NCBI GenBank assembly: GCA_947632545.1
Contig: CANRPP010000001.1
Span: 10,145-74,144 of the forward strand
Direction: 5' to 3'
DNA: 64,000 nt
Source of the DNA: an uncultured Bacilli bacterium
Lineage (GTDB): Bacteria; Bacillota_I; Bacilli_A; RF39; UBA660
The translations under genes and the position numbers were made by a program. The notes beneath the pieces are model-generated. The model was not told the DNA's origin, ran no database searches, and saw nothing but the letters and a program-made list of their open reading frames with translations. How positions within the stretch are numbered: position 1 is the stretch's first letter; every line of letters starts with the position of its first letter. Shown piece after piece: positions 1 through 64,000 of the stretch.

Positions 1-2
1 AA

Positions 3-164
3 TATAAGATAAAAAAAGATTATAAAAAAGAAATATATACAGTTCTTTTAGTTATTTTAATAGCTTTAATTGTATATTTAGTAATTATGTTACTTGATAA
101 AAAACCAGTCCATAATGAAGTATTAGTAAATAGTAAGGAGGAAGTATATGAATCTACCTACTAA
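3..164 (+). CDS. 3' end of an upstream membrane protein (partial, function unknown)
   Basis: Frame open from the window edge to TAA at 162-164. It has one hydrophobic helix (VLLVILIALIVYLVIMLL) and overlaps the pgsA start. Confidence 0.3.
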   Translation, partial: YKIKKDYKKEIYTVLLVILIALIVYLVIMLLDKKPVHNEVLVNSKEEVYESTY

Positions 165-750
165 ATTAACAGTATTAAGAATATTTTTAACAGTAGTTGT
201 TATAGTAATTATGGTATTTCCATTTTATACAGTTGGTATAGAATGGCCTAAGTTTGTAATTATGGGAATAGGTGTTAGATGTCAATATTTAGTGGCAGGT
301 CTAATATTTATAATCGCAAGTGTTACAGATTTCTTTGATGGATACCTTGCAAGAAAAAATAATCAAATAACTGATACTGGAAAAATGTTAGATGCTATTG
401 CAGATAAAATATTAGTAAATTCTGTTCTTATAATTTTTGCTGCACAAGGATTCATTAATGTAATAATACCAGTTATAATTGTACTTAGAGATATTTTTGT
501 AGATGCTATAAAAATGGAAGCAGCAAGTAAAGGAAAAGTAGTAGCAGCAATAAAAAGTGGAAAAATAAAAACTGCGTCACTAATGATTGGACTTGTACTT
601 ACATTTGTATATAATTTGCCATTTGAAGCATGGAATATTAGAGTTTCAGATTTTATGTTATATTTTGCATCAATAATGTCAATATTATCTGCAATAGAAT
701 ATTATAAATTAAATAAAAATATAATATTTCCTAGTAAAGAAATAATATAA
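148..750 (+). CDS. pgsA: CDP-diacylglycerol--glycerol-3-phosphate 3-phosphatidyltransferase
   Basis: Polytopic 200-aa ORF with the CDP-alcohol phosphatidyltransferase motif DFFDGYLARKNNQITDTGKMLDAIADK. RBS AAGGAGG lies upstream, and the gene sits in the usual position upstream of recA. Confidence 0.9.
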   Translation: MNLPTKLTVLRIFLTVVVIVIMVFPFYTVGIEWPKFVIMGIGVRCQYLVAGLIFIIASVTDFFDGYLARKNNQITDTGKMLDAIADKILVNSVLIIFAAQGFINVIIPVIIVLRDIFVDAIKMEAASKGKVVAAIKSGKIKTASLMIGLVLTFVYNLPFEAWNIRVSDFMLYFASIMSILSAIEYYKLNKNIIFPSKEII

Positions 751-770
751 TGACCATAAAAAATAGCTGA

Positions 771-803
771 AAAATCCTTTTTCATTAAGGGATTTTTATT
801 TTT
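771..803 (+). terminator. Rho-independent terminator after pgsA
   Basis: AAAATCC...GGATTTT stem followed by a T-run. Confidence 0.6.
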
Positions 804-815
804 GAATGTAAAATA

Positions 816-827
816 AAACAAATGTTT
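816..827. promoter_or_regulatory. LexA (Cheo/SOS) box-like dyad upstream of recA
   Basis: AAAC-AAAT-GTTT resembles the Firmicute GAAC-N4-GTTC LexA operator with degenerate outer bases. It lies just upstream of the recA -35. Confidence 0.3.
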
Positions 828-837
828 GAAAAAACTC

Positions 838-866
838 TTGCTTTTTTTAAATTTATAGTATACAAT
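838..866 (+). promoter_or_regulatory. sigma-A type promoter of recA
   Basis: TTGCTT (838-843), a 17-nt spacer, then TACAAT (861-866), about 30 nt upstream of the recA ATG. Confidence 0.45.
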
Positions 867-897
867 AATATTGTAAGTTATTTGCAAGGAGGATATA

Positions 898-1923
898 ATG
901 AGCAAAGCAGTTAACAAAAATGTTGATAAGGATAAAGCCTTAGAACAAGTATTAAATGACATTGAAAAACAATTTGGAAAAGGTGCAATAATGAAACTTG
1001 GAGAAAATACTCATACAAAAGTAGATGTATGTTCAAGTGGATGTTTGTCACTAGATATAGCATTAGGAGTAGGAGGATATCCTAGAGGAAGGATTATAGA
1101 AATATATGGACCTGAATCAAGTGGTAAAACAACTTTTGCATTACAAGCAATTGCAGAACACCAAAAAGCAGGAGGAAGAGCAGCATTTATAGATGCAGAG
1201 CATGCTCTTGATCCTGTATATGCAGAAAGATTAGGTGTTAATATAAATGAATTACTATTATCCCAACCTGATACAGGAGAGCAAGCTTTAGAAATATGTG
1301 AAGCACTAGTTAGAAGTGAAGCCGTAAGCATTATCGTAATAGATTCAGTAGCAGCATTAGTGCCACAAGCTGAAATAGATGGAGAAATGGGAGATTCTCA
1401 TGTAGGCTTGCAGGCAAGATTAATGTCACAAGCATTAAGAAAATTATCTGGTACAATTAATAAAACTAAAACTACTGCAATATTTATAAATCAATTAAGA
1501 GAAAAAGTTGGAGTAATGTTTGGTAATCCAGAGACAACTCCAGGTGGAAGAGCTTTAAAATTTTATTCCACAATTAGATTAGATATAAGACGTAATGAAC
1601 AATTAAAAATGGGTGAGGGTGTAGTTGGAAATAAAACTACAGTAAAAGTTGTTAAGAATAAAGTTGCACCTCCATTTAAAACAGCTACTGTTGATATTAT
1701 GTATGGAGAAGGTATATCAAAAGAAGGAGAATTAATAGATTTAGGAGTAGAAGCAGGTATAATAGAAAAGACTGGTGCTTGGTTTTCCTACAATGGTGAA
1801 AAACTTGGTCAAGGTAAAGAGAATGTTAAATTATTACTAAAAGATACCCCTGAATTAAAAAATGAAATAGAGAAAAAGGTTAGAGAATACTACGAAATAT
1901 CTCTTGACGAAAAGAAAGACTAA
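898..1923 (+). CDS. recA: Recombinase RecA
   Basis: 341 aa with Walker [10 protein letters not shown], the [14 protein letters not shown] signature, and collinear RecA sequence throughout. Confidence 0.98.
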
Positions 1924-1992
1924 TTTAGCCTTTCTTTTTATTTTATAGGCACATATAATCACATTTTCATATATTACTTTAGGAGGATAATT

Positions 1993-3402
1993 ATGAAAAA
2001 GTTAAAAGATATTATAGAGTGTGATTATGATATAGAAATAAATGATATTAAGACTGATTCAAGAGAAGTATGCAAAAATGATTTATTTGTTGCAGTAGAT
2101 GGTTATAATATAGATCATAGTCTATTTATAGAAGATGCTATAAATTCTGGTGCCAGTGCCATAGTTACAAATAAAGATTATAAAGCAAGTATTCCTATTA
2201 TAAAAGTAGATGACATTGATAAAACTTTAATTGAAATATGTAAAAGATTCTATGACTTTAATCCTAATTTAAATTTGATTGGTGTTACTGGTACCGATGG
2301 TAAAACTACAACTACAACACTTATAAAGAAAATATTAAATAATTATCAAGAAACTGCCTATATAGGTACTAATGGGATAGAATATTTAAATAAAAAAGAA
2401 GCTACTTCTAATACAACCCCTACAGTAGAGAACCTATATAAATATTTTAATTTAATTAGTAAACAAAATATTAATACTATTTCCATGGAAGTATCAAGCG
2501 AGGCTATATTACATAAAAGAGTAGATAGTTTAAAATTTAAATATGTTATATATACAAATATAACAGAAGATCATTTAAATATTCATAAAACTATAGATAA
2601 TTATATAAAAACTAAGCTACAGTTGAGTAATTTAATTAAACCAGATGGAGTAGTTATTATAAATAACGATGATAGTAATCAAAATCAATTAAAACTATTA
2701 GATAAAACAATATATACATATGGTAAAAATAAAAATAGTGATTTTATTATAAATGATATAAAATTATCAGATAAAATTACTAAATTTACTATAGAATATA
2801 ATAATAAAAAATATAAAATAAAAAGTAGATTATTAGGAGAATATAATATATATAATTTAACTGCAGCTTTTATAGTTTGTTATTTAGAAGGAATGAAACC
2901 TAGAAACATAATTAATAACATAAGTAAAATTAATACTATTAATGGTAGAGGTGAAAAACTTAATTTTGGGCAAAAATATACTATTGTACTTGATTATGCA
3001 CATACAGAAAATGCTATAAAAAATATAGTATCAGAAGTTAAGGATAAATATAAAAGAGTAATAGTTGTTACAGGTTCAGCTGGAGGAAAAGAATGTGAAA
3101 AAAGAAAATATATAGGTAAATATTTATTAGATAATACTGATTTAGTAATATTTACTATGGATGATCCTAGAAATGAAAATGTAGACTATATTATAGATGA
3201 TATGATATCAATATCAAGTAAAACAAATTATAAAAGAATAATATCAAGATCTAATGCTATAAAATATGCCCTAGATATTGCTAAAGAAGGTGATATAGTT
3301 TTAATTCTTGGAAAAGGTAGAGATAATTATATGGCAATTGGTGATGAAAAAATACCATATAACGATTATGAAGAAATAGAAGAATACTTTACAAATTTGT
3401 AA
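1993..3402 (+). CDS. murE: UDP-N-acetylmuramoyl-L-alanyl-D-glutamate ligase MurE (DDPR motif suggests meso-DAP adding type)
   Basis: 469-aa Mur ligase with P-loop GVTGTDGKTTTT. The C-terminal TMDDPRNE corresponds to the DNPR motif of DAP-type MurE. Confidence 0.85.
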   Translation: MKKLKDIIECDYDIEINDIKTDSREVCKNDLFVAVDGYNIDHSLFIEDAINSGASAIVTNKDYKASIPIIKVDDIDKTLIEICKRFYDFNPNLNLIGVTGTDGKTTTTTLIKKILNNYQETAYIGTNGIEYLNKKEATSNTTPTVENLYKYFNLISKQNINTISMEVSSEAILHKRVDSLKFKYVIYTNITEDHLNIHKTIDNYIKTKLQLSNLIKPDGVVIINNDDSNQNQLKLLDKTIYTYGKNKNSDFIINDIKLSDKITKFTIEYNNKKYKIKSRLLGEYNIYNLTAAFIVCYLEGMKPRNIINNISKINTINGRGEKLNFGQKYTIVLDYAHTENAIKNIVSEVKDKYKRVIVVTGSAGGKECEKRKYIGKYLLDNTDLVIFTMDDPRNENVDYIIDDMISISSKTNYKRIISRSNAIKYALDIAKEGDIVLILGKGRDNYMAIGDEKIPYNDYEEIEEYFTNL

Positions 3403-3446
3403 TAAAGTTGTATAATATAGCCCATTAATAGAAATGGGGAATTTAT

Positions 3447-4214
3447 ATGGACCTAAATGCAATTTATGGTGATAAAGAAGCTACAAAGAGAAAACTTGAT
3501 GTATCATTAGAATCGGCTATTGAATTTTATAAACCAGTATTCAAAGAAAATTCAGAAAAAATACTTTTAGATATTATAAATAAAACAGATTTTTGTGAAT
3601 TAAATAGTAAATATATAACAAAAGAATTTATGTACAATTTCATAGATAGACTTGGTTATTTTCCATCATATATGAGAGGATGTTGTCTTCGAATAAAAAA
3701 TAAAAATATAGTGATTACTACTAATAAAGGTGGAAATGAAGATTATCATATTTTTGCTCATGAATTATTTGGTCATAGAGTTTGCCAAGAATTTGAAAGA
3801 TATGTAGAAATAGGCGATAAAGTTTATAATCGAGATGGAGTAAATTTATCGAGTGAAGATGAAGATAAATATAACTTAATAAATGAGGGTTTTATGGAAT
3901 TAATCGCTAGTGACATTATAAGAAATAGTAAAAATAATATAATAGATAAAAAATCATTAGAATATTTAAAGGCCCATTACTGTAGTAGAGTAATAACAAA
4001 ATATTTAGGATATGAAAAAATATTACAAATGTTAGTTTATAATAAATATAATTTAGAGGATGAGTATAACTCTATTAATAAAAATGAATTAAATAAATTA
4101 GAAAAATTATTAAATTTAGAGTTTGTAAAAAGAAATAATAAAACTATTAATAAATATGTAAATAAAAAAATAAGTAAAAATTTAGAAGGATTTCAAAAGA
4201 GAAAAATTAGATAA
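3447..4214 (+). CDS. Hypothetical protein with HELFGH...NEGFME motifs (possible metallopeptidase)
   Basis: 255-aa ORF with an RBS and no signal peptide. It carries an HExxxH string followed about 35 aa later by NEGFME. Confidence 0.4.
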   Translation: MDLNAIYGDKEATKRKLDVSLESAIEFYKPVFKENSEKILLDIINKTDFCELNSKYITKEFMYNFIDRLGYFPSYMRGCCLRIKNKNIVITTNKGGNEDYHIFAHELFGHRVCQEFERYVEIGDKVYNRDGVNLSSEDEDKYNLINEGFMELIASDIIRNSKNNIIDKKSLEYLKAHYCSRVITKYLGYEKILQMLVYNKYNLEDEYNSINKNELNKLEKLLNLEFVKRNNKTINKYVNKKISKNLEGFQKRKIR

Positions 4215-4240
4215 CAATCTAATTTTCTTTTGTCCTAAAC

Positions 4241-4269
4241 TTGACACATTAAAAAAGAAAACTTAAAAT
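4241..4269 (+). promoter_or_regulatory. sigma-A type promoter of rny
   Basis: TTGACA (4241-4246), a 17-nt spacer, then TAAAAT (4264-4269). Confidence 0.45.
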
Positions 4270-4325
4270 ATAATTATAGATTATAATTTAATTAAATTTA
4301 AATGTATTCTAAATGGAGGTATAGT

Positions 4326-5879
4326 ATGAATAATATGGTATTCTCCGTTTTACTTATAATAATTGGATTAATAGTAGGATTTTGTATTTCATTTATAATT
4401 AATTTATTAAGAGGAAATATAGCTTCTAAAAAAGCAGATAATATTATTAATCATGCCAAAAAAGAAGCTGACAAAATAAAAAGAGATTCTATTTTAGAGC
4501 AAAAAGAAGAAGCACATAAATTAAAAATGGATTTAGATAAAGAAATTAAAGAGAAAAAAGCAGAAATTAAGGATCAAGAAGAAAGATTAATACAACGTGA
4601 AAACAACATGGATAAAAGAGATGAATTATATCAAAAACGTGAACAAACATTAGATCAAAGAGAACAAAATCTTAATGAAAAATTAAATGATATCCAAAAT
4701 GAAAAAAGTAAAGTGGAGGAAATAAAAAAGGAACAATTAGATTTATTAGAAAAAATATCAGGATTTAGTAAAGAAAAAGCTAAAGACCTAGTTATGAAAC
4801 AAGTAAAAGAAAACATGACAAAAGAAATCTCTGAATATATTAGAGAACAAGAAAATGAAGCAAAATTAGTAGCCGATAAAACAGCGAGAGAAATTATAGT
4901 TACTTCAATGCAAAAGTATGCTGCTGATATTGCAAGTGATCAGACTGTAACAGTTGTAGAGTTACCTAATGAAGAGATGAAAGGTAGGATTATCGGTAGA
5001 GAAGGAAGAAACATACGTACAATAGAAGCAATAACAGGAGTTGATTTAATTATTGACGATACACCTGAAGCTGTAGTTTTATCAAGTTTTGATCCTTTAA
5101 GACGTGAAATTGCGTATGTAACACTTCAAACATTAATAAAAGATGGAAGAATTCATCCAACTAGAATTGAAGAATTATATGATAAAGTTTGTAAAGACAT
5201 GAAACAAAAAATTATTGAATATGGTAATGATGCTACATTTGAATTAGGATTAACTAAATTTGATCCAGAATTAATAGAGATAATTGGTAAACTTCATTTT
5301 AGAACAAGTTATGGTCAAAATGCCTTACAACATTCAATAGAAGTTGCTCATTTATCAGGATTAATAGCAGGTGAACTTGGCGAAAATGTAATGCTTGCTA
5401 AAAGAGCAGGCTTATTACATGATATTGGTAAAGCAATTGATCACGAAATAGAAGGAAGCCATGTAGATATTGGTGTAGATATAGCTAAAAAGTATAAAGA
5501 AGATGAAGTAGTAGTTAATTCTATTGCATCACATCATGGTGATACTAAAGCAGATAGTGTTATAGCTGTAATAGTTGCAATTGCAGATGCTTTATCAGCA
5601 TCACGTCCAGGTGCTAGAAATGATTCATTAGAAAACTATATTAAAAGACTTACTCAATTAGAAGAAGTAGGTAATCAAATAGATGGTGTAGATAAAGCCT
5701 ATGCTCTACAAGCAGGTAGAGAATTAAGAGTAATTGTTAAACCTGAAGAAGTAGATGATGTAAAAGCACATAAAATTGCTAGAGATGTAAAAGAACAAAT
5801 AGAATCAACTATGAAATATCCAGGTACTATTAAAATTACAGTAGTAAGAGAAACAAGAGCGCAAGAAGAAGCTAAATAA
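4326..5879 (+). CDS. rny: Ribonuclease Y
   Basis: N-terminal TM helix, coiled coil, KH domain ([26 protein letters not shown]) and HD domain (LLHDIGKA). I prefer the start at ATG 4326, behind GGAGG, over the track start at 4302. Confidence 0.95.
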
Positions 5880-5948
5880 TATAAATCAGTTCATTATAGA
5901 CTGATTTTTTAATAATTTACAAATAGTTAAAAATATTTCTAAAAAATA

Positions 5949-5979
5949 TTGACTCGGGGGGGGGTAGTTATCGTATAAT
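5949..5979 (+). promoter_or_regulatory. Consensus sigma-A promoter with a G9 homopolymer in the spacer
   Basis: TTGACT (5949-5954), a 19-nt spacer containing GGGGGGGGG (5956-5964), then TATAAT (5974-5979). It lies directly upstream of the 6004 surface-protein gene. Confidence 0.5.
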
Positions 5980-6003
5980 ATTAGTATGAAAGGAGAGAAA
6001 ATA

Positions 6004-6864
6004 ATGAAAAAGAAATTTATTTTAGCTGGCTTAATGTTTGCTTTTGGTATGTGTATAATGCCAAATGTACATGCTGATACTGATTATGCAAAAGTTGAAA
6101 TTATAACTGGTACTGGTAGTATATCAAATGATGAACAAGCAAATGTTACAGTTTCAATTAATGATGTTGATTTAAAATGGTCAGAAGCTGATCCAAAAGT
6201 TGGAAGAGATGTTGATGGTTGGTGGATTGGAGTTAAATTTACTGCACCAACAAATGCAAATTTCGATAAGGCACAATTTAAAAGACCAGATAAAAAGTTA
6301 GGAATTGTAACTAAAAAATTTACAGAAGTTGAAGATTCTAAATCAAATGAAAATCCACGTTATTTTGGGGCATGGCTTTCAGTGGATAAAGCAAGATTAG
6401 GCAGTGAAAATCCATTTGTAATTGGTACATATGAATTTGACTGGAATGGTGATGGTACTTATGAACAAAAAGTAACTGTTCAAGTTAATTCTAGTAATGT
6501 AAAGTTTAAAACACCAGAAAATGTAACATCATTTACTGTAAAAGGAGCTAATGGTAGTAGAGTATTTACTATTAAAGATGGTAATAAGTTAAGCAACTTA
6601 AACAATGAAGAAATATCTTTATTAGAACAATTAATTCAAGCTCCAAATGGTAAAAAATTCGTTGGATATAAGAAGAAAGACGGAACAATGTTAAAAGATG
6701 ATGAAGAAATCACAAAAGACGAGATTTTAGAAGCCGTTTACGAAGATGTTATTTCAGAAGAAGCAAATCCAAATACATCAGATATTAACTTATATCTATT
6801 ATTAAGCTTAATTGCAGTAAGTGGCTGTGGAATAGTTTATACAGTAAAAAGAAGATTTAATTAA
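6004..6864 (+). CDS. Secreted cell-surface protein with C-terminal NPNTS-type sorting signal
   Basis: Signal peptide ...MPNVHA/DTDY. The C-terminus is ANPNTSD, then a hydrophobic helix, then KRRFN, which is the sortase-substrate architecture. The start at 6004 sits behind AAGGAGAG. Confidence 0.6.
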   Translation: MKKKFILAGLMFAFGMCIMPNVHADTDYAKVEIITGTGSISNDEQANVTVSINDVDLKWSEADPKVGRDVDGWWIGVKFTAPTNANFDKAQFKRPDKKLGIVTKKFTEVEDSKSNENPRYFGAWLSVDKARLGSENPFVIGTYEFDWNGDGTYEQKVTVQVNSSNVKFKTPENVTSFTVKGANGSRVFTIKDGNKLSNLNNEEISLLEQLIQAPNGKKFVGYKKKDGTMLKDDEEITKDEILEAVYEDVISEEANPNTSDINLYLLLSLIAVSGCGIVYTVKRRFN

Positions 6865-6867
6865 TTA

Positions 6868-6895
6868 AAAGAAACCAACGGGTTTCTTTTTTTTT
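6868..6895 (+). terminator. Rho-independent terminator
   Basis: AAAGAAACC-aacg-GGTTTCTTT followed by a T-run. Confidence 0.8.
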
Positions 6896-7076
6896 GTAAA
6901 GTTATTTTGTAAAGTAATAAGTGTGGTATGTCTAAATTTGTCAAAAAATATTTGGTGATGAATAAATTATATATGAAATATAGAAAATTATTGAAATATT
7001 TGAGATAATATATTAAACTAATACATAAAAAATAATACATTAAAAATTATTTTTATTTAAGAGAGGATGAAGGATT

Positions 7077-10000
7077 ATGCAAAGAAAAATGATGCATTTA
7101 ATATTATTATTTTTGGCAGTTTTTCTAATCCCATTTAGTGTTAATGCTGCTCAAAATGTTACATTAAAAATTGATAAAGATAATTTAGAAATAGGTGATG
7201 AAGTAACAATAAGTGCTAATATATCAAGTAATATAGAAGCTTATGCACTACAAGCTACTTTAAAATATGATGAAAATGTTTTTGAACAAATAGATGATGA
7301 AAGTTTTTCTATTAATAGCACAATGGATATTTCATACAATGAAAATAGCAATAAATTTGGAATAATAAATCAAACAGGTAAAATTACTAATGAATTATTT
7401 AAAGTTCGTCTAAAAGTAAAAGAAAATGCTAATGTAGGAAATACTAATATAGCGCTAACTAATATGTCATATTCAGATGGTGAGAGTATAAAGGATTTAG
7501 ACAAAGTATCAACTAAAGTATTAGTAACAAAAGATGCTGTTGAAGGAGAAGCTATTTCCATTAATAAAGAAAATAAAATTACAGAAGATCAAGAAAATAC
7601 TATTAAAGTTTTTTCAACTAAACCAATTATAATTCTTATTTCAGTTATAATAGTTTTATTACTTATAGGAATTGTATATATGAGTATTAATTATCGTGAT
7701 AAAAAGAAACCTTTATATTGTTTAATTGCAATAGGTATAATCTTACTTATTACTGATATAAGTTTATTTATTACCAATACCACAAAAAAAGATGTTAATT
7801 CTGATGGTAAAAAAGATTATGATGATTCAAAAGAAATTATTGATTATCTTATTAGTATTGATACAAAAAATAGTAAAGATAGTGATAAAGACTTAAATAC
7901 TAAAAAAGCAACAAATAAAATTACACGTAAATATGATATCAATAATGATGGTAGATTTAACATAAGAGATGCTGCAGGTAGTGTAGAAGATATAAATAAT
8001 AAAACTAACGTTAAATTAAAAGAAGTAAAAGCAGAAAATGAATATTATGTAGAAAAAGGTAATATAGATCTTAAATTTACAGCTGAAATTAATCCAAAAG
8101 AAGTTAAAATTACTAAAGTAAAAGTAGATAATAAGTACTATGATGTAAAATCTAATAGTGGGGTTTATATAGTTTTAGTTGATGATTATACTAAAGCCGG
8201 TCCACATGATTTTGTAATTAATGAAGTTAAATTATCAAATGGAGAAGTAAGAAATACTAATCTAAAAATTAAAAAAGAAATCTTAAAAGATAAACCTAAA
8301 GTTAAAAATTTAAGTTATGACATTAAAGAAGGAAATTTAAAATTCTCCATAGATGATAATGATACTGCATTACAAAATGCTGAGTTAACTATTTTTGAAG
8401 GTATAGTTAGTGAAAATGATTTAAGAAAAAGTGAAGAAAATACTGGTATTATTGATGAAGAAGGTAACGAAATAAATTCAGATGATTTTGATGATTATAA
8501 AATTGTTTTAGAAAAAGAATTAAAACATACAGATAAATCTTTTTCAATAAAACCTAATTTGTCACTTGGTGGAGTTTATACAATAGTTATTACTGGTGAA
8601 TATGATTTAGATGTTAATAAGGATAATGATAAAAACGATTATCAAGAACAATTCCTTAATGATGGGTTAGATAATATTACAGTAGGAAAAATTGTAATTG
8701 CACCATTAGAACAAGAAGAAATATTCTTGGAACAAAAAAATACATACGACTATCTTTTTGATGTTACATTTGAACCACAAAGTATTTCTCAAGAAATAAA
8801 ACAAGTTAAAATTGGAGAAATCTATAAAGATATTACTTATGAAGATGGTCATTGTAAATTAAGTCTTGATGATACCTCTACAGCTGGACTTAAAACTGAA
8901 GACATTACTGCGATAGTATTAAATGATGGCACAGAAGTTTTAAGTAAACATGAGGTAAAATATGATGTATTAAAAGCAATTCCTACTATTAGTAATTTTA
9001 TATACAATAAAAAGAAAAATAAAATATCATTTACTTTAAGTGATAAAGATAATGCTTTTAGAGATGTCAACATAAAAATAACTAATAAAGATAATGGTAC
9101 TGAAGTATTTAAAGAAAATTTATTTTTAGATAAAAAAGAATTTGAATTTCAAGTAAAACTTGATGAAGGAAACAAATATGATGTTAATATTGATGGATCT
9201 TATGATCGTGATAGTGATATTAATAATAATAAAAATAACAGCAAAACAAAATTTAACCATGGACTTACTGTATATAATGTCGCATTAAGTAATGTTGAAA
9301 AAGAGAAGTATCATGTAGAAAAAAATAGTGAATTTGAATTAAAATTTAATGCTAATATTACTCCAGTAAATGAAAATGCTACTATAAAAGAAGTAACTAT
9401 AGAAGATCAAGTTTATAATCCTACTAAAGAATCAGATGGTACTTATAGTATCAAACTTAATTCTCCAAATGAGTCAGGAGAGAAAACTTATAAATTAGAA
9501 AATATAATTATTGATGATGAAGAAATTGATGAAACACTAAATGTAAATGTAGATGTATTAAAAGATAAACCAAAAGTAGAAAACCTGCTAATTGATGAAT
9601 CAAAATCAATACCAGAAATATACTTTGATTTAGTAGATGAAGATAATGCACTAGATAATGAATCTAAACCAGGTAAGTTAACTGTTGCAAAAACAGGTGG
9701 TACTTCCAAAGATTTTGACATAAAAAAAGGTACAAATAAAATAAAACTAGAAGACTTCACTGATGAATTTAAAGATGAGGGAGGAATTTTTGATTTAGAT
9801 ATTAAGGCTGATTATAATTTAGATCCTGATAAAAAAGTTAATAAATATCATGAAACAAATAAAGAATTAATAGATAAAAAACAATTTAAAATCTATACAG
9901 CAACTTTAACACCAGGTTCATATAGTGAATATGTGCCTAAAGATAAAGAAATAGAATTTCAAATAAATTCAGCTATTCAACCATATGAGCCTGAAGTTAC

Positions 10001-19017: not shown

Positions 19018-20109
19018 ATGGGATTATTTAGTAAAATAAAAGACATGTTTAAAAAAGAAGAACAAGATGAAAATATATTAAACGAGAGTATTGAAGAAGA
19101 ACAAAAAGAAGATAATAACTCTTTAGAAACTATAGAAAAAAGTAACAAAAAAAATATAAAAAAGAAAAAAGATAAGACTAAAGAAGAAGTAAAAATATAT
19201 GAAAAAGGTTTAACTAAATCAAGAGAAGGATTTGTATCAAAATTAGCTAATTTAACTAATAAATATGCCAAAGTAAATGAAGAGTATTTTGAAGAATTAG
19301 AAGAAATATTAATTATGGCTGATATTGGTGTTAATACCGTAATGGAATTTATGGATAGGTTAAGAGATAGAGTTAAAAAAGAAAAAATCGATGATCCTGA
19401 ACTATTAAAAGAATTAATAGTTGATGAATTGTTTATTATTTATGTAAACGATGAAGTATTAGTAAATAAAATTAATTATGCAGAAGAAGGACCTACAGTT
19501 ATTTTATTTATAGGAGTAAATGGAGTAGGAAAAACAACAACTATAGGAAAACTTGCTTATAATATGAAAGAAGAAGGTAAAAAAGTTCTTCTAGTAGGAG
19601 CTGATACTTTTAGAGCGGGTGCTATTGAGCAACTTCATGAATGGGGAGAAAAAATAGGAGTAGATTTCTATTCAAAAGAAGAAGGAAGCGACCCTTCAAG
19701 TGTAGTTTATGATGGAGTAGAAAAAGCTAAAGATGGAAATTATGATGTAGTTTTAATAGATACCGCAGGACGTCTTCAAAATAAAGTTAATCTAATGAAA
19801 GAATTAGAAAAAATGAATAAAGTAATTACTAGTTTAATAGATGGTGGTGCTCATGAAACACTATTAGTAATTGATGCCACTACAGGACAAAATGGTATTT
19901 CCCAAGCTAAAAGTTTTAAAGAGATAACAAATATAACAGGAATAGTACTTACCAAATTAGATGGAACTGCTAAAGGTGGAATAGTTTTAGCAATAAAAGA
20001 AGAAGTAAATTTACCAGTTAAATATATGGGTTTAGGAGAAGCTAAAGAAGATTTAAAAGTATTTGATATAGAAAAATATATTTATGGTTTATTTAAAGAC
20101 TTTATGTGA
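19018..20109 (+). CDS. ftsY: Signal recognition particle receptor FtsY
   Basis: Acidic/basic N-terminal region followed by an SRP GTPase NG domain (GVNGVGKTTTIGKLA, DTAGRL, TKLDGTAKGG). The start at 19018 sits behind GTGGGTGA. Confidence 0.95.
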   Translation: MGLFSKIKDMFKKEEQDENILNESIEEEQKEDNNSLETIEKSNKKNIKKKKDKTKEEVKIYEKGLTKSREGFVSKLANLTNKYAKVNEEYFEELEEILIMADIGVNTVMEFMDRLRDRVKKEKIDDPELLKELIVDELFIIYVNDEVLVNKINYAEEGPTVILFIGVNGVGKTTTIGKLAYNMKEEGKKVLLVGADTFRAGAIEQLHEWGEKIGVDFYSKEEGSDPSSVVYDGVEKAKDGNYDVVLIDTAGRLQNKVNLMKELEKMNKVITSLIDGGAHETLLVIDATTGQNGISQAKSFKEITNITGIVLTKLDGTAKGGIVLAIKEEVNLPVKYMGLGEAKEDLKVFDIEKYIYGLFKDFM

Positions 20110-20116
20110 GGTTAAT

Positions 20117-20410
20117 ATGGAAGAATATATATATTATAATGATTTATATGATTGTTATTATAAGTTACTAACAGAAAAACAAAAAAATTATTTTGAAGAT
20201 TATTATTTTTCTAATTTGTCTTTAAGTGAAATTGCAGATAACTATAATGTTAGTAGAAATGCAGTACATAAACAACTTCAAATTATTGTAAAAAAATTAA
20301 TTGAATATGAAGATAAATTATGTATATATAAAAATAAAAAGGAATTGGAATCTATATTAGAAGAAACTAATATTAATAAAATAAAAAATAGATTAGAAAA
20401 ATTAATTTAA
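20117..20410 (+). CDS. ylxM: YlxM/UPF0122 HTH protein (SRP operon associated)
   Basis: About 97 aa with LLTEKQKNYFEDYYFSNLSLSEIADNYNVSRNAVH, the typical sigma-70 region-4-like HTH of YlxM. It lies between ftsY and ffh. Confidence 0.8.
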   Translation: MEEYIYYNDLYDCYYKLLTEKQKNYFEDYYFSNLSLSEIADNYNVSRNAVHKQLQIIVKKLIEYEDKLCIYKNKKELESILEETNINKIKNRLEKLI

Positions 20411-20415
20411 AATTA

Positions 20416-20443
20416 ATAGAGTTAAAAACTACTCTATTTTTTT
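20416..20443 (+). terminator. Rho-independent terminator after ylxM
   Basis: TAGAGT...ACTCTA stem followed by T7. Confidence 0.65.
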
Positions 20444-20532
20444 AATTATAGAGTAATCTTTTCTTGTAAAAATAATAGAAGTTTAGTATAATTTAATATA
20501 GAATAATAGACTTAAAGAATAAGAGGGATAGT

Positions 20533-22701
20533 ATGTTTGATAGAATTACGTATATTAGTGATAAATCTGCCGATATTAAATTAAAAGATGGAGAAGAAGT
20601 AGCCATTAACTTAATGAATTTACACTTGATATTTGAAGATAAAGACAAAAAAGTATTAGGTGAAATTGATGATATGGACGGAAATATTGTTAAAGCAAGA
20701 TTTCTAGGTGAAATAGTTAATGGTAGACTAATTGGTGGTGTTATTAGAAAACCATCACTTGATGCATCAATTAGAGTAATAAAACAAGAAGAAATACCTA
20801 TGATTGTAGGAGAAGCTAAAGAAGGATATATGCCATTAGGTGTAAGTCCATTTTATAATGACTTTCCAGTATATTTAAATGTTAATAATTTCTTTAGTAA
20901 TCACTTTGCTATATTAGGAAACAGTGGTGCAGGTAAGAGTTGTGGTGTGTCAAGATTAATTCAAAATATGTTCCAAGACAAACAACTATATCCATATAAA
21001 TCAAATATGTTCTTCTTTGATTCTTCTGCTGAATATTACAATGCCTTTAAGGATTTAAGTTCAATAGATCCAAATTTTAACTATAAATTTATTTCAACTA
21101 ATGAAACAGACGGTATAGGAGAAAAATTAAGAATTCCAATATGGTTATTAAATGTTGATGATTTATGCTTACTACTACAAATAACAAATCATTCTCAAAT
21201 ACCTATAATAGAAAGAATGCTAAAACTAGCCCTTATCTTTGCAGAAAAAGGAGAACAAGCTAATGCATTTAAAAATCATTTAATTGCAAAAGCAGTAATG
21301 GCAATACTATATACAAATGAAACAAGTCCAAATAAAAGAAATGAAATATTTTCAATATTAGATAGTTGTTCAACTCCTGAATTTAATTTGGAAGCACCTG
21401 TACAAGGAATTGGTTATACAAGAAAATTTAGAGAATGTTTTATAATAGATTCACAAGGACAATTTTCAGAAAGTGTTTTATTAACTGAATACGTTTCAAG
21501 TTTTATAAATGAAGAATTTGATAATTATGAACCAAAAGGTGGAGTATTCTATACTTTAGATGATCTAGAAAAAGCCCTTAATTTTACACTTATTAGTGAA
21601 GGGTGGTTAAGAAATGAAAATACATATGGTGATGCAGTAACAATAAGAGTTAGATTACATTCACTAATAGTTGGTGATAATGCTAAATATTTTGATGTTA
21701 AAGATTATGTTACTGTAGAACAACATCTATCATCATTATTAATTAGTAATGGCAAAAAATATCAAATAGTTAATATGAATTTTGATGACGTAGATGATTC
21801 ATTTGCAAAAGTAATTGTAAAAATATACTCAAGATTAATTTTTGAATATTCTAAATCTCTAAAAGATAGAGCGAGTATTCCATTTCACATAATAGTAGAA
21901 GAAGCACACAGATATATTCAAAATGATACTGATAGATTTTTAATTGGCTATAATATATTTGAACGTATTGCTAAAGAAGGTCGTAAATATGGTGTTTTAT
22001 TAGGAATTATAACACAAAGACCAGTAGAATTATCAGATACAGTTATATCTCAATGCTCAAGTTTCTTAATATTTAAAATTAATCACCCAACTGATGTTGA
22101 TTACATAAGAAAAATGGTTCCTAATATTAGTGATGAAATTATAGAAAAACAAAAAACATTACAACCTGGTACTTGTTTGGGATTTGGTATGGCTTTTACA
22201 ATTCCTTTAATAGTTAAATTAAAAATGCCAGATCCAGCACCTTTAAGTGGTAACTGTGATGTTGTAAATATATGGTCTGGAAAGGATAATTCAACAGTTA
22301 ATATAAATAATGCACCAACAAATACAAATGAAATGCAAAAAATGCCGTCAACTATAAATCAACCTACTGAATCAGTATTATTAAATGATGAACCAGTAAA
22401 TAATGAAGTTCTTATAAAAACTGATAATAAAGAAATTAATCAATCACTAGAAGAAGACAAGATAAATGCACCTAATAATGATATGGTAAATACAATAAAC
22501 AATTCAAATTCTAATAAAGACAATGATCCAAATTTTTCTACTCCCATAATGCAAAATACTGAAATATCAGGTATACCTGAAATGGATATAAATAACTCAT
22601 CTCCAAAAATTACATCAATATCAGATAATAACAATATAGGTTCATTAAATATTGATGATGTAATAAATGGGCCTGATGCAGATGATAATCAAGAAGAATA
22701 A
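20533..22701 (+). CDS. HerA/FtsK-superfamily (DUF87-like) ATPase with a long Asn/Pro/Ser-rich C-terminal tail
   Basis: N-terminal HAS-barrel-like region, Walker A ILGNSGAGKSCGVS, Walker B FHIIVEEAHRYI and GIITQRP. The last roughly 150 aa are low complexity. Confidence 0.7.
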   Translation: MFDRITYISDKSADIKLKDGEEVAINLMNLHLIFEDKDKKVLGEIDDMDGNIVKARFLGEIVNGRLIGGVIRKPSLDASIRVIKQEEIPMIVGEAKEGYMPLGVSPFYNDFPVYLNVNNFFSNHFAILGNSGAGKSCGVSRLIQNMFQDKQLYPYKSNMFFFDSSAEYYNAFKDLSSIDPNFNYKFISTNETDGIGEKLRIPIWLLNVDDLCLLLQITNHSQIPIIERMLKLALIFAEKGEQANAFKNHLIAKAVMAILYTNETSPNKRNEIFSILDSCSTPEFNLEAPVQGIGYTRKFRECFIIDSQGQFSESVLLTEYVSSFINEEFDNYEPKGGVFYTLDDLEKALNFTLISEGWLRNENTYGDAVTIRVRLHSLIVGDNAKYFDVKDYVTVEQHLSSLLISNGKKYQIVNMNFDDVDDSFAKVIVKIYSRLIFEYSKSLKDRASIPFHIIVEEAHRYIQNDTDRFLIGYNIFERIAKEGRKYGVLLGIITQRPVELSDTVISQCSSFLIFKINHPTDVDYIRKMVPNISDEIIEKQKTLQPGTCLGFGMAFTIPLIVKLKMPDPAPLSGNCDVVNIWSGKDNSTVNINNAPTNTNEMQKMPSTINQPTESVLLNDEPVNNEVLIKTDNKEINQSLEEDKINAPNNDMVNTINNSNSNKDNDPNFSTPIMQNTEISGIPEMDINNSSPKITSISDNNNIGSLNIDDVINGPDADDNQEE

Positions 22702-22702
22702 T

Positions 22703-22727
22703 AAAAACTAGTTTATCTAGTTTTTTT
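22703..22727 (+). terminator. Rho-independent terminator after the ATPase gene
   Basis: AAAAACTAG-tttat-CTAGTTTTT followed by a T-run. Confidence 0.8.
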
Positions 22728-22754
22728 GTTGTATAATATTTAATAGGTGATAAT

Positions 22755-24062
22755 ATGTTTGAAAGTTTAGGAGATAGATTACAAAATGTAATGCATAAGG
22801 TTAAAGGTTATGGGATAATAACAGAAGATAATATATCAGATATGATGAGAGAGATAAGATTAGCCTTATTAGAAGCAGATGTTAATTATAAAGTTGTAAA
22901 AGAATTTACTAAAGAAGTAAAAGAAAAAGCCTTGGGTGAAGAAGTTAGAAAAAGTATTAAACCAGGTGATATGTTTGTAAAAATAGTTAAAGATGAATTA
23001 ACTGAATTATTAGGTGGAGAAAGTGTTCCTCTAAATTTAAAAGGAAATCCTGCAACACTAATGTTAGTAGGACTTCAAGGTAGTGGTAAAACAACAACTA
23101 TTGGAAAATTATCAAACTTACTTAGAAAAAAACATGCTAAAAAACCTCTTTTAGTGGCTTGTGATGTATATAGACCTGCTGCTATAGATCAATTAAAACA
23201 AATAGGTAAACAATTAAATATAGAAGTATATGAAGAAGGTAAAAAAGATCCAGTAGAAATATCAAAGAATGCTATTAATTACGCTAAAGAAAATGGTTAT
23301 GATTACGTTTTGATAGATACCGCAGGACGTCTTCATATTGATGAAGAATTAATGATAGAGTTAGAAAATATAAGAACAGAAATAGATCCAGATGAAATTT
23401 TATTAGTAATTGATTCTATGATGGGACAAGATGCTATTAATGTTATAAATGGGTTTAATGATAAATTACCCCTAACAGGTGTTATCTTAACTAAATTAGA
23501 TGGTGATACAAGAGGTGGTGTTGCCCTATCAGTAAGACATATTACTAATGTACCAATAAAGTTTATTGGTGTTAGTGAAAAAATGGATGGAATAGACTAT
23601 TTTGATCCTGAAAGAATGGCTGGTAGAATTTTAGGTATGGGTGATATCGTATCACTTGTTGAAAAAGCAACAGAAGCAATTGACGAAAAAGAAGCAGAAA
23701 AAACAGCTAAAAGAATGCAAGCAGGTAAATTTGATTTAGAAGACTTTTTATCAACAATGAAACAAATGAAAAAACTAGGCCCCCTAGAGAATTTATTAAA
23801 ATTAATTCCAGGTGCTAAAAAAATGGGACTTAATAATGTAAAAATAGATCCTAAAGATATGGCTCATATAGAAGCAATAGTATTATCAATGACACCAAAA
23901 GAAAGAAGAAATCCTGATATTATAAAAGCTAGCAGAAAAACAAGAATCGCTAAAGGTAGTGGAAGGTCGGTACAAGAAGTTAATAAACTATTACAACAAT
24001 TTGATCAAATGAAAAAAATGATGAAGCAAATGTCTAATGGTAATTTTAAACTGCCATTTTAA
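22755..24062 (+). CDS. ffh: Signal recognition particle protein Ffh
   Basis: 435 aa with an NG domain (GLQGSGKTTTIGKL, DTAGRL, TKLDGDTRGG) and a Met-rich M domain. Confidence 0.97.
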   Translation: MFESLGDRLQNVMHKVKGYGIITEDNISDMMREIRLALLEADVNYKVVKEFTKEVKEKALGEEVRKSIKPGDMFVKIVKDELTELLGGESVPLNLKGNPATLMLVGLQGSGKTTTIGKLSNLLRKKHAKKPLLVACDVYRPAAIDQLKQIGKQLNIEVYEEGKKDPVEISKNAINYAKENGYDYVLIDTAGRLHIDEELMIELENIRTEIDPDEILLVIDSMMGQDAINVINGFNDKLPLTGVILTKLDGDTRGGVALSVRHITNVPIKFIGVSEKMDGIDYFDPERMAGRILGMGDIVSLVEKATEAIDEKEAEKTAKRMQAGKFDLEDFLSTMKQMKKLGPLENLLKLIPGAKKMGLNNVKIDPKDMAHIEAIVLSMTPKERRNPDIIKASRKTRIAKGSGRSVQEVNKLLQQFDQMKKMMKQMSNGNFKLPF

Positions 24063-24135
24063 AATAATATAGGCATAATATATATGCAATAAACCTATTC
24101 GCGAATAAAATAGACTAGATAGGAGGAAAGCATAT

Positions 24136-24339
24136 ATGTTTGGAAATACAAATGAATTCGAAATGAATTCAAATATTGCTGGTAACAATAATGTTATCGA
24201 AAACGAAATGAATGTTGACATTGATATGATAAATGGACAACAAAATGAAATTAATGGTGGTATGGCAGCTCCAATAACAGAAGCTGTTCAAGAAAGATGT
24301 GTTCATAGAACAATCGTACATGAAGTACCACAAGTGTGA
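24136..24339 (+). CDS. cotD: CotD-family spore coat protein, 5' segment (gene interrupted by an intervening element)
   Basis: RBS AGGAGGAAAG. The ORF ends ...ERCVHRTIVHEVPQV* at the element junction, and the His/Val/Cys-rich style continues in the orphan frame at 28770-28899. Confidence 0.6.
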   Translation: MFGNTNEFEMNSNIAGNNNVIENEMNVDIDMINGQQNEINGGMAAPITEAVQERCVHRTIVHEVPQV

Positions 24340-24346
24340 TAATTTA

Positions 24347-24356
24347 TGATAGACTA
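24347..24356. repeat. Left terminal inverted repeat TGATAGACTA
   Basis: Exact reverse complement of 28744-28753, positioned 14 bp from the shared CA at 24331-24332. Confidence 0.7.
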
Positions 24357-24466
24357 AAATTTGAAGATAGATAAGTCAAACTAAAGACATTTTGATAATA
24401 AATGTCTTTTTATGGTATAATTGATAGAGAATAATTAATAAATGTTAATTTGAAAGGATAATCGAT

Positions 24467-24904
24467 ATGAATAGTAAATATGAATTTTTTATAGCAGGTA
24501 GAGCTAGGAATAAAGAAAATATTTTAAAGATATGTAATTTGTTTGATAAATACAAAATATCTTATTATTGTTTTTTAAAAAATGAAGATGATTGGGGATA
24601 TGGAAATAAAAATCAAACTCCCGAAGAAAAACAAAAAGAGTTTGAATCACTAGGATTAAAAAATGATATTGTTTTAAAATTATTTAATGATGATTTAGAA
24701 GGAGAAAAAAATTCAAAAAATTTACTACTTGTTTTACCTGCAGGTAAGGCAGCACATATTGAATCAGGAATTGCATATGGATTAGGGAAAAAATGTTATG
24801 CAATTGGAGAGTATGAAGCAACAGATACACTATATAATATTTTTGAAGAAATATTTTCAAATGAAAAAGAATTAGAAGAATTTTTAAAAGAATATAATAA
24901 ATAG
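24467..24904 (+). CDS. Nucleoside 2-deoxyribosyltransferase-like fold protein
   Basis: 145 aa with N-terminal FFIAGRARN and PAGKAAHIESGIAYGLGKKCYAIG, matching the (D/x)xGTxxExGxAxxLGK catalytic-Glu pattern of the NDT-like superfamily. Confidence 0.5.
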   Translation: MNSKYEFFIAGRARNKENILKICNLFDKYKISYYCFLKNEDDWGYGNKNQTPEEKQKEFESLGLKNDIVLKLFNDDLEGEKNSKNLLLVLPAGKAAHIESGIAYGLGKKCYAIGEYEATDTLYNIFEEIFSNEKELEEFLKEYNK

Positions 24905-24934
24905 AACAATAAAAGCTGGAAAGTGGGTGAATTT

Positions 24935-25687
24935 ATGAATATAAATAAAATAAAAAATGAATTAATTAACCAAAAACAATCTAAATTTAAGGGTAATATA
25001 TATCATTATTCACAAGTTAATTTTGCTTATAATTCAAATAAAATCGAAGGTAGTAAATTAACCAGTGAACAGACTGAGGCAATATTTGATACATCTTCTT
25101 TTATTCCTAAAAGTGATGATTTAATTAAATTAGATGATTTAACTGAATCTAAAAATCATTTTAAACTATTTGATTATATGTTAGATAATGTAGATGAACT
25201 CTTAACTAAAGATATGATAATTGAAATGAATAAGATATTAAAAAGAAATACCAGTGATGAAGAAAATCCTAGATATAATGTTGGTGGATTTAAAGTTGTT
25301 CCTAACATTATAGGTGTTGTTAATGTTATTAATACTACTGCACCAGATGATGTTGAAAAAGAAATAGAAAAATTATTAAAAGAATATAATTCTAAAAACA
25401 ATATTACTCTAGAAGATATAGTTGATTTTCATTTTAGGTTTGAAAGAATTCACCCTTTTGGAGATGGAAATGGGCGTGTAGGCAGAATAATAATGTTTAA
25501 AGAATGTTTGCGAAATAACATTATGCCATTTATTGTATTAGATACTGATAAACCTTATTATATGAGAGGTTTAAAAGAATATGAAAATGATAAAATGTTT
25601 TTAATTGATACTATAAAACATGAACAAGATTTGTTTGAAAACACTTGTCGTGAATTATTAAATTTTGAAATAGGAAACAATAATTAA
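24935..25687 (+). CDS. Fic-domain protein (class II, N-terminal inhibitory motif)
   Basis: Fic motif HPFGDGNGRVGR, with the upstream inhibitory (S/T)xxxE(G/N) as SNKIEG. The ATG at 24935 sits behind GTGGGTGA. Confidence 0.85.
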   Translation: MNINKIKNELINQKQSKFKGNIYHYSQVNFAYNSNKIEGSKLTSEQTEAIFDTSSFIPKSDDLIKLDDLTESKNHFKLFDYMLDNVDELLTKDMIIEMNKILKRNTSDEENPRYNVGGFKVVPNIIGVVNVINTTAPDDVEKEIEKLLKEYNSKNNITLEDIVDFHFRFERIHPFGDGNGRVGRIIMFKECLRNNIMPFIVLDTDKPYYMRGLKEYENDKMFLIDTIKHEQDLFENTCRELLNFEIGNNN

Positions 25688-25765
25688 ACGTTCTATAAAA
25701 ATAATTTAATTATTAAAATTAATAAAAAGTTAATATTATTTAATATAAACAATATAATTAACTAG

Positions 25766-26296
25766 GTGATTATATTGAACTGTAGAGTTGATAAACCATA
25801 TCCAGAAATTAAAGTGGAAAAAAAGAATATTGAATATGCAAAATTATTACTTAATGATTATGCATCTGCAGTAGGTGAAGATAGGGCAATACATCAATAC
25901 ATATATCAAAATTTTGATAAATTTAATGAGGATCCAGTGTTTGCTAAAACATTATCACAGATTGCTATGGTTGAGATGAAACATTTAGAACTTTTAGGTG
26001 AAACCATTAAATTATTAGGTATAAATCCAGAGTTTAGATTTGTAGATAAGAATACAAATTATTTAGTTTATTGGAATAGTAGTTATGTTAATTATACTAC
26101 TAATATAATTGAGATGTTAAAAAGTGATATTTTAATAGAAAAAGAAGCAATTAAAAACTATAGATACCATATTAGTATAATAAATGATAAATATATAAAA
26201 GCATTACTTTATAGAATAATAGAAGATGAACAGATGCATATAAAATGTTTTAATATGTTACTTAATAGAGTAATTTATGGGAATAACTATTCATAG
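25766..26296 (+). CDS. Ferritin-like (CotJC / manganese-catalase-like) protein
   Basis: YPEIKV...AKLLLNDYASAVGEDRAIHQYIYQ...EMKHLELLGETI...IEDEQMHI shows ExxH di-iron-type motifs and a CotJC-like N-terminus. The start is uncertain (GTG 25766 or TTG 25775). Confidence 0.45.
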   Translation: MIILNCRVDKPYPEIKVEKKNIEYAKLLLNDYASAVGEDRAIHQYIYQNFDKFNEDPVFAKTLSQIAMVEMKHLELLGETIKLLGINPEFRFVDKNTNYLVYWNSSYVNYTTNIIEMLKSDILIEKEAIKNYRYHISIINDKYIKALLYRIIEDEQMHIKCFNMLLNRVIYGNNYS

Positions 26297-26374
26297 AAAA
26301 AATCTACATTTGTAGGTTTTTTATTTCTAAATTTATATTTAATTTAATAAGTTTTAATAAGGAGTTTGAAACTT

Positions 26375-26527
26375 ATGAATAAATATAATATTAATATTAT
26401 TTATGATAAGGATAGTAATAATACCATAAATGATATTTTTATAAAAGTTTTGGCTATAGAGTTAAAAAAATATTTAGCGAGTTGTAAAAACAAATTATCT
26501 TTAAATGAAGGAGATAAAAATTGTTAA
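26375..26527 (+). CDS. Small 50-aa ORF translationally coupled to the recombinase gene
   Basis: Not in the ORF track. AAGGAG lies 9 nt upstream of ATG 26375, and the stop overlaps the recombinase TTG start (AATTGTTAA). Confidence 0.35.
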   Translation: MNKYNINIIYDKDSNNTINDIFIKVLAIELKKYLASCKNKLSLNEGDKNC

Positions 26528-28089
26528 ATAGTTTAAATAGAATATATAATGTTGGAATTTACATAAGATTATCTCGTGAAGATGATGATAAAACTGAAAT
26601 GAGTGAAAGTATTATAAATCAAAAAAGTTTATTATTTCAATACGTTAAAGAAAATAATTTGACAGTTTATGATACTTATATTGACGATGGGTATAGTGGA
26701 ACAAACTTTGATAGACCAAACTTCAATAGATTACTTAAAGATATAGAATTAGGTAAAGTTAATATGGTTATTACTAAAGATATGTCAAGACTTGGACGAG
26801 ATTATATTGGAACCGGTAATTTAATAGAAAAATTTTTCCCTGAACATAATGTTAGATATATTGCTGTTACTGACAATATAGATACTTTTTTAGATAGTTC
26901 TAATAATGATATCGCACCATTTAAAGCTATAATGAACGATATGTATGCAAAAGATATTTCAAAGAAAATTAAATCTAGTTTAAAGGCAAAAATGAAAGAA
27001 GGCAAATGGGTAGGTGGAAGAGCTCCATTTGGATATGATCAAGATAAAAATGACAAAAATCATTTAGTAATAAATAAAGAACAAGCTGATACTATTAAGA
27101 GAATATTTACTATGTGTTTAGAAGGTTTATCATTTTATAAAATAGCAAAACAGTTAACTTCTGAAGGAATAAAAACTCCTGCAGAGTATTATAGCTTTGA
27201 ATGGAAAAGTCACTATAATTTAAAGTATGGACAGTGGCATCCTAAAACAATAAGAGATATTCTAACAAATAGAATGTATATAGGTGATATGGTACAAAAT
27301 AGAAGAAGTAAAATAAATTATAAAGTAAAAAAAGTAATTAAAAATAGTGAAAGTGATTACATAATAGTAGAAAATACCCATGAAGCAATTATTGATAGGG
27401 AATTATTTTATGAAGTCCAAAAAAGAATACCTAAAAATGTAGGTAGAAAAGAAAAAAAAGAAAACCATTTACTAGATGGACTTTTATATTGTGGTGATTG
27501 CGGACATCGAATATCAATTACTTCCAGAAGAAGAAAAGATAATAGATGTTATACGATTTGCAATTATTACAGAACTTATATGAATAAAAAGATATGTACA
27601 ACTCATTCAAATAATTATGATGAGTTAGAGAAAATAATTATTAATTCCTTGACTAAAATGTGCCTAAATTATATTAGCAAAGATAAAATTAAAAATAATG
27701 TTTTATCTAATTTAGAAGAAAATAACGAATTTAATAATAAAAAAGAACTAGAAATACTTAATAATGACATTAAACAAATTAATGATAATTTAGATCTTAT
27801 TTATATTGAAAAGTTAAATAAAAAAATTACTGCAGAACAATATGAAAGAGTTAAATTAAAACTAGAAAATAAACTTTCTATAAAACAAAAAAAGTATAAT
27901 GAGTTAAATAATGATATTAATGATACAATGACTGAGAAATCCAAAAATAAAATTATAGTAGAATATATTAATAAATTTTTATCTATGAAAGACCCTAATA
28001 GAGAACTTATAGTTAATCTAATTGATAGAATAGAAATATTTGAAGATAAGAATATAAATATTAAGGTTACATTTAATAATATGTATTAA
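26521..28089 (+). CDS. Large serine recombinase
   Basis: 522 aa with an N-terminal resolvase catalytic domain (VGIYIRLSREDDD, with the catalytic Ser, and VITKDMSRLGRD), a recombinase domain, a Cys-rich zinc-ribbon region (CGDCGHR...C...C) and a C-terminal coiled coil. Confidence 0.9.
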   Translation: MLNSLNRIYNVGIYIRLSREDDDKTEMSESIINQKSLLFQYVKENNLTVYDTYIDDGYSGTNFDRPNFNRLLKDIELGKVNMVITKDMSRLGRDYIGTGNLIEKFFPEHNVRYIAVTDNIDTFLDSSNNDIAPFKAIMNDMYAKDISKKIKSSLKAKMKEGKWVGGRAPFGYDQDKNDKNHLVINKEQADTIKRIFTMCLEGLSFYKIAKQLTSEGIKTPAEYYSFEWKSHYNLKYGQWHPKTIRDILTNRMYIGDMVQNRRSKINYKVKKVIKNSESDYIIVENTHEAIIDRELFYEVQKRIPKNVGRKEKKENHLLDGLLYCGDCGHRISITSRRRKDNRCYTICNYYRTYMNKKICTTHSNNYDELEKIIINSLTKMCLNYISKDKIKNNVLSNLEENNEFNNKKELEILNNDIKQINDNLDLIYIEKLNKKITAEQYERVKLKLENKLSIKQKKYNELNNDINDTMTEKSKNKIIVEYINKFLSMKDPNRELIVNLIDRIEIFEDKNINIKVTFNNMY

Positions 28090-28116
28090 TTTAGATATAA
28101 TAATATTAAAATGTAA

Positions 28117-28146
28117 TTGACAAAATGTATATACATTGTATATACT
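28117..28146 (+). promoter_or_regulatory. mazEF promoter with an embedded 14-bp perfect palindrome (probable operator)
   Basis: TTGACA (28117-28122), an 18-nt spacer, then TATACT (28141-28146). The spacer contains AATGTATATACATT (28124-28137). Confidence 0.5.
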
Positions 28147-28168
28147 ATAAATGAATGGAGATGATTCT

Positions 28169-28411
28169 ATGGAAGCAAGACTTCAAAAATGGGGAAATTC
28201 TTTAGGAATTAGAATTCCTAGTAATATTTTAAAGTCATTAAATATAAAAACTAATGATATATTAAATATAGAACTGGATGATAACAAAATAGTTATTAGC
28301 GTACCTCAAAAAAAGAAAATATCATTAGAGAAAAGATTCAAAGAATATAATGGAGAAAATTTGGCAAAAAATTTTTCTTGGGATGAAAGCGTAGGAAAAG
28401 AAATATGGTAA
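28169..28411 (+). CDS. mazE: MazE/AbrB-fold antitoxin
   Basis: MEARLQKWGNSLGIRIPSNILKSL is the SpoVT/AbrB swapped-hairpin motif. The gene overlaps mazF by 7 nt, and I prefer the ATG at 28169 behind GGAGATGA. Confidence 0.85.
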   Translation: MEARLQKWGNSLGIRIPSNILKSLNIKTNDILNIELDDNKIVISVPQKKKISLEKRFKEYNGENLAKNFSWDESVGKEIW

Positions 28412-37081: not shown

Positions 37082-37846
37082 ATGTTAGAAATAGATAAAA
37101 TAAACGTAATAACTAAAGATAGTAAAAATAAAATTCTAAAAGATTTATCACTAAAAATAGATGATGGAGAAATCCATGCTATTATGGGACCTAATGGTAC
37201 AGGTAAATCTACCTTATCTAAAGTTATTATGGGAAATTATAAATATGAAATAACTAGTGGAGATATTATATTTGATAATAAATCAATAATTAATTTAAGT
37301 GTAGATGAACGTGCTAAATTAGGAATATTTTTAGCGATGCAAGATCCAACTATTATAGATGGTGTTACTAATAGTGAATTTTTAAAAACAGCAACAACTG
37401 AATTAACTGGAGAACGTATTAATTATTTTGATTTTATAAAAGGTATAGATAAATGCCTTAATGATTTAGAATTAAGTGAAGATATGATACATAGATCATT
37501 AAATAAAGGCTTTTCAGGTGGAGAAAAAAAGAAAAATGAAATTCTTCAATTAAAAATGTTAAAACCAAAGTTTATTATTTTAGATGAGATAGATTCAGGT
37601 CTTGATGTTGATAGTTTAAAAGTAGTATGTCGTAATATAAATGAATACTTAAAAGAAAATAAAGATACATCTGTTTTAATAATTACTCATTACCCAAGAA
37701 TATTAGAATATATAAAACCAGATTATGTTCATATAATGACAGATGGAAAAATAAAAAAATCAGGAGATATAGAATTAGCTTTTGAAACAGAAAAAAATGG
37801 ATACATTGGTATAAATGATGTAAGAAAGAAGAGTAGTAATGAATAA
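37082..37846 (+). CDS. sufC: Fe-S cluster assembly ATPase SufC
   Basis: Walker A GPNGTGKST, signature FSGGEKKKNEILQL and Walker B FIILDEIDSGLD. Confidence 0.93.
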   Translation: MLEIDKINVITKDSKNKILKDLSLKIDDGEIHAIMGPNGTGKSTLSKVIMGNYKYEITSGDIIFDNKSIINLSVDERAKLGIFLAMQDPTIIDGVTNSEFLKTATTELTGERINYFDFIKGIDKCLNDLELSEDMIHRSLNKGFSGGEKKKNEILQLKMLKPKFIILDEIDSGLDVDSLKVVCRNINEYLKENKDTSVLIITHYPRILEYIKPDYVHIMTDGKIKKSGDIELAFETEKNGYIGINDVRKKSSNE

Positions 37847-38459
37847 AATAGATATAGGTAATAAAGAAATAACAATTACTTCTCAAAAAGAAATATATAT
37901 TTATGATAAAGAAGCTAATGAAAGAGTTTATAATATAGAAAAAGATGTAATTCTAAAAGTATATCATTATAATTTTGATAGTAATAGTAAAATAGTTATT
38001 AACCTAAATCATGAAAAAGCAGAGGTAGAATATCATTATAGTACTATTAATTATAAAGATAATAATTTATCTATTACAGTTAATCATAATAAAAAAAATA
38101 CTATTAGTAATATCTATAATCATGGAGTAAACATTTTAAATAATAAACTACATTTTGATATTTGTGGAGTTATTCCAAAAAATATAGAAAATTGCATTTG
38201 TAATCAAGAAAATCAAATTATAAATTTAACAGATGGCAAGAGTACTATATTACCTAAATTATTAATTGATAATTATAATGTTTCTTCATCACATTCTGCT
38301 TATATAGGTAAGTTTAAAAATGATATTTTATTTTACCTAATGAGTAGAGGTATAAGTTATGATACTGCTATTAAATTATTAGTTAGTTCATTATTAATAA
38401 ATAGTGGTAATGATAGTGAAGAATTAAATAAGTTTAAAGAAAAAATAGAAAATATATAG
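37839..38459 (+). CDS. sufD: Short SufD-like Fe-S assembly protein
   Basis: 206 aa. The C-terminus ILFYLMSRGISYDTAIKLLVSSLL parallels SufB (LFYLMSRGISEERAKELIV). It is much shorter than typical SufD. Confidence 0.65.
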   Translation: MNKIDIGNKEITITSQKEIYIYDKEANERVYNIEKDVILKVYHYNFDSNSKIVINLNHEKAEVEYHYSTINYKDNNLSITVNHNKKNTISNIYNHGVNILNNKLHFDICGVIPKNIENCICNQENQIINLTDGKSTILPKLLIDNYNVSSSHSAYIGKFKNDILFYLMSRGISYDTAIKLLVSSLLINSGNDSEELNKFKEKIENI

Positions 38460-38470
38460 AAGGTGATAAT

Positions 38471-39667
38471 ATGAATAGAGATGATTTTCCTATTTTAAAC
38501 AGTGGGATTATTTATTTCGATAATGGTGCAACAACTCTAAAACCAAAATGTGTTGTTGATAAAATGATAGATTATTACACTAAATATACTTCTAATATTC
38601 ATAGAGGTGATTATGATAATGCAATGAAAACTAACGAAGCATATGACGAAGTTAGAGAACTTGTACGTGATTTAATAAATGCTAAAAATATATCTGAAAT
38701 TGTATATACTAGTGGTACTACAGAATCCCTTAACTTAGTAGCATTTGGATTTTTTAAAAAGTATTTAAAAAAAGATGACGAAGTTTTAATTAATAAAGCA
38801 GAGCACGCCTCAAATATCTTACCTTGGTTAGTATTACAAAAAGAAATTGGTATAAAAGTTAAATATATTCCATTAGATGAGAATCGTGAATTAACTATAG
38901 AAAATATTAAAAAGACAATTACTGATAAGACTAAAGTTATATCAGTTGCCCATATATCTAATGTAATAGGTGATATTAGAGATATTGAACAAATAGGTAA
39001 AATTTGTAAAGAAAAAAATATTTATTTTGTAGTAGATGCTGCTCAAAGCATTTCCCATTATAAAATAGATGTAGAAAAAGCTAATATAGATTTTTTAGCT
39101 TTTTCAGCACATAAAATGATGGGACCTACTGGTGTTGGTATTTTATATGGTAAAAAAGAATTATTAGATAAAACTGATCCATTAAAATATGGTGGAGGTA
39201 TGAATCAAAACTTTGAATCAAATGGTGAATATGTCTTAAAAACTGCACCTATTAAATTTGAAGCAGGAACACCGCCTATCGCAGAAGTTATTGGATTAGG
39301 AGAAGCAATCAAATATATAAAAAAAATAGGAGTAGATAAAATTCATAAATATGAATTAGAATTAAAAGAATATATGGTAGAAGAATTATCTAAAATACCT
39401 AATATTATTTTATATAATAAAAATAGTAAAAGTGGAATACTAGCATTTAATGTAGAAGGAGTATTTAGTCAAGATACATCAGTATATTTAAATCATTATA
39501 ATATCGCAATACGTGCAGGAAATCACTGCGCTAAAGTATTAAAAGATGACCTAGATATAAAAAATACTTGTAGAGTTAGCCTATGTTTATATAATACTAA
39601 AGAAGAAATAGATGTATTAATAAAAGCCTTAAAAAATAGTAAAGATATATTTAAAGTGGTGATATAA
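38471..39667 (+). CDS. sufS: Cysteine desulfurase SufS
   Basis: Class V aminotransferase with the PLP Lys in SAHKMMGPTGVGILYG and the catalytic Cys in RAGNHCA. Confidence 0.93.
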   Translation: MNRDDFPILNSGIIYFDNGATTLKPKCVVDKMIDYYTKYTSNIHRGDYDNAMKTNEAYDEVRELVRDLINAKNISEIVYTSGTTESLNLVAFGFFKKYLKKDDEVLINKAEHASNILPWLVLQKEIGIKVKYIPLDENRELTIENIKKTITDKTKVISVAHISNVIGDIRDIEQIGKICKEKNIYFVVDAAQSISHYKIDVEKANIDFLAFSAHKMMGPTGVGILYGKKELLDKTDPLKYGGGMNQNFESNGEYVLKTAPIKFEAGTPPIAEVIGLGEAIKYIKKIGVDKIHKYELELKEYMVEELSKIPNIILYNKNSKSGILAFNVEGVFSQDTSVYLNHYNIAIRAGNHCAKVLKDDLDIKNTCRVSLCLYNTKEEIDVLIKALKNSKDIFKVVI

Positions 39668-40099
39668 ATGGATAAAGAAACTAAAAGAGAAATAATACTA
39701 GATAACTATCAAAATCCTATGAATAAAGGATTAAAAGATGATAAGTCATATATATTAAAAAATACTAATAATGAATCTTGTATTGATAATATAGATATGA
39801 TGCTAAAAGCAGAAAATGGTGTAATAAAAGATATTTTATTTGATGGAGAAGCCTGTGCTATATGTACATCCGCTACTAGTATAATTATAAGAAATTTAAT
39901 AGGAAAAACATTAGAAGAAGCAGAAAAAATTATTAAAAATTATCAAAATATGATTAATGAAAAAGAATATGATAAAGAATTATTAGGGGAACTATTAGTA
40001 TATGATGATATATATATGCAACCAAATAGAAAGAAATGTGCATTACTACCAAGTGATGCAGTAGAAAGGATTTTAGAGGTAATTAGAAATGAAAACTAG
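39668..40099 (+). CDS. sufU: Sulfur acceptor / scaffold SufU
   Basis: 143 aa, NifU/IscU-like, with NNESCIDN, GEACAICTSA and the C-terminal KCALLP cysteines. Confidence 0.88.
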   Translation: MDKETKREIILDNYQNPMNKGLKDDKSYILKNTNNESCIDNIDMMLKAENGVIKDILFDGEACAICTSATSIIIRNLIGKTLEEAEKIIKNYQNMINEKEYDKELLGELLVYDDIYMQPNRKKCALLPSDAVERILEVIRNEN

Positions 40100-40607
40100 T
40101 GAAATAAAATTAGTAGATTTAAGATTATATATAAAAGGAGAAGGTGCAGAAATAGATAGTAGTATGCCAAAAGCTTTAGTTATATATAATGAAGAAGATA
40201 ATAAATATCATAATATTATAATTCCAGAAGAGACATATCCATTATTAAAACGTCTACCATATTCAAATACAACAATTAGTGGTGAAGAGTATGGAACTAA
40301 ATTAATTGCAGTAGATCCTAATCAAAAAGATGAAACTTGTATATGCGCAATTTTAACTGATGATAAATTTATGTCTGAATTAAAAGAACAAATTTATATA
40401 GAGATGAAAGATTTAGAAGATAAAATACTTTACTCTAATCTTTATTTTAAAGATAGAATACGTATTATAGAAAAAAGGATAAATAATGGAGTAAAAGTAC
40501 CTAAAAAACTAAAAAGATTAATTTCAGAAGATTGGGAAAGGAATTGCCATTATCAAGATCAAGTGTTTTTTGTAAAAGATGAAAGAAAAAAAATAATTAA
40601 AAAATAA
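40089..40607 (+). CDS. Hypothetical 172-aa protein inserted between sufU and sufB
   Basis: RBS GAGGT. The ORF overlaps the sufU stop and has no recognisable motif. Confidence 0.45.
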   Translation: MKTSEIKLVDLRLYIKGEGAEIDSSMPKALVIYNEEDNKYHNIIIPEETYPLLKRLPYSNTTISGEEYGTKLIAVDPNQKDETCICAILTDDKFMSELKEQIYIEMKDLEDKILYSNLYFKDRIRIIEKRINNGVKVPKKLKRLISEDWERNCHYQDQVFFVKDERKKIIKK

Positions 40608-40623
40608 AGAAATTGGTGATACT

Positions 40624-41937
40624 ATGGAAATAATAGGTATAAGTAAAGATAATATAGAAAATATTTCTAAAATAAAAAAAGAAGATAATTGGGTTAGAGA
40701 ATTTAGACTTAATGGTTATAATTCGTTTATGAATCAAGATATGCCTATTTTTGGACCAAAAGTAAAATTAGATTTTAATAAAATAATATATTATAAAAGT
40801 AACGAAGCAGATGAAAAAATAGAAAATGATTGGAATAATGTATTAAAACCAGTAAAAGACGAATTAGAAGATTTAGGAGTATTAGAAAGTGAACAACATT
40901 TAGGTGGTATGGGAGTACAATATGAAAGTGAAGTTATATACCATAATATGTTAGAAGAGTTAAAAAAGAAAAAGGTTATATTTACATCCATTGAAGATGC
41001 TATGAAAAGATATCCTGAATTAGTAAAAAAATACTTTGGTAAAATAGTAAATTCTAATGAAAATAAATTTTCTGCATTAAATTCAGCTGTATTTAGTGGA
41101 GGAAGTTTTATATATGTTCCCAAAAATACAACATTAGATAGACCATTACAAAGTTATTTTAGAATTAATAGTAAAAATATGGGACAATTTGAAAGAACTT
41201 TAATAATTGTAGATGATAATTCTTCTCTTCATTATGTAGAGGGGTGTACTGCTCCAACTTATAGTGAATCTTCTCTTCATGCTGCAGTAGTAGAGATTTA
41301 TGTAGGAAAAAACAGTAAATGCAGATATTCAACAATTCAAAATTGGGCTACTAATGTATATAATTTAGTTACTAAAAGAGCCCTAGTAGATACTAATGGT
41401 ACTATGGAGTGGATTGATGGAAATATAGGCTCAAAAGTTACTATGAAATATCCATGCTGTATCTTAAAAGGAGATAATTCAAAAGGAACTTGTGTAACTA
41501 TAAGTGTGGCATCATCTAAACAAAATCAAGATAGTGGTGCCAGAATGATACACTTAGGTAAAAATACTAGAAGTAATATTATTTCTAAAAGTATTGCCCA
41601 AAATGGTGGAAATGCTACTTATAGAGGTAAAGTAGATATAAAAGATAATGCAACAAATAGTGAATCATTTGTAAAATGTGATACTCTAATATTAGATAAA
41701 ATATCTAAAAGTGATACTATTCCTGTAAATATATGTAGAAATAAGGAAAGTAATATTGAACATGAAGCAACAGTTTCTAAAATAAATGAAGATACGTTAT
41801 TTTATTTAATGAGTAGAGGTATTTCAGAAGAAAGAGCAAAAGAATTAATTGTTTTAGGATTTTTAGATAAATTTAGAGAAGAGTTACCAATGGAATATGC
41901 AGTAGAATTAAATCAATTAATTAAAAGAAACTTATAA
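40624..41937 (+). CDS. sufB: Fe-S cluster assembly protein SufB
   Basis: 437 aa with HYVEGCTAP, a beta-helix region, and LFYLMSRGISEERAKELIVLGF. Confidence 0.93.
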   Translation: MEIIGISKDNIENISKIKKEDNWVREFRLNGYNSFMNQDMPIFGPKVKLDFNKIIYYKSNEADEKIENDWNNVLKPVKDELEDLGVLESEQHLGGMGVQYESEVIYHNMLEELKKKKVIFTSIEDAMKRYPELVKKYFGKIVNSNENKFSALNSAVFSGGSFIYVPKNTTLDRPLQSYFRINSKNMGQFERTLIIVDDNSSLHYVEGCTAPTYSESSLHAAVVEIYVGKNSKCRYSTIQNWATNVYNLVTKRALVDTNGTMEWIDGNIGSKVTMKYPCCILKGDNSKGTCVTISVASSKQNQDSGARMIHLGKNTRSNIISKSIAQNGGNATYRGKVDIKDNATNSESFVKCDTLILDKISKSDTIPVNICRNKESNIEHEATVSKINEDTLFYLMSRGISEERAKELIVLGFLDKFREELPMEYAVELNQLIKRNL

Positions 41938-41970
41938 ATTTAATTTTTATAAATAATAATATATTTAAAA

Positions 41971-42002
41971 AAAGAAATTTCAATATATGAATTTCTTTTT
42001 TT
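41971..42002 (+). terminator. Rho-independent terminator of the suf operon
   Basis: AAAGAAATT...AATTTCTTT stem followed by a T-run. Confidence 0.75.
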
Positions 42003-42091
42003 ATGAAATAATACTTCTTAATTTATAAAAAATACTCATTTGTATATATAAAAATATTAAGCTATTATCGGTAAAAGAAAGGAGAGATAAT

Positions 42092-42451
42092 ATGCTGAAT
42101 CAGATAGTCCTTGTAGGAAGACTTACAAAGGACATACAAGTAAACAAATCTGAAAAAGGAAAACATGTCGCAAGTCTAGTACTTGCTATACCAAGAAGTT
42201 TCAAAAATATGAGTGGAACTTATGATACTGATTTCATAGAGTGTACTTTATTTGATAATATTGCCCAAAATACTAAAGAGTATTGTAAAAAAGGCGATAT
42301 TCTTGGAATAAAAGGCAGAGTACAGTCTAGATTAGTAGAAAAAGATAACGAAAAAAGAAACGTTATAGAAGTTATTGCCGAAAAAGTAACATTCCTAACT
42401 TCAAAAAAAGATTCACTAGAAAAAGAATCAGAAGAAAATGACCAAAATTAA
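42092..42451 (+). CDS. ssbB: Short single-stranded DNA-binding protein lacking the acidic C-terminal tip (SsbB-like)
   Basis: The OB fold MLNQIVLVGRLTKD...RSFKN.SG...DFIECTLF is collinear with B. subtilis SsbB. The protein ends ...ESEENDQN, without the DDDLPF-type tip. Confidence 0.75.
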   Translation: MLNQIVLVGRLTKDIQVNKSEKGKHVASLVLAIPRSFKNMSGTYDTDFIECTLFDNIAQNTKEYCKKGDILGIKGRVQSRLVEKDNEKRNVIEVIAEKVTFLTSKKDSLEKESEENDQN

Positions 42452-42541
42452 AAAAGTTTATTATTAGTTAACTTTAACCAAAACGCCTTTTTGAATAATT
42501 ATAATGAGTTTAGATAAAACTATTATATAAGAGGTGGTATA

Positions 42542-42895
42542 ATGCTTTTAGGTCAAAGAATTAAAACCTTGCGCAAAGAAAATAACCTCACACAAGAAGA
42601 ACTTGGTAAATTAATAAATGTAACAAAAGTAAGTATATGCTGTTATGAAAAGGAAACAAGGATTCCAACTTTAGAGACGCTTACTGCTCTTGCTGATATC
42701 TTTAAAGTAGATATTAATTATTTCATTGGCAATGATGAATATGTGGTAGCTGATAATGATAAAAATTATGGTATGTATATTGCCAAAGAAGAATTAGAAT
42801 TTATAAAAGAAATAAGAAAATATAATAGCTTACATAAAAAGGTAGTAGAAGATCCTAAAAGAACGGTTGAGTTAATAGACCTAAAAATGAGATAG
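42542..42895 (+). CDS. XRE-family helix-turn-helix transcriptional regulator
   Basis: LGQRIKTLRKENNLTQEELGKLINVTKVSICCYEKETRIPTLETLTALADIFKV is a Cro/C1-type HTH. Confidence 0.85.
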   Translation: MLLGQRIKTLRKENNLTQEELGKLINVTKVSICCYEKETRIPTLETLTALADIFKVDINYFIGNDEYVVADNDKNYGMYIAKEELEFIKEIRKYNSLHKKVVEDPKRTVELIDLKMR

Positions 42896-43082
42896 ATTTA
42901 ATAATCTTTCTCATTTTTTATTTATAGTTGAGGATGTAAAAGTAATATAGAAAAATGAATAAAAAATTATACAAAGGGTAAATACCAAAATATGAAATTT
43001 AAGTATGACATATTTATAAATCGTTTTATTCTTTACTATAGAAAAAATATAATTTATAATATTATTATAATAGAGGTGTTTT

Positions 43083-43883
43083 ATGAAAAGTAGTATCAAA
43101 TTTATTATTATAATATGTTGTTTATTTTTACTAACTGGCTGTGTTAAATATAATGCTAAAATGAATATTAATAAAAATAAATCAATGAATTTCTCTATTG
43201 TATATGCAGTAGATAAAAGTATTTTTGGAGATGTTCAATTACTAACCAAAAATGAAAAGAAAAAAATAAAGGAAAAAGGCTTTACTATAGAAGAATATAA
43301 AAATAAAAATATGACTGGTTATAAGTTAAAGATAGATGTACATAATATTGATAAAATAAGTACAAAAAATAATAATTCTTATAATTTAACTAATATAACT
43401 AAAATATCTAATGATAAAATATTTAGAGTTAAAAAGGGTATAATAAAAAATAAATATAAAGCTAATTTTAAATTTGATTCTTCCAAAAATAATTTAACTA
43501 AAAAGAATAATTCAAAAGAAATTAACGGTGATAAAAAAGATATTCAAAATTTGGAGGATATAGAAGATATTACTAGTAATATTGAAAAGTTAGATTTAAG
43601 TTTTAAAGTTAGTCTTCCATATTCTGCTATTTCCAATAATGCAACTCAATCTAGTGATAAAGATAAAGAATTAGTATGGTCTTTAACTAGTGATGATGTA
43701 TCGAATATTGAATTTGAATTTAGTTTATATAATAGAATTACTATAATCATTATAGTAGCAGTAATATTAATTATAATTATATTAATAGTATCGTTTTATA
43801 AAAATAGAAAAATAGAAACTGTAACTAGTAATAATATAAATAAAGATATAGAAGTACTTGATTCAAATAATAATGAAAGTTAG
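43083..43883 (+). CDS. Lipoprotein with an additional C-terminal TM helix (unknown function)
   Basis: Lipobox LLTGC at the N-terminus, and ITIIIIVAVILIIIILIVSFY near the C-terminus. Confidence 0.5.
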   Translation: MKSSIKFIIIICCLFLLTGCVKYNAKMNINKNKSMNFSIVYAVDKSIFGDVQLLTKNEKKKIKEKGFTIEEYKNKNMTGYKLKIDVHNIDKISTKNNNSYNLTNITKISNDKIFRVKKGIIKNKYKANFKFDSSKNNLTKKNNSKEINGDKKDIQNLEDIEDITSNIEKLDLSFKVSLPYSAISNNATQSSDKDKELVWSLTSDDVSNIEFEFSLYNRITIIIIVAVILIIIILIVSFYKNRKIETVTSNNINKDIEVLDSNNNES

Positions 43884-43891
43884 GTGATTAA

Positions 43892-44299
43892 ATGGAAACT
43901 ACTATCAGGAGATTTAGGGATGAAGATTTAGAGTCATTAAATATTTTATTAAAAGAAGTATATGATAAAGAAAGAAAAGGAAAAACTTTAGATAATAATA
44001 TAGAATTAGTAGCTGTAGTAGATAAAAAAGTTGTTGGATATTTAATTTTAAATAAATTGTATGATGTAGTTTGTGGAATATATTATGGTCACATTAATTT
44101 TTATTGTGTATTAGAAAAATATAGAAATAAAAAAATAGGTACTAAATTACTAGAAGAAGTATTTAATATATGTAAAAAAGAAGATATAAAATATTTAGAA
44201 TTAACATCAAATAGCTCTAGAGTAGCGGCACATCACTTATATAAAAAACTTGGATTTAATATTAGGAATACAAATGTATTTAGAAAGGAATTAATATGA
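43892..44299 (+). CDS. GNAT-family N-acetyltransferase
   Basis: 135 aa with the acetyl-CoA motif VLEKYRNKKIGTKLLEE...YKKLGF. Confidence 0.8.
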   Translation: METTIRRFRDEDLESLNILLKEVYDKERKGKTLDNNIELVAVVDKKVVGYLILNKLYDVVCGIYYGHINFYCVLEKYRNKKIGTKLLEEVFNICKKEDIKYLELTSNSSRVAAHHLYKKLGFNIRNTNVFRKELI

Positions 44300-45516
44300 T
44301 AACAGATATTATAAATAAGAAAAGATTAGGAAAAACTTTAACTAAAGAAGAATTAGAATTTATATTTAATGGTTACTTGAAAAAGAAAGTAAAAGATTAT
44401 CAAATGTCTGCACTATTAATGGCTATATGTATAAATGGTATGAGTGATGAAGAAATATTTAATTTAACAGATATATTTATAAAAAGTGGAGATGTTTTAG
44501 ATTTTTCAGATATCAAAGGTATAAAAGTAGATAAACATTCAACAGGTGGTGTAGGAGATAAAACAACAATGGTAATCGCACCCATAGTTGCTAGCCTAGG
44601 AGTTCCTGTTATAAAAATGAGTGGAAGAGGTTTAGGACATACAGGTGGTACTATTGATAAATTAGAATCAATTCCAGGTTTTAGAACGGATTTAACAGAT
44701 AATCAAGTAAAAGAAGAAGTAAAACAAATTGGAATGGTAGTAACAAGTCAAACCGCTAATTTAACACCACTTGATAAAATGATTTATGCATTAAGAGATG
44801 TAACTGCAACAGTAGAATCAATCCCTTTAATCGCAACTAGTATAATGAGTAAGAAAATTGCAGGTGGAGCAGATAAAATATTAATAGATATAAAATTAGG
44901 TAAAGGTGCTTTAATTAAAACAAAAGAAGATGCTAATAAATTATCTGAATTAATGATTAAAATAGGTAATTTCTATGGACGAGAAGTAAGAACTATGATA
45001 ACTAATATGGATAATCCATTAGGAGATTCTATAGGAAATAGTATTGAAGTAGAAGAGGCAATGGACATATTAAATGGTAAAAAAGGTATGCTTACAGATT
45101 TATGTATTGAACTAGCATCTGAAATGGTTAGTATGGGAAAAAATATAGATAAAAATAGTGCAAAAAAACAAGTAATAGAAACTATTAATAATAAAAATGC
45201 ATATAATAAATTTTTAGAATTTGCCTCATATCAAAAAGGGGATATTAAAAAATTAAAAATAAGTGATAAAAAAATAGAAATAAAATCTGATAGAGAAGGA
45301 ATAATAGAAAAAATAGATGCTTTAGAAATAGGTAAATTTTCAGTTAAATTAGGAGCTGGAAGAGAAAATAAAGAAGATAAAATTAATCCAACCGTAGGTA
45401 TAAAATTAAATAAACTAGTAGGAGACAAAGTAAAAAAAGATGATATATTATGTACATTATTTGTAGAAAAAGAACAAAACTATGACTATATATGTAAATA
45501 TTTTGTAATAAATTAA
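44296..45516 (+). CDS. pdp: Pyrimidine-nucleoside (thymidine) phosphorylase
   Basis: 406 aa with KHSTGGVGDKTT and SGRGLGHTGGTIDKLESIPG. Confidence 0.92.
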   Translation: MITDIINKKRLGKTLTKEELEFIFNGYLKKKVKDYQMSALLMAICINGMSDEEIFNLTDIFIKSGDVLDFSDIKGIKVDKHSTGGVGDKTTMVIAPIVASLGVPVIKMSGRGLGHTGGTIDKLESIPGFRTDLTDNQVKEEVKQIGMVVTSQTANLTPLDKMIYALRDVTATVESIPLIATSIMSKKIAGGADKILIDIKLGKGALIKTKEDANKLSELMIKIGNFYGREVRTMITNMDNPLGDSIGNSIEVEEAMDILNGKKGMLTDLCIELASEMVSMGKNIDKNSAKKQVIETINNKNAYNKFLEFASYQKGDIKKLKISDKKIEIKSDREGIIEKIDALEIGKFSVKLGAGRENKEDKINPTVGIKLNKLVGDKVKKDDILCTLFVEKEQNYDYICKYFVIN

Positions 45517-45583
45517 AAATTTATTGGAAAAATAAAAAAACATGATATAATTATTGTATAAAGGTAAGGTGAATATATATAAA

Positions 45584-46741
45584 ATGAAAAAAAGAAAAAT
45601 AGGAATTCTAGGTATAGCTTTAACTACTGTGTTTTCATGTGCTACTATAAATGTTAATGCTGCAACTACTTATTCTGAAACATTACCAAATGAGGTTACA
45701 AGGAAAAATACTGAACAAGAATATAAATTTAGTGAACCAGGAATAGGCTCTGGAGAAACATTAGGTATAATTGAGTTTTTAAGTAATGATGATAAATATT
45801 TATTATATTGCTCTGATAGAAATAATACTCGTTATACAAGTGAAGTTAAGTTAACAAAGGGAGGACCAATGGACTATAGAATAGCATATATATTAACACA
45901 CGGCTATGGTAGTTCAAATGCAGCTTTAATAAAAGATGTTACGGAAGAAAAAAGTTTGCAAGATAATATTGATCCATATAATAAAGGCCAAGATATGGCT
46001 AATCTTTGGATTACTCAAGTATCTTTATGGAATATTCAAAATACCATATCAGATAAAGATTTAAATAATAAACAATTAGTATATACAAAAACACGAAATA
46101 ATGATATGTTTAAATTATCATTTTCTAATCAAGTATTAACAGCTGGAACATTATGGAATAACTATGTTAATAAGTTGATAAGTGAGGCTAATAGTAAAGA
46201 AGATCCCGCAAATACAACTTTAACATTTTCAGGTGATGCTAAATGGACAAAATCTGACAATATTTCAAAAACAGGTTTAGTTACAATTGCGCCATCAAGT
46301 GATTTAGTAACAATGGCTACTTATACAGTATCACTAGAAAATGCTCCAGAAGGAGCTGAAATTCATAAAGAAGATGGAACTGTAATTTCTAGTACAGATG
46401 AAATTGCTGCAGGTACAAAAATATATATTACTGTTGATAACACAAAACTTGATAATACAAAAGAATATAATTTTACATTAAATGCTAAAACAAATGGTAC
46501 ATATGATGTTGCATATCAATATGTTGATACAACTAATCAATGTGAAGGACAAGCTTGTCAACCTTCTGTATTGGTAGGACCAGGTAGAAATGAATTTAAT
46601 GGCTCATTAAAACTTAATATAATACCAGATACAGCAAGCAATATTTCAAAAACAATATACTATGTTGGATTTATAATTCTATTAATTGGAGCAGGAACAA
46701 TATATGCAAATGTCAGACCAAAAAAACAAGAAACAGAATAA
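45584..46741 (+). CDS. Surface adhesin with thioester-domain (TED) motifs and an IPDTAS sorting signal
   Basis: Signal peptide ...NVNA/ATT. The Cys motif LLYCSD and Gln motif ITQVSLW follow the TED pattern (YC.. and TQxAIW). The C-terminus is IPDTAS, then a TM helix, then RPKKQ. Confidence 0.5.
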   Translation: MKKRKIGILGIALTTVFSCATINVNAATTYSETLPNEVTRKNTEQEYKFSEPGIGSGETLGIIEFLSNDDKYLLYCSDRNNTRYTSEVKLTKGGPMDYRIAYILTHGYGSSNAALIKDVTEEKSLQDNIDPYNKGQDMANLWITQVSLWNIQNTISDKDLNNKQLVYTKTRNNDMFKLSFSNQVLTAGTLWNNYVNKLISEANSKEDPANTTLTFSGDAKWTKSDNISKTGLVTIAPSSDLVTMATYTVSLENAPEGAEIHKEDGTVISSTDEIAAGTKIYITVDNTKLDNTKEYNFTLNAKTNGTYDVAYQYVDTTNQCEGQACQPSVLVGPGRNEFNGSLKLNIIPDTASNISKTIYYVGFIILLIGAGTIYANVRPKKQETE

Positions 46742-47372
46742 AAAAATAAAAAAGAGCCAATTATGCTTATTTGGCTCTTTGCTTGTAATTGTAGGAATAA
46801 CTTTATTATCAATGGATCATATTAAAAATTTAAAAAAACAAGTATTTACTGATATGCAATTATCATTTATGAATCAAGATAATGTTAATGATATTATTCA
46901 GGCTGTACCAAAAATGGAAGAAGTAAAAGAAACTCCAAAAGAAGAAGAAAAGAAAGAATATAAACCAATTGATTATAGTCAATATACAGGTATCATAGAA
47001 ATTCCAAAGATTAGATTAAAAAGAGGATTTTATAATGTAGGACATAGATATAATGATATTAATCATAATGTTACAGTTTTAAGTGATTCTACAATGCCAG
47101 ATGTAGTTAATGGGAACCTTATTCTAGCGGCACATTCTGGAGATGCTTATATATCATATTTTGCCTATTTATATAAACTAGTAGTTGGTGACTTTGTATA
47201 TATAACATATAACGGAATCATTTATAAATATCAAATAGTTAATATATATAATGTTCCAAAAACAGGTTCAGTAACTATAAATAGAAACATGTCGAAAACA
47301 ACACTAACACTTATTACATGTACTAAAAATAGTGCTACTGAACAAACAGTTTATATTGCAGAATTAGTATAA
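46704..47372 (+). CDS. Sortase (transpeptidase)
   Basis: N-terminal TM anchor, catalytic His in LILAAHSG and Cys in TLTLITCT. The start is ambiguous (46686 TTG, 46704 or 46710 ATG). Confidence 0.8.
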   Translation: MQMSDQKNKKQNKKIKKSQLCLFGSLLVIVGITLLSMDHIKNLKKQVFTDMQLSFMNQDNVNDIIQAVPKMEEVKETPKEEEKKEYKPIDYSQYTGIIEIPKIRLKRGFYNVGHRYNDINHNVTVLSDSTMPDVVNGNLILAAHSGDAYISYFAYLYKLVVGDFVYITYNGIIYKYQIVNIYNVPKTGSVTINRNMSKTTLTLITCTKNSATEQTVYIAELV

Positions 47373-47393
47373 GAATAAGAGGAGGTAAATATA

Positions 47394-47966
47394 ATGGAAA
47401 TGACCATAATAGATAAATTAACTTTAATATTTAAATATATCATTTCGTCTTTTATGGGAATTGAATTATTTATATTAAGTTTAATTTTATTCTTATTTAC
47501 TTTTTTAAATATAAAAAAGAATAATAAAATAGTAAAAATAATTTCAGCATTACTATGTATAGGATTTTTAGTAGGTATAGTTGTTACATATAAATCATAT
47601 GCCATACAAAGTATAGATTCATTTATAAAATGGATATTAAGTTATTTATATTTTCCATCTATGGTAGTATATTTCTTTATAATTTTATTTGTAACAGTAG
47701 ATATAATTATAACTATATTTTCAAATAGAATGACTAAAACTAAAAAAATAATAAATTCTATAGTATTGAGTATATTATATTTTTGCTTTATGGCAGTAGT
47801 ATCACTAGCACTAAAGAATAATCTTAATCTGTCATCTACAATTAGTCTATATACAAATGATACAATACTTTCATTTATTCAATTAAGTAACTTATTATTT
47901 TCATTTTGGACTGAATTTACAATATTATATTATTTTTATAAATTTTTACAGAAAAAACTAGATTAA
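47394..47966 (+). CDS. Polytopic membrane protein, unknown function
   Basis: 190 aa with five to six TM helices and RBS GAGGAGG, immediately after the sortase gene. Confidence 0.45.
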   Translation: MEMTIIDKLTLIFKYIISSFMGIELFILSLILFLFTFLNIKKNNKIVKIISALLCIGFLVGIVVTYKSYAIQSIDSFIKWILSYLYFPSMVVYFFIILFVTVDIIITIFSNRMTKTKKIINSIVLSILYFCFMAVVSLALKNNLNLSSTISLYTNDTILSFIQLSNLLFSFWTEFTILYYFYKFLQKKLD

Positions 47967-48138
47967 TTATAAATAAACTATAGATATTCTATAGCTTATT
48001 TTTTTTCTAAATGATATAATTATATTATCTATATATAAAATAACATATACTAGATACTATAATAGGAAAAAACTGGTTATTTAAAATTATTTACAAAGTA
48101 ATTTTGATATGATAGTATATAAAAAATGGAGGTAGGTT

Positions 48139-51100
48139 ATGAAAAAATTTTTAGTCAGTTTAATTTTATTATTTACATTTACTACAGTAAATGCTAATGA
48201 GCTTGAATTAAATCTAAATAAAAAAGAAGCTAGTTTAGGAGAGGAGGTAACAATATCACTTGATTCATATAGTGATGATATTAAATTAAATTATGATAAA
48301 AATGTTTTTTCTGCTATTGATATAGATAATTTTAAAAATAATAAACATATAACATCGAAAGGGAATACATTTTATCTTGATAAAGAAAGCAATTTAAAAA
48401 TAAAATTAAAAGTAAAAAAAGATGCTCCTAGTGGTAAAACAACAATTAAAGTTAGTTATGGAAATAAAAATATATCAAAAGATATTAAAATAGATGGTAA
48501 AGTAATTAAAGAAAAATCAAATTTATGGATTTTATATGGAATCTTAACTATTGCTTTAATAGGAGCTATTATTTATTATTATAATCAAAATAAAAATAAA
48601 ATTGGTAAACAACAAACTATATATATAATAGTTGCTAGTATAGTAGCTATAATACTGTTAATTATGACATTTACTTCACTAAATAATAAAGATAATAAAG
48701 TAGATAAAGATAATTTGATTTATAAAATTAAAGTTAAAGAGAATGAAGAAAAAATAAAAGATAATGAATTAGATGATAATACTGATACTACTATATCAAA
48801 AGAGAAATATTCTAAAAAATCAACTAGTAATAAAAAAGAGAACCAAATAATAGAAGATATTGTATATAGTGTTAAATTAAATAGTTACTCTACAAGTACT
48901 AAAATTACAAAAAAAGGTGACGATATTGTTATAACATTTGATATAGATATTAAACCGTATGCAGATATTAAAGCCGTAGAAATAAATGGTAAGATCTATT
49001 CAGTTCAAAAAGTAGGGGATAAATACCAAACTACAATTAAAGCTTCTAATGTATATGGTGATGGTAATTATACAATAACAAAGGTTGTTTTAAGTAATGG
49101 TAAAACAGTAAATGTAGAAAATAAACATATAACAGTTTATGTTTTAAAGGAAGAACCAAAAATAGAAAATATTGAAGTTAATAGTAAAGAAGTTATACCT
49201 GTTTTAAACTTTGATGTTAAAGATCCCGACAACTCATTTGTAAGTGGTAGTGTAGTTATGACAAAAACAACTAATCCTATATTTAGAACTATTTCATTAT
49301 TTAAAAAATTAACTAATAATATAAGTAAAGAAAATGAGTTATTAAATAGTGAAAATGTTAAAGTAGGTCATAATTCATTTGAAATAAAAGATTTAAAAGA
49401 GGGAATGAGTTATGATTTAAAAATTACTTTAAATTATGATTTAGATGAAGATAAAACAGATAGTACATATTCTGATACAAAAGAAGAAGAAAAAATTAAA
49501 ACATTTGAAAGAGAATATAATTTTGAACTTAAAAATGCAGAGATTACAAGTCCAGTTACTAAAGATCAAGAGTTAAAATTATCATTTGAAAATGGTGCAT
49601 TCTCTTATACTGATATAGAAAAAATTACAATTAATGGTAAAGAATATGAAGTAACAAAAGATGAAGAAACAGGTGTTTATAAAGTTAATGCTGCTATAGA
49701 TAAATGTAGTGAAAAAGGTAAATGCAGTCTTCATATTAGTAGTGTAAAAGTTACTACTGAAAGTAAAGAATCAAAAGAAATTCCATGCGATTATGATATA
49801 GATTATATCTATCTTAAAGATCAGCCAACTATTAATAGTTTTAATGCAACTTATGATCAAAAAAATATAACTGCAACATTTAATCTTACTGATAATGATA
49901 GTGCTATTAGCGAAGGAAGATTAATTATAAATGGACCTGATGGAGAAAAAGAAATTGCATTAACAAAAGAGGATTTAAAAGAAAATACTGTTACTAAAAA
50001 TTTAGATTTAGAATTATCTGGTGAATATACTGTAACATTAGAAATTACTTATACAGGTACTAATGATGATGGTACAAAAAGTATGGAGAGTACATCAAAA
50101 ATAGAAAAAAATATTACTGCTTCTATTACAAATGTAAGTGCTAATCCTAAAATTGTTACAAGAGGTGAAACTGTAGACTTAATATATACAATAAAGGATA
50201 ATACAGAAGAAGATATAACAAATATTACTGTAAATGGAACTAGTTATACTGCAGATAAACAATCAGATGGTACTTACAAGGTAACAGTACCAGTACCTCA
50301 AGAAGGAGAAGATTTAACTAGAGAATTTAAGGCTACTAAAATAAATTATAATGATAAAACAGTAGAATTAGCTGAATCTAAAGATATAACTTTAAATGTA
50401 ATGAAAAATAAACCAGAAATAAATGAATTTATATTAACATCTGCAGGGGGACAAATTAGTGGAACGTTCAAATTTACTGATGAAGAAAATGCCATAGTAG
50501 GTGCTAAATATACAATTGGTAGTACAACTAGAACTCTTACTAAAGAAGAACTAGAAAATAAAAAATTCACTGACTCTGATGTAAAATCAGCTGGAAATTA
50601 TGATGTTACTTTAACTCTTATCTACGATTTAGGTGATGGAAAGAAATTAGAGGATGTAACAAGTAAACAACAAGTAAAAGTTGAGGTAGATGCAACTATT
50701 ACAGAGTCATCTATTAATCCTAAATTTGTTAAAAAAGGTGAAGAAGTAACAATAACCTATACAATAAAAGATAATACACCAAGCACATTATCTAAAATAG
50801 TTATCAATACTGAAGAAGTTACAGATGTAAATCCAATAGGTGAAGACAAATATGAAGTAAAGATAAAAATTGCTGAAAATGAATTTGCTGGAGAAAAAGA
50901 ATTTAAAGCAACAAAACTTATTTATGAAGATGAAGAAGAATTTGAATTAGAAAATACTGTTAAAGCAACTGTTTTAAAAGAAGAACCAACATTTGAAGAA
51001 TTTACTGCTACATATGATGAAGAAGAAGATAACCTTAAAGGAAATATTAATATTACAGATTCTGAAAGTACAATAACTGGTGGTAAACTTACAATTACTG

Positions 51101-53877
51101 GCCCAGGATTTAGTGAACCAAAAGAAATATCAATTTCCAAAGAAGACTTATTAACTGGATCATTTACAAAAAGTTTAGATCTTATAAAAATGGGTAAATA
51201 TAATATTTCTTTAGAAATAACATATAATTTAGGAGAAAAAGATATTACTACAGATCCTATGGAAACTACTATTAGTAAAGCATTGGAAATTACTAGTGTA
51301 GATGTAGAGGCCCCACAATCAGTAATTAAAAATGGAAAAATAGAATTAATATATACAATTAAAGATAATACAGATGAAAAAGTTACTAAAATTAAGATTA
51401 ATAATGAAGAAAAAGAAGTAACATATGATAAAGAAACTGATACTTATAAAGTAGAGTATATTGCTTCTACTACAGTTGGAAAAACTACATATACAACAAC
51501 AGAGGTTATTTATGAAACAAGTGGTACTAAGAAAGTTACAGTTACTCCTAAAGATGTGTATGTTTTAAAAGATAAACCTACTATTGATGGAGATCCTACA
51601 TATACAGATAAAACGGCAACAGTTAATATTACTGATATTGATACTGCAAAGACTTCAGCTAAAATTAAATTTACAAAAGTTGGTACAGAAGAAGAAACTA
51701 AATCAATTGATATTAATGAAGATGGTACTGCCGATATTAGTGAATTATCAAATGGTACATATAATGTTACTATTGAAGTAGGTTATGATTTAGATGGTAC
51801 TGAATCAGATTTACCTGATACTACTGGTAATGTTACTAAAGAATATAGTAATGTTGAAATTATAACTACTTATAATCCACAAGTTAATAATTTGAAATTA
51901 AATAATATTACAGATAAAAAAGTTAAACTAGAATTTGAAAGTAGAAATGATGCTAATGTTAAAGTAACTAGCACCAAGGTAAAAGATGCAGAAGGGAATG
52001 AATATCTAGGAACACTTACTGAATTAAATGGTAAGTATATAGTAGAAATTGATAACGATGGAAAAAGAAAAGAATTAACTATATCAGAACTTACTTTTGA
52101 AACAGGTATTTCAAAGGAGATAACAATAGAAGATAAAGTTTTAATTAATAAAACTGAACCTACTGCACAAGTAACTGTTTCAGAAGATGAATCAAATAAA
52201 GTAACAGCAGATATTACTATTGCAGATGATGATAGTACAATAACTGAAAATACTAAATATGCTGTTCTTAGACAATCTGATGATCCTAAAACAGAAATAG
52301 AAAGAAAGAAAATTACAGATAGTAATACCATTACTTTTGATCAAATTTTAGAAGGTGGAAATAGATATCAGGTTGATGTAATTGCTGATTACAATAGAGT
52401 TGATGGTACTGAACATAAAGGAGAAGTTATTGGATCTTCAGATCATATAACAATAAATGCTAAAGTAGAATTAAAAACTTTTGAATTGCCTAAGTCAGAT
52501 ACTTATCCAACAAATAAATATTTTACATTAATATTTAATTTTGAATCTAATGTTAAATTAGATGGAGATATAAGAAATGTAGTTGTTCATACTGAAGAAT
52601 ATGATAATTCTCTTGAAAATAAGGATCCATATACACAGGTAGGTATAGAAACTAAAGATACTCAAATTGATAAAGTTAAGTGTGATCCATCTATTAAATC
52701 AGAAAATGGTACATATAAAACTTTATGTAGAACAGATTATATAGTACCTGATAAAAGTGGAGTTATTAAACTAAAACCAGTATCATTTACTTATCTTGAT
52801 AAAGATAAAACAACAATAGATACTGAATTAGCAAACGCACAAGAAAAATTAGTAGATATTATTAAATGGGCACCAAAAATCACGTATACAACAATAAATG
52901 ATTGGGCAAATAAAACAGTTAAAATAGAGATTAATGTTGACGATAAAAATAATATGTTACAAAAATTTGATACAGGATCATATTTTAACGCAACATTAGC
53001 GACCAAAACATCAACAAATAAAATTGAAAGTCTAGAAGGTAAACAAATAATAGTATTTGATAACCTAAATGATTTAAAACTAAATACTCCGTATAGAGTT
53101 ATGATTAAAGCTCGTTATGATCAATATCACGGAAATATTGTTATTGATAAATCAGAGAATGAACGTATAGAAGAAATTTCTGTTGCTAGTTATATTCACT
53201 TTATTACAGAATCCAATGACTCTTCACTAAACGATTTGGAATTAGTAACATCTGATGGAAAAGATATTGGAACTGAAAAAAGTTTTAGAATTGGGGATGA
53301 CGTTAGATTAGCGTTTACAATTAATGATGAAGGTAATATCTATCCTGGATTTATTCCTGATAAAATAAAAATAGAAGCTACTAATCAAGTGGGTGATTAC
53401 AAAAAAGAATATAGTGTTACTAAAGAAGGAAATAGATATATTACTACCGAAGCTTTGACAGACTTAAGTGTAGGTGAACATATAATAAAAATAGTTGAAG
53501 TATCAAATAGTTCAAGTAATAAAACAATTAAAGTCACTCATGATAATGTAATTATTGTTAATATTCTTGAAACAGAAGCTAGTAATATTAAATTAAATAG
53601 TAATACATTAACTATAAATAATGAAACAAGTCTTGTTCCTAATAATACAGTAGCAGTTACAACATCTGAAGAACAATCTGAAAAAGATGAAGAAGATAAT
53701 GATTCTAATGATTTAGATAATACTGAAAAAGAATCTACTGAAGATTTAATTACTTCTGAAGAAACACAAAGTAAAGATAAAGAAATACCTACTGAGGAAA
53801 AAATAGAAGAGAATGAAAATATTGATGAAACTATACTAGAAGAAATTAATGATAATATTGACTTCTCAATTGAATAA
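48139..53877 (+). CDS. Giant (1912 aa) surface protein, paralogue of the 7077 gene: cohesin-like domain, TM hairpin, 7 repeat modules, acidic tail; no dockerin or protease
   Basis: Single ORF with signal peptide ...TTVNA/NE. It has the same N-terminal architecture and the same VLK(D/E)(K/E)P module boundaries as the 3086-aa protein. Confidence 0.75.
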   Translation: MKKFLVSLILLFTFTTVNANELELNLNKKEASLGEEVTISLDSYSDDIKLNYDKNVFSAIDIDNFKNNKHITSKGNTFYLDKESNLKIKLKVKKDAPSGKTTIKVSYGNKNISKDIKIDGKVIKEKSNLWILYGILTIALIGAIIYYYNQNKNKIGKQQTIYIIVASIVAIILLIMTFTSLNNKDNKVDKDNLIYKIKVKENEEKIKDNELDDNTDTTISKEKYSKKSTSNKKENQIIEDIVYSVKLNSYSTSTKITKKGDDIVITFDIDIKPYADIKAVEINGKIYSVQKVGDKYQTTIKASNVYGDGNYTITKVVLSNGKTVNVENKHITVYVLKEEPKIENIEVNSKEVIPVLNFDVKDPDNSFVSGSVVMTKTTNPIFRTISLFKKLTNNISKENELLNSENVKVGHNSFEIKDLKEGMSYDLKITLNYDLDEDKTDSTYSDTKEEEKIKTFEREYNFELKNAEITSPVTKDQELKLSFENGAFSYTDIEKITINGKEYEVTKDEETGVYKVNAAIDKCSEKGKCSLHISSVKVTTESKESKEIPCDYDIDYIYLKDQPTINSFNATYDQKNITATFNLTDNDSAISEGRLIINGPDGEKEIALTKEDLKENTVTKNLDLELSGEYTVTLEITYTGTNDDGTKSMESTSKIEKNITASITNVSANPKIVTRGETVDLIYTIKDNTEEDITNITVNGTSYTADKQSDGTYKVTVPVPQEGEDLTREFKATKINYNDKTVELAESKDITLNVMKNKPEINEFILTSAGGQISGTFKFTDEENAIVGAKYTIGSTTRTLTKEELENKKFTDSDVKSAGNYDVTLTLIYDLGDGKKLEDVTSKQQVKVEVDATITESSINPKFVKKGEEVTITYTIKDNTPSTLSKIVINTEEVTDVNPIGEDKYEVKIKIAENEFAGEKEFKATKLIYEDEEEFELENTVKATVLKEEPTFEEFTATYDEEEDNLKGNINITDSESTITGGKLTITGPGFSEPKEISISKEDLLTGSFTKSLDLIKMGKYNISLEITYNLGEKDITTDPMETTISKALEITSVDVEAPQSVIKNGKIELIYTIKDNTDEKVTKIKINNEEKEVTYDKETDTYKVEYIASTTVGKTTYTTTEVIYETSGTKKVTVTPKDVYVLKDKPTIDGDPTYTDKTATVNITDIDTAKTSAKIKFTKVGTEEETKSIDINEDGTADISELSNGTYNVTIEVGYDLDGTESDLPDTTGNVTKEYSNVEIITTYNPQVNNLKLNNITDKKVKLEFESRNDANVKVTSTKVKDAEGNEYLGTLTELNGKYIVEIDNDGKRKELTISELTFETGISKEITIEDKVLINKTEPTAQVTVSEDESNKVTADITIADDDSTITENTKYAVLRQSDDPKTEIERKKITDSNTITFDQILEGGNRYQVDVIADYNRVDGTEHKGEVIGSSDHITINAKVELKTFELPKSDTYPTNKYFTLIFNFESNVKLDGDIRNVVVHTEEYDNSLENKDPYTQVGIETKDTQIDKVKCDPSIKSENGTYKTLCRTDYIVPDKSGVIKLKPVSFTYLDKDKTTIDTELANAQEKLVDIIKWAPKITYTTINDWANKTVKIEINVDDKNNMLQKFDTGSYFNATLATKTSTNKIESLEGKQIIVFDNLNDLKLNTPYRVMIKARYDQYHGNIVIDKSENERIEEISVASYIHFITESNDSSLNDLELVTSDGKDIGTEKSFRIGDDVRLAFTINDEGNIYPGFIPDKIKIEATNQVGDYKKEYSVTKEGNRYITTEALTDLSVGEHIIKIVEVSNSSSNKTIKVTHDNVIIVNILETEASNIKLNSNTLTINNETSLVPNNTVAVTTSEEQSEKDEEDNDSNDLDNTEKESTEDLITSEETQSKDKEIPTEEKIEENENIDETILEEINDNIDFSIE
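48196..48510 (+). other. Cohesin-like domain (short)
   Basis: LELNLNKKEASLGEEVTISLDSYSDDIKLNYDKNVFSAIDIDNF...LKIKLKVKKDAPSGKTTIKVS parallels the N-terminal domain of the 3086-aa protein. Confidence 0.5.
48523..48685 (+). other. Two-helix TM hairpin with a basic loop
   Basis: LWILYGILTIALIGAIIYYY, loop NQNKNKIGKQQ, then TIYIIVASIVAIILLIMTFTSL. Confidence 0.7.
48900..53000 (+). repeat. Seven in-frame modules of about 570-720 nt
   Basis: Boundary motifs occur near 49140 (YVLKEEPKIEN), 49810 (YLKDQPTINS), 50398 (VMKNKPEINE), 50971 (VLKEEPTFEE), 51561 (VLKDKPTIDG), 52140 (INKTEPTAQ) and 52860 (IKWAPKITY). Confidence 0.7.
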
Positions 53878-53887
53878 TAAATTTTCA

Positions 53888-53920
53888 AATGACTCTATAA
53901 AATTATTATAGAGTCATTTT
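53888..53920 (+). terminator. Rho-independent terminator
   Basis: AAATGACTCTATAA-aatta-TTATAGAGTCATTT, a 13-bp stem followed by a T-run. Confidence 0.85.
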
Positions 53921-54084
53921 TATGAATAGTATAAAATGTTTATATGAAAGTAATAATATATGATAAATTTAATTTTTTATTATAAAAAAATAATTGATTA
54001 TAAAAATTTGTAAACCAAATTTAATAAATTTACAGAAAAATATTAAAATTGTAAAAAAATGTACATAAAGTTTACAAAAAATAG

Positions 54085-54114
54085 TTGAAATTACTATTAT
54101 AAATATGATATAAT
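54085..54114 (+). promoter_or_regulatory. Extended -10 sigma-A promoter upstream of the hairpin-repeat RNA and abi gene
   Basis: TTGAAA (54085-54090), an 18-nt spacer, then TGaTATAAT (54106-54114). The predicted start lies near 54121. Confidence 0.55.
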
Positions 54115-54120
54115 GTAAAC

Positions 54121-54170
54121 AGGTTCAGTGATTAGTGACCTATTGTTGCTAGTCCTACCATTTTTTTTTG
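54121..54170 (+). ncRNA. Candidate small structured RNA: 12-bp bulged hairpin (54127-54156) followed by a U9 tract
   Basis: The hairpin is AGtGATTAGTGAC-CTATT-GTTGCTAGTCCT followed by ACCATTTTTTTTT. It is copy 1 of two repeats related by covariation. Confidence 0.5.
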
Positions 54171-54214
54171 CATAATTTAAAACAAACTACATATAACTAA
54201 AATGAGCATGCTTA

Positions 54215-54248
54215 GTTCAGTGTCTAGTAAGTTATTCTTGCTAGGCCT
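54215..54248 (+). ncRNA. Second copy of the hairpin repeat in the abi leader
   Basis: 27 of 34 positions are identical to 54123-54156. All six stem differences preserve pairing (A-U to U.G, U.G to C-G, G.U to A-U, C-G to G-C). It ends about 33 nt before the abi ATG. Confidence 0.5.
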
Positions 54249-54281
54249 TTTCTTGTGTGTATAACAAAATGAGGTGTTAAT

Positions 54282-55229
54282 ATGACATTATTAAAAGAAT
54301 ACAAAACTTCAGATGAAATTATTGATATACTTAGCGAGAGAGGAATGATATTTTCAAAACCATTAGTAGCAAAGAAAATATTATGTGAAATAAATTATTT
54401 TTTCTTAAAGGGATATCAAGATCTATTATTAATTCCAGGTAACAATAAGAAATTTAAATCAAATTGTGATTTTGAAGAATTAGTAAATTTATATTTTTTT
54501 GATAAAGAGCTTAAAGCATTACTTCTTGAATATCTATTAGATATAGAACAGAAAATTAAAACAGCTATGTCAATTATTATTTCTTCTAAATATGGTATTA
54601 ATGATAGAATTTACTTAAAAAAAAGAAATTTTGATTTAAATAGTCCATATTTAGATAATGCAATAAGGGCAATAAAAAATCAAAGAAGAGAATATGGAGA
54701 AAAAAATACCGCTGTTAAATATTATAAAAATACTTATGGTTATATACCATTTTATGTATTAACAAAATGTTTAACATTTGGCGCTGTAAAAAAATTATAT
54801 AATGTAATGAAACAAGTAGATCAATCAGAAATTTGTAATAAAATATTATTTAGAAATATAAATAATAAAAGAATTAGTAAAACAAAAATATTTATTGCTC
54901 TTATAGCAGATATAAGAAATATGTGTGCACATGATGAAATTATTTATAACTTTGTTCATGGAAGTATTGATATCGGTGAATTACCTGAACATATAAATTT
55001 TAAATTAAAAAGAACAGAAAATGGTAACCTTATACAAGGAAGAAAGGATTTATTTGCGTTATTATTATGTATGAAATATTTAATGAAAAAAGGAAGCTAT
55101 AATGAATTTATACAAAGATTTGATTCTTTAATAAAAAAAACAGCAAAAAAATCAAAAATATATACAGAAAAAGAACTAGTAGAATATATGAATCTGCCTA
55201 GTGACTATTTAAAGTTAAGACAAATTTAA
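54282..55229 (+). CDS. AbiD/AbiF (Abi_2) family abortive-infection-type HEPN protein
   Basis: 315 aa with a typical Abi_2 N-terminus (...IDILSERGMIF...INYFFLKGY) and the Rx4H HEPN motif in ADIRNMCAHDE. Confidence 0.7.
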   Translation: MTLLKEYKTSDEIIDILSERGMIFSKPLVAKKILCEINYFFLKGYQDLLLIPGNNKKFKSNCDFEELVNLYFFDKELKALLLEYLLDIEQKIKTAMSIIISSKYGINDRIYLKKRNFDLNSPYLDNAIRAIKNQRREYGEKNTAVKYYKNTYGYIPFYVLTKCLTFGAVKKLYNVMKQVDQSEICNKILFRNINNKRISKTKIFIALIADIRNMCAHDEIIYNFVHGSIDIGELPEHINFKLKRTENGNLIQGRKDLFALLLCMKYLMKKGSYNEFIQRFDSLIKKTAKKSKIYTEKELVEYMNLPSDYLKLRQI

Positions 55230-55245
55230 AATTATATGCATATTT

Positions 55246-55270
55246 AAAGACTGATCAAAAATCAGTCTTT
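55246..55270. terminator. Bidirectional terminator between abi and the VanY-like gene
   Basis: Perfect 10-bp stem AAAGACTGAT-caaaa-ATCAGTCTTT, flanked by A and T runs. Confidence 0.8.
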
Positions 55271-56177
55271 ATTTATTATTTTCAATTTTTTGTACATAGT
55301 ATTCTTCAAAAGTTATATTATTATCGTGTATATATTTAGCTATTTTTTTACCAACATATCTATAATGCCAAGATTCATATTGATATCCAGTAATATCTTC
55401 TTTACCTTTAGGAAATCTTAATATAAATCCATATTTATAAGCATTATCTTGCATCCATTCAAAAGAATCACTTTTATCAAAATTAGTATAATCTATTTTA
55501 CCATCATATATATCTACGCATAAACCAGTTTGATGTTCAGAATAACCTGCTCTAGCAGAATATGAATCTGCTGCTTCAACTCCATCCGATTCCTTATATT
55601 TATTATATAAATCAACCTGATAATCATAACTTCTATAACTTGACATAGCAATTATTGGACTATCATCACGTTTAGCTTTTCTAGCCATTGAAACAAATGC
55701 CTCTTTTGCTTCCTTTACAAGTCTCATACCACTTCTAGCATACTCTTCAGGTATAACTTGTAAATTATTAGGAGTATAATTACCACCTAAATATAAATAT
55801 TTATTAACTAATATATAACTTTTATTTAAGTATGGAGTTTTCTTAGTATGTGTATAAAAATCATAATCAAGATTAATATTAACTCTAGTAATAACATCTT
55901 CAATATTTAAATTTTTATTTTTCTTATAGTAATTAACATATCTATTAATATATTTTTTATTGCAGTACTCTATTTTATTACACTGTTTATTAATTTTGTC
56001 TAGATCATTAATTTTTTTTGATTCATTATTTTTATTTACATTATTTAAATTAGTTTTATTATTATAAATAATTATAGAAATTATAGTTATAAGTATAATA
56101 GAAAATATTATAGAAAACTTTTTAATCTTCTTTTTTAGTTTTCTTTTTCGTCTTCTTCCCATTGGTCTTTTATTCAT
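55269..56177 (-). CDS. VanY/M15B-family D-alanyl-D-alanine carboxypeptidase, membrane anchored
   Basis: SYRSYDYQ, SEHQTGLCVDI and ESWHYRYVG are the zinc-binding H/D/H motifs, with an N-terminal basic segment and TM helix. I prefer the start at ATG 56177 (MNKRPMG) over the track start 56246. Confidence 0.8.
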   Translation of the reverse strand: MNKRPMGRRRKRKLKKKIKKFSIIFSIILITIISIIIYNNKTNLNNVNKNNESKKINDLDKINKQCNKIEYCNKKYINRYVNYYKKNKNLNIEDVITRVNINLDYDFYTHTKKTPYLNKSYILVNKYLYLGGNYTPNNLQVIPEEYARSGMRLVKEAKEAFVSMARKAKRDDSPIIAMSSYRSYDYQVDLYNKYKESDGVEAADSYSARAGYSEHQTGLCVDIYDGKIDYTNFDKSDSFEWMQDNAYKYGFILRFPKGKEDITGYQYESWHYRYVGKKIAKYIHDNNITFEEYYVQKIENNK

Positions 56178-56267
56178 ATAACCACATCCTAATACTATAA
56201 TAGCATTAATTTGTCTATTTATGTATATTTTTTTTGTTAAAAACATAAAAAAAATTAGGAGGAGTTT

Positions 56268-64000: not shown

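Follow-up and report, generated by a model that had tools for sequence, protein, structure and literature searches.

Judged from its sequence, the protein encoded at 7077..16337 of the window (the whole 64,000-nucleotide stretch of DNA analysed here) is a zinc metalloprotease of the cell surface and belongs to family M26, together with IgA1 protease, ZmpB, and ZmpC. M26 proteases are important mucosal colonisation factors. In this protein, the protease is preceded by a signal peptide, a cohesin, a transmembrane (TM) hairpin, a dockerin, and a stalk of seven modules, and both this architecture and the family identity are held with high confidence. The cohesin-dockerin pair is a classic extracellular assembly device, the 'plug and socket' of cellulosomes. 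The favoured explanation as a whole, which is probable if only just, is that an M26 protease with host substrates is carried by a cohesin-TM-TM-dockerin (Coh-TM-TM-Doc) anchor whose cohesin and dockerin pair with each other. Every feature in the domain list of the first-pass annotation is present, and its interpretation as a whole is partly supported.

6867..6890, + strand: terminator-like hairpin closing the upstream gene (1 found, 0.1 expected)
7077..16337, + strand: giant surface M26 metalloprotease, complete ORF, 3086 aa (uninterrupted 3086-codon frame)
7077..7148, + strand: signal peptide, aa 1-24, predicted cleavage VNA/AQ (sequence reading; KD peak, residues 3-28)
7158..7529, + strand: cohesin, aa 28-151 (Pfam, phmmer, AF2, Foldseek)
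7530..7616, + strand: flexible acidic/polar tether of ~29 aa from cohesin to TM1 (AF2 pLDDT <50, residues 154-184)
7617..7778, + strand: TM hairpin, with TM1 at aa 181-205, a loop, and TM2 at aa 212-234 (KD peaks, AF2 helices)
7788..8033, + strand: dockerin, aa 238-319 (loop motif, Pfam, family HMM, AF2)
7791-7826, + strand: dockerin Ca loop 1, DVNSDGKKDYDD, aa 239-250, then helix SKEIIDYLI
7935-7970, + strand: dockerin Ca loop 2, DINNDGRFNIRD, aa 287-298, separated from loop 1 by a 36-aa low-complexity linker
8010..12497, + strand: stalk of seven ~210-aa modules, aa 312-1807 (alignment, HMM, AF2, Foldseek)
12396..13163, + strand: Peptidase_M26_N region, aa 1774-1999, and GLUG, aa 2012-2029 (NGGLVGG...) (Pfam)
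13962..16295, + strand: Peptidase_M26_C catalytic region, aa 2296-3073 (Pfam, phmmer)
15150..15224, + strand: zinc site, from HESAH (aa 2692-2696) through E2716 in GGEDYAD (sequence, orthologue alignment)
16348..16406, no strand assigned: two terminator-like hairpins in a 62-bp gap shared with a convergent RNase J gene (2 found, 0.0 expected)
48139..53877, + strand: paralogue of 1912 aa, with a signal peptide, a cohesin-like domain of reduced length, a TM hairpin, and at least 6 modules of the kind found in the stalk

A Shine-Dalgarno-like sequence, GAGAGGA/GAAGGA, lies immediately 5' of the ORF. Since the upstream gene is closed by a terminator-like hairpin, a separate promoter region (6891-7076) seems to serve the giant gene. 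No RNA genes came up when the 64-kb window was scanned with Rfam, and an exact-sequence database lookup of the 3086-aa protein returned no record. When the uncut protein was scanned with Pfam, none of its real domains was reported, presumably because of composition correction in a genome of 24% GC; piecewise scans recover them. Cohesin, GLUG, and Peptidase_M26_N/C, for which the first-pass annotation had suggested a Pfam check, are all above their cutoffs in the piecewise scan. The practical lesson is that giant proteins of AT-rich genomes can lose every domain in whole-protein profile scans.

The GLUG repeats and HESAH zinc protease read from the sequence are borne out by these scans: Peptidase_M26_N scores 77.9 bits (cutoff 27.7), Peptidase_M26_C 116.1 bits (cutoff 22), and Glug, at aa 2012-2029, 21.4 bits (cutoff 20.5). 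In phmmer searches, about 1200 residues are colinear with the IgA1 protease structures 6xjb, 7jgj, 6xja, and 7uvk (E 1e-39 to 5e-33). The best of these alignments pairs query residues 42-1234 with residues 4-1201 of 6xjb_A (E 1.3e-39), and the M26_N part of the protein aligns with the N-terminal part of 6xjb_A. E2716 lies 20 residues beyond the second His of HESAH, a spacing equal to that of H1851 and E1871 in the G. haemolysans IgA1P (PMC9637739), and the HESAH...E zinc motif is near-invariant in 31 orthologues. The ~1300-aa catalytic unit is complete, with its GLUG-bearing N-domain, HESAH, and E2716, and it stands at the far end of a stalk of about 1500 residues. No G5 domain was found in any Pfam scan of the protein. 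The NCBIfam exception models ZmpA, ZmpB, and ZmpC give 149, 130, and 104 bits, respectively; these scores are so far under the cutoffs of 3000 that they place the protein in a separate M26 clade. Its candidate substrates would be host mucosal glycoproteins, for example the IgA hinge or mucin-type proteins.

At the N-terminus, the cleavable signal peptide proposed earlier is recognisable as MQRK, a hydrophobic core, and VNA/AQ, both by sequence reading and by KD hydropathy, and it is conserved in family alignment A3. The domain that follows had been called cohesin-like, and profile and fold agree with this. Pfam PF00963 matches aa 28-148 with 38.4 bits (cutoff 24.1), covering profile positions 1-137 of 139, and phmmer aligns the domain with the C. 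perfringens NagJ cohesin (2jh2/2o4e/2ozn) at E 3e-5. The AF2 model has a pLDDT of 80-87 over aa 28-151, and by AF2 and Foldseek this segment forms a nine-stranded beta-sandwich matching solved cohesins. Foldseek ranks the cohesins 2w1n, 2vo8, and 2jh2 of C. perfringens highest (E ~1e-9), with TMt (TM-score normalised to the target) of 0.48, 0.77, and 0.76, respectively; dozens of cellulosomal cohesins come next, and most of the best 50 listed are cohesins. The CLIPPER domain 9ifr also matched; it is a stalk domain of the isopeptide type whose fold resembles that of cohesins, and it was set aside as irrelevant. The tether between the cohesin and TM1 is poorly conserved in alignment A3. The AF2 model of the N-terminal region was built on 9 sequences, and its dockerin part is of low confidence.

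The two TM helices and short basic loop of the first-pass annotation are seen again in KD peaks at 174-208 and 210-236, AF2 helices at 181-205 and 212-234, and a net charge of +3 in the loop, NYRDKKKPLY; a K/R-rich loop is present in all family members. Both flanks of the hairpin had been taken to be extracellular. Hydropathy, the positive-inside rule, and the AF2 helices agree on this out-in-out arrangement, in which the signal peptide would direct the cohesin outside, the basic loop would be cytoplasmic, and the dockerin and protease would also lie outside the cell. The hairpin would hold the protein in the cytoplasmic membrane. Direct reading and a motif scan found no LPXTG-like motif in aa 1-240. 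After TM2, the junction in the protein and its lineage is N-x-x-K-K/DVN, and both are without an AXA-type signal-peptidase motif at the end of TM2.

The dockerin starts 4 residues past TM2. Its Ca loops, DVNSDGKKDYDD and DINNDGRFNIRD, are the sole such loop pair within the 64-kb window, and both fit the F-hand pattern D1, N3, D5, D/N9, D12, positions that are invariant in alignment A2. The helix after the first loop (SKEIIDYLI) is typical, and that after the second (AAGSVEDINNK) is atypical; AF2 puts a helix after each loop, with a pLDDT of only 44-72. The interloop linker, 36 aa in this protein, is 12-160 aa long across its subfamily and fixed at 22 in a sister subfamily. By Pfam, the dockerin itself is only at threshold (Dockerin_1, PF00404: 22.2 bits for a 100-aa piece and 23.0 bits for an 85-aa piece, cutoff 22.9), which counts against the favoured explanation. 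The relatives sustain the earlier call of two dockerin-type Ca loops: 28 of 35 orthologues have Dockerin_1 as their leading Pfam match (best E 3.7e-9), and an HMM from the sister subfamily's canonical dockerins only matches both segments of this protein (E 1.3e-7). Precomputed Pfam annotation lists PF00404 for the homologues P0004 and P0006; in the latter, a distant homologue, this independent annotation gives Cohesin, Dockerin_1, and Peptidase_M26_N in that order. Compared with the PDB, the family profile matches eukaryotic EF-hand proteins (E 8e-5) a little better than it does solved dockerins (E 3e-3), with the NagH dockerin (2jnk/2ozn) among its matches.

Between dockerin and protease, a module HMM gives exactly 7 matches. 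The modules are anchored at aa 402, 631, 827, 1037, 1245, 1472, and 1688, share 19-33% pairwise identity, and each consist of a tandem Ig/FN3-like beta-sandwich pair joined at a VLKDKP hinge. For module 4, the AF2 model has a pLDDT of 86.4 and a pTM of 0.74, and Foldseek matches it with tandem FN3/Ig ectodomains, titin, and SiiE. No Pfam model for the module was found in whole-protein or piecewise scans. The modules are present in at least 619 database representatives, with copy numbers from 1 to about 23 between paralogue classes, and m1-m7 show positional orthology with four orthologues. Of the earlier description as seven novel ~210-aa modules, the number stands and the word 'novel' needs correction; the modules are not exotic.

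Public databases name these proteins nothing beyond 'hypothetical protein', and no prior description of the arrangement was found in the literature on cohesin or dockerin with IgA protease or M26. A protein search with the N-terminus alone yielded 3 fragments, and one with the alignment yielded 7; the sample accessions of the metagenomic fragments gave no indication of an environment. Among 44 related genomic loci, nearly all from rabbit-gut ("Lapin") MAGs, some of which have two paralogues, the order signal peptide-Coh-TM-TM-Doc occurs in 36, a finding that counts for the favoured explanation; 30 complete ORFs combine this cassette with HExxH 2000-2700 residues downstream. The Coh-TM-TM-Doc cassette is kept as a unit in about 100 gut-metagenome proteins, and the TM2-dockerin junction is seen in 115 sequences in total. 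The best 150 module-bearing database proteins include 27 classed as cohesin, dockerin, and M26 and 27 classed as cohesin and M26. The reading of the latter 27 as dockerin-less, made with a lineage-specific HMM, was refuted, as all 20 of those inspected (~2100-3400 aa) have a canonical or near-canonical two-segment dockerin right after TM2. No conserved synteny or partner genes were found: no flanking gene is common to more than 5 of the 44 loci, which indicates that the cassette is a self-contained unit. Conservation is lowest in the cassette (46-48% identity; stalk 56-59%, protease 63-66%), and this counts against the favoured explanation.

The first-pass annotation foresaw neither this self-contained character nor the sister subfamily, which has a textbook dockerin with 22-residue spacing and, where TM2 ends, a signal-peptidase-like motif. 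AXA-like motifs occur there in 34 of 40 canonical-dockerin members. In the subfamily of the window protease, matches to this motif (19 of 75) are scattered and background-like, and the junction N-x-x-K-[KR]-D is conserved.

The window holds two single-cohesin proteins and one dockerin, and no scaffoldin with several cohesins was found in it; the single dockerin counts for the favoured explanation. The second cohesin belongs to the 48139 paralogue, which ends in an orphan 480-aa C-terminus and from which dockerin and protease are both absent. As claimed earlier, it keeps a cohesin, clearly homologous to that of the protease (BLASTP E 3e-12), and lacks a dockerin, but the cohesin is shortened to ~105 aa, divergent, and under the Pfam cutoff at 17.3 bits. 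That the dockerin of the protease pairs with it, as had been suggested, is possible, with nothing specific in favour. The paralogue belongs to a cohesin-only class with L037, L038, and L040. Neither the window nor the regions flanking loci L001-L043 yielded a further dockerin. At locus L044, a cohesin of the same clade is carried by a sortase-anchored receptor, 185 bp from a dockerin-bearing NPCBM/F5-8C protein, which also counts for the favoured explanation.

In that explanation, the cohesin would bind the dockerin at the stalk base in a Ca-dependent manner, within the same molecule or on a neighbouring copy, and the stalk base would be clamped to a membrane-tethered receptor. Anchor and cargo would come from one gene, in a 1:1 ratio, with no sortase needed. 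In the sister subfamily, the signal-peptidase-like site suggests a mechanism in which anchor and cargo are separated by cleavage: cleavage at the AXA-type motif would free the dockerin-stalk-protease, and only the cohesin stub would retain it on the cell. Because the window protease has no signal-peptidase motif after TM2, this cleaved-anchor version is not directly transferable to it. In its lineage, the chain is probably intact, and the cohesin-dockerin pair would serve as an intramolecular clasp or a lateral head-to-tail link. The putative self-pairing is itself finely balanced. The nearest solved cohesins, those of C. perfringens, bind dockerins and are non-cellulosomal, which speaks for it; a clasp in cis brings no obvious mechanical gain beyond the hairpin alone, which speaks against it. 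The head-to-tail assembly of the first-pass annotation would be only one of several geometries. Its broader idea, that a protease is displayed by a cohesin-dockerin arrangement of non-cellulosomal type, seems reasonable and is strengthened because the cassette is conserved in about 100 proteins.

Cellulosomal proteins with both module types normally use different partners, and the two modules might likewise face outward, with the cohesin taking the dockerins of other enzymes and the dockerin plugging into another cohesin, that of 48139 or of a cell-wall scaffoldin. The result would be a small protease-containing complex like the 'mucinolysome' or the C. perfringens toxin complexes. The cohesin-only paralogues and the two-gene cohesin/dockerin pair at L044 fit such an open network, as do the dockerin-bearing peptidases of Limousia mucinolysomes (PMC12997984). 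However, cohesin and dockerin occur strictly one-to-one in about 100 proteins, always flanking the same hairpin; other dockerins are absent from the window and the L001-L043 flanks, conserved neighbours are absent among the 44 loci, and the 48139 cohesin is truncated and sub-threshold. This reading is doubtful. A further alternative, rather unlikely, extends cleavage between TM2 and dockerin to the whole family, by signal peptidase or by another protease at N-x-x-K-K/D, such that the mature protease would be held non-covalently by a Coh-TM-TM stub and could be shed at low Ca. A cut after the second TM segment has been proposed for streptococcal Zmps (PMC3518915; PMC9637739), and both the AXA-like motifs of the sister subfamily and the conservation of N-x-x-K-[KR]-D itself are in keeping with this idea, yet, where TM2 ends, a small residue at -1/-3 is missing from the window protease and from the majority of its subfamily.

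It is also conceivable, though quite improbable, that no pairing takes place, the Ca loops being a structural or regulatory EF-hand-like module and the cohesin-like domain an Ig-like cap or adhesin. The top PDB matches of the family profile are EF-hand proteins, EF-hand_1 is matched by 6 of 35 members (a few match other EF-hand models), the helix after the second loop is of unusual form, linker length ranges from 12 to 160 aa, and the first loop is degenerate in two members, L021 and L024. Against this, Dockerin_1 is the leading family in 28 of the 35, the textbook dockerins of the sister subfamily yield the HMM that recognises this one, and the partner is a genuine cohesin, with dockerin-binding domains as its closest relatives. 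Rabbits have 14-15 IgA subclasses with divergent hinges, and an unlikely joint reading couples a self-docking, one-gene anchor to an expansion of this M26 clade among rabbit-gut bacteria in an arms race with these subclasses. In its first part, the two halves of the cassette, made as a single chain, would insert as a hairpin and then join non-covalently, with TM2 cleavage in part of the family; its second part rests on relatives that come nearly all from "Lapin" MAGs, some with two paralogues.

The likeness to streptococcal M26 proteases, pointed out in the first-pass annotation, agrees with the published layout of streptococcal Zmps: signal peptide, LPXTG, two TM segments, repeats, and a catalytic region of ~1200 aa (PMC3518915). 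The window protease shares the succession of signal peptide, N-terminal localisation element, two TMs, repeat or stalk region, and protease, and it shares with the streptococcal/Gemella enzymes (ZmpA-ZmpD) the same ~1200-1300-aa catalytic unit, with HExxH followed 20 residues on by a Glu. In its family the active-site sequence is HE[ST]AH, in theirs HEMTH. Strict Gram-positive metallo-IgA1 proteases have an N-terminal LPXTG and a G5 domain upstream of the M26 region (PMC9637739); unlike streptococcal Zmps, the window protease has neither, and it carries a cohesin at the LPXTG position and a dockerin after TM2. Its spacer consists of seven double-Ig modules, each distinct, in a stable array, whereas that of the streptococcal Zmps is a hypervariable repeat tract. 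A parallel to the AXA motif of the sister subfamily is the 'second signal peptidase site' that has been put forward for streptococcal Zmps (PMC3518915).

By sequence and fold, the closest cohesins are those of C. perfringens NagJ and NanJ, also single, non-cellulosomal, and on host-targeting enzymes. There, the modules (NagJ and NanJ cohesins; the NagH FIVAR-dockerin, 2ozn) sit on different secreted enzymes and link them, whereas here cohesin and dockerin flank a membrane hairpin on one polypeptide with M26 cargo. Anchoring scaffoldins of cellulosomes and the Limousia 'mucinolysome' (PMC12997984) keep dockerin-bearing hydrolases at the surface through a cell-bound cohesin, as would be the case here, and L044 represents the classical two-gene form of such anchoring with a related cohesin. 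Those systems rely on scaffoldins with multiple cohesins, on numerous dockerin enzymes, and on anchoring by sortase or SLH; the window protease, in contrast, has one cohesin and one dockerin on a single protein with a membrane-hairpin anchor. As in fibrillar adhesins (Ig-like, BIg, FN3 repeats; SiiE), a long beta-sandwich array projects a head off the cell, but the head is a protease, and the module is an invariable pair of domains that forms a sequence family of its own.

Together, these proteins form a large clade that had no name before, and its members are candidate proteases of host glycoproteins or IgA in herbivore gut bacteria. With cohesin and dockerin placed around a membrane hairpin in about 100 proteins that carry no annotation, cohesin-dockerin biology would extend to single-enzyme self-anchoring, and the family offers a natural comparison for the LPXTG-TM-TM anchoring and release of streptococcal Zmps. 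If true, self-docking would clarify the N-terminal anchor of streptococcal IgA1 proteases, and it would provide a sortase-independent means for the display, and possibly the shedding, of giant enzymes.

A Pfam hmmscan of the whole 3086-aa protein returned none of its six real Pfam domains. When the same regions were scanned in pieces, scores of 21-116 bits were obtained, and every domain named in the first-pass annotation was recovered. As an example from a 24% GC genome, this protein suggests that giant proteins of AT-rich genomes may be systematically under-annotated.

Pfam domains of the main protein, scanned piecewise
Cohesin, aa 28-148, 38.4 bits (cutoff 24.1)
Dockerin_1, aa ~238-300, 22.2 bits (cutoff 22.9)
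Peptidase_M26_N, aa 1774-1999, 77.9 bits (cutoff 27.7)
Glug, aa 2012-2029, 21.4 bits (cutoff 20.5)
Peptidase_M26_C, aa 2296-3073, 116.1 bits (cutoff 22)

Hydropathy reveals a signal peptide and two adjacent TM segments, and a module HMM finds exactly seven matches, completing the domain list originally read for 7077-16337. The C-terminal 1336 aa are colinear with the solved IgA1 proteases of S. pneumoniae and G. haemolysans (E 1e-39 to 5e-33). The motif HE[ST]AH...GGEDYAD is near-invariant across 31 orthologues, and E2716 lies 20 residues past H2696, a spacing equal to that of H1851/E1871 in the Gemella IgA1 protease (PMC9637739). By all sequence criteria tested, the protein is a member of M26; the Pfam Glug, M26_N and M26_C matches, the colinear alignment and the conserved zinc motif all agree with the GLUG/M26 zinc protease first proposed. 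The stretch aa 1759-3077 also matches the NCBIfam ZmpA/B/C models (E 1e-44 to 3e-30), with scores far under their 3000-bit cutoffs. Unlike strict-sense Gram-positive IgA1 proteases, the protein has no LPXTG, no G5 and no ZmpA/B/C orthology.

The seven stalk modules have VLKDKP hinges at aa 402, 631, 827, 1037, 1245, 1472 and 1688 and a pairwise identity of 19-33%. Their number (at about 210 aa each) was read correctly from the outset, and their sequence family has no Pfam model; their novelty does not extend to the fold. An AF2 model of module 4, from an alignment of window sequences only, contains two beta-sandwich halves (pLDDT 86.4, pTM 0.74), which Foldseek matches to tandem FN3/Ig pairs (EpoR, IL-7R, CD4, titin, SiiE; identity about 10%, TM 0.3-0.4). 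The predicted fold is thus a generic stalk fold. A module profile search among 1.84 billion representatives found 619 proteins at E<=1e-3. Across the family, the stalk differs in length by more than 20-fold, from 0-1 module (database protein P0006 and locus L039) to about 23 in the largest relatives, which reach 6693 aa; P0008 (6693 aa), P0009 (6181 aa) and P0013 (5721 aa) share the same Coh-TM-TM-(Doc)-stalk-M26 plan. Module order is conserved by position, with m1-m7 of the window corresponding to m1-m7 of the orthologues (identity 38-72%). In a four-module class, window m1-m4 have the single counterpart m1, and window m5-m7 are matched by m2-m4.

Among solved sequences, the cohesin is closest to that of C. 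perfringens NagJ, which is non-cellulosomal (2jh2/2o4e/2ozn, E 3e-5). In an AF2 model, aa 28-151 have pLDDT 80-87, and the top three Foldseek matches are C. perfringens 2w1n, 2vo8 and 2jh2 (E ~1e-9), with dozens of cellulosomal cohesins ranked below them. AF2 places the hairpin helices at aa 181-205 and 212-234. The loop between them, NYRDKKKPLY, has a net charge of +3, and the equivalent loop carries 3-6 K/R in all relatives. Given the cleavable signal peptide and this basic loop, the cohesin is predicted to lie outside, the loop inside, and the dockerin and everything downstream outside. This out-in-out topology, proposed in the first-pass annotation, also fits the hydropathy and the AF2 helices.

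The Ca loops DVNSDGKKDYDD and DINNDGRFNIRD are the sole such pair in the 64-kb window. For Dockerin_1 (cutoff 22.9), the trimmed dockerin segment scores 23.0 bits, and 28 of 35 orthologues match the model (best E 3.7e-9). The first segment reads DVNxDGxKDYxDAxEIIxYLI, a textbook F-hand; the second has an atypical helix, and the linker between them is long and varies in length. A profile search of the PDB returned both EF-hand proteins (best E 8e-5) and dockerins, among them NagH of C. perfringens (2jnk/2ozn, E 3e-3), and thus sequence alone is not decisive. At family level, the assignment is settled by a sister subfamily with canonical dockerins, such as that of the database protein P0069 (GDLNGDGKVDYADVHLLQKHLI...ADLNYNGRLTVTDLALLIQAVE). 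An HMM built only from these dockerins matches the window segment at E 1.3e-7 and aligns its two F-hands to the two loops, indicating that the window's dockerin is a derived form with an expanded linker; the two dockerin-type loops of the initial reading are upheld. In two orthologues, the first loop is degenerate (L021 at aa ~239, DVNSDNEVDYND; L024 at aa ~234, DIDKDKNKDYSD) and the following helix and second loop are kept, which may mean a lower Ca dependence.

Streptococcal Zmps are described as consisting of a signal peptide, an LPXTG, two TM segments, variable repeats, and a catalytic region of ~1200 aa (PMC3518915), in line with the signal peptide, LPXTG and two hydrophobic segments named in the first-pass annotation. 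Signal peptidase has been proposed to cleave their second TM segment as it would a further signal peptide (PMC3518915, PMC9637739). The window's family has the same layout, but a cohesin replaces the LPXTG and a dockerin follows directly past TM2. A [AVSTGILC]-x-A motif (typically VYA, IYA or AYA) lies at the TM2 end, 4-10 residues before the dockerin, in 34 of the 40 members of the canonical-dockerin subfamily. Only 19 of 75 proteins in the window's subfamily have it, scattered in position, and it is absent from the TM2 end of the window protein. The Zmp-like layout and the distribution of this motif lead us to propose that the cohesin serves as a membrane-tethered receptor for the dockerin at the stalk base. 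In the sister subfamily, the chain would probably be cut, and the dockerin-stalk-protease would then stay attached through non-covalent binding to the cohesin stub. The chain of the window's lineage is probably intact, and there the pair would form a cis clasp or a lateral link between neighbours.

A rabbit-gut Clostridia MAG (L044:5107-10768) contains a two-gene cohesin/dockerin pair, 185 bp apart. The first gene encodes a secreted 1543-aa protein that combines NPCBM and F5/8-type-C and carries a canonical dockerin (61 bits) at its C-terminus; the second encodes 281 aa comprising a signal peptide, a cohesin of the window's clade (Pfam 40.5 bits), a G/S/N linker and LPATG. This is the classical two-gene form of surface anchor and client, and provides supporting context for the receptor proposal. 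In the C. perfringens toxin complexes, whose cohesins are closest to that of the main protein, cohesin and dockerin are on different enzymes. Gut "mucinolysomes" include dockerin-bearing peptidases and an anchoring scaffoldin with a sortase motif (PMC12997984); the paper makes no reference to M26, IgA or transmembrane segments. Full-text literature searches found no account of a TM hairpin placed between a cohesin and a dockerin, nor a description of an M26 enzyme with either domain.

The paralogue at 48139..53877 (+) has a signal peptide and TM hairpin (hydropathy) and at least 6 of the same modules (module HMM). Both BLASTP (E 3e-12) and the family HMM (E 8e-14 with the domain scored alone) show that its N-terminal domain is homologous to the cohesin; the protein has no dockerin and no protease. 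The first-pass claim that it keeps the cohesin and lacks the dockerin holds in these respects, but the domain is about 25 residues shorter and, at 17.3 bits, under the Pfam cutoff. A pairing of this domain with the main protein's dockerin is a speculative possibility. The C-terminal ~480 aa (aa 1430-1912; 52426-53877), which match no Pfam family or solved structure and end in a highly acidic tail, may be a functional head. Similar cohesin-only proteins (L037, L038, L040) have 8-16 modules.

The main gene is an intact frame of 3086 codons in a window of 24.4% GC, with a Shine-Dalgarno-like GAGAGGA/GAAGGA directly 5'. It looks monocistronic, given the flanking hairpins:

6867-6890, terminator-like hairpin at the end of the preceding gene
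62-bp gap before the convergent RNase J gene, two further hairpins

Its neighbours (pgsA, recA, Mur ligase, RNase Y, RNase J, ftsY) are a housekeeping set of a Firmicute-type chromosome. Three ORFs of 228-292 aa around it (5986-6864, 3447-4214, 18276-18962) have no Pfam match and were not found again beside homologues at other loci. An Abi_2 (abortive-infection-like) gene just 3' of the paralogue (54282-55229) and a HerA/DUF87 ATPase gene (20533-22701) may represent defence or mobile-element content. A gene for a sortase (46686-47372, Pfam Sortase 61 bits) overlaps the 3' end of a gene for a 395-aa secreted protein (45554-46741), whose C-terminus, with IPDTA, a hydrophobic segment and a basic tail, looks like that of a sortase substrate. 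Thus, the organism has sortase anchoring, which its M26 protease does not use.

With the N-terminal 330 aa as query, only 3 fragments were found among 5.8 billion proteins, and 7 with a profile. Among the 7, P0004 has precomputed Pfam Cohesin and Dockerin_1; P0006, from a higher-GC organism, adds Peptidase_M26_N and has a fully canonical dockerin and no stalk. In the metagenomic fragments P0002 and P0003, the last 30-40 residues are compositionally foreign and Gly/Arg/Pro-rich (e.g. RRSALCGNGHPNGADGW...), probably where the frame reads on into adapter or chimeric sequence at the ends of contigs. Among the best 150 module-bearing database proteins, 27 were classified as Coh+Doc+M26 and 27 as Coh+M26. 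Absence of a dockerin in the latter was rejected for the 20 inspected, which have canonical or near-canonical dockerins directly past TM2, missed by the HMM specific to the window's lineage. Public sources name the relatives nothing beyond "hypothetical protein."

A scan of species-representative genomes with a lineage-specific pattern gave 44 loci, a set without the window's own genome (best match, 54% identity). SP-cohesin-TM-TM-dockerin is present in 36 of them, the first Ca loop lying 3-5 residues past TM2, and in 30 complete ORFs an HExxH follows at about aa 2020-2710. By size, the proteins fall into a class of about 2450 aa, which has four modules, and one of about 3080 aa, which has seven; some MAGs contain both. 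No flanking family is common to more than 5 of the 44 loci. Nearly all come from MAGs that are named "Lapin" and carry the label uncultured Bacilli or Clostridia. As the French word for rabbit, the name suggests a rabbit-gut origin, so that the M26 clade appears concentrated in rabbit-gut MAGs. This host restriction may be only apparent, as both sampling and the use of a lineage-specific pattern could produce it. Rabbit IgA comprises 14-15 subclasses whose hinges diverge (PMC6082545, PMC10435986), and, as an attractive speculation, an IgA-hinge arms race could lie behind this M26 clade in rabbit-gut bacteria.

Follow-up and report, generated by a model that had tools for sequence, protein, structure and literature searches.

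The question raised by this locus is whether two related hairpins lying directly upstream of an abiD/F-type gene are the RNA half of a type III toxin-antitoxin cassette and, if they are, whether this RNA is the one already described for AbiF systems. The locus lies in a window, by which we mean the whole stretch of DNA analysed, of 64,000 nt from an uncultured gut bacterium of the Bacilli (RF39; UBA660), corresponding to positions 10,145-74,144 on the + strand of CANRPP010000001.1 in assembly GCA_947632545.1. Its features are collected in Table 1. Based on the analysis described below, it is probable that the locus is an AbiD/F abortive-infection / type III toxin-antitoxin cassette with a small hairpin RNA of a previously undescribed type.

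Table 1. Features of the cassette, in coordinates of the window.
Feature	Position	Strand	Details or basis
Promoter of leader RNA (predicted)	54085..54114	+	-35 TTGAAA, 18-nt spacer, TG-extended -10 TATAAT
Hairpin module 1, predicted stand-alone RNA of ~49 nt	54121..54169	+	fold, model R1, conservation
A+T-rich spacer	54170..54214	+	-10-like box and P0 remnant (alignment)
Hairpin module 2	54215..54259	+	fold, terminator scan, model R1, conservation
Shine-Dalgarno GAGGTG of abiF, 5 nt ahead of ATG	54271..54276	+	read from sequence
abiD/F-type gene, 315 aa, presumed toxin/effector	54282..55229	+	Abi_2 domain, HEPN motif
Hairpin terminator ending the cassette	55245..55271	.	11-bp stem and T-rich tail (scan)

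Consider first the protein. The open reading frame carries an Abi_2 domain (PF07751) at residues 33-223, with 121.5 bits against a gathering cut-off of 25.6 (6e-35), and PADLOC assigns its product to AbiD (6.1e-51). The HEPN RNase motif R212-N-M-C-A-H217 (Rx4H) is coded at 54915-54932, so that the 315-aa Abi_2 protein with an RNMCAH motif given in the preliminary description is confirmed; R212, N213, H217 and D218 are invariant in 48 homologues. The sequence matches PDB entry 8VZ6, the complex of PbAbiF with its ncRNA (E 3e-13), with the R and H aligned with those of 'RNSCCH' in PbAbiF, and for the AF2 model (pLDDT 94.9) the sole PDB match by Foldseek (E<=0.001) is 8VZ6_A (E 1.3e-10, TM 0.75/0.79). 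Judged by its sequence and modelled fold, the protein is a genuine member of the AbiD/F group; it is presumed to be the toxin/effector, with RNase and antiphage activity predicted.

We then consider the leader. The direct repeat noticed before, 54123-54156 and 54215-54248, is recovered with a 92-nt spacing and with 27/34 positions identical (79%). Both 34-nt copies fold identically into ....((.((((((((((.....)))))))))))), i.e. 2+10 bp with a bulged U, as had been proposed for a common 12-bp hairpin, with -10.0 kcal/mol for copy 1 (z = -3.9, 0/200 shuffles as good) and -13.3 kcal/mol for copy 2 (z = -4.6, 1/200 shuffles as good). The pair table, re-read from the sequence, bears out that all six stem differences between the copies keep pairing: the changes at 9/31 (A-U to U.G) and 17/23 (C-G to G-C) are fully compensated, those at 10/30 and 15/25 exchange a G.U for a Watson-Crick pair, and the seventh difference falls at a loop position.

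In module 1 a closing helix (GGU/ACC, 54122-54124/54157-54159) is added to this fold, bringing it to -13.4 kcal/mol (z -4.5); there follow the unpaired UC (54125-54126), the AG/CU pairs (54127-54128/54155-54156), the bulged U (54129), the 10-bp stem (54130-54139/54145-54154) and the loop CUAUU (54140-54144). After copy 1 the sequence runs ACC-A-T9, and the U9 tail mentioned in the preliminary description occupies 54161-54169. Module 2 begins with GUUCAG (54215-54220) and has its AG/CU pairs at 54219-54220/54247-54248, its bulged U at 54221, its 10-bp stem at 54222-54231/54237-54246 and the loop UUAUU at 54232-54236. Its hairpin (54222-54246) is scored terminator-like by the scan; the U-run is interrupted (UUUUCUUGUGUG), making the terminator weaker than those of the homologues. 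Copy 2 ends 33 nt from the ATG at 54282, the distance estimated earlier.

The RNA gene thus described lies directly 5' of abiF on the same strand, with a predicted promoter of its own and terminator-like hairpins with U-runs in between. The promoter scan agrees with the extended -10 promoter and the start near 54121 that had been suggested: with 11/12 consensus matches and the TG extension present, this is the best site of the region, and the RNA is predicted to start at A54121, 6 nt past the -10 box. Among the homologous loci (given L numbers where they have to be told apart) the alignment retains TTGACA-17/18-TGnTATAAT-N6-AGG, which the scan scores at 12/12 matches in L002 and 11/12 in L008, and the Shine-Dalgarno GAGGTGA, and the arrangement of promoter, RNA, terminator and toxin is by sequence prediction also kept. 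In the spacer between the modules a -10-like box TATAAC (54192-54197) is conserved, with the alignment consensus 'CATATAAnT..TGAG', and GAGCATGCTT (54204-54213) is a degenerate remnant of P0, a small variable hairpin that precedes copy 2 in homologues and whose stems covary among loci (GAAC/GTTC, GAGC/GCTC, GAGTAG/CTACTC, GAAAG/CTTTC, GAATAC/GTATTC). It is noted that the full-promoter scan of the window, L098 and L002 flags no internal promoter for hairpin 2 or abiF, only -10-like boxes being conserved, and an internal start is therefore a conjecture. The terminator ending the cassette is common to abiF and a convergent VanY-like gene (55269-56246, minus strand; PF02557). The sequencing runs containing the locus, mainly rabbit-gut metagenomes, are listed as DNA (the kind being guessed), with no RNA run found among them. 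In public gene calls the RNA half is sometimes engulfed by an over-extended ORF.

The covariation pointed out by the preliminary description within the single locus extends across homologous loci. The same hairpin element is carried at the same position by 16 distinct loci coding homologues of 38-77% protein identity, with stems differing by compensatory changes; it is present as copy 1 in 12 distinct homologous loci and as copy 2 in 11. Common to the element are the start 'AGGUUCAG' 6 nt after the -10 box, the unpaired UC bulge, the closing helix and the U-run; the unpaired UC, the CAG, the bulge and the position of the RNA start with respect to the -10 box have been kept even as the stems changed. 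In an alignment of 13 hairpins 95.4% of the cells pair and 8 pairs have changed on both sides, with a covariation score of 0.474 versus 0.239 for shuffles (0/500 reach 0.474) and <=0.10 for slid controls; part of this count goes back to one ancestral change that separates copy 1 from copy 2 and that many rows share by descent (pairs 13/35 and 21/27). Fitting 28 matches (26 distinct) to the model gave an alignment with 94.1% paired and 11 pairs with double changes. For 27 hairpins the folds of the + strand total -343.7 kcal/mol versus -253.3 for the reverse complements and include 32 G.U pairs; therefore, the structure is that of an RNA read from the + strand.

The hairpins were used to build a covariance model (model R1), which was searched over 405 kb and gave 24 matches with E<1e-3, all on the gene strand and 60-220 nt upstream of Abi_2 genes of at least 50% identity; within the 64-kb window it has two sites only, module 1 (67.1 bits, E 3e-15) and module 2 (65.6 bits, E 9e-15). 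A second model (R2), built solely from the four single-copy hairpins of the clade with 38-45% identity, detects copy 1 in the 50-54% clade without having been trained on it (E 2e-7 to 4e-6), as would be expected if a single RNA family has evolved together with the protein. Since the genomic neighbours vary from locus to locus, the homologues lying in unrelated contexts, the RNA and the gene travel together as a cassette. Among Abi_2 genes at <=36% identity, leader inspection and models R1 and R2 found no such leader, and thus not every member of the family has an RNA partner. What computation establishes is the structure of the hairpin, its conservation and covariation and its exclusive linkage to this Abi_2 clade, besides the family and fold of the protein and the promoter and terminator signals. 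Note also that L008 and the rumen homologue L096 (64% identity) have hairpin 1 only: in L008 it lies between its own promoter and a U9 tail while abiF has a separate full promoter (scan), and L096 has the same layout, the second promoter being recognised by eye. Given this layout, it is plausible that the RNA would act in trans.

As to whether this RNA is the known one, a search with the Rfam abiF motif (RF03085, gathering score 37 bits), proposed in the preliminary description, gave no match at E<=10 in the window at 53800-55400 or in L001-L003, and none at E<=1 in L103, L104, L011 and L013. The positive controls were detected, the PbAbiF locus with 58.5 bits (L121, 894-930) and C. difficile phage phiC2 with 37.6 bits, so that RF03085 detects the RNAs of both characterised systems, PbAbiF and C. 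difficile phage RCd22. Over 90 sources, a regular expression for the RF03085 core matched an abiF leader in phiC2 (L005) only; in the leader, the single Rfam match with E<=10 is a spurious one to IS009, and no Rfam family reaches its gathering threshold anywhere in the window. The RF03085 consensus has a G+C-rich 6-bp stem CCCGCC/GGCGGG, an A bulge, a 3-bp inner stem and a 3'-side CAAAUC internal loop, whereas in the window hairpins a helix GGU/ACC closes the structure, UC is bulged out on the 5' side, and AG/CU pairs and a bulged U lead to an A+U-rich stem of 10 bp with a loop of 5 nt. Therefore, of the earlier statement that the locus is a member or a variant of the AbiF plus ncRNA class, the variant stands, as an Abi_2/8VZ6 relative with conserved hairpins of a different RNA fold, and membership of the RF03085 motif does not. 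Since the RNA fails RF03085, the one curated model for AbiF RNAs and the one RNA motif described to date for this toxin family, binding is not transferable to it by RNA homology.

The candidate RNA-protein pair of the type III kind that had been put forward is supported by the protein family, the covarying hairpins and the layout resembling that of RCd22/AbiFCd, and the hairpin, as read from sequence, is most likely the neutralising RNA partner of the toxin. The pathway that we infer, from transcription and termination through RNA-protein binding and neutralisation to the trigger and the antiphage activity, would be as follows. From the strong extended -10 promoter, the transcript would begin precisely where hairpin 1 has its base (AGGUUCAG...), and hairpin 1 with its U9 tail would end most transcripts, giving an abundant RNA of ~49 nt. 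Hairpin 2, also terminator-like, would be made by read-through or from a weak internal start. The abiF gene would be reached only by transcripts passing both hairpins, and thus, in this proposal, the RNA would be in large excess over the toxin mRNA. By analogy with PbAbiF-AbiFr and RCd22-AbiFCd, each hairpin would bind one monomer of the AbiF dimer, whose HEPN active site would be blocked by the conserved unpaired nucleotides (the UC bulge, the CAG, which is invariant, and the bulged U), leaving the RNase inactive. When a phage halts host transcription or destabilises the RNA, free AbiF would cut RNA and arrest the infected cell. Against this reading it must be said that a plain intrinsic terminator would also appear as a hairpin with a U-run, and that the U9 terminator between the copies would put the yield of hairpin 2 in doubt; the best reading is that each copy may double as its own terminator.

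An unlikely alternative would be a leader acting purely in cis, in which tandem terminators or attenuators hold a toxic gene low, with feedback by AbiF possible and no free antitoxin RNA. RCd22 does cut abiF expression 17-fold in cis (PMC12373285), and the transcription of abiD1, behind a promoter plus terminator, is reported to be very weak (PMC13064643). Consistent with such a leader, U-runs follow both hairpins here and hairpin 2 is flagged as terminator-like, as it is in the scans of L098 and L002. A terminator, however, requires just a stem and a U-run; it needs neither the unpaired UC, the CAG and the bulge nor the exact RNA start, all of which are conserved here. Moreover, with the second promoter of L008 and L096 abiF no longer depends on the hairpin, and therefore a purely cis-acting attenuator would be pointless there. 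The RNA of both characterised AbiF systems works in trans by binding the protein.

It is quite improbable that the RNA is a required cofactor or activator, a sensor or a guide-like part of AbiF, the complex being the active antiphage form. This would fit the lactococcal AbiF, whose antiphage activity was seen only with the upstream sequence (PMC11381338), and Cas13, a proposed AbiF descendant that uses RNA as a guide (PMC12737573). The lactococcal need for the upstream sequence is, however, equally explained by toxicity of the unprotected gene, and in both biochemically studied systems the RNA inhibits the RNase. In addition, the hairpins have no variable spacer-like segment, and their variable stem positions change in compensating pairs. 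That the repeats are incidental (a duplicated terminator, a REP- or MITE-like remnant or a DNA-level site, unrelated to AbiF) is already disfavoured and hardly credible: short repeats and hairpins are frequent in a genome of ~25% G+C, with 32 inverted repeats in 411 nt, but model R1 has matches outside the window only upstream of related Abi_2 genes, the strand asymmetry and the G.U pairs favour RNA, all matches to the hairpin pattern in viral contigs are chance ones that do not fold, and leader blastn against plasmids and phages gave no significant match.

The viral-contig pattern, AGGTTCAGNG-N25-CCTACC, had 13 matches with neither fold nor U-run, which are therefore due to chance; relatives of the protein in viral contigs numbered none by direct search and two, 28% identical, by profile search. 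The blastn matches of the leader in plasmids and phages were A+T-rich chance matches only (E at least 0.1), and no Lactococcus record was among the plasmid matches listed; with the search against all plasmids empty, any lactococcal likeness lies below DNA-level detection. Other candidates were rejected. For a peptide antitoxin or type I toxin, the sole ORF of the leader has 20 aa (54202-54264), lacks a Shine-Dalgarno sequence and is also broken by stop codons in L001 and L002. For a system of the ToxIN/AbiQ type, the copies are 58 nt apart, separated by non-repeat sequence, and the toxin is Abi_2/HEPN. For a type VI CRISPR array, there are two repeats of 79% identity, the inter-repeat sequence is conserved and the effector is a 315-aa single-HEPN protein.

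Returning to the cassette of an AbiD/F toxin with a neutralising hairpin RNA, we give an even chance to a joint reading in which this 'UCAG-bulge' hairpin would be an undescribed class of AbiD/F antitoxin RNA, structurally unrelated to RF03085, AbiF nucleases having exchanged or radically remodelled their RNA partners. In the same joint reading the RNA form would vary within the clade between a single stand-alone sRNA gene and two units, each with a terminator and perhaps its own start, and the upper stem would differ too, being a regular 10-bp helix at one extreme and, at the other, a helix interrupted by an internal loop and capped by GNRA or UNCG. To our knowledge, it was only in 2025 that AbiF plus ncRNA came to be seen as a type III toxin-antitoxin system and was proposed as the Cas13 ancestor. 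The finding extends a known principle and overturns nothing. Both characterised AbiF RNAs belong to one Rfam motif, and the window hairpin, if confirmed, would be a second fold; it would provide a model for annotating the RNA half of such cassettes, at present invisible, and an explanation of why cloning such genes may fail when the leader is left out, and the one- and two-copy forms with co-varying RNA and protein would be material on how a HEPN nuclease reads its RNA partners. Moreover, if the UCAG-bulge reading is true, the loci would form a natural series on how recognition of a fixed RNA comes to tolerate variable sequence, as is postulated to have happened between AbiF and Cas13.

Finally, we compare the locus with known systems. 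The nearest in layout is RCd22/AbiFCd of the C. difficile phi027 prophage (also in phiC2 and phiCD2301; PMC12373285), which shares with the window locus an Abi_2/HEPN toxin, a SigA-type promoter, a small RNA in which a hairpin motif of 33-35 nt occurs in two related versions, terminator signals ahead of the toxin gene and a transcription start ~160-170 nt from the ATG; in both, stem structure counts more than stem sequence. In RCd22 of phi027 there are two motif copies, the transcription start lies 168 nt from the ATG and a terminator precedes abiF (PMC12373285). By contrast, AbiFCd is only 29.5% identical to the window protein, and the RCd22 motifs are RF03085, with a G+C-rich stem and a 3'-side CAAAU internal loop, which the window hairpins do not match. 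In RCd22 a single RNA contains both motifs, 19 nt from each other, and the terminator is separate, whereas the window copies start 92 nt apart, each terminator-like and with the U9 between them, and RCd22/AbiFCd sits in a prophage lysis module while the window cassette has a chromosomal housekeeping context.

PbAbiF-AbiFr of Prevotellaceae (8VZ6) is the sole structural relative of the window protein, with the catalytic R and H aligned. In the summary of Zilberzwige-Tal et al. 2025 given in PMC12737573, the PbAbiF dimer has one ncRNA per monomer. The RNA is a single hairpin with a U-run directly upstream, like those of the single-copy relatives L008, L096, L103 and L104. AbiFr is, however, canonical RF03085, whereas the window RNA has another sequence and layout, with conserved unpaired bases on the 5' side and a long regular A+U-rich stem.

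The lactococcal AbiD1, AbiF and AbiD-like systems depend on a short 'promoter plus terminator' sequence that lies upstream (PMC11381338, PMC13064643). Window hairpin 1 resembles the conserved 'strong promoter plus terminator' of the lactococcal AbiD/AbiD1/AbiF/AbiD-like group, a likeness drawn from the published description; it is to AbiD that PADLOC files the window protein.

With ToxIN/AbiQ the locus has in common a repeated RNA upstream of an endoribonuclease toxin, a terminator setting the ratio of RNA to toxin and abortive infection, which is predicted here. ToxI consists of head-to-tail 36-nt repeats that the toxin processes into pseudoknots. The systems differ in that the toxin there has the ToxN/AbiQ fold, not HEPN, and ToxI is not made of separated terminator hairpins. 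With type VI CRISPR-Cas13, the locus shares an AbiF-related HEPN effector and repeated hairpin units of ~34 nt. Unlike the Cas13 arrays, the window locus has two units only and, between them, conserved sequence with the promoter-like box and P0 in place of a variable spacer; it has no adaptation genes, and its protein, with one HEPN domain, would work as a dimer.

The G+C content of the window is locally ~21-30%, the source organism being very A+T-rich, and its sequence occurs mainly in rabbit-gut metagenome runs. The features of the locus are collected in the table below, among them the extended -10 promoter that the preliminary description had proposed and that the scan recovered.

Features of the abiF locus and its surroundings (positions within the window)
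Feature	Position	Strand	Remark
3086-aa ORF	7077-16337	+	giant ORF
1912-aa repetitive ORF	48139-53877	+	giant ORF; upstream flanking gene
Terminator hairpin of the 1912-aa ORF	53887-53919		plus TTTT
Promoter TTGAAA-18-TATAAT, TG extension	54085-54114		11/12 matches, best in region
Two related 34-nt segments (copies 1 and 2)	54123-54156, 54215-54248		27/34 identical
-10-like boxes TATAAC/TATAAT, often TG-preceded	54192-54197, 54260-54265		conserved in alignment
Shine-Dalgarno GAGGTG			ahead of the 315-aa ORF
315-aa ORF (Abi_2)	54282-55229	+	
Terminator	55245-55271		common to the 315-aa ORF and the VanY-type gene
VanY-type gene	55269-56246	-	convergent with the 315-aa ORF

The two segments upstream of the Abi_2 gene (hairpins 1 and 2) do share a hairpin fold, as had been claimed: each has a stem of two plus ten pairs, interrupted by a bulged U and capped by a 5-nt loop, with fold energies of -10.0 kcal/mol (z = -3.9) for copy 1 and -13.3 kcal/mol (z = -4.6) for copy 2. 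When copy 1 is extended by two bases per side a GGU/ACC closing helix is gained, after which A-U9 comes next, confirming the U9 tail; downstream of copy 2 comes UUUUCUUGUGUG, and the scan marks this copy as terminator-like. The copies differ at seven positions exactly as first described, by two fully compensated pairs, two G.U/Watson-Crick switches and one loop change, and all of the stem changes keep the pairing. Note also that a 20-aa hydrophobic ORF (MSMLSSVSSKLFLLGLFLCV, 54202-54264, +) overlaps hairpin 2; it is probably not a gene, because no Shine-Dalgarno sequence precedes it and stop codons interrupt the corresponding frame in the homologous loci L001 and L002.

The identity of the 315-aa protein also stands, with Abi_2 (PF07751) matched at 121.5 bits, PADLOC assigning it to AbiD (6e-51), and the Rx4H HEPN motif present as R212-N-M-C-A-H217, where R212, N213, H217 and D218 are invariant among 48 homologues. 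Its sole PDB relative by sequence is 8VZ6, 'PbAbiF dimer bound to ncRNA' (E 3e-13, catalytic R and H aligned), and the AlphaFold2 model (pLDDT 94.9) has 8VZ6_A as its only meaningful match (E 1.3e-10, TM 0.75/0.79). One 337-aa homologue (P0047, 59% identical across 65% of the query) gives Pfam hits to both Abi_2 (PF07751) and Fic/DOC (PF02661); this may reflect two fused toxin domains or an error in joining the gene.

Homologues at 38-77% identity to the window protein were gathered from genome, metagenome and assembly collections and their upstream regions were read. In the 63-77% clade (L001, L002, L003, L090, L092, L094) both hairpins occur in unchanged order, with a promoter TTGACA-17/18-TGnTATAAT, the RNA start 'AGGUUCAGUG' exactly 6 nt after it, and then hairpin 1 as a variable 10-bp stem, 'CCUACC' and U7-9. 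There follow an A+T-rich spacer of ~50 nt, the small variable hairpin P0, the stems of which covary (GAAC/GUUC, GAGC/GCUC, GAGUAG/CUACUC), and in the alignment '(A)GUUCAG', the second stem and 'GGCCUUUUU'. The 50-54% clade (L009/L100, L010, L098, L102) has the same flanks around stems of wholly different sequence, namely a 5 bp / bulge / 5 bp helix with a UUCG or UGCG cap. The 38-45% clade (L103, L104, L011, L013) has one hairpin only, in which the 'A-GGUYCAG-N-GGA...' start, the closing helix and the U-run are retained. The upper part of this hairpin is an internal loop and a 4-bp helix with a GNRA tetraloop (L103, L011) or UGCG (L104); L013 departs from the others in this part. Upstream regions and model searches gave no such leader at homologues of <=37% identity. 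At L106 (905-960, 38% identity) a P0-like small hairpin precedes a long hairpin and U7. The GGUUCAG start is lacking, but the loop of the long hairpin (GAACUACGGUUUG) is similar to the L013 hairpin in its inner part, and the RNA may here have diverged still further.

Two loci of 64% identity, L008 (167-294) and L096 (850-990), have hairpin 1 only. The promoter scan of L008 gives two full promoters, one each for the hairpin and abiF, and the layout of L096, judged by eye, matches. Hairpin 1 in these loci thus appears to be a free-standing small RNA gene, since at L008 the abiF promoter (a full TTGACA-17-TATATT) is located past the hairpin-1 terminator. Such a second promoter, which uncouples the hairpin from abiF at some loci, argues against a purely cis-acting double terminator, as do the conservation of unpaired nucleotides and the fixed transcription start, and we consider that explanation unlikely.

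A partner RNA is what the characterised systems have. RCd22 of C. difficile, an RNA of ~100 nt, carries the Rfam abiF motif RF03085 twice; its SigA promoter lies 168 nt before abiFCd, it ends at a terminator with rare read-through, and its effect is lost with stem-breaking mutations and not with compensatory ones (PMC12373285). The PbAbiF dimer, as summarised in PMC12737573, carries one ncRNA per monomer, with unpaired nucleotides of the ncRNA blocking the HEPN site. The idea that the RNA is instead an activating cofactor of AbiF is contrary to both systems, and is still less probable than the double terminator. That the hairpin RNA is the cognate binding partner or antitoxin of AbiF is what we regard as likely.

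For this partner RNA we infer expression, binding, neutralisation, trigger and defence as follows. Transcription would start at A54121, and hairpin 1 with its U9 tail would end most transcripts, giving a ~49-nt RNA, while hairpin 2 would be made by read-through or from weak initiation inside the leader, at the conserved TATAAC box, so that abiF would be reached only by transcripts passing both hairpins. By analogy, each monomer of the AbiF dimer would be bound by its own hairpin, and the RNase would stay silent until the RNA level falls on infection. The -10-like boxes, located ahead of P0 and, among relatives, also ahead of the abiF Shine-Dalgarno sequence, raise the possibility of as many as three separate transcription units; -35 boxes are lacking, and the promoter scan flags none of them. 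In the alignment the stretch from hairpin 2 to the Shine-Dalgarno sequence is ~25-30 nt shorter in the window than in relatives and has no such box before the Shine-Dalgarno sequence, and the U-run of hairpin 2 is interrupted; expression of abiF in the window organism therefore probably relies on read-through, as it does with RCd22.

The structure, its conservation, its linkage to abiF and the accompanying signals are computed results. In an ungapped, not model-fitted MAFFT alignment of 13 hairpins, 95.4% of cells are paired in the proposed structure and 8 pairs change on both sides, with a covariation score of 0.474 versus 0.239 +/- 0.028 in shuffles (0/500 reach 0.474) and <=0.10 with partners shifted 1-3 columns. 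Among the doubly changed pairs, 13/35 and 21/27 stem from one old difference between the copies, and variation within a copy is seen at 14/34, 16/32, 17/31 and 18/30. The covariance model R1, built from the 13 hairpins and searched on both strands of the window and 99 loci (405 kb), gives 24 hits with E<1e-3, all on the gene strand and 60-220 nt upstream of an Abi_2 gene, with two only inside the 64-kb window; such searches exclude incidental repeats, which we give almost no credence. Aligned by fitting to the model, the 28 matches (26 distinct) are 94.1% paired and show double changes at 11 pairs. R2, a model from the four 38-45% hairpins only, independently recovers, in the 50-54% clade, copy 1 at E 2e-7 to 4e-6, with a weak match to copy 1 of the closest clade; therefore the single- and two-copy forms are one RNA family diverging with the protein. 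Folded on the + strand, 27 hairpins total -343.7 kcal/mol and contain 32 G.U pairs, versus -253.3 kcal/mol for their reverse complements, and the structure is thus RNA read from the gene strand. The hairpin RNA is almost certainly a functional element tied to the abiF gene.

Homologous cassettes are found in quite different neighbourhoods, so that RNA and gene behave as a small mobile unit. Two of them follow immediately after another abortive-infection gene, Abi_alpha (L098, 1-526) or AbiH (L103, 1-732), and so sit in defence islands. By contrast, the window cassette does not: its neighbours are housekeeping genes (VanY, PBP5-type carboxypeptidase, FAD oxidoreductase), no prophage-like or defence-island-like features were seen near it, and no tRNA genes were found in the window. 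Other RNA elements beside homologous cassettes, namely an L20-leader-like match (L002 2806-2931, 49.5 bits, cut-off 58.7), a T-box leader (L011 2523-2730, 98.3 bits) and a tRNA gene (L001 4424-4507), are unrelated to the window hairpins. Of the two giant ORFs in the window, the 1912-aa one has a signal-peptide-like N-terminus, an acidic tail and many segments repeated internally. The only Pfam match is a sub-threshold one to E-set (TcfC), and the two ORFs are probably surface or adhesin proteins.

It was proposed in the preliminary description that the locus is a member or a variant of the known abiF RNA class. The AbiF/ncRNA layout stands, but the RNA lies outside the described motif: RF03085 has no match in the window or L001-L003 (E<=10) or in L103, L104, L011 and L013 (E<=1), while the scans do detect it in phiC2 (37.6 bits) and upstream of the gene in L121, the PbAbiF locus (100% identical over 213 residues queried), where it is canonical at 58.5 bits. 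The public gene call for this exact PbAbiF (P0057, L121 801-1850) has 349 aa versus 300 aa in the PDB chain, and its additional N-terminal part runs over the ncRNA (894-930); an over-extended ORF from automatic annotation can therefore mask the RNA partner. The blastn search of the window leader against plasmids and phages found nothing. The 'promoter plus terminator' upstream of lactococcal AbiD/AbiD1/AbiF, compared by description only, fits window hairpin 1 (PMC11381338, PMC13064643). In the RF03085 consensus the 6-bp stem is G+C-rich, an A bulge and an inner stem of 3 bp follow, and an internal loop of six bases (CAAAUC) lies on the 3' side, whereas the conserved unpaired bases of the window-type hairpins are on the 5' side. 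Because of this lack of resemblance and of any RF03085 match, the window system would be AbiF plus ncRNA in layout with an RNA that is not a member of RF03085. The feature is real, and is predicted to be a type III-like toxin-antitoxin cassette of the AbiD/F kind whose RNA has a second, undescribed fold; it overturns nothing and extends a principle established in 2025, and it gives this family, which has been linked to how Cas13 arose, a second RNA class that is concrete and can be tested.
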